In this document: one piece after another, positions 1 through 7,648 of the stretch | Layout of the letters: every line of letters starts with the position of its first letter | Position numbering within the stretch: the stretch's first letter is position 1 | IMG/VR virus record: IMGVR_UViG_3300029767_000164 | Location: 1-7,648 of that record | Reading direction: 5' to 3' (one strand) | DNA: 7,648 nt | Source: a virus | Position numbers and translations under genes: made by a program | Notes under the pieces: generated by a model | What the model saw: the letters and a program-made list of their open reading frames with translations, nothing else | Told to the model about the DNA's origin: nothing | Databases searched by the model: none

Positions 1-190
1 GACGTAAAATTAAATAACCGATTATAGCACCTAAAGGTTCCGTAATACCCGAAAAAAACGATACTATAAATGCTCTTTTTCTGCTGCCTGTTGAGTAGTA
101 TATTGGTACAGACGTAGCAATTCCTTCCGGAATATTATGGATTGCTATGGCGACAGCTATGGCAACAAGATACATAAGGTGGGTAAAAAG
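1..190 (-). CDS. zupT: ZIP-family zinc/metal transporter (ZupT-like), C-terminal fragment only; host gene interrupted by the element
   Basis: Minus-strand translation from 190 down to 2 reads [63 protein letters not shown] and runs off the left edge. The [10 protein letters not shown] ... PIYYxTGSRxxA ... SGxxEPLGAxxGYL pattern matches the second HNxPEG transmembrane block of ZupT/ZIP transporters. The frame is closed immediately upstream by TAA at 191-193, which is the recombinase stop, so the N-terminal half is absent here. Confidence 0.75.
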
Positions 191-1669
191 TTATTTATAA
201 TAGATTTTTAAGAAAATATCGCCCTCGGGAGCGGATTTTTCACGTTTATATTCAATTTTTTTCACAAAATTTTTAAGAATAGAATTTTTTTCAGCGGCTG
301 AAAGAGAGTTGTAATTGGTGAGAAGTTCACGCAAAAGGGGGAGGCGTTCTTCGATGGAAGAAGTATCTACAAGTTTAAATTTTTCGCGTTCCTGTGCTAT
401 CGTGGCATTAATTTTCTTTCGTCTATCCGAAATTGCGTTATTGCGTTCAAGAAAAAGTTCCTTTGTATACACTGCCTGTTCAAGCAAGTCATACAGGCGG
501 AGTTGTTGTTTATCAAGTTTTTTTAATTCTGTTTCCAAAGTGGCTATTGTATCAAGACAAGAAAGTTTATCCTTATTATGCGATTGACGGATATTTTTTA
601 AAGACAATTCAATATCTTTAAATTCCTTTGTAAGCACTTCAAATACCTTATCTTCTACAATACTTAATGCAGAGGCTTTATTACAACCAAGTGTACGGCA
701 ACAAAGACGGTATTTTTCAACGGTTTCGTTAGAAGTATTGATAACTATTGCCCGACCGCAATTAGCACACTTTAAAAGCCCTGCAAACGGATTTTGCAAC
801 GTGCCTGTACGCATAGGCGGTTTATATTTCAGATTTATAATATCTTGTGCTTTGTTGAACGTGTCCTCGTCAATTATTGGCTCGTGCAGTCCGGGAACAT
901 ATAACCAATCATCTTTACTCGTTTTTTCTTGCGTATTTTTGCCTTTAACAGACTTTGATTTGTTCCACACTATTTTACCTATGTAAGTATGATTTCGGAG
1001 CATACGGGCGATTGTGGTGGGGTGGAGCGGTGTATTTTTCTTGCTCAAGACACCCAAATTTGCAAGCTGACGGCTTATTGAAGTAATACCCATACTTTGA
1101 TTTACATACATATCAAATATCATACGAACATATTTCGCCTCCGGTTCATATACTTCCAACGTGTGCTTTTTATTTATTACGGCATTTCGATAACCAAACG
1201 GAGCACCCGACACAAAGCAACCGTCGTTGATTGATTTGATACGTCCGCGGTTCATTCGACGAGTGATGAATTTAAGCTCCTTACGAGCCATAAACATTTC
1301 AAATTCACTGTAATCTTCGTCATACTCGTTGTTGAGGTCATATATTTTTTTGAGCGTAATAATTTTTACATCGTTTTCTTTAAGAACGTCAAAGATTTTT
1401 TCACTGTCTGCGGCACTTCCACGCCCTAAACGGTCAAGGTCAATACATAATACCGCATCATATATGTGCGAGGGAATAGCGTCAAGCAGTTTCAGCATTT
1501 CCGTTCTGTTGTATAACATTCCTCCGCTTATCACTTCTTCAAATATGTCAATGACCGTTAAATTATTGTCCTTTGCATAAGAAAGAAGAATTTCTTTGTG
1601 ACGTTCAAGCGTTTCAAGCGGATTGTTTTCGTCCGCTCTCGATTTTCGTAAATACATGGCTACATTCAT
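191..1669 (-). CDS. Large serine recombinase (phage integrase)
   Basis: 492-aa ORF. The N-terminal resolvase-type catalytic domain has the YLRKSRAD motif (nucleophile Ser10, Arg8) and DLDRLGR. A central recombinase domain is followed by a Cys4 zinc ribbon (CANCGR ... CCRTLGC) and a C-terminal coiled-coil-like region (LETELKKLDKQQLRLYDLLEQ). The SD is AAAGGAAG, 7 nt upstream of the ATG at 1669. Confidence 0.95.
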   Translation of the reverse strand: MNVAMYLRKSRADENNPLETLERHKEILLSYAKDNNLTVIDIFEEVISGGMLYNRTEMLKLLDAIPSHIYDAVLCIDLDRLGRGSAADSEKIFDVLKENDVKIITLKKIYDLNNEYDEDYSEFEMFMARKELKFITRRMNRGRIKSINDGCFVSGAPFGYRNAVINKKHTLEVYEPEAKYVRMIFDMYVNQSMGITSISRQLANLGVLSKKNTPLHPTTIARMLRNHTYIGKIVWNKSKSVKGKNTQEKTSKDDWLYVPGLHEPIIDEDTFNKAQDIINLKYKPPMRTGTLQNPFAGLLKCANCGRAIVINTSNETVEKYRLCCRTLGCNKASALSIVEDKVFEVLTKEFKDIELSLKNIRQSHNKDKLSCLDTIATLETELKKLDKQQLRLYDLLEQAVYTKELFLERNNAISDRRKKINATIAQEREKFKLVDTSSIEERLPLLRELLTNYNSLSAAEKNSILKNFVKKIEYKREKSAPEGDIFLKIYYK

Positions 1670-1705
1670 CGTAAATCTTCCTTTCTTGTGTTATATTTCA
1701 ACTCA

Positions 1706-1735
1706 CACGCTCCGTGGGGAGCGTGACACATGTGT
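1706..1735. promoter_or_regulatory. Perfect 8-bp hairpin followed directly by a 10-bp palindrome, upstream of the integrase gene
   Basis: CACGCTCC (1706-1713) pairs with GGAGCGTG (1718-1725) around the loop GTGG. It is followed directly by the self-complementary ACACATGTGT (1726-1735). Function is unknown. Confidence 0.3.
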
Positions 1736-1758
1736 ATAAATGCACTTTATTCTGTTTC

Positions 1759-1792
1759 CTCTGCCTGTTGGAGCAGGCAGGGAAATTTTTTT
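1759..1792. terminator. Hairpin plus T-run between the zinc-ribbon gene and the integrase gene; orientation ambiguous
   Basis: The stem is CTGCCTG (1761-1767) with CAGGCAG (1774-1780) and a 6-nt loop, and a T7 run lies at 1786-1792 on the plus strand. For the minus-strand genes the U-tract is on the wrong side: an A-run precedes the stem. It is therefore only a canonical intrinsic terminator for plus-strand (antisense) transcription. Confidence 0.3.
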
Positions 1793-1794
1793 AT

Positions 1795-2031
1795 TTAAGC
1801 TGCGGTATCAATATAATCAATAACTGTTACGGTTAAGGTGCTTGAAAAAGTTTTCACGCTATCAAGAATTTTTTCAAGGGTTTCAACTGTTTCATTAGAA
1901 AAATATTCTTCTCCGCATTGTGTACATTTTTCGCAAGGTACATTTTTAATCACAACAACGAAATTATCAATTTTTTCAATATATTCTGTTGTTGTCTGTT
2001 CTGCATTGCCTCGGCAAAAGAAACAAGTCAT
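1795..2031 (-). CDS. YgiT/MqsA-N-type zinc-ribbon protein without an HTH domain (putative antitoxin, copy 1)
   Basis: 78 aa with CxxC (CFFC) near the N-terminus and NVPCEKCTQCGEEY later, the YgiT-type zinc-finger pattern. The start ATG (2031-2029) lies 1 nt after the stop of the upstream DUF4258-like gene (TAA-t-ATG). The SD AGGAGAG is embedded in the upstream gene's 3' end. Confidence 0.85.
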   Translation of the reverse strand: MTCFFCRGNAEQTTTEYIEKIDNFVVVIKNVPCEKCTQCGEEYFSNETVETLEKILDSVKTFSSTLTVTVIDYIDTAA

Positions 2032-2032
2032 A

Positions 2033-2353
2033 TTATTTCACTCTCCTTGTTTTAAAATCATTTTCCCATTTATCCGGTTCGGGATAGTATGCGGTTACAG
2101 CATACAAATATTCTTCATCATAGCCTGTTACATTATGCAACGGCATTTGTTTAAGACTTTGACCGCAAATTAAACAACTTGGAAGTCTTGCTGACTGTGG
2201 ATAGTGTTCGATTATTTCGCCTGTGAAAATACTGTTTTTGTAATCATCTTTAGATATATTACGTTCACGCAAACGCTTAAATGCGTGAAGTGACCATTTT
2301 ATTTGGTCTGATTCACATCGTTTTCGCACTTCTTCAATATCTATTTCTTTCAT
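2033..2353 (-). CDS. DUF4258-like protein (putative toxin, copy 1)
   Basis: 106 aa carrying LHAFKRLRERNIS, GEIIEHYP, PLHNV and a C-terminal WENDFKTRR. I recognise these motifs as the DUF4258 family, and they are shared with the paralog at 3154-3483. The SD AGGAGGG lies 6 nt upstream of the ATG. Confidence 0.85.
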   Translation of the reverse strand: MKEIDIEEVRKRCESDQIKWSLHAFKRLRERNISKDDYKNSIFTGEIIEHYPQSARLPSCLICGQSLKQMPLHNVTGYDEEYLYAVTAYYPEPDKWENDFKTRRVK

Positions 2354-2380
2354 TTGTATCCCTCCTTTGAATATTCATTG

Positions 2381-2406
2381 CGATTTTGTCAACGTCAACA
2401 AAATCG
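2381..2406. promoter_or_regulatory. Inverted repeat in the AT-rich gap upstream of DUF4258 copy 1; candidate operator or RNA hairpin
   Basis: CGATTTTGT (2381-2389) pairs with ACAAAATCG (2398-2406) across an 8-nt spacer that lies within a tandem GTCAAC GTCAAC (2388-2399). Further CGATTTTG / ATTTTGATA copies occur at 2466-2476 and 2449-2457. Confidence 0.3.
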
Positions 2407-2498
2407 TCAAAAATATAATTTTGAATTTGATTTATTAAAAATCGGTTATTTTGATAAATTAATTACGATTTTGATACATTTTATATATAAAAACCTCT

Positions 2499-2912
2499 TT
2501 AATACTCTGAATTTTTCAAATAGTCCATATGTCTGCGGTAACGTCTTGGGACGTTAATAGGCACGTCATAACCGATTTGTTTCAGAAATTCGGTTATAGC
2601 ATCAACACCGTCATTAAAAAATTCCGTTATACGTTTTTCTTTGTTAGTTATATTTTTGTAATTAGGCGGGCATACAAAAGTCCAATCCGCACCCTCGTTA
2701 TCAAAAATAATTCTAAAATATTCATCTATATTATATTTGTCGAGAGCCTTTGCCAATAATAAATGGTGTTCGCAACCCTCATCGAGTAATGAAACAACAG
2801 CGTGTGAGCGGTCGTGGGCAATGACTGCCATTAACGGCTCACTGTCGTGATTTATAAATTCGGTTTTCGTTTCATCACTACCGTAATATTTTATTATTTC
2901 CAATATCATCAC
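2499..2912 (-). CDS. Hypothetical protein, 137 aa, His/Cys-rich, no family recognised
   Basis: The ORF is long and protein-like and starts 12 nt downstream of zinc-ribbon copy 2. It has a His/Cys cluster (HDSEP ... HDRSHAVVSLLDEGCEHH ... FVCPP). The start is ambiguous among GTG 2912, ATG 2909 and TTG 2903, all behind AAGGAAG. Confidence 0.7.
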   Translation of the reverse strand: MMILEIIKYYGSDETKTEFINHDSEPLMAVIAHDRSHAVVSLLDEGCEHHLLLAKALDKYNIDEYFRIIFDNEGADWTFVCPPNYKNITNKEKRITEFFNDGVDAITEFLKQIGYDVPINVPRRYRRHMDYLKNSEY

Positions 2913-2918
2913 TTCCTT
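2901..2918 (-). repeat. 18-bp translation-initiation-region repeat, copy A (CAATATCATCACTTCCTT on plus; AAGGAAGTGATGATATTG on minus)
   Basis: Identical to 3472-3489. It covers the SD and first codons (M-M-I-L) of the 137-aa ORF. Confidence 0.9.
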
Positions 2919-2924
2919 ATAACA

Positions 2925-3152
2925 TCAAGCAACTTCCGAATAATTCAATTCAGCAATACCCGAAACAATATTTTTCACTTGGTTTATCAATTCTTGAATA
3001 CGAACAGAAACGTCGAATGAATATGATTTTTCGCCACATTGTGTACATACTTGAGTAGGCACGTTGTGTATAACAATAATGCAATTCCCTAAATCTGCAA
3101 TATAATTTGTAAGCTTATTTTCTGTACTTGATTTACATAATAGACATTTCAT
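2925..3152 (-). CDS. YgiT/MqsA-N-type zinc-ribbon protein without an HTH domain (putative antitoxin, copy 2)
   Basis: 75 aa with CLLC and NVPTQVCTQCGEKS, alignable over its whole length with 1795-2031. The start lies 1 nt after the upstream stop (TAA-a-ATG). Confidence 0.85.
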   Translation of the reverse strand: MKCLLCKSSTENKLTNYIADLGNCIIVIHNVPTQVCTQCGEKSYSFDVSVRIQELINQVKNIVSGIAELNYSEVA

Positions 3153-3153
3153 T

Positions 3154-3483
3154 TTATAAACCCTTCTTTCTTGTTTTAAAGTCTTTTTCCCATTCTATAT
3201 TATTCGGGAAATATTCTGTTATTATCCAAACAACATCTTCTCCTATGGCACAAACTATGTGTATATATTTTTCGCTTGATGTTTTACCGATTACGAGGAA
3301 GCTTTTGTATGGATAATCATTTGGATATTCTTCGATTATTTCGCATCGCTTTAATGCCGGAAGTATATCGGTAAGAATATCTATCGAACGTTCGTTAGCT
3401 CGTTTTAATGCGTGGTCTGTCATTTGTATCTTGTGTGCTTTACTTAGGTTGTGAATTTGTTCTAATTCATTCAATATCATCAC
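3154..3483 (-). CDS. DUF4258-like protein (putative toxin, copy 2)
   Basis: 109 aa carrying DHALKRANERSID, CEIIEEYP, YIHIV and WEKDFKTRK, which makes it a paralog of 2033-2353. The same start ambiguity applies (GTG 3483 or ATG 3480). Confidence 0.85.
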   Translation of the reverse strand: MMILNELEQIHNLSKAHKIQMTDHALKRANERSIDILTDILPALKRCEIIEEYPNDYPYKSFLVIGKTSSEKYIHIVCAIGEDVVWIITEYFPNNIEWEKDFKTRKKGL

Positions 3484-3489
3484 TTCCTT
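3472..3489 (-). repeat. 18-bp translation-initiation-region repeat, copy B
   Basis: Identical to 2901-2918, in direct orientation, 571 bp apart. The two copies bracket exactly the copy-2 DUF4258 plus zinc-ribbon pair. Confidence 0.9.
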
Positions 3490-3533
3490 GTTTTATATTT
3501 CTAAAAAATACAATTTGTTAATCTGTATAAATA

Positions 3534-4178
3534 TTAAAAACCGACTTTACATTCAACTACTTTTCCTACTATCTCAACATCGTCTTGTTTTAAGTCATAA
3601 ATTTGTGTTTGATGTTCGGGGTTATAAGATTGAGGCATAAGCATAACAATATTTTTCTCTTGCTTAAAGCGCTTTATCGTAAAAGTGTCATGATTAATGC
3701 GAACAGCGGCAATTTCGCCGTTTTCAACTGTTGGTTGTACGCGAACAGTTACAAGACTTCCGTCGGGAATGTTTGCGGCGGTCATACTATCGCCCTTTAC
3801 TTTTAAAGCAAAATATTTACCACCATGATTTAATTCTGTATAAGTATATCCCTCATAATTTTCTTCCGAAAATATCGGTAATCCTGCCGCAATATCTCCT
3901 AAGATAGGTATTCTGTGCATTACAGGATTGTATGGGACTGCTCCGTCGGGTAATGGCGGAAGTTCTTTCATTGGTACATCTTCTCCCATTAACCAAGGTA
4001 TAGAAACATTTAGAATATTTGCGTAAGTATCTAATCGTTTTTGCTTAGCTACATATTTACCTGATTTGTATTGACTCATTACACTTTCAGGAGTATCTGT
4101 AAGTCTGCATAATTCAGCGGCGCTCATACCATTATATTTTAAAGCCTCTTTTAAGCGCTCGGCAAATGTAGATTTCAT
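3534..4178 (-). CDS. Phage CI-like repressor: XRE-family HTH plus S24 (LexA/CI-type) self-cleaving peptidase domain
   Basis: 214 aa. The N-terminal HTH is LKYNGMSAAELCRLTDTPESVMSQYKSGK. A LexA-like AA-G cleavage motif lies in ILGDIAAGLP. The catalytic Ser is in KGDSM and the Lys in TIKRF. The gene is divergent from a Cro-like gene. Confidence 0.95.
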   Translation of the reverse strand: MKSTFAERLKEALKYNGMSAAELCRLTDTPESVMSQYKSGKYVAKQKRLDTYANILNVSIPWLMGEDVPMKELPPLPDGAVPYNPVMHRIPILGDIAAGLPIFSEENYEGYTYTELNHGGKYFALKVKGDSMTAANIPDGSLVTVRVQPTVENGEIAAVRINHDTFTIKRFKQEKNIVMLMPQSYNPEHQTQIYDLKQDDVEIVGKVVECKVGF

Positions 4179-4201
4179 TTTATCTCACCTCTCTTACAAG
4201 T

Positions 4202-4230
4202 ATTATACAATAAACTTTGCAAAAACGCAA
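4202..4230 (-). promoter_or_regulatory. Leftward promoter for the repressor gene
   Basis: On the minus strand: TTGCGT (-35, plus 4225-4230), a 17-nt spacer, then TATAAT (-10, plus 4202-4207). The SD AGAGGTGAG follows, then the ATG at 4178. An ACTTTGCAAAA half-operator (4214-4224) lies in the spacer. Confidence 0.6.
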
Positions 4231-4270
4231 TATTTATTTTGAAAAAAATAAAAAAACTTTGCAAAACCTA

Positions 4271-4299
4271 TTGACTTTGCAAAACCAAAGTGTTATAAT
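4271..4299 (+). promoter_or_regulatory. Rightward early promoter for the Cro-like gene
   Basis: TTGACT (4271-4276), a 17-nt spacer, then TATAAT (4294-4299). It is followed by the SD AGGAGGTG (4321-4328) and the GTG start at 4334. Confidence 0.75.
4274..4291. promoter_or_regulatory. Operator O1: ACTTTG-CAAAAC-CAAAGT palindrome overlapping the rightward promoter spacer
   Basis: Perfect 6-bp inverted half-sites separated by 6 bp, lying between the -35 and -10 of the rightward promoter. Confidence 0.6.
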
Positions 4300-4300
4300 G

Positions 4301-4318
4301 ACTTTGTAAACACAAAGT
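4301..4318. promoter_or_regulatory. Operator O2: ACTTTG-TAAACA-CAAAGT palindrome just downstream of the -10
   Basis: Same half-sites and spacing as O1, and covers the predicted transcription start region. Additional ACTTTGCAAAA half-sites lie at 4214-4224 and 4256-4266. Confidence 0.6.
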
Positions 4319-4333
4319 GTAGGAGGTGTTAAA

Positions 4334-4582
4334 GTGTACAATTATAGCAAGCTTTTAGGTAGAATTAAAGAAAAAGGTTTTACTTTAGAAGCATTAGCAA
4401 AGAAAATAGGTCTTAATGTATCTACTCTAAGCAAGAAACTCAACAATAAAAGCGAATTTCATCAAGATGAAATTAAAAAAATATGTAGAGTGATTGATAT
4501 AGAAATGTGTGATATAGGAACTTATTTTTTTTGCCAAGAGACTTTGGTTTTACAAAGTAACGTAGGTAATATAAGAAAGTAG
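4334..4582 (+). CDS. Cro-like early regulator, DUF739-type HTH protein
   Basis: 82 aa. YSKLLGRIKEKGFTLEALAKKIGLNVSTLSKKLNNKSEFHQDEIKKICRVIDI ... YFF matches the pattern I recognise for DUF739 phage regulators. The start is a GTG 5 nt after AGGAGGTG. The last 16 codons run through operator O3 and repeat copy 1. Confidence 0.85.
   Translation: MYNYSKLLGRIKEKGFTLEALAKKIGLNVSTLSKKLNNKSEFHQDEIKKICRVIDIEMCDIGTYFFCQETLVLQSNVGNIRK
4541..4558. promoter_or_regulatory. Operator O3 (distal): ACTTTG-GTTTTA-CAAAGT palindrome inside the 3' end of the Cro-like gene
   Basis: A third perfect copy of the half-site pair with the same 6-bp spacing, about 250 bp downstream of O1/O2. Confidence 0.5.
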
Positions 4583-4585
4583 GTG
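4560..4585 (+). repeat. Start-associated repeat, copy 1 (ACGTAGGTAATATAAGAAAGTAGGTG)
   Basis: The 25-nt core CGTAGGTAATATAAGAAAGTAGGTG is identical in all three copies. It has stop codons in all three plus-strand frames and ends in AGAAAGTAGGTG, one mismatch from the ideal anti-16S complement AGAAAGGAGGTG. A start codon follows 5-7 nt later. Confidence 0.9.
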
Positions 4586-4592
4586 AGGAAAT

Positions 4593-4751
4593 GTGGAAAG
4601 TGTGCAAAAACAGATTGCAAAATACATTGATAATAAAGGTATAACAATCATGCACATATCTCAGAAGACAGGAATAACATATGAGCTATTAAGATTATCA
4701 TTAAAAGCAAATCGTAAAAAAACAAGCACACAGCAAAGACTATGTGCTTGA
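4593..4751 (+). CDS. Small XRE-type HTH protein (52 aa), possibly C-terminally truncated
   Basis: Not in the ORF track because it is under 60 aa. The GTG at 4593 (alternative GTG at 4602) gives (M)ESVQKQIAKYIDNKGITIMHISQKTGITYELLRLSLKANRKKTSTQQRLCA. The IAKYID-KGI ... ISxKTGI ... L pattern is a typical short phage HTH. It sits 7 nt after repeat copy 1. An A7 run at 4716-4722 precedes an atypical tail. Confidence 0.5.
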   Translation: MESVQKQIAKYIDNKGITIMHISQKTGITYELLRLSLKANRKKTSTQQRLCA

Positions 4752-5009
4752 AGAAAAATAAATATAGAGTTTCACCGAATTTACGGAGTGCAAACTATAC
4801 GTTACCGTATAGCAGGGCGATATTGTCACCTCGTTAATTGAATTATATTCAGACTTGAGTTGCTTAACGGCAGAATCAAGTACTGAATCATTGAATGGTT
4901 TAATTACATCTTGTATCTTTGAAAGTGATGGATATTGTGTTGAATCAAGTGGTTTAGACATTGTTGCTATTCCTGAAAGTCTGATTTCATCGTTTTTAAT
5001 CGTAGACAT
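4740..5009 (-). CDS. Hypothetical 89-aa ORF (weak call)
   Basis: The sequence is more protein-like than the overlapping plus-strand ORF 4855-5055. However, the SD is poor, the C-terminal tail is low-complexity, and no homology was recognised. Confidence 0.3.
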   Translation of the reverse strand: MSTIKNDEIRLSGIATMSKPLDSTQYPSLSKIQDVIKPFNDSVLDSAVKQLKSEYNSINEVTISPCYTVTYSLHSVNSVKLYIYFSSST

Positions 5010-5023
5010 CCAATTTGTTACTC

Positions 5024-5167
5024 CGAAAAATCGTGGTTATGTCATTTCTGCATAACTCTCATAGTCGCCTATGAGTTCAGACTGTGCCTTCAACCTGTGG
5101 GAAAGGTTGCTCCGTGTCCAGTCGTTACACCTCCCCGTAGTGGGTTTGGCTCGGCGTTGTCTATATT
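5024..5167 (-). ncRNA. Candidate structured RNA or 5' leader transcribed leftward from the 5174-5202 promoter
   Basis: A GC-rich island in AT-rich surroundings. Hairpins: CTCATAG/CTATGAG (5058-5064/5069-5075); CAACCT/AGGTTG (5091-5096/5104-5109) nested inside GACTG/CAGTC (5080-5084/5119-5123); and GTTATG/CATAAC (5036-5041/5051-5056). On the minus strand the last hairpin is followed by a U5 run (plus A5 at 5024-5028). No ncRNA class was recognised. Confidence 0.3.
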
Positions 5168-5173
5168 TATTAC

Positions 5174-5202
5174 ATTTTAGCACAATATGGTTATTTACGC
5201 AA
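5174..5202 (-). promoter_or_regulatory. Leftward extended -10 promoter (cassette A)
   Basis: The minus strand reads TTGCGT - 17 nt - TAAAAT, with TGc immediately upstream of the -10 (TGcTAAAAT). Confidence 0.55.
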
Positions 5203-5209
5203 GAACAAA

Positions 5210-5240
5210 AATCGACGTAGGTAATATAAGAAAGTAGGTG
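5210..5240 (+). repeat. Start-associated repeat, copy 2 (AATCGACGTAGGTAATATAAGAAAGTAGGTG)
   Basis: This 31-nt sequence is identical to copy 3. The ATG at 5247 follows after 6 nt. Confidence 0.9.
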
Positions 5241-5246
5241 GGAATT

Positions 5247-5378
5247 ATGAAAGATGAAAAAATAATTTTTGAAGTATCGGTAAGTAAAAAAGAACTATCT
5301 AAACTATTAGATCCGTTACAGACAGTTCTTTTAAATGGAATATTAGAAAAGTTGGCAAATGCTATTTCTTCTCAATAA
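5247..5378 (+). CDS. Small hypothetical ORF, 43 aa
   Basis: MKDEKIIFEVSVSKKELSKLLDPLQTVLLNGILEKLANAISSQ. It starts 6 nt after repeat copy 2. The first 16 nt (ATGAAAGATGAAAAAA) nearly match the start of the ORF after copy 3, and a GAAGTATCGG (EVS) block is shared. Confidence 0.45.
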   Translation: MKDEKIIFEVSVSKKELSKLLDPLQTVLLNGILEKLANAISSQ

Positions 5379-5533
5379 AGGTTTTGTGATACTCATTAAG
5401 AATGTCTAAAGTAACACTTGCAGATGTTTGTTTCATAAGTAATGCAAAATTAGTATAGGGATCACATTCATCCGGAGTTTTACTATACTTCTCTAATATG
5501 ATTTTAGAAAATTCTTCAAAAGACGTTGACATT
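5362..5533 (-). pseudogene. Small leftward ORF with an ideal promoter, SD and ATG, but a stop after 5 codons; the +1 frame continues for 52 codons
   Basis: AAGGAGGTG is followed 6 nt later by ATG (5533-5531). The reading is ATG TCA ACG TCT TTT TGA. Shifting +1 on the T5 run (plus A5 at 5518-5522) gives MSTSFEEFSKIILEKYSKTPDECDPYTNFALLMKQTSASVTLDILNEYHKTFIEKK (56 aa), ending at TAG 5364-5362. Confidence 0.4.
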
Positions 5534-5556
5534 ATAATCACCTCCTTCCGAGATGA

Positions 5557-5584
5557 TTATAGCACAAATGGTTAAAAAATACAA
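5557..5584 (-). promoter_or_regulatory. Leftward extended -10 promoter (cassette B)
   Basis: The minus strand reads TTGTTT - 16 nt - TGcTATAAT. The block TAACCAT(A)TTGTGCTA(A/T)AAT is shared with the cassette A promoter. Confidence 0.55.
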
Positions 5585-5613
5585 TCGACGTAGGTAATAT
5601 AAGAAAGTAGGTG
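5583..5613 (+). repeat. Start-associated repeat, copy 3
   Basis: Identical 31-mer to copy 2. The ATG at 5620 follows after 6 nt. Confidence 0.9.
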
Positions 5614-5619
5614 AGAAAA

Positions 5620-5781
5620 ATGGAAGATGAAAAAGAAAATGAATTAAAAGATGAACTAAAACTGCTGGCAATGCCATTAATCAAATTTCTAAAAGAAAAT
5701 TATAATCCATATTGCAAAGTAGAAGTATCGGAAAAAGGTGTAAAAATAGTTGGAGATGTTTGCTTAATACCAATTAAATAA
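5620..5781 (+). CDS. Small hypothetical phage protein, 53 aa
   Basis: MEDEKENELKDELKLLAMPLIKFLKENYNPYCKVEVSEKGVKIVGDVCLIPIK. It has a strong SD supplied by the repeat and a plausible small alpha/beta protein sequence. Confidence 0.6.
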   Translation: MEDEKENELKDELKLLAMPLIKFLKENYNPYCKVEVSEKGVKIVGDVCLIPIK

Positions 5782-5839
5782 GGTACAAAGTAATAGGACA
5801 AAAAATGAAATACATAGATTAAAGCAGGAGGTGGAAATC

Positions 5840-6073
5840 ATGGAGGCGGAAAAGACCAAAAAGGCAAGAAAGCCGAGAAAGCAACCTAAAGTACACGTTG
5901 AAGTGGTAGGCAGTTGGAAAGACAGACCCGCTTATGAACAGTTTCAGCATTGGAAACCTCATATAGAAAATATGTATCATATGCTTGGGTATGGTGACGT
6001 AACGGTTGAGCCGTCGCAGGAGATGATTGACGAGTACAATGCTATTCAAGCAAACAAGGAAAAAGGAGCTTAA
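5840..6073 (+). CDS. Hypothetical protein, 77 aa, basic N-terminus
   Basis: The ORF track starts this ORF at GTG 5831, but that GTG lies inside the SD AGGAGGTG (5826-5833). The ATG at 5840, 6 nt downstream, is the likely start: MEAEKTKKARKPRKQPK... Confidence 0.7.
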   Translation: MEAEKTKKARKPRKQPKVHVEVVGSWKDRPAYEQFQHWKPHIENMYHMLGYGDVTVEPSQEMIDEYNAIQANKEKGA

Positions 6074-6093
6074 TGCTCCGAAGATAGGACAAG

Positions 6094-6194
6094 CTCACAG
6101 GCAGACAAGGGCTGTCCGCGTATTATCCGTAAAATAGTTAGACTTTCCCTAAGAGTTTTAATCCTTTTGCGGACAGTTCCTGTGTGCCTGTGAG
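6094..6194. other. 101-bp long imperfect inverted repeat (26-bp arms, 49-nt loop)
   Basis: CTCACAGGCAGACAAGGGCTGTCCGC (6094-6119) pairs with GCGGACAGTTCCTGTGTGCCTGTGAG (6169-6194). 22 of 26 positions are complementary, including perfect 10-bp outer and 8-bp inner blocks. No T-run follows. Confidence 0.6.
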
Positions 6195-6216
6195 GTAAGA
6201 GAAATGAGGAAAACAA

Positions 6217-6330
6217 ATGAACACAATAGGAATTGCGCTGATTAGTTTCGGTATCGGACTAATCATAAGTTGGAAATTGGCAGAAAGGGACATAAAAAAT
6301 GCTAAAAAGAAAACCAAAAACAGAGAATGA
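6217..6330 (+). CDS. Small membrane peptide, 37 aa (one TM helix plus a Lys/Arg-rich tail)
   Basis: MNTIGIALISFGIGLIISWKLAERDIKNAKKKTKNRE. The SD GAGGA lies 6 nt upstream. Not in the ORF track because it is under 60 aa. Confidence 0.5.
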   Translation: MNTIGIALISFGIGLIISWKLAERDIKNAKKKTKNRE

Positions 6331-6412
6331 GAAAACGGAAGAATATTTCCACAGAGAAGTATTTCCGATGATTAACGCATTCGCCAAGGAGTGCAGAGGA
6401 CACGCAAAATAG
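6299..6412 (+). CDS. Small hypothetical ORF, 37 aa (weak), overlapping the previous ORF by 32 nt
   Basis: MLKRKPKTENEKTEEYFHREVFPMINAFAKECRGHAK. The SD is weak (GGGA). The overlap region is full of A-runs. Confidence 0.3.
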   Translation: MLKRKPKTENEKTEEYFHREVFPMINAFAKECRGHAK

Positions 6413-6440
6413 AAAATAACAGTGAAAGGAATATTTTCAA

Positions 6441-6611
6441 ATGAACAAATATGTAATAATGACGGGCAGAGATGATGTAGTGGTTTTAAACGCCGATGAC
6501 AACAAGTCGGTTAAGGCATACATAGCAAAAGGATACGGCATAACAAATCGTATCAAGTCAAAGCACCCGCTTGAAATGAGTGTTGCGAAGATTATCAGTG
6601 GAGATAATTAA
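6441..6611 (+). CDS. Small hypothetical protein, 56 aa
   Basis: MNKYVIMTGRDDVVVLNADDNKSVKAYIAKGYGITNRIKSKHPLEMSVAKIISGDN. AAAGGA lies 10 nt upstream. Confidence 0.55.
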   Translation: MNKYVIMTGRDDVVVLNADDNKSVKAYIAKGYGITNRIKSKHPLEMSVAKIISGDN

Positions 6612-6617
6612 ACGGCT

Positions 6618-6899
6618 ATGACGAAATACGAATTTGACGATTGGGCGTGCATAGACGAGGACTTTGCTTGTCGTGATGACGACTTCGCCTGTATCGACGA
6701 TGATTGGGCGTGCATAGATGATGATGACGCAGTATGCGACGATGAACGCGACGGACTTACGGAAGAAGAAGCCGACGCATACGAAAAGGAAAAAGCGTGG
6801 TATGACCTATTCAAAGAGGTATTGCAGTATCCGTACAGTTACGGATTATCTTGGGGAATAGTTTTAGCATACAGACAACCTATAAAATATCAGAATTAG
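6618..6899 (+). CDS. Extremely acidic protein (93 aa) with a Cys-containing heptad repeat
   Basis: The N-terminal 59 residues include 26 Asp/Glu against 5 Lys/Arg. A D-[WF]-A-C-[IR]-D-[DE] unit occurs four times, followed by a degenerate DDAVCDD. The C-terminal part is aromatic and hydrophobic (YPYSYGLSWGIVLAY). Confidence 0.75.
   Translation: MTKYEFDDWACIDEDFACRDDDFACIDDDWACIDDDDAVCDDERDGLTEEEADAYEKEKAWYDLFKEVLQYPYSYGLSWGIVLAYRQPIKYQN
6639..6743 (+). repeat. Five in-frame tandem 21-bp units encoding the heptad repeat
   Basis: Unit 1 is GATTGGGCGTGCATAGACGAG and unit 4 is GATTGGGCGTGCATAGATGAT; they differ at 2 of 21 positions. Units 2, 3 and 5 are more diverged. Confidence 0.85.
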
Positions 6900-6911
6900 G
6901 AGGTGAGAAGT

Positions 6912-7061
6912 GTGGCAGATGAGAAAACGGCGGAAATACTGAAATTGTATAGCGATTTAACACCGAATGAAAAGCATTTGGTAGGTGTTTTCGTAAATGC
7001 GATGATACTTAGTCGCAATAAAAATGACCGTCAGAGCGGCAACTCAATAACGGTCAAATAA
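6912..7061 (+). CDS. Small hypothetical protein, 49 aa
   Basis: The GTG start lies 6 nt after AGGAGGTG (6898-6905). The product is (M)ADEKTAEILKLYSDLTPNEKHLVGVFVNAMILSRNKNDRQSGNSITVK. Confidence 0.55.
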   Translation: MADEKTAEILKLYSDLTPNEKHLVGVFVNAMILSRNKNDRQSGNSITVK

Positions 7062-7065
7062 AAGC

Positions 7066-7086
7066 ACATAGATTATTAATCTATGT
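7066..7086. other. 21-bp palindrome / hairpin (9-bp arms, 3-nt centre)
   Basis: ACATAGATT att AATCTATGT, lying between two plus-strand genes. No U-tract follows. Confidence 0.4.
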
Positions 7087-7118
7087 CAACATTATATCAC
7101 AGAAAGGAATAAAAATCA

Positions 7119-7487
7119 ATGCAAATTGTAATTAGGCTTGAACAGAAAGATTTTGAGGGTAACAAGGAAGTATTCGACCGAATGTACGGATTATGTTCGG
7201 TACTCAACAAAAAGACGGGACCTGTGGAGATGACAAAGGCGGAAGTTGAGAAATCGGCGAACGTTGTAAGAGAGGAACAGACGTCAGACGATACGCCGAC
7301 AGAGGATAATACCGCCGAAGTGGAATACACAATAGAGGAAGTACGCAAGGCATTCGGTGAATATGCGAAGTCGCAGGGCAGAGATAAGGCCAAGGGACTG
7401 CTTCAAGAAATGGGTTACGACAAAGTAACGGAAATACCGCCTGAGCGATACACAGAGGCGATGACGAGAATAGGAGATGTGAAGTAA
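7119..7487 (+). CDS. Hypothetical phage protein, 122 aa, acidic centre
   Basis: This is the longest ORF in the region and its codon usage is consistent with neighbouring plus-strand genes. Its stop overlaps the next start (TAATG at 7485-7489). Confidence 0.8.
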   Translation: MQIVIRLEQKDFEGNKEVFDRMYGLCSVLNKKTGPVEMTKAEVEKSANVVREEQTSDDTPTEDNTAEVEYTIEEVRKAFGEYAKSQGRDKAKGLLQEMGYDKVTEIPPERYTEAMTRIGDVK

Positions 7488-7648
7488 TGCCGGAAGAACA
7501 CGCAAAACTCTCGGCGTCGGGGTCAAAGAAGTGGATAAACTGCCCCGCGTCAATCGCAATGGAAAGCAAATTCCCCGACGAAAGCAGTGAATATGCAAAA
7601 GAGGGAACTACCGCACATTCATTGGGTGAGGCAAAGCTGAAATTAGCT
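7487..7648 (+). CDS. PD-(D/E)XK nuclease-superfamily phage protein (DUF2800-like), N-terminal 54 codons; continues beyond the window
   Basis: MPEEHAKLSASGSKKWINCPASIAMESKFPDESSEYAKEGTTAHSLGEAKLKLA. The HAxLSASGSxxWxxCPxS ... YAxEGTxAH pattern is the N-terminus I recognise for DUF2800 phage nucleases. The frame is open to the end of the window. Confidence 0.7.
   Translation, partial: MPEEHAKLSASGSKKWINCPASIAMESKFPDESSEYAKEGTTAHSLGEAKLKLA

Follow-up and report, generated by a model that had tools for sequence, protein, structure and literature searches.

The window analyzed here, a 7,648-nt stretch of DNA, belongs to a prophage of gut Clostridia and carries, between the genes for repressor and integrase, two diverged predicted toxin-antitoxin pairs encoded on the minus strand. 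We consider it likely that the two are type II toxin-antitoxin cassettes from a single family, each acquired separately, that they are MqsRA-like with a BECR-fold RNase toxin, and that they are expressed in the lysogen. The cassettes appear to occupy a variable cargo slot of a temperate phage, with the repressor gene directly upstream of module 1 and the integrase gene as the far border. The features of the locus are the following.

3534..4178, minus strand: CI-like repressor with HTH and S24 peptidase (Pfam Peptidase_S24, 6.8e-27, plus HTH_19/26/3)
3472..3489, minus strand: copy 1 of an 18-nt direct repeat, AAGGAAGTGATGATATTG, comprising SD, spacer and TTG start of T1; left border of the module-1 cassette (direct reading, repeat search, junction alignment)
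3154..3474, minus strand: T1, DUF4258 putative endoribonuclease toxin, 106 aa (PF14076, 7.2e-20; AF2; Foldseek)
2925..3152, minus strand: A1, YgiT-type zinc ribbon, putative antitoxin, 75 aa (TIGR03831, 8.1e-12; AF2; Foldseek)
2901..2918, minus strand: copy 2 of the 18-nt repeat, which holds the SD, spacer and TTG start codon of U and bounds the module-1 cassette on the right (repeat search, junction alignment)
2499..2903, minus strand: U, 134-aa protein between the two modules
2354..2498, minus strand: module-2 leader, 145 nt (promoter scan, inverted repeats, motif search)
2033..2353, minus strand: T2, second DUF4258 putative RNase toxin, 106 aa (PF14076, 6.4e-19)
1795..2031, minus strand: A2, second YgiT-type zinc-ribbon putative antitoxin, 78 aa (TIGR03831, 4.1e-12)
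1759..1782, no strand assigned: stable GC-rich hairpin (terminator scan; RNA fold z = -3.15)
191..1669, minus strand: integrase, large serine recombinase (Pfam Resolvase, Recombinase, Zn_ribbon_recom)

An ORF check returned A1, T2 and A2 at the positions listed and T1 at 3154-3483 when the longest start was used, in agreement with the gene coordinates, the minus-strand orientation and the TAA-n-ATG toxin/antitoxin junctions of both modules given in a preliminary description of this DNA. That description had overlooked U and had started T1 at GTG 3483. While the end at 3154 is kept, the most likely start judged from the sequence is TTG 3474, since it yields a 106-aa protein with the N-terminus (M)NELEQIH as in homologues and has an SD core, GGAAG, 8 nt upstream, whereas the alternative starts ATG 3480 and GTG 3483 are both too near the SD.

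Both modules encode members of the same two protein families. T1 matched PF14076 (DUF4258) with 71.5 bits, covering positions 1-68 of the 71 in the profile, and T2 with 68.5 bits, covering positions 1-70 (gathering cut-off 25 bits); the profile was also matched by 25/25 aligned toxin homologues. Against the NCBIfam model of the YgiT zinc finger, TIGR03831, A1 and A2 reached 45.2 and 46.2 bits (cut-off 20.2). With all four proteins above curated cut-offs, the DUF4258 and YgiT-type assignments made beforehand hold. Pairwise comparison revealed that T1 and T2 are 32-33% identical (E 7e-18) and A1 and A2 33-34% (E 6e-17), a relatedness well beyond chance. The motifs HA[LF]KRxxER, EIIExYP and WExDFKTR previously read in the large proteins were all found in the paralogs; in the small proteins the CxxC...CTQCGE pattern was likewise present, with the spacing corrected from x4 to NVP-x3-C-TQCGE. 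In PHROGs, the zinc ribbons matched only a family of 'unknown function', and the toxins and U matched none; among GenBank phages there was no match to the window DNA and no tblastn match to T1. Rfam and tRNA scans returned nothing. PDB searches found no link at the sequence level between these proteins and any solved structure, the matches obtained for T1, T2 and the A1 and A2 profiles being spurious (e.g. repeat-amplified matches to designed Kelch proteins).

At the level of predicted structure, T1 resembles toxin-antitoxin RNases. Foldseek comparison of its AF2 model (pLDDT 91.9) with the PDB gave MqsR (3hi2_D), 7vd7_A and BrnT as top matches and HigB2, RelE and YafQ as further ones; the best geometric match was 7vd7_A, described as 'a Salmonella toxin-antitoxin complex'. 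The match to MqsR 3hi2_D (E 1e-2, TM 0.47/0.54) makes fold the sole link to MqsR: none of 25 toxin-family members matched MqsR_toxin (PF15723), even at E up to 10. Fold matches of T1 and A1 alike are weak (E 1e-2 to 1e-1, TM about 0.47-0.65), and those in BFVD were uninformative. The T1 model consists of E18-20, H22-31, H35-44, E47-52, E60-66, E72-80 and E83-90; W97, E98, D100, K102, T103 and R104 are conserved in the tail that comes next. The order of elements is pre-beta, pre-alpha, alpha, beta1-4 and conserved C-terminal tail. This is the topology by which a preprint (bioRxiv 10.64898/2026.08.28.747851) delimits the RelE-like group of canonical BECR RNases. In an alignment of 25 toxin sequences reaching down to 31% identity, H23, H74, Y90, W97, T103 and R104 were invariant, R27, E30 and R31 were each kept by at least 90% of the sequences, and the C-terminal tail was K/R-rich (K102, R104). 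T2 retains every invariant residue.

The same preprint describes the RelE-like topology, yet equates DUF4258 with Ntox49 and assigns it to the colicin-like rather than the RelE-like branch. The toxin could accordingly be a tRNA anticodon or acceptor-stem nuclease of the Ntox49 lineage and the zinc ribbon its immunity protein. Characterised members of the colicin-like branch cut tRNA and have their catalytic His on the pre-alpha helix preceding the core, and the invariant H23 is placed where helix 22-31 begins; in E. coli, a class of CdiA-CT toxins annotated 'tRNase (?)' is also DUF4258. We hold this reading to be possible but less likely than a RelE/MqsR-like mRNA interferase, because Foldseek returned only RelE-superfamily toxin-antitoxin toxins, with neither colicin D nor E5 in the top 50 PDB matches of T1, because the T1 model has the two hallmarks of the RelE-like topology, a pre-beta strand and a conserved C-terminal tail, and because the partner is MqsA-N-like and not a colicin immunity protein. 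Unlike colicin D/E5-like tRNases and Ntox49, T1 and T2 are stand-alone cytoplasmic proteins of 106 aa that lack a delivery domain. T1 is predicted to be a BECR-fold, RelE/MqsR-like putative endoribonuclease toxin. The toxin of about 106 aa would act as a metal-independent endoribonuclease that uses the invariant His23 and His74 together with Lys/Arg residues located both in the first core helix and in the conserved C-terminal tail, and would halt translation through cleavage of mRNA or tRNA.

The AF2 model of A1 (pLDDT 90.2) covers the MqsA-N fold only, and its top Foldseek matches were the MqsA-N structures 3hi2_A, 3gn5 and 3ga8 (TM 0.61-0.68). Each of the two models, T1 and A1, therefore matches a different chain of the same solved complex, that of MqsR with the MqsA N-terminal domain (3HI2). 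In A1 and in A2, four Cys form two CxxC knuckles; among 31 zinc-ribbon sequences C6, C36 and C39 were invariant and C3 was present in at least 90%. Models of full-length MqsA remained below their cut-offs, with 19.4 and 22.5 bits for A1 and A2 against TIGR03830 (cut-off 61.8) and 18.2 and 16.8 bits against PF15731 (cut-off 30). Only profile positions 1 to ~65 of these models were matched, the proteins ending at 75 and 78 aa, and no HTH, RHH or AbrB domain was found in A1 or A2 with Pfam and NCBIfam. HMMs, predicted structure and Foldseek are hence in accord with the earlier view of the antitoxin as an HTH-less, MqsA-N-like zinc ribbon. As modelled, A1 would be the whole toxin-binding N-terminal domain of MqsA without the HTH, and a putative antitoxin.

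The modules share with MqsR/MqsA of E. coli (3HI2, 3GN5) the order of toxin gene first and antitoxin gene second, the top fold matches of both proteins, the four Cys in two CxxC knuckles and the match to the YgiT finger model. They differ in that A1 and A2 lack the C-terminal HTH and do not match full-length MqsA models, that the toxin belongs to PF14076 and not to the MqsR family, with only modest fold similarity (TM 0.47-0.54), and that the toxins have two invariant His. To our knowledge, MqsR does not use two His in the way proposed for DUF4258 toxins. BrnT/BrnA (3U97), HigB2, YafQ and RelE have the same compact BECR fold and are among the best fold matches, and BrnTA is toxin-first as well; their antitoxins, however, are of RHH or HTH type and not zinc ribbons, and there is no sequence similarity. 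The downstream gene is probably translationally coupled, and its product of about 75 aa corresponds to the toxin-binding domain of MqsA and nothing more. Based on the analogy to MqsR:MqsA-N and on the natural DUF4258-MqsA fusions, of which 17 are listed by Gerdes 2025 (PMC11980606), this product would neutralise its own toxin by direct binding. Lacking an HTH, the antitoxin could not autoregulate transcription, so that control would be left to prophage promoters. Under such promoters, the locus may illustrate, an antitoxin of MqsA type could function even though its DNA-binding half is missing.

The association of the two genes is strictly conserved. In 82/82 loci the toxin gene was followed by an adjacent downstream gene for a CxxC...CxxC protein, a count that covers only the DUF4258 subfamily retrieved by the patterns WExD[FY]KTR and IIEEYP; other DUF4258 proteins pair with HicB-like partners encoded upstream. 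The toxin-antitoxin gap was -4 to +6 nt in 80 of 81 measured pairs, and all 81 measured partner proteins had 74-88 aa. Toxins and antitoxins co-diverge, as their identity matrices are correlated with r = 0.80 and none of 999 Mantel permutations was as high. Toxin-first order and adjacency, noted earlier for the two modules, are thus general among related loci, and the placement immediately after the repressor, on the lysogenic strand, recurs as well: a same-strand repressor lay directly upstream of the toxin gene in 45/68 viral contigs. The same pair was found on a small plasmid adjoining ParA and alone among chromosomal housekeeping genes, as mobile toxin-antitoxin modules behave. As generally expected for type II systems, the genes are small, adjacent and co-oriented, and the pair is conserved across phage, plasmid and chromosome; the DNA-binding domain usual for the antitoxin is absent from A1 and A2.

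This distribution also bears on whether the pair is a toxin-antitoxin system at all. DUF4258 could instead be a regulatory RNase of the phage, comparable to RegB of T4, or could serve counter-defence, with the zinc ribbon as cofactor or specificity subunit in the phage life cycle; RegB is indeed a phage-encoded RelE-like RNase (bioRxiv 10.64898/2026.08.28.747851), and a preprint on haloarchaeal viruses speculates on a counter-defence role for viral DUF4258 proteins. The genes, however, follow the repressor on the lysogenic strand and are not placed among lytic genes, the same pair exists outside phages, near-identical phages dispense with it, and the partner matches a known toxin-binding domain, which makes such a function highly improbable.

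The toxin-antitoxin reading agrees with published catalogues. Gerdes 2025 (PMC11980606) lists PF_DUF4258 among toxin-antitoxin toxins of BECR fold, gives its target as unknown, and calls the family 'undescribed in the literature', in keeping with the preliminary statement that the mechanism has not been worked out experimentally. The novelty claimed at that stage was overstated, given that the DUF4258 family and its MqsA fusions were already catalogued there and that RefSeq names the pair, as 'DUF4258 domain-containing protein' and 'type II toxin-antitoxin system MqsA family antitoxin'; an identical two-gene layout is annotated by RefSeq in Butyrivibrio pNP144. The Pfam family is the same as in Gerdes 2025, but the gene order tabulated there is A/T, in contrast to T/A in every locus examined here; an E. 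coli survey (PMC10790755) gives T/A, as here. Gerdes 2025 describes neither the slot in the prophage nor diverged cassettes in tandem, nor where such cassettes have their borders. Current concepts are unchanged, the locus being a well-defined example of a predicted family. DUF4258 is among the last Pfam BECR toxin-antitoxin toxin families without experimental description, and its RNA target and fold branch are disputed.

The two modules had been described as duplicated. Comparison of junctions and of the slot contents of relatives revealed instead that they are separately acquired, independent cassettes. Near-identical phages carry in the same slot neither module, module 2 only, both modules, or a third allele, and three or more diverged alleles are swapped at this one slot. 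Module 1 is a 571-nt insert (start-to-start spacing) flanked by the 18-nt repeat, which consists of ribosome-binding site and TTG start; a relative without module 1 (L147) has a single copy of the repeat. The locus documents cassette exchange exactly at translation-initiation sequences. In a relative without module 2 (L174), the 145-nt leader is missing together with T2-A2 and the hairpin at 1759..1782 is retained, indicating that the leader belongs to the module-2 cassette and the hairpin to the phage backbone. Local (in-situ) duplication was rejected on the basis of the cassette borders and of presence and absence in near-identical phages.

One viral contig (L085) has a T1 identical to that of the window and an A1 with an in-frame deletion of 57 nt that removes the second zinc knuckle. 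If the deletion is real, T1 is tolerated there without its full cognate antitoxin; as this is a single contig, it may be an assembly artefact. The contig might suggest decay or attenuation of one module or of both, leaving remnants with a toxin that is harmless at the expression levels of the lysogen. Apart from the possible artefact, T1 and T2 keep all invariant residues, A1 and A2 keep their four Cys and the island is 97-99% conserved across several independent metagenomes, so that we judge decay to be quite unlikely.

Expression of the modules in the lysogen is consistent with the signals in the DNA. A terminator scan detected no terminator-like site on the minus strand from 3534 to 3483, confirming what had been read before between repressor and first gene, and module 1 is probably co-transcribed with the repressor by read-through from its operon. 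Module 2 probably has its own promoter; its leader contains a promoter-like TTGACG-16-CAAAAT at 2410..2383 (promoter scan) and three CAAAATCG motifs at 2377-2388, 2399-2410 (inverted) and 2462-2473, a triplet that could be a candidate operator. The hairpin that separates the cargo slot from the integrase gene probably acts as a terminator or as an insulator.

As to the physiological role, anti-phage abortive infection is a tentative assignment to which we give somewhat less than an even chance. A search of PADLOC-DB v2 found no defence-system match for T1, A1, T2 or A2, and for U only a spurious match to Cas8a (E 1.3e-3); the defence function first suspected is not supported by this search, and the present data do not separate it from addiction or a selfish toxin-antitoxin. 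The same molecules could serve prophage addiction or stabilisation and selfish persistence, a stable RNase outlasting the antitoxin after loss of prophage or cassette and killing or arresting cured cells, with defence as an incidental effect. Relatives on plasmids (one beside ParA) and alone in chromosomal housekeeping contexts, the PADLOC result, and cassettes that are gained and lost among near-identical phages, as selfish elements are, all speak for this role, which we hold to be possible; the concentration of the pair directly behind the lysogeny repressor and the exchange of at least three diverged alleles at one slot, typical of defence or superinfection-exclusion cargo, speak against it, neither being decisive. 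That the cassettes are purely selfish seems unlikely. More speculatively, and with a small chance of being right, HTH-less DUF4258/zinc-ribbon cassettes would form a diversifying family of prophage abortive-infection systems tied to the CI repressor operon, in which stacked, mutually insulated alleles (two here, a third in sister phages) widen or back up protection, and in which a RelE-like scaffold carries a two-histidine, colicin-like tRNA-targeting site. As it combines two neighbouring, diverged cognate pairs with a third allele known from sister phages and with isogenic backbones that are free of one or both cassettes, the locus is a compact natural test set for toxicity, cognate specificity, substrate, and defence versus addiction.

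The remaining gene of the slot, U, had no match in Pfam, NCBIfam or PHROGs. It was represented by 99 sequences. We rejected U as a third component of the system, since toxin-antitoxin genes were absent from 44 of 55 viral loci with U (a toxin gene being present in only 11). U is an independent cargo gene of the repressor-integrase slot and not an obligate toxin-antitoxin partner. Fusions of U were heterogeneous, one containing 4xHTH and the remainder resembling mis-assemblies.

The stretch between the repressor and the integrase genes contains two toxin-antitoxin-type gene pairs, each made up of a putative DUF4258 toxin (T1, T2) and a putative zinc-ribbon antitoxin (A1, A2), and separated by an additional gene, U. 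The locus is laid out as follows.

191-1669, minus strand: large serine recombinase
1759-1782: hairpin between A2 and the recombinase gene
1795-2031, minus strand: A2, YgiT-type zinc ribbon
2033-2353, minus strand: T2, DUF4258
2499-2912 as listed, minus strand: U, unannotated ORF
2925-3152, minus strand: A1, YgiT-type zinc ribbon
3154-3483 as listed, minus strand: T1, DUF4258
3534-4178, minus strand: HTH/S24 repressor
4334 (start), divergent from the repressor: Cro-like DUF739/HTH gene

The divergent Cro-like gene at 4334 places the island on the lysogenic side. Open reading frames, junctions, paralogy and HMM scores confirmed the two minus-strand gene pairs of the preliminary description, and its reading of family and architecture (DUF4258 with an HTH-less zinc ribbon) was right. 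T1 and T2 share 32% identity (E = 7e-18), A1 and A2 34% (E = 6e-17); TAA-n-ATG is found at both toxin/antitoxin junctions, and the 3' end of each toxin gene harbours an SD for the antitoxin that follows. The toxins scored 71.5 and 68.5 bits with PF14076 (cut-off 25) and A1/A2 45.2 and 46.2 bits with TIGR03831 (cut-off 20.2), while full-length MqsA models gave A1/A2 19-22 bits versus a cut-off of 61.8. The quoted motifs are present in the proteins, with the correction that the small-protein motif reads NVP-x3-C, not x4. A simple scan of the minus strand from the repressor stop to T1 revealed no terminator-like site, in agreement with the earlier claim that no hairpin terminator precedes the first gene.

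The T1-A1 pair (module 1) is flanked by identical minus-strand copies (3489..3472 and 2918..2901) of AAGGAAGTGATGATATTG, an 18-nt sequence consisting of SD, spacer and TTG. The copies are 571 nt apart, an interval comprising exactly T1 and A1. With the TTG of the repeat as start, T1 becomes (M)NELEQIH... (106 aa), its homologues being alike in N-terminus (MNELEQIH, MSELEQIH) and length, and U becomes (M)EIIKYYG... (134 aa; 2499-2903), its relatives beginning with MDIIKYYG. Contig L147, 91-98% identical to the window on each side of the module-1 site, has one repeat copy and the order repressor-U-T2-A2, without module 1. Cargo was therefore exchanged exactly at the translation-initiation sequence, and T1 is now on the ribosome-binding site and start that serve U in L147. 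In L149, another cargo gene (1.27 kb) stands at the module-1 point. The protein encoded there (L149 4180-5349; 389 aa) combines a transmembrane segment at the N-terminus with a SAP-like motif (RKAELVERIKE) and, at the C-terminus, PPFHKGCRC, a motif which we take to resemble phage MuF-type domains.

Module 2 (T2-A2) varies in a similar manner. Contig L174, ~95% identical to the window in the U region and ~96% in the integrase region, is without window ~1794-2497 (the 145-nt leader, T2 and A2) and has kept the hairpin, and in two further contigs (L159 and L168) the module-2 position is taken by a diverged third allele of the DUF4258/zinc-ribbon pair. Among IMG/VR contigs with U genes 96-99% identical, the orders REP-U-INT, REP-U-T2A2-INT and REP-T1A1-U-T2A2-INT were seen (REP, repressor; INT, integrase), and modules 1 and 2 are therefore independent cassettes. 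Local duplication, as originally proposed for the two pairs, was an overstatement and was rejected because the presence or absence of each module varies separately among near-identical phages. Tandem copies are only 30-41% identical in three independent cases (the window lineage, L005 and L079). The module-2 leader contains a promoter-like TTGACG-16-CAAAAT, and around this site, upstream of T2, CAAAATCG(Y)(M)A(W) occurs in three exact copies (2377-2388, 2399-2410 and 2462-2473), two direct and one inverted, within 97 nt. About 0.9 one-mismatch matches to this motif are expected by chance across the whole window, and it is distinct from the ACTTTGCAAA repeats of the repressor/cro intergenic region; the triplet may be an operator.

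U is a separate cargo gene, found without any toxin gene in 44/55 viral loci. Its 99 representatives include one in which the domain is fused to four HTH_3 repeats, and profile searches of Pfam, NCBIfam and PHROG returned no family assignment. U is widespread and in many viral contigs is the gene immediately after the repressor; its conserved motifs are EHHILL, ADWTFxCP and IPxRYRRH.

Pattern-based scanning of GTDB, one genome per species, yielded 393 relatives, mostly in Clostridia (Monoglobus, Oscillospiraceae, Lachnospiraceae), with some in Treponema and Synergistaceae. With 80 loci retained and two more added from contig look-ups, the toxin gene in 82/82 has directly downstream, on its own strand, a gene for a 74-88-aa CxxC...CxxC protein. 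The counts in this paragraph hold for the subfamily that the search patterns pick up; HicB-type partners lie upstream of other DUF4258 proteins. Of 81 pairs measured, 80 have toxin and antitoxin genes separated by -4 to +6 nt, and an HTH domain would not fit in any of these partners. Toxin and antitoxin identity matrices are correlated (r = 0.80; 104 unique pairs; 0/999 Mantel permutations as high). Of 68 IMG/VR loci, 45 have a same-strand HTH/S24-type repressor whose end lies at most 150 nt upstream, and 33 have an integrase at most 4 kb downstream; many of these contigs are re-samplings of a few lineages. With a limited profile set, repressor/integrase-type neighbours were found in only 20/78 genome loci; family members also occur among housekeeping genes and on plasmids, one adjoining ParA. 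In another prophage (L001 6583-6792), a HicB-like antitoxin gene directly follows a DUF4258/zinc-ribbon pair, before a tyrosine integrase, and a Synechocystis DUF4258 gene has HicB as its partner; both cases suggest partner swapping within the wider DUF4258 family.

The AF2 model of T1 (pLDDT 91.9) comprises helix 5-14, strand 18-20, helices 22-31 and 35-44, strands 47-52, 60-66, 72-80 and 83-90, and a tail. Across 25 toxin sequences, down to 31% identity, H23 and A24 (helix 22-31), H74 (strand 72-80) and Y90 and P92 (after the last strand) are invariant, with R27, E30 and R31 of the helix in at least 90%. In the tail, which lies outside the Pfam domain, W97, T103 and R104 are invariant and E98, D100 and K102 present in at least 90%. 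Foldseek matched the model in the PDB to MqsR (3hi2_D; E = 1e-2, probability 0.99, TM 0.47/0.54), to the Salmonella toxin-antitoxin toxin 7vd7_A (TM 0.58/0.65, rmsd 2.2) and further to BrnT, then HigB2, RelE and YafQ; colicins were absent from the top 50 matches. The A1 model (pLDDT 90.2) matched 3hi2_A, 3gn5 and 3ga8 (probability 1.0, TM 0.61-0.68), between them representing MqsA-N alone, MqsA-N bound to MqsR, and full-length MqsA. Two independent models thus fall on two chains of one solved complex. The fold matches have modest E-values, and sequence comparison gave no link to the PDB for this pair; these model-based matches are evidence on fold and architecture, not on family membership.

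PF_DUF4258 is one of 13 BECR-fold toxin-antitoxin toxin families in Gerdes 2025 (PMC11980606), entered there with ~6K members, target unknown and without references, and described as 'undescribed in the literature'; 17 DUF4258-MqsA fusions are reported. A 2026 preprint (bioRxiv 10.64898/2026.08.28.747851) equates DUF4258 with Ntox49 and moves it to a colicin-like branch, mostly tRNases, the RelE-like topology being pre-beta, pre-alpha, core and conserved C-terminal extension. The T1 model is closer to this RelE-like topology than to the colicin-like one, and its fold matches are all RelE-superfamily toxin-antitoxin toxins; with the preprint placement on one side and our model and fold matches on the other, the substrate may therefore be mRNA or tRNA. 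Among CdiA-CT toxins, one class belongs to DUF4258 and carries the annotation 'tRNase (?)'. In an E. coli survey (PMC10790755), DUF4258 partners are strictly downstream, as for MqsR, an order shared by the pairs here. In RefSeq, toxins of such pairs are already named 'DUF4258 domain-containing protein', and their partners either 'type II toxin-antitoxin system MqsA family antitoxin' or 'YgiT-type zinc finger protein'. The locus is a further member of a catalogued, experimentally untouched toxin-antitoxin family, and the novelty first ascribed to it was too high, given the Gerdes catalogue and the RefSeq names. The additions made here are modest: cassette borders at translation-initiation repeats, and a polymorphic repressor-integrase cargo slot.

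Taken at the molecular level, we consider it fairly probable that the pairs are MqsRA-like type II toxin-antitoxin cassettes, in which a BECR endoribonuclease toxin would be blocked by the zinc ribbon. The small toxin would probably use two-histidine acid-base catalysis, joined by K/R residues of the first core helix and the C-terminal tail, and the zinc ribbon would bind and block it like MqsA-N on MqsR. Lacking an HTH, the antitoxin cannot autoregulate transcription. Module 1 is probably co-transcribed with the repressor, there being no terminator between them, and further transcription may come from a weak promoter-like TTAACA-18-TATAAA in the 59-nt spacer before T1; module 2 brings its own leader, with TTGACG-16-CAAAAT and the three CAAAATCG motifs. 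We infer the cassettes' toxicity and RNase activity, the binding of toxin by antitoxin, and the role. Contrary to the toxin-antitoxin reading, in L085 (1801-1971; ~ window 3006-3062) an in-frame 57-nt deletion removes 19 aa of A1, including the second CxxC zinc knuckle (NVPTQVCTQCGEKSYSFDV), beside a T1 identical to that of the window. This deletion could be an assembly artefact, or could reflect cross-protection by A2 or a weak, low-toxicity T1. As to role, the concentration of pairs behind the repressor and the swapping of diverged alleles between near-identical phages are in keeping with defence or exclusion cargo. Addiction or selfish toxin-antitoxin behaviour fits equally well, consistent with plasmid and chromosomal occurrences, with cassettes that come and go, and with a PADLOC check in which the island proteins matched no defence system; 'defence island' was thus too strong a term.

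The repressor/cro intergenic region (4205-4320) contains four ACTTTGCAAA(A)-type half-sites (repeat families D5, D16; palindromes I9, I16), amid which lies a near-consensus plus-strand promoter, TTGACT-17-TATAAT (4271-4299); from their sequence, the half-sites are probably immunity operators. Further along the plus strand, a repeated leader, ACGTAGGTAATATAAGAAAGTAGGTG...ATG (~32-61 nt, 88-97% identity; copies at 4560-4591, 5215-5246 and 5588-5619), precedes three small early lytic-strand ORFs. Start-associated sequences of this kind are known in some phages, and the leaders may mark a second series of boundaries, for recombination or for translation control. A plus-strand ORF at 6618-6899 codes for an acidic tandem repeat rich in Cys and Asp (DDWACIDED / DDFACIDDD), with DNA repeats at 6636-6724.

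Follow-up and report, generated by a model that had tools for sequence, protein, structure and literature searches.

A repeated translation-initiation linker as a probable homology patch for cassette exchange in the early region of a temperate phage

Why does one short sequence precede several unrelated small genes in the early region of a single phage? We analyzed a 7,648-nt stretch of an IMG/VR virus record (the window), which is the lysogeny and early region of a temperate phage, and searched it for the 25-mer CGTAGGTAATATAAGAAAGTAGGTG, hereafter J. The sequence is found without a mismatch at 4561-4585 (J1), 5216-5240 (J2), and 5589-5613 (J3), always on the plus strand, exactly where a preliminary description had placed three identical copies. 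No further match occurs in the window even when up to 3 mismatches are allowed, and the number of copies expected by chance is 0.00 (200 dinucleotide shuffles). Since the three-copy arrangement is also present in three independent IMG/VR contigs (L001, L008, and L015), it is not an assembly artefact. We consider it likely that J is a translation-initiation linker of the rightward early operon that doubles as homology for cassette exchange.

The similarity among the copies extends beyond J. All three have 32 nt in common, counting from 4560, 5215, and 5588, respectively, and copies 2 and 3 lie within a 61-nt plus-strand repeat (5201-5261 versus 5574-5634, 87% identity), which starts about 15 nt upstream of J and reaches codon 5 of the downstream ORF. 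The hexamer AATCGA, previously described upstream of copies 2 and 3, is present as a part of this longer shared stretch. J itself is purine-rich, contains a single C, and is devoid of self-complementarity. No internal RNA structure was predicted in it; in the J1 context alone, the Shine-Dalgarno sequence (SD) pairs with a U-run of cro and is predicted to be sequestered, with an unpaired probability of 0.10. A scan of the whole window against Rfam produced no match at E<=1, and a repeat search of the window found no inverted repeat associated with J.

J contains a stop codon in each of the three frames, as had been reported: TAA at position 7, TAG at position 20, and TAG at position 3 followed by TAA at position 12. 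By itself, a three-frame stop is only mildly unusual, being found in 4.7% of random 25-mers with matching composition, in 1.5% of the window's own 25-mers, and in none of the 9 other plus-strand gene leaders of the window. The proposal that J terminates any upstream ORF is borne out at copy 1, where the cro-like ORF (4334-4582) ends at a TAG and has its last 7 codons and this stop inside the repeat. The cro stop is the only one of the three in use here; no plus-strand ORF reads into copies 2 and 3.

The 3' end of J had been described as nearly complementary to the end of 16S rRNA, and AGAAAGTAGGTG is indeed one base off AGAAAGGAGGTG. With the canonical Bacillota 16S 3' end assumed for the host, the predicted SD duplex amounts to -15.3 kcal/mol; for the same assumed 16S, the strongest other sites in the window range from -14.1 to -17.5 kcal/mol and the weaker ones from -6 to -10 kcal/mol. 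The 5' half of J shows no obvious pairing with 16S (-4 kcal/mol). A start codon follows each copy after 5 to 7 nt, in agreement with the earlier claim. Copy 1 is followed by ATG 4591 (5 nt past the repeat) and GTG 4593 (7 nt), and it is the GTG frame that encodes the HTH protein; copies 2 and 3 are followed by ATG 5247 and ATG 5620, respectively, each 6 nt past the repeat. The same spacing was found in relatives: an ATG lies 5 to 7 nt downstream in 76 of the 77 J copies scored in the related contigs and the window, and the one exceptional copy has a possible GTG 3 nt away. All 79 copies, taken from the 59 related contigs and the window, have the orientation of the early operon and lie on its coding strand.

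The genes around the three copies form a compact array. A pR-like promoter (TTGACT-17-TATAAT with TG; 4271-4299, plus strand; 11 of 12 consensus matches) presumably drives the cro-like repressor gene and all J-led ORFs. The cro-like gene (4334-4582, plus strand; DUF739/HTH, Pfam PF05339, E=5e-15) constitutes flank type UA and ends in J1, which leads D1 (4593-4751, plus strand), a 52-aa 5' remnant of an XRE-type HTH gene. D1 is interrupted at about 4715 by the beginning of the M89 unit (homology break at 4713-4716); an intact 63-aa form was found in L024 only, and other truncations were found in L013, L027, L036, and L040. M89 itself (4740-5009, minus strand), characterized from its ORF and from a comparison of relatives, is a moron-like ORFan. 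Its minus-strand unit has an intrinsic terminator at 4723-4750, with a 12-bp stem and a T-run on the minus strand only. Relatives of M89 differ in the N-terminal 63 to 74 aa and share an identical C-terminal 26 aa together with the terminator.

J2 follows UB, the upstream region of M89, and leads D2 (5247-5378, plus strand), a 43-aa ORF that is convergent with M59 and overlaps it; its pN/pS of 0.48 is a weak purifying signal from few variable sites. M59 (5362-5532, minus strand) is a putative gene, an ORFan of 56 aa counted from ATG 5532, and has a perfect ribosome site. J3 follows UC, the upstream region of M59, and leads the 53-aa ORF D3 (5620-5781, plus strand; phrog_4621, E=5.7e-12). M59, D2, and D3 vary little among relatives, as judged by a dN/dS comparison. 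Searches of Pfam, PHROGs, and PADLOC produced hardly any match for M89, M59, D2, and the majority of leftward genes, and the cassette genes matched DUF2513, zinc ribbon, Bro-N, phrog_4621, phrog_643, and nothing more.

To the right, the variable J zone is bordered by a conserved hairpin (6094-6194; 26-bp arms and a 49-nt loop), delineated by the repeat search and by relatives, and by adjacent conserved DNA. The hairpin was inverted in one instance (L055) among about 50 copies examined, and we set aside an invertible switch on this count. At the prophage end, a large serine recombinase (191-1669) adjoins the split host zupT gene, a placement typical of an integrase. An exonuclease was identified by match, and DUF2815-like, PolA, and primase genes were named by reading the ORF list, in which no single-strand annealing recombinase was recognised beside them.

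Copies 2 and 3 each form the right-hand arm of a conserved module that is larger (about 113 bp) and was not noted in the preliminary description. The module has one minus-strand promoter and two divergent ribosome sites, with varying genes on both sides. As read from the sequence, the bidirectional intergenic module UC + J3 (5530-5622) contains, from left to right, the CAT of M59 (5530-5532), the minus-strand ribosome site AGGAGGTG (5539-5546), the promoter, AATCGA, J3, the spacer, and ATG 5620. The UC promoter, read by eye on the minus strand, consists of a -10 TATAAT (5556-5561), a TGC extension (5562-5564), and a -35 TTGTAT (5579-5584); it is absent from the consensus scan list because its -35 matches at only 3 of 6 positions. 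The UC module recurs among relatives at 93-100% identity, neighbored by at least 7 leftward and at least 6 rightward genes in mixed combinations.

UB (5010-5215, minus strand) was likewise read as the leader and promoter of M89. Its minus-strand promoter, again identified by eye, has a -10 TAAAAT with a TGC extension (5174-5182) and a -35 TTGCGT (5197-5202), and its leader is G+C-rich and structured (fold z-score of -3.37). UB is conserved at 98-100% in at least 17 loci. The consensus scan of the window gave 9 hits versus 9.2 expected by chance. A plus-strand promoter inside J was considered and rejected, given the chance-level scan and the lack of a consistent -35/-10 pair in four upstream contexts.

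We then compared the window with about 90 related phage contigs. J was found in 21 IMG/VR contigs and 43 human-gut metagenome contigs; none of the GTDB species representatives scanned for a 23-mer carries it, and megablast of the whole window against INPHARED phage genomes produced no match. Since no GTDB representative matched, the host was taken from the split ZIP zinc-transporter gene (1-183), whose 89-93% identity to uncultured Clostridia MAGs points to uncultured gut Clostridia as the probable host. Each contig has a single stretch with J, which holds for 7 contigs of 37-45 kb as well, and J is confined to the variable zone between cro and the conserved hairpin. There are 1 to 3 copies per genome, all within a 0.3- to 2.5-kb zone after cro. 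The apparent invariance of J is inflated, because most loci were retrieved by an exact match to it; in unbiased samples, for which UC, the start of D5, or the palindrome of cro served as the bait, the full J is present at only about half to three quarters of the sites.

The preliminary description had read J as a stop-and-restart cassette junction, and the start positions together with the variation of both flanks in relatives bear this out. When the 79 J copies of the 59 related contigs are tabulated, many combinations are occupied in a matrix of at least 11 downstream gene starts against about 5 types of upstream flank (two alleles of cro, two promoter regions on the minus strand, and one other). 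The bodies of the J-led genes are unrelated and comprise an HTH protein, a zinc ribbon, a Bro-N protein, an excisionase-like protein, phrog_643, and ORFans. The window and its relatives cease to be homologous at the edges of J, for example at 4586-4593 in at least 11 loci, and HSP ends are enriched about 4-fold in J zones. Other gene boundaries of the window, without a repeated linker, are equally rich in breakpoints (5780-99, 6080-6119, 6200-19, 6600-19, and 7120-39). Therefore, J is not needed for mosaicism as such.

An exact deletion between copies 2 and 3 was found in L005 and L019. Both loci read UB-J-'ggaattATGAAAGATGAAAAA|GAAAATGAA...', where the spacer of J2 and the first codons are fused to the body of D3, and the neighboring M89-UB and D3-g77 segments are 99-100% identical to the window. 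Cassette 2 was therefore deleted by a crossover inside the 61-nt repeat, specifically in its 3' part. Other crossovers were mapped to the left edge of J (CG, CA, or TG), to the inside of ATAAGAAAG, leaving a partial J, to the position after the spacer, where UB keeps its 'G' whichever gene follows, and to codons 3-5 of the downstream gene. The crossover points are thus scattered over about 60 nt. Gene-conversion-like patches are present in L009 and L011. The left boundaries of cassettes are illegitimate joints, and D1 is truncated at two different points.

J is not the only linker at such sites. Sites of these kinds can instead carry a second allele, J' (..ACAAAAATCA GCGTAAATGAAAGGAAGTG..), which is present in 2 to 4 copies per genome. 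Hybrids of J' and J were also found, as was a genome with both alleles. The other linker alleles likewise contain stop codons in two or three frames. UC can be followed by a partial J and D5 preceded by an alternative 5' half, and many UC sites have ACATGTATAAGAAAGG instead of GTAGGTAA. The direct repeat GTAGGT-N11-GTAGGT is present in J, as had been pointed out, but a functional role for it is unsupported, since either GTAGGT is replaceable. The related suggestion of a binding site for a translational regulator did not find support either: in addition to the replaceable GTAGGT, the other allele sits in the same genome. J is unchanged across three different CI/Cro immunity types. It was rejected as a CI/Cro operator, being constant with three cI/cro alleles and unrelated to the operators between cI and cro (ACTTTG-N6-CAAAGT).

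The identity of the three copies and the conservation of a 5' half without obvious 16S pairing could also be expected of a cis-regulatory target, recognized at the RNA or DNA level by a protein of the phage or the host or by an antisense RNA, that co-regulates the J-led genes, shuffling being secondary. RNA antisense to J is probably made, because transcription from the UC promoter would run leftward and meet no predicted terminator from M59 to J2, and such RNA would be complementary to all copies; the sequestered SD of the J1 context suggests regulated access. We nevertheless find this explanation unlikely. Each GTAGGT is replaceable without a change in the flanking genes, J' fills equivalent positions and coexists with J, and J has neither internal structure nor an Rfam match; its constancy across the three CI/Cro types means that it is not their operator. 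It is improbable to a similar degree that the repeats are passive leftovers of a local duplication of one small gene with its ribosome site and play no role in exchange. The common first codons of D2, D3, and D5 (M-K/E-D-E-K, MKFKK), the continuation of the repeat into coding sequence, and the abundance of mosaic breakpoints at boundaries without repeats are compatible with such an origin, but the downstream gene bodies are unrelated, the upstream flanks are unrelated too, and the linker joins flanks in many combinations, with a J2xJ3 deletion product in existence. Strict vertical co-inheritance of flank pairs is already contradicted by recombinants in the data.

A role in transcription is another reading. 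The -35 elements of the UC and UB promoters directly adjoin J, which is upstream of them on the minus strand, and its 5' 19 nt are retained next to UC at sites with an exchanged 3' half; the 5' half might be an AT-rich UP-element or activator site of the leftward promoters. Alternatively, J, which contains TAATAT and TATAAG hexamers, might hold a rightward promoter, like PeSLs (see below). Both variants are quite improbable given that J also follows two cro alleles, where there is no leftward promoter, that many UC sites lack GTAGGTAA altogether, and that no consistent -35 is found at 16-18 nt in the UA, UB, UC, and UD contexts. Finally, J-bounded cassettes form arrays of 1 to 4 in one locus, and a large serine recombinase is encoded at 191-1669, as might be the case if J were the recombination site of a dedicated site-specific, integron-like cassette system served by this or another recombinase. 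We regard this as extremely unlikely: this enzyme is the sole recombinase and is placed by the split zupT, as an integrase would be, J has no inverted-repeat or attC-like architecture, and the left boundaries of cassettes are illegitimate, with D1 cut at two different points. The scattered crossovers, the replaceable halves, and J' speak against both a dedicated binding site and site-specific recombination and, together with the hybrids, favor homology-driven exchange at an initiation linker.

As an initiation linker, J would close any reading frame arriving from upstream and supply a strong, purine-rich, near-perfect SD with a start codon 5 to 7 nt on, so that small early genes would be translated from pR whatever lies upstream. 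Because the same linker, 25 nt long or 31-61 nt with its flanks, stands before several unrelated genes, it would serve as a portable homology patch. Homologous or homeologous recombination between linkers, whether copies in one genome or those of a phage and a related phage or prophage, would add, delete, and swap small cassettes between cro and the replication genes. A patch of 25-31 bp comes close to the minimum length at which homologous recombination is efficient. Relaxed homologous recombination between temperate phages has been described (De Paepe et al. 2014, PMC3945230). A typical cassette would be a convergent pair, consisting of a small J-led rightward ORF and a leftward moron-like ORF from the next module. 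We infer initiation at J, the role of pR as the promoter, expression of the leftward genes in the lysogen, and the recombination enzymes. The swapping, addition, and deletion of cassettes at J is a new example of known phage gene shuffling and not a new class of element.

A more elaborate version of this explanation, which we consider doubtful, treats the linker family (J, J', and the UC+J module of about 113 bp) as a selected "plug-and-play" system that combines recombination-compatibility groups with coupling to the life cycle. The linkers would then define compatibility groups among gut Clostridia phages and maintain an integrase-free cassette array. The leftward promoter of a moron would transcribe through the preceding J and yield RNA complementary to every identical J. 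The lysogen would in this way silence leaky J-led translation in trans, and lytic read-through from pR would silence the morons.

The closest analogues of J are the PeSL cassettes of T4-type phages and, more loosely, the start-associated sequences (SAS) of cluster K mycobacteriophages. PeSLs are promoter-early stem-loop mobile regulatory cassettes (Arbiol et al. 2010, PMC2839356; Comeau et al. 2014, PMC4122927) and provide a precedent for a linker-bounded exchange mechanism (PMC2839356). PeSL and J are both short conserved intergenic sequences with an upstream stop, an AT-rich 5' part, and a 3' SD and start. Both are concentrated in a hyperplastic, ORFan-filled region and bound insertions, deletions, and replacements between close relatives, and both leave a single chimeric element after excision, as in L005 and L019 versus the window. 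Each PeSL brings its own promoter, as does the UC+J module. However, the sigma-70 early promoter of PeSL reads into the downstream gene, whereas J has no demonstrable one and the UC/UB promoter reads in the opposite direction, towards a leftward gene. PeSL also includes a stem-loop terminator/attenuator; there is none in J, and the terminator at 4723-4750 is at the far end of the cassette. PeSLs are found in about 50 copies per genome of a virulent myovirus, as opposed to 1 to 4 copies of J/J' in one locus of a temperate phage of Clostridia. A further trait of PeSL cassettes is that mini-circles of the excised cassette can be detected.

The likeness to the SAS/ESAS of cluster K (Pope et al. 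2011, PMC3203893), drawn in the preliminary description, stands with regard to position before start codons but not with regard to abundance: 11-19 SAS copies are spread through the whole non-structural half of the genome, compared with 1-3 copies of J in one locus. Both are asymmetric repeats in a single orientation, located 3-7 bp (SAS) or 5-7 nt (J) before a start codon, which is mostly ATG in both cases. Both combine an SD core with conserved positions unable to pair with 16S, sometimes contain the upstream stop codon, and precede genes of different families. The SAS consensus, GGGATAGGAGCCC (13 bp, up to 2 deviations), is unrelated in sequence to J. About half of the SAS copies have an upstream 17-bp imperfect inverted repeat (ESAS), and none is present at J. 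SAS are not described as recombination joints, unlike J (PMC3203893). Unlike in SAS, the two halves of J can be separated, which speaks against their being recognized as one unit.

The modular theory of phage evolution, with its linker or boundary sequences, is reportedly due to Botstein in 1980, and Clark et al. in 2001 are said to have discussed such sequences in phage modular exchange. The suggested likeness of J to module-boundary sequences proved apt: both serve as gene-boundary homology, the flanks of J vary in relatives, and in each case short boundary homology exchanges equivalent or accessory modules between related temperate phages. Unlike the linkers of the modular theory, J coincides with a complete translation-initiation region and is repeated within one genome, and therefore permits ectopic exchange and variation in cassette number. 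Integron arrays and the J locus both feature small, mostly promoter-less ORFs, a recurring sequence, and a fixed upstream promoter. The integron, however, has an integrase and the imperfect palindrome attC, whereas the J locus has neither and its crossovers are scattered. Furthermore, J cassettes, unlike those of integrons, include a gene that runs the opposite way and has a promoter of its own.

Two explanations are usually given for the turnover of small accessory genes, such as morons, exclusion genes, and anti-defence genes: illegitimate joins that arise at random and are then selected, or boundary homology. The J lineage is a clean natural example of the boundary-homology route in temperate phages of uncultured gut Firmicutes, with its intermediates still visible as a deletion product, hybrid linkers, and truncated neighboring genes. 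It extends the PeSL idea beyond T4-type phages and suggests that a ribosome-binding region alone can act as portable homology. J also marks a hypervariable accessory zone, a place to seek lysogeny-expressed and early-expressed ORFans, and could be a handle for inserting cassettes in phage engineering.

The 25-nt linker J (CGTAGGTAATATAAGAAAGTAGGTG), which combines a stop, a ribosome site and a restart, was found by exact match at 4561-4585 (J1), 5216-5240 (J2) and 5589-5613 (J3), always on the plus strand, in agreement with the preliminary description. The window contained no further copies at up to three mismatches, and none were expected by chance. The description was also correct in that the stop codon of the Cro-like gene lies inside the first copy (the TAG of ORF 4334-4582), that a start codon follows each copy after 5-7 nt, and that J closes all three frames. 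A three-frame stop occurs in 4.7% of random 25-mers of equal composition and in 0 of the 9 other leaders of the window. As proposed, a single mismatch keeps the 3' half of J from complementing the 16S 3' end perfectly, and the predicted duplex (-15.3 kcal/mol) equals the window's best sites; both values assume a canonical Bacillota 16S 3' end, rather than one read from the host. Sequence shared by J2 and J3 upstream of the 25-mer was confirmed, but the repeats are longer than initially noted: their surroundings are 87% identical over 61 nt, starting ~15 nt upstream and extending as far as codon 5 of the ORF that follows. All three copies have 32 nt in common, and the three-copy arrangement recurs in three independent IMG/VR contigs.

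The window represents a prophage's left end. It starts with part of a ZIP zinc-transporter gene from the host (1-183, minus strand), closest to uncultured Clostridia MAGs, followed by a large serine recombinase (191-1669, minus), a CI-like S24 repressor (3534-4178, minus) and a Cro-like DUF739 protein (4334-4582, plus). A strong pR-like promoter and ACTTTG-N6-CAAAGT operators lie between the last two genes. The J-containing zone extends from the Cro-like gene to a conserved hairpin (6094-6194), and small early genes and a replication module, recognized from an exonuclease match and ORFs, lie to the right. Since the prophage abuts the ZIP-family gene fragment (1-190), the integrase probably integrates within that gene. 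Between integrase and repressor sit two paralogous pairs (1795-2353 and 2925-3483, both minus), each encoding a DUF4258 protein and an MqsA/YokU-like zinc-ribbon protein. These are probably toxin-antitoxin pairs; relatives have one, both or a hybrid of the two. An acidic 93-aa protein (6618-6899, plus) with three tandem 'DDWACID / DDFACID' repeats had no family match. For the window as a whole, an Rfam scan returned no family and an INPHARED search no relative. J was present in 16-21 IMG/VR contigs, 43 human-gut metagenome contigs and none of the GTDB representatives; no contig, including those of 37-45 kb, had it in more than one stretch.

Across 59 loci and the window, we counted 79 copies of J at up to three mismatches. 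Their upstream flanks fell into about five types: the 3' end of the window's cro allele (UA), that of a second cro-like allele ending in '..IMNIFFC*' (UD), the regions upstream of the leftward genes M89 and M59 (UB and UC, respectively), and one other. Downstream, at least 11 different gene starts were found; the J-led genes include an XRE HTH, 43-, 49-, 53- and 88-aa ORFans, a phrog_643 regulator, an excisionase-like HTH, a double zinc ribbon and another HTH. The table of upstream against downstream flanks is well filled. Each phage carries 1-3 copies at varying spacing, and the segment map places J only between cro and the hairpin/early-gene segment that forms the zone's right-hand border; the smallest arrangement is cro-J-one gene-hairpin. 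In many loci, immunity-region homology to the window ends at 4586-4593.

Two elements adjoin this zone. A third operator-like palindrome, ACTTTGGTTTTACAAAGT (4541-4558), matching the pair at 4274-4291 and 4301-4318, is embedded in the cro 3' tail. It ends 2 nt short of J1, the pR region lies about 250 bp upstream of it, and it may be a repressor looping or roadblock site. The last ~15 codons of cro span this palindrome and J; other cro alleles end earlier. The hairpin at 6094-6194 (also in L055, at 2727-2827, L017 and L005), which marks where the variable zone ends on the right, has 26-bp imperfect inverted arms and a 49-nt loop, is 93-100% conserved and folds at -51.6 kcal/mol (z = -7). Lacking a T-run, it is not an obvious terminator. 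It is precisely missing from many relatives, with ctcacagg joined to ataaagagagg. A single contig, L055, carries the complete hairpin in the opposite orientation, with the outer flanks identical. The hairpin could be a small element capable of moving or inverting; alternatively, an assembly artefact could account for its orientation in L055.

Copies 2 and 3 are part of a larger module. Around J3 it runs from the M59 start CAT (5530-5532, minus) through a perfect leftward ribosome site (5539-5546, minus), a leftward extended -10 promoter, TTGTAT-17-TGCTATAAT (5556-5584, minus), AATCGA and J to the ATG at 5620. A homologous promoter in UB (5174-5202, minus) explains the similarity upstream of copies 2 and 3. 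Both promoters were read by eye; a consensus scan, which needs 4/6 matches in the -35, did not list them. The ~113-bp module recurs at 93-100% identity, flanked by at least seven leftward and at least six rightward genes in mixed combinations. Thus, a cassette is a convergent pair, in which a small J-led rightward ORF faces a leftward ORF that has the following module as its leader. The terminator of the leftward unit (4723-4750) acts on the minus strand only, so that pR transcription can read through, and each rightward gene would then need only a ribosome site. We infer that the J-led and leftward genes are transcribed and translated. In the M89 unit (4715-5215, minus; 262-840 in L007), the promoter and leader (UB), the C-terminal 26 aa and the terminator are identical among relatives; the N-terminal 63 aa are swapped for an unrelated 74 aa in at least eight loci, giving a 100-aa protein. 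The leader, roughly 160 nt and G+C-rich, folds better than shuffles (z = -3.4) and had no Rfam match.

In two relatives, L005 and L019, UB-J-ggaattATGAAAGATGAAAAA is followed directly by GAAAATGAA, joining the copy 2 spacer and first codons to the gene body after copy 3. The neighboring segments, M89-UB and D3 (the ORF led by J3)-g77, are 99-100% identical to the window. Judged from its sequence, this junction is the exact product expected of a crossover between the 61-nt repeats, with cassette 2, the DNA between J2 and J3, removed. Small conversion-like patches occur in the same stretch in L009 and L011. Crossovers were also found inside ATAAGAAAG, yielding UC plus CGTAGGTAATATAAGAAAG joined to GAAAAT..., at the left edge of J, where CG, CA or TG tracks the upstream type, and beyond the spacer after J. 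The ORF after copy 1 (4593-4751) is the truncated remnant of an XRE-type HTH gene, with 52 aa in the window and the intact 63 aa only in L024 (oriented, about 5198-5390). In the window the break lies at about 4715, where the leftward unit starts; four other loci have it at a different position, which points to illegitimate joins at the left ends of cassettes. The varied flanks and the J2 x J3 deletion product support the original proposal of a stop-and-restart junction at which cassettes are exchanged.

The linker occurs as a family of alleles, of which J is one. Loci were fetched by exact J match, which biases its apparent invariance; with unbiased sampling, between about one half and three quarters of the equivalent sites carried J in full. 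Each half is replaceable on its own. An alternative 5' half, gttgaaaagttgataaATAAGAAAGTAGrTG, precedes D5, another J-led gene start in relatives; ACATGTATAAGAAAGGAAAAT follows UC, and a further variant has a 12-nt tandem duplication. Relatives retrieved via the hairpin loop mostly lacked J, and several had a second allele, J', reading ..ACAAAAATCA GCGTAAATGAAAGGAAGTG.. and then 5-9 nt and ATG. J' (..ACAAAAATCAGCGTAAATGAAAGGAAGTG..) is present in 2-4 copies per genome (L152, L161, L162, L166, L175, L179, L002, L026 and others) at the same kinds of positions as J: after a third cro allele or other genes, and after UB- and UC-like promoters. The third cro allele and several unrelated genes upstream of J' all end in the linker-encoded tail '(D)EQKSA*'. 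J'/J hybrids were found, as were J and J' together in one genome, and most variants retain stops in two or three frames.

The earlier suggestion of a regulator-binding site was not supported: the separable halves and mixing alleles argue against J being a site dedicated to recognition by a protein or RNA. The constancy of J over three immunity types argues against an operator, and the promoter scan against a promoter within J. Were J the target of a site-specific recombination system, the scattered crossovers, absent palindrome and illegitimate left joints would be difficult to accommodate. Inspection of the replication-module ORF list revealed no recognizable annealing recombinase.

The closest functional analogue of J is the PeSL (promoter-early stem-loop) cassettes of T4-type phages (PMC2839356). 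The L005/L019 deletion mirrors the ORFan192 example of PeSLs, but two of their defining features, a rightward promoter and a stem-loop, are missing in J. The proposed analogy to the start-associated sequences (SAS) of cluster K mycobacteriophages (PMC3203893) held for position only; sequence, copy number, distribution and ESAS all differ.

Homology breakpoints with relatives in the early region (4200-7200) accumulate at J and at almost every gene boundary (5780-99, 6080-6119, 6200-19, 6600-19, 7020-39 and 7120-39), and were equally frequent at several repeat-free boundaries as at J. J stands out for ectopic exchange and for changes in the number of cassettes, rather than for mosaicism itself. 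The sequences compared here are consistent with J being a shared linker for translation initiation that, because it is repeated, becomes a substrate for homologous exchange.

What the first reader, a model, noticed from the sequence alone, without database searches (positions are those of the whole stretch)
6618..6899. Hyper-acidic early protein with a D-[WF]-A-C-[IR]-D-[DE] heptad repeated in tandem
The first 59 residues contain 26 Asp/Glu and 5 Lys/Arg. Four clean 7-residue units and one degenerate unit are encoded by in-frame 21-bp tandem repeats (6639-6743). Each unit places one Cys and one Trp/Phe at fixed spacing. The gene sits among small early ORFs, where phages commonly keep anti-defence genes. 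Strongly acidic early proteins include known DNA mimics such as Ocr and ArdA-type anti-restriction proteins and some anti-CRISPRs. The regularly spaced Cys residues alternatively suggest metal binding. The 21-bp repeat could also expand or contract in frame. I recognise no family.
Basis: partly seen in the sequence, partly recalled or inferred. Interest (0 to 1): 0.65.

Follow-up and report, generated by a model that had tools for sequence, protein, structure and literature searches.

The report
Acidic heptad-repeat phage early protein
A small, very acidic prophage protein with a disordered array of seven-residue repeats belongs to an undescribed family and sits in a swappable accessory slot, so it may be a decoy that binds a host protein, but its target is unknown.

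Summary
ORF 6618-6899 (+) encodes 93 aa, with 26 D/E and 5 K/R in the first 59 residues. Five in-frame 21-bp units encode DWACIDE/DFACRDD/DFACIDD/DWACIDD/DDAVCDD. The gene is under purifying selection (pN/pS about 0.2).

It belongs to an unannotated family of about 40 small proteins (61-121 aa) from phage and mobile-element early regions. The shared build is 1-6 heptads D-D-D-[FWLY]-[AST]-[CILV]-[IYV], a conserved C-D-x-D-x-DGLT-x-EE junction, and a confidently predicted three-helix C-terminal domain. AlphaFold2 leaves the repeat region disordered.

Pfam, PHROGs, NCBIfam, PADLOC, PDB and Foldseek give no match.

- The repeat cysteines are not family-conserved. They swap with I/L/V, and four members have no Cys at all, so thiolate metal binding is unlikely.
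- Repeat number varies in frame from 2 to 8 units among near-identical alleles.
- In related Hominilimicola-type prophages, this gene plus the downstream 52-aa ORF form a dispensable cassette. About 30 loci carry it, 25 carry an unrelated cassette and 11 have a clean deletion.

My best guess, at moderate-low confidence, is a multivalent disordered acidic decoy for a host nucleic-acid-binding protein, analogous to SPO1 Gp44. It has no homology to Ocr or ArdA.

The parts
6618..6899 (+). Coding gene for the 93-aa acidic repeat protein (stop TAG 6897-6899)
   Evidence: ORF list and translation. 28 close homologues. In 19 unique intact alleles, 16 synonymous and 15 nonsynonymous polymorphisms fall over 48.7 and 230.3 sites, giving pN/pS about 0.2.
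6636..6737 (+). Heptad array, residues 7-40. In the family register D-D-D-Phi-small-h-h it reads (x)DD-WACI, DED-FACR, DDD-FACI, DDD-WACI, DDD-DAVC. Predicted intrinsically disordered.
   Evidence: Searches show the repeat. pLDDT is 31-39 with the 10-sequence alignment and 43-55 with the 31-sequence alignment, with no secondary structure in the deeper-alignment model. The family logo from 83 units is.
6738..6770 (+). Conserved junction D41-D-E-R-D-G-L-T-E-E-E51. It is DxDxDG-like, and T-x-E-E looks like a helix N-cap. With C40 it is the most conserved stretch of the whole family.
   Evidence: Alignment A2: D41, D45, G46 nearly invariant and E51 invariant. In A4, C, DG and E are invariant.
6759..6887 (+). 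C-terminal helical domain, about residues 48-90 (helices 49-70, 72-75, 79-86), ending in the conserved P-I-K-Y-Q tail
   Evidence: AlphaFold2 with the 31-sequence alignment gives pLDDT 85-91 over residues 51-90. Conserved P72, Y75, G76, Y85, P88, K90, Y91 and Q92.
6903..7061 (+). Downstream 52-aa ORF, in the same reading frame. Its likely true start is GTG 6910, behind the RBS AGGAGGTGA that overlaps the target's stop codon. It is the second gene of the same exchangeable cassette.
   Evidence: In-frame stop-loss fusions P0001-3 and deletion fusion P0013. A homologue follows the 58%-identical family member in L003. The right cassette junction lies in its 3' end.
6441..6611 (+). Conserved 56-aa ORF forming the left flank of the variable cassette. 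Its stop lies 6 nt before the target's ATG, so translational coupling is possible.
   Evidence: 70 IMG/VR loci carry it, with three alternative downstream states.
7119..7487 (+). Conserved 122-aa ORF (phrog_3709/408, unknown function) forming the right flank of the cassette
   Evidence: Its homologue follows the alternative cassette in L087 and follows the target in L001 and L118.
4271..4299 (+). Likely rightward early promoter (TTGACT-17-TATAAT, extended -10) among repeated ACTTTGCAAAA operator-like sites. It would drive the operon that contains the target.
   Evidence: No convincing plus-strand terminator lies between it and 6618.

Best explanation
The gene encodes a translated, non-essential accessory protein of the prophage's early (lytic) operon. 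It has two parts.

- Residues about 7-40 form an intrinsically disordered, hyper-acidic array of short linear motifs: D-D-D-[aromatic/Leu]-[small]-[Cys/Ile/Leu/Val]-[Ile/Tyr/Val].
- Residues about 48-90 form a small three-helix domain, joined to the array by a conserved C-D-x-D-x-DGLT-x-EE segment.

I propose that the array works as a multivalent decoy. Each unit offers a triple-Asp patch, resembling phosphates or an acidic tail, plus a short hydrophobic strand. Together the units would occupy the basic nucleic-acid-binding or peptide-binding surface of a host protein early in infection. Candidate targets are a defence nuclease or sensor, RNA polymerase, a nucleoid protein, or an SSB-tail-binding enzyme. 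The helical domain would give oligomerisation or a second, specific contact. Repeat number would tune avidity and changes easily by slippage.

Shown: coding status, family membership, architecture, predicted disorder, repeat-number variation, and dispensable cassette status. Inferred: binding to a host protein, the identity of that protein, and any anti-defence outcome.
For: - Coding and constrained: pN/pS is about 0.2. In the repeat part, 9 synonymous changes fall over 19.7 sites against 7 nonsynonymous over 109.3.
- Units 2 and 3 share 6/7 residues but only 14/21 bases, with 4 synonymous codon differences. Selection therefore acts on the peptide, not the DNA.
- The family architecture persists down to about 30% identity.
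- Two AlphaFold2 runs leave the array without structure and give pLDDT 85-91 for the C-terminal helices.
- Composition of residues 7-43: 20 of 37 are D/E (54%), with one basic residue (read directly from the sequence; full composition). This resembles the disordered, repeat-containing, 57% D/E middle domain of SPO1 Gp44, which mimics ssDNA and binds RNAP beta/beta' (PMC8208478).
- All family members examined lie in phage or mobile-element early or accessory regions, with no conserved enzyme neighbour.
- In related prophages the gene plus the 52-aa ORF is present in about 30 loci, replaced by an unrelated two-gene cassette in 25, and cleanly deleted in 11, between conserved flanks. It also occurs with two different replication modules. 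This is the behaviour of an accessory, host-directed gene rather than a core replication factor.
Against: - No partner, binding or phenotype has been shown.
- No homology to any known DNA mimic or anti-defence protein, and no fold match.
- Low pLDDT is only a proxy for disorder. The array might fold on binding metal ions or in an oligomer.
- Classical DNA mimics such as Ocr and ArdA are rigid folded proteins, unlike this one.
- Several alleles have a frameshifted C-terminus, and many related prophages lack the gene altogether. It could therefore be only weakly useful.
- RNA or read evidence of expression could not be obtained.
Confidence: 0.4

Rival explanations
1. Divalent-cation (Ca2+/Mg2+) binding protein. 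The Asp triplets and the DxDxDG-like junction (D41-x-E43-x-D45-G46) chelate hard cations. The array folds or oligomerises on binding, acting as an ion buffer or sensor, or as a cation-dependent scaffold.
For: Every unit carries D-D-D: D in 81, 74 and 83 of 83 units at positions 1-3. The junction C-D-D-[DE]-R-D-G-L-T is the best-conserved stretch and resembles the DxDxDG calcium-binding loop (my own knowledge of that motif class).
Against: Several members shorten the loop to D-x-D-D-G, for example CDSDDGLT and CDIDDGLT, which breaks the DxDxDG spacing. The Glu that would be EF-hand position 12 sits at position 11. No Pfam EF-hand, dockerin, Excalibur or TSP3 hit appears. The conserved hydrophobic positions 4, 6 and 7 are not explained by ion binding.
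Confidence: 0.12
2. The protein acts on the phage's own machinery. It could be an acidic chaperone or antagonist for a basic phage protein, for example the product of the co-inherited 52-aa ORF or a DNA-binding early regulator, and so time the lytic programme rather than attack the host.
For: The target and the 52-aa ORF are always inherited or lost together. They are fused in frame in some alleles (P0001-3, P0013). A homologue of the small ORF follows a 58%-identical relative.
Against: The 52-aa product is only weakly basic, about +2 by my own count from its sequence. More distant family members (L002, L040, L041, L048) have no such neighbour. The cassette is dispensable and is independent of the replication module type.
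Confidence: 0.15
3. Cysteine-based function: thiolate metal binding (Zn, Fe-S, Cu) or redox sensing by the Cys placed every seven residues.
For: Cys occurs once per unit in this subfamily and in relatives down to 44% identity (P0014, P0020, P0028). C40 in the last unit is widely conserved.
Against: At the family level the repeat Cys position holds C 21, I 21, L 16, V 12 and T 6 of 83 units. P0051, P0069, P0070 and P0071 have no Cys at all. There is no CxxC-type spacing, and no Pfam metal-binding hit.
Confidence: 0.05
4. The 21-bp repeats work at the DNA level, as iterons or an origin, or as a protein-binding array upstream of the replication module. On this view the ORF is incidental.
For: Tandem direct repeats lie just upstream of replication genes. 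Some phages place origin iterons inside coding sequence (my own knowledge, e.g. lambda ori within gene O).
Against: The units are more alike as peptides than as DNA: units 2 and 3 share 6/7 aa but 14/21 nt, with 4 synonymous differences. Distant homologues keep the peptide pattern. The same gene accompanies two unrelated replication modules, and 36 related prophages lack it entirely. Purifying selection acts on the protein.
Confidence: 0.03
5. Precursor of a ribosomally made, post-translationally modified peptide, for example Cys-Asp thioether (ranthipeptide-like CX3D) cross-links. The C-terminal helices would serve as a recognition or follower sequence.
For: Each unit reads C-I-D-D-D, which matches a C-x3-D spacing. 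This is a resemblance recalled from my own knowledge of freyrasin-type peptides, not a test.
Against: No radical-SAM or other maturase lies within 10 kb in L001, L004, L044 or L045. The only radical-SAM gene seen is 9 kb from a distant member in L040. Cys is not conserved in the family. There is no transporter or protease gene nearby.
Confidence: 0.02

Closest known systems
Bacillus phage SPO1 Gp44, middle domain residues 56-122 (PMC8208478)
   Same: Both are early, host-directed proteins of phages infecting Bacillota. Both have a hyper-acidic stretch (57% D/E in Gp44, 54% here over residues 7-43) that is almost free of basic residues, contains internal repeats, is disordered, and is attached to folded parts. 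Gp44's stretch acts as a flexible ssDNA mimic that binds RNAP beta/beta'.
   Different: There is no sequence relationship, and PHROGs gives no hit. Gp44 is 27 kDa with an N-terminal DNA-binding domain. This protein is 11 kDa, has a strict 7-residue motif with conserved aromatic and aliphatic positions, and carries a C-terminal helical domain. Its target is unknown.
Ocr (T7 gp0.3) and ArdA anti-restriction DNA mimics
   Different: Ocr and ArdA are rigid folded dimers whose carboxylates trace B-form DNA (my own knowledge). Here the acidic part is predicted disordered. No Pfam match to their families appears, and Foldseek finds nothing.
Bacterial SSB C-terminal tip (D-D-D-[IL]-P-F-COOH)
   Same: The heptad's first six residues, D-D-D-Phi-x-Phi, follow the same acidic-then-hydrophobic pattern. 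That pattern, D[DE]D[ILFWYM]x[FWYILVC], occurs 66 times in 39 family proteins. SSB presents four such tips per tetramer, and the commonest allele has four clean units.
   Different: The motifs here are internal, lack the Pro-Phe and lack the free C-terminal carboxylate that SSB-tip pockets recognise (my own knowledge). The protein's own C-terminus is P-I-K-Y-Q-N. Copy number ranges from 2 to 8 units. A literature search found no phage SSB-tail mimic.
Eukaryotic LIR/AIM and SIM short linear motifs (e.g. p62 D-D-D-W-T-H-L)
   Same: They share the same grammar, an acidic run followed by [WFY]-x-x-[LIV]. Three of the four clean units fit (DDWACI, DDFACI, DDWACI). Such motifs bind by adding a beta-strand to a partner and are often used in tandem for avidity.
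   Different: Their receptors, Atg8/LC3 and SUMO, are eukaryotic. This is a cytoplasmic protein of a prophage of a gut Clostridia bacterium. The likeness is one of principle only, not of family.

Membership tests
Ocr (T7 gp0.3-like) DNA mimic | Sequence match to the Ocr family profile | tested here: not met
   No Pfam or PHROGs family at E<=0.1 for the window protein, and none for 31 family members.
Ocr (T7 gp0.3-like) DNA mimic | Rigid folded helical body whose surface carboxylates imitate bent B-DNA | tested here: not met
   The acidic region has pLDDT 31-55 with no stable secondary structure in two AF2 runs. Foldseek against PDB and BFVD gives 0 matches.
ArdA anti-restriction protein | Sequence match to the ArdA family profile or to solved ArdA | tested here: not met
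   No Pfam hit. The A2 profile against all PDB sequences gives a best E of 0.19, to unrelated proteins.
Disordered acidic nucleic-acid mimic (SPO1 Gp44 type; a functional class, not a homology family) | Over 50% D/E, almost no basic residues, internal repeats, predicted disorder | tested here: met
   Residues 7-43 are 54% D/E with one Arg (read directly from the sequence; composition of the protein). Lag-7 repeat shown. Low pLDDT. Gp44 description.
Disordered acidic nucleic-acid mimic (SPO1 Gp44 type; a functional class, not a homology family) | Demonstrated competition with nucleic acid for a DNA- or RNA-binding protein | not testable with these tools
   Needs binding assays. No partner is known.
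Cys-ligand metal-binding repeat (metallothionein, Zn or Fe-S type) | Ligand cysteines conserved across homologues | tested here: not met
   Heptad position 6 holds C 21, I 21, L 16, V 12 and T 6 of 83 units. Four members have no Cys.
DxDxDG / EF-hand-like calcium loop | D-x-[DN]-x-[DN]-G with fixed spacing, plus an acidic ligand at loop position 12 | tested here: inconclusive
   The window has D41-D-E-R-D-G, and most relatives have C-D-D-D-R-D-G. Several members have the shorter D-x-D-D-G, and the invariant Glu lies at position 11. No Pfam EF-hand-type hit.
RiPP precursor (sacti-/ranthipeptide type) | Co-located radical-SAM or other maturase, and conserved acceptor Cys | tested here: not met
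   No such gene lies within the flanks fetched (up to 10 kb) in L001, L004, L044 or L045. Cys is not conserved.
Replication-origin iterons | Repeat conserved as DNA, more than as peptide, and tied to one initiator or replication module | tested here: not met
   Synonymous differences between units. The gene occurs with two replication modules and is absent from 36 related prophages.
SSB C-terminal tip mimic | D-D-D-[IL]-P-F at the extreme C-terminus with a free carboxylate | tested here: not met
   The motifs are internal, and the C-terminus is P-I-K-Y-Q-N. Only the looser DDD-Phi-x-Phi pattern is shared.
Known anti-phage defence system component | Match to a PADLOC model | tested here: not met
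   No PADLOC hit for the target, its neighbours or three distant members.

The most novel reading that the evidence does not exclude
The D-D-D-Phi-x-Phi-Phi heptad array may be a new kind of phage weapon: a tandem array of short linear motifs that imitates an acidic host peptide signal. The most obvious candidate signal is the SSB C-terminal tip (DDD-Phi-P-F). The array would titrate the proteins that read that signal, such as repair and recombination enzymes or defence sensors that monitor SSB. Avidity would be tuned by rapid in-frame repeat gain and loss. This would bring eukaryotic-virus-style motif mimicry into phage-host conflict.
Probability: 0.08. Interest if true: 0.8.

Novelty: new variant of a known kind. 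Interest (0 to 1): 0.5.

Why it matters
Small acidic early proteins are a rich source of inhibitors of bacterial defence and core machinery, and most remain unannotated. This finding defines a previously undescribed family with a very regular, easily recognised motif grammar. Natural alleles form a ready-made series of 2, 4, 5, 6 and 8 units. The gene also sits in a clear present / replaced / deleted cassette polymorphism in prophages of a human-gut Oscillospiraceae genus. Together these make a concrete candidate for pull-down and defence-panel screens. If a target is found, the family would be an example of multivalent disordered mimicry in phages of strictly anaerobic gut bacteria, where almost no phage-host molecular biology is known. 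If no target is found, it remains an ordinary unknown accessory ORF.

Tried and rejected
- Pfam, PHROGs, NCBIfam and PADLOC gave nothing for the window protein or for 31 family members.
- A profile search of all PDB sequences gave only chance-level hits.
- Foldseek of two AF2 models against PDB and BFVD gave 0 matches.
- Megablast of the whole window against GenBank phages found no match.
- tblastn of the protein and of two distant members against phages, and of the protein against plasmids, found no match. The low-complexity filter may hide the repeat, but the C-terminal half also found nothing.
- The GTDB species-representative genome scan found 87 pattern matches, none of them a true relative. 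The host assignment therefore rests on one NCBI protein name, WP_337600056.1 from Hominilimicola sp..
- A broad-family scan of IMG/VR and JGI metagenomes added only L047 (same prophage type) and L048.
- Literature searches for a described family, a Hominilimicola prophage or a phage SSB-tail mimic found only the Gp44 analogy.
- The large eukaryote-like repeat proteins in the HMM search (P0029, P0038, P0044, P0046, P0049, P0061, P0063, P0064) were rejected as low-complexity look-alikes.
- The antisense Ser-rich ORF 6608-6814 was rejected as the mirror image of GAY codons.
- The RiPP, iteron and Cys-metal readings were considered and set aside for the reasons given under the rival explanations.
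Full report
**1. The observation**

The ORF at 6618-6899 on the plus strand starts with ATG and encodes 93 residues: MTKYEFDDWACIDEDFACRDDDFACIDDDWACIDDDDAVCDDERDGLTEEEADAYEKEKAWYDLFKEVLQYPYSYGLSWGIVLAYRQPIKYQN.

- The first 59 residues contain exactly 26 Asp/Glu and 5 Lys/Arg, and the whole protein has a pI of about 4.05.
- The five 21-bp units at 6639-6743 translate to DWACIDE, DFACRDD, DFACIDD, DWACIDD and DDAVCDD.
- Tandem Repeats Finder (period 21, 4.3 copies, 6635-6725) and the repeat finder see the same array.
- The periodicity does not follow from composition alone. Residues 7-43 give 20 of 30 identities at lag 7, against a maximum of 16 in 100,000 shuffles of the same residues.

**2. 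Setting in the window**

The window is the lysogeny-to-early-lytic junction of a temperate phage of a low-GC (36%) Bacillota host.

- On the minus strand lie a large serine recombinase (191-1669), two DUF4258 plus Zn-ribbon (YokU/MqsA-like) pairs, and a CI/LexA-like HTH-S24 repressor (3534-4178).
- A near-consensus promoter, TTGACT-17-TATAAT with an extended -10, sits at 4271-4299 among repeated ACTTTGCAAAA sites. It faces a cro-like HTH gene (4334-4582) and a string of small plus-strand ORFs that includes the target.
- On longer related contigs the string runs into a replication module and then the terminase.
- One member of the 90%-identity cluster is WP_337600056.1, 'hypothetical protein [Hominilimicola sp.]'. 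Hominilimicola is a genus of Oscillospiraceae, class Clostridia.

**3. It is a real gene under selection at the protein level**

- 28 close homologues exist in metagenome assemblies, and 35 IMG/VR viral contigs carry the gene, mostly as the intact 93-aa form.
- Among 19 distinct intact alleles from 29 loci there are 16 synonymous and 15 nonsynonymous variable positions over 48.7 synonymous and 230.3 nonsynonymous sites, so pN/pS is about 0.2. In the repeat region alone the counts are 9 and 7 over 19.7 and 109.3 sites.
- Repeat units 2 and 3 share 6 of 7 residues but only 14 of 21 bases, with four synonymous codon differences. What is conserved is the peptide, not the DNA.
- The target's own Shine-Dalgarno is weak and distant (GGAG about 14 nt upstream). 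Its ATG lies 6 nt after the stop of the upstream ORF, which suggests translational coupling.
- The distant relative in L002 has a canonical AAGGAG 8 nt upstream.

**4. A wider, unannotated family**

A profile search of 1.84 billion representative proteins found about 30 further small proteins of 61-121 aa. It also returned a few large eukaryote-like low-complexity proteins, which I discarded. A second indexed search added a few more members, and one came from a JGI contig.

All members share one build:

- a variable N-terminus;
- one to six heptads;
- a last, degenerate heptad ending in Cys;
- a junction C-D-x-[DE]-x-D-G-[LM]-[TL]-x-E-E;
- a long helix with a conserved A-x-A-Y-x-x-E;
- a C-terminal part that often ends P-[IV]-[KE]-Y-Q-x.

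Over 83 heptads from 39 proteins the logo is as follows:

| Heptad position | Residues seen (count of 83) |
|---|---|
| 1 | D 81 |
| 2 | D 74 |
| 3 | D 83 |
| 4 | F 36, W 20, L 12, Y 9, I 4, M 2 |
| 5 | A 31, S 16, T 11, I 8 |
| 6 | C 21, I 21, L 16, V 12, T 6 |
| 7 | I 29, Y 19, V 12, T 6, R 4, C 4 |

The family motif is therefore D-D-D-aromatic-small-hydrophobic-hydrophobic. Four members contain no cysteine at all. This removes the main support for regularly spaced thiolate ligands.

No member matches any Pfam, PHROGs, NCBIfam or PADLOC model. The family profile finds nothing in the PDB.

**5. Structure prediction**

- With 10 aligned sequences, AlphaFold2 gave pLDDT below 50 for residues 1-42 and helices from residue 49.
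- With 31 sequences, residues 51-90 rose to pLDDT 85-91 (helices 49-70, 72-75, 79-86). The repeat region stayed at 43-55 with no secondary structure.
- Foldseek found no similar fold in the PDB or in BFVD.
- The conserved D-G-L-T-P/E-E-E reads as the N-cap of the long helix. This is my inference from the usual S/T-x-x-E capping box.

The protein is best described as a disordered acidic motif array tethered to a small helical domain.

**6. Repeat number varies in frame**

Near-identical alleles carry different numbers of units.

| Allele | Length | Clean + degenerate units |
|---|---|---|
| P0075 | 72 aa | 1 + 1 |
| P0080 | 86 aa | 3 + 1 |
| Commonest form | 93 aa | 4 + 1 |
| P0085 | 100 aa | 5 + 1 |
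| P0012 | 90 aa (also has a 10-residue deletion downstream) | 5 + 1 |
| P0090 | 114 aa | 8 units in all |
| P0008 | 87 aa | 4 + 0 |

- The extra unit in L045 (P0012) is an exact 21-nt insertion.
- The 72-aa allele occurs on 24 contigs, including one of 92 kb, and alongside both replication-module types.
- Units 1 and 4 are 19/21 identical as DNA, which gives a substrate for slippage or unequal recombination.

**7. A dispensable, exchangeable cassette**

I used the conserved upstream 56-aa ORF (6441-6611) as an anchor and fetched 70 IMG/VR loci. Immediately downstream there are three states.

- **State A (about 30 loci).** The acidic-repeat gene followed by the 52-aa ORF.
- **State B (25 loci).** An unrelated pair. 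The first gene is a 90-101-aa ORF beginning MTAKQITELHDLCLQINL. The second is a 56-aa ORF (MNDEVENYNNEEF...) or an 86-aa ORF (MNNYYITFGSEG...).
- **State C (11 loci).** A clean deletion in which the 56-aa ORF runs into the last residues of the 52-aa ORF (...AKIIKENDRQSGNSITVK) and the replication gene follows.
- Five loci are cut off by contig ends.

The right-hand junction lies in the 3' end of the 52-aa ORF (...NDRQS[G/W]NSITVK). In L087, cassette B is followed by the homologue of window ORF 7119-7487. The proteins of cassette B are also unannotated.

State A occurs with two quite different replication modules:

- DUF2800 nuclease, Enc34-type ssDNA-binding protein, PolA, VapE-like primase-helicase and an SNF2 helicase in L001 and L118;
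- AAA_23, AAA_24, a DEAD helicase and a PriCT_2 primase in L004, L045 and L119.

The gene is therefore not a replication factor for one replisome and is not essential. It behaves like the accessory genes that phages swap at fixed hotspots.

More distant family members also lie in accessory stretches of phages or mobile elements:

- next to HTH regulators and an integrase (L002, L003);
- after SSB, ERCC4 and YopX genes (L041);
- among DUF932 and DUF6551 genes (L040);
- between an RNA ligase and a metallophosphoesterase just before the terminase (L048).

**8. What it most likely does**

The facts to explain are these:

- a strongly conserved motif grammar of three Asp followed by an aromatic-x-hydrophobic-hydrophobic strand;
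- multivalency with easily changed copy number;
- predicted disorder;
- a conserved folded tail;
- early expression;
- dispensability.

The simplest reading is a multivalent decoy. The array would bind a basic surface with adjacent hydrophobic pockets on a host protein that normally holds nucleic acid or an acidic peptide tail. The helical domain would add oligomerisation or specificity.

The nearest experimentally studied precedent I found is the middle domain of SPO1 Gp44. It is disordered, 57% Asp/Glu, free of basic residues and built of two repeats. It is reported to mimic single-stranded DNA and bind RNA polymerase beta/beta' (PMC8208478). The motif grammar also resembles the SSB C-terminal tip (DDD-Phi-P-F) and, as a matter of principle only, eukaryotic LIR and SIM motifs. 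These are resemblances from my own knowledge, not tests, and the defining features of the SSB tip are not met.

I put 0.4 on the general decoy mechanism. Within that, about half of the weight goes to an anti-defence outcome specifically. Nothing here identifies the target.

**9. Rivals**

- **Hard-cation binding (0.12).** The Asp triplets and the DxDxDG-like junction could bind Ca2+ or Mg2+. This is possible, but the loop length varies among members and the conserved hydrophobic positions are left unexplained.
- **A role on the phage's own proteins (0.15).** The co-inherited 52-aa product is the obvious candidate. Co-inheritance and the in-frame fusion alleles suggest it, but distant members lack that neighbour.
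- **Cys-based metal or redox chemistry (0.05).** It is contradicted at family level.
- **DNA-level iterons (0.03).** The idea is contradicted by the synonymous divergence between units, the two replication modules and the natural deletions.
- **RiPP precursor (0.02).** No maturase lies nearby and the Cys is not conserved.
- **Decaying, functionless ORF.** It is unlikely given pN/pS of about 0.2 and conservation down to about 30% identity. The frameshifted alleles show that loss is tolerated.

**10. Novelty and verdict**

The family is undescribed in every library searched and has no structural relatives. The most likely mode of action belongs to a known kind, acidic mimic or decoy proteins of phages, but in an unusual form: a strict hydrophobic-acidic heptad array of variable length on a helical stalk. 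I rate it a new variant of a known kind, with interest 0.5. It is a well-defined and experimentally convenient candidate, but there is as yet no evidence of what it binds.

Noticed in passing
window 6897-6899 and 6903-7061; L044 4001-4438: The target's TAG stop and the downstream 52-aa ORF are in the same frame. Three different stop-loss alleles (Q, Y or L at the stop; TAG->TTG seen in L044 DNA) give 145-aa fusions. One allele (P0013) fuses the two ORFs by an in-frame deletion. This may hint at tolerated or programmed read-through, or at a functional pairing.
   Followed up: partly
L001 about 10210; L004 about 8465 (corresponds to window about 6828-6833); window about 6786-6794: Recurrent frameshift alleles occur. 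A 1-nt insertion (TATCCG to TATCCCG) replaces the last 22 residues in two long contigs from different samples (P0010, P0011). Other alleles (P0018, P0019, P0021, P0025, L036, L037) shift frame near the A-run GAAAAAGCG. These may be real mutations or homopolymer sequencing errors.
   Followed up: partly
window 6441-7061 versus L073-L114: A cassette hotspot lies between the 56-aa ORF and the 122-aa ORF or replication genes. It holds the acidic-repeat cassette, an unrelated MTAKQITELHDLC.../MNDEVENY... cassette, or a clean deletion. The recombination junction is in the ...NDRQSGNSITVK coding end. The cassette B proteins are also unknown.
   Followed up: yes
window 1795-2353 and 2925-3483 (minus strand): Two tandem pairs of a DUF4258 protein (106 and 109 aa) with a small Zn-ribbon YokU/MqsA-like protein (78 and 75 aa) look like duplicated toxin-antitoxin modules. 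They lie between the integrase and the repressor, with an unannotated 137-aa ORF (2499-2912) between them. Pfam was run only on the first pair (1795-2353); the second pair is inferred from its matching ORF sizes and sequences. Related prophages (L001, L004) carry only one pair.
   Followed up: no
window 4210-4315: Three to four copies of ACTTTGCAAAA(C) (4214-4225, 4256-4268, 4273-4285, and a degenerate copy at 4301-4312) overlap the near-consensus rightward promoter between the repressor and cro-like genes. They are probably the operators of the genetic switch.
   Followed up: no
L048 5007-7773 (RHMF01000037.1): A distant family member (79 aa) lies between an RNA ligase (PF09414) and a calcineurin-like phosphoesterase, just upstream of the terminase genes. 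This neighbourhood recalls phage tRNA-repair genes used against anticodon nucleases.
   Followed up: partly
L001, L118 versus L004, L045, L119: Prophages that are near-identical through the lysogeny and early regions carry two unrelated replication modules: a PolA/VapE/DUF2800 type and an AAA_23/AAA_24/DEAD/PriCT_2 type. This is a clear case of module mosaicism.
   Followed up: no
protein P0027 (metagenome homologue): Its C-terminus...LSLIHISEPTRH, looks to me like the translation of an Illumina transposase adapter (from my own knowledge, not checked here), which would make it an assembly artefact in a public contig.
   Followed up: no
window 7069-7087: An AT-rich perfect hairpin, CATAGAT-TATTA-ATCTATG, lies just after the 52-aa ORF stop. 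It was not scored as a terminator, and its function is unknown.
   Followed up: no
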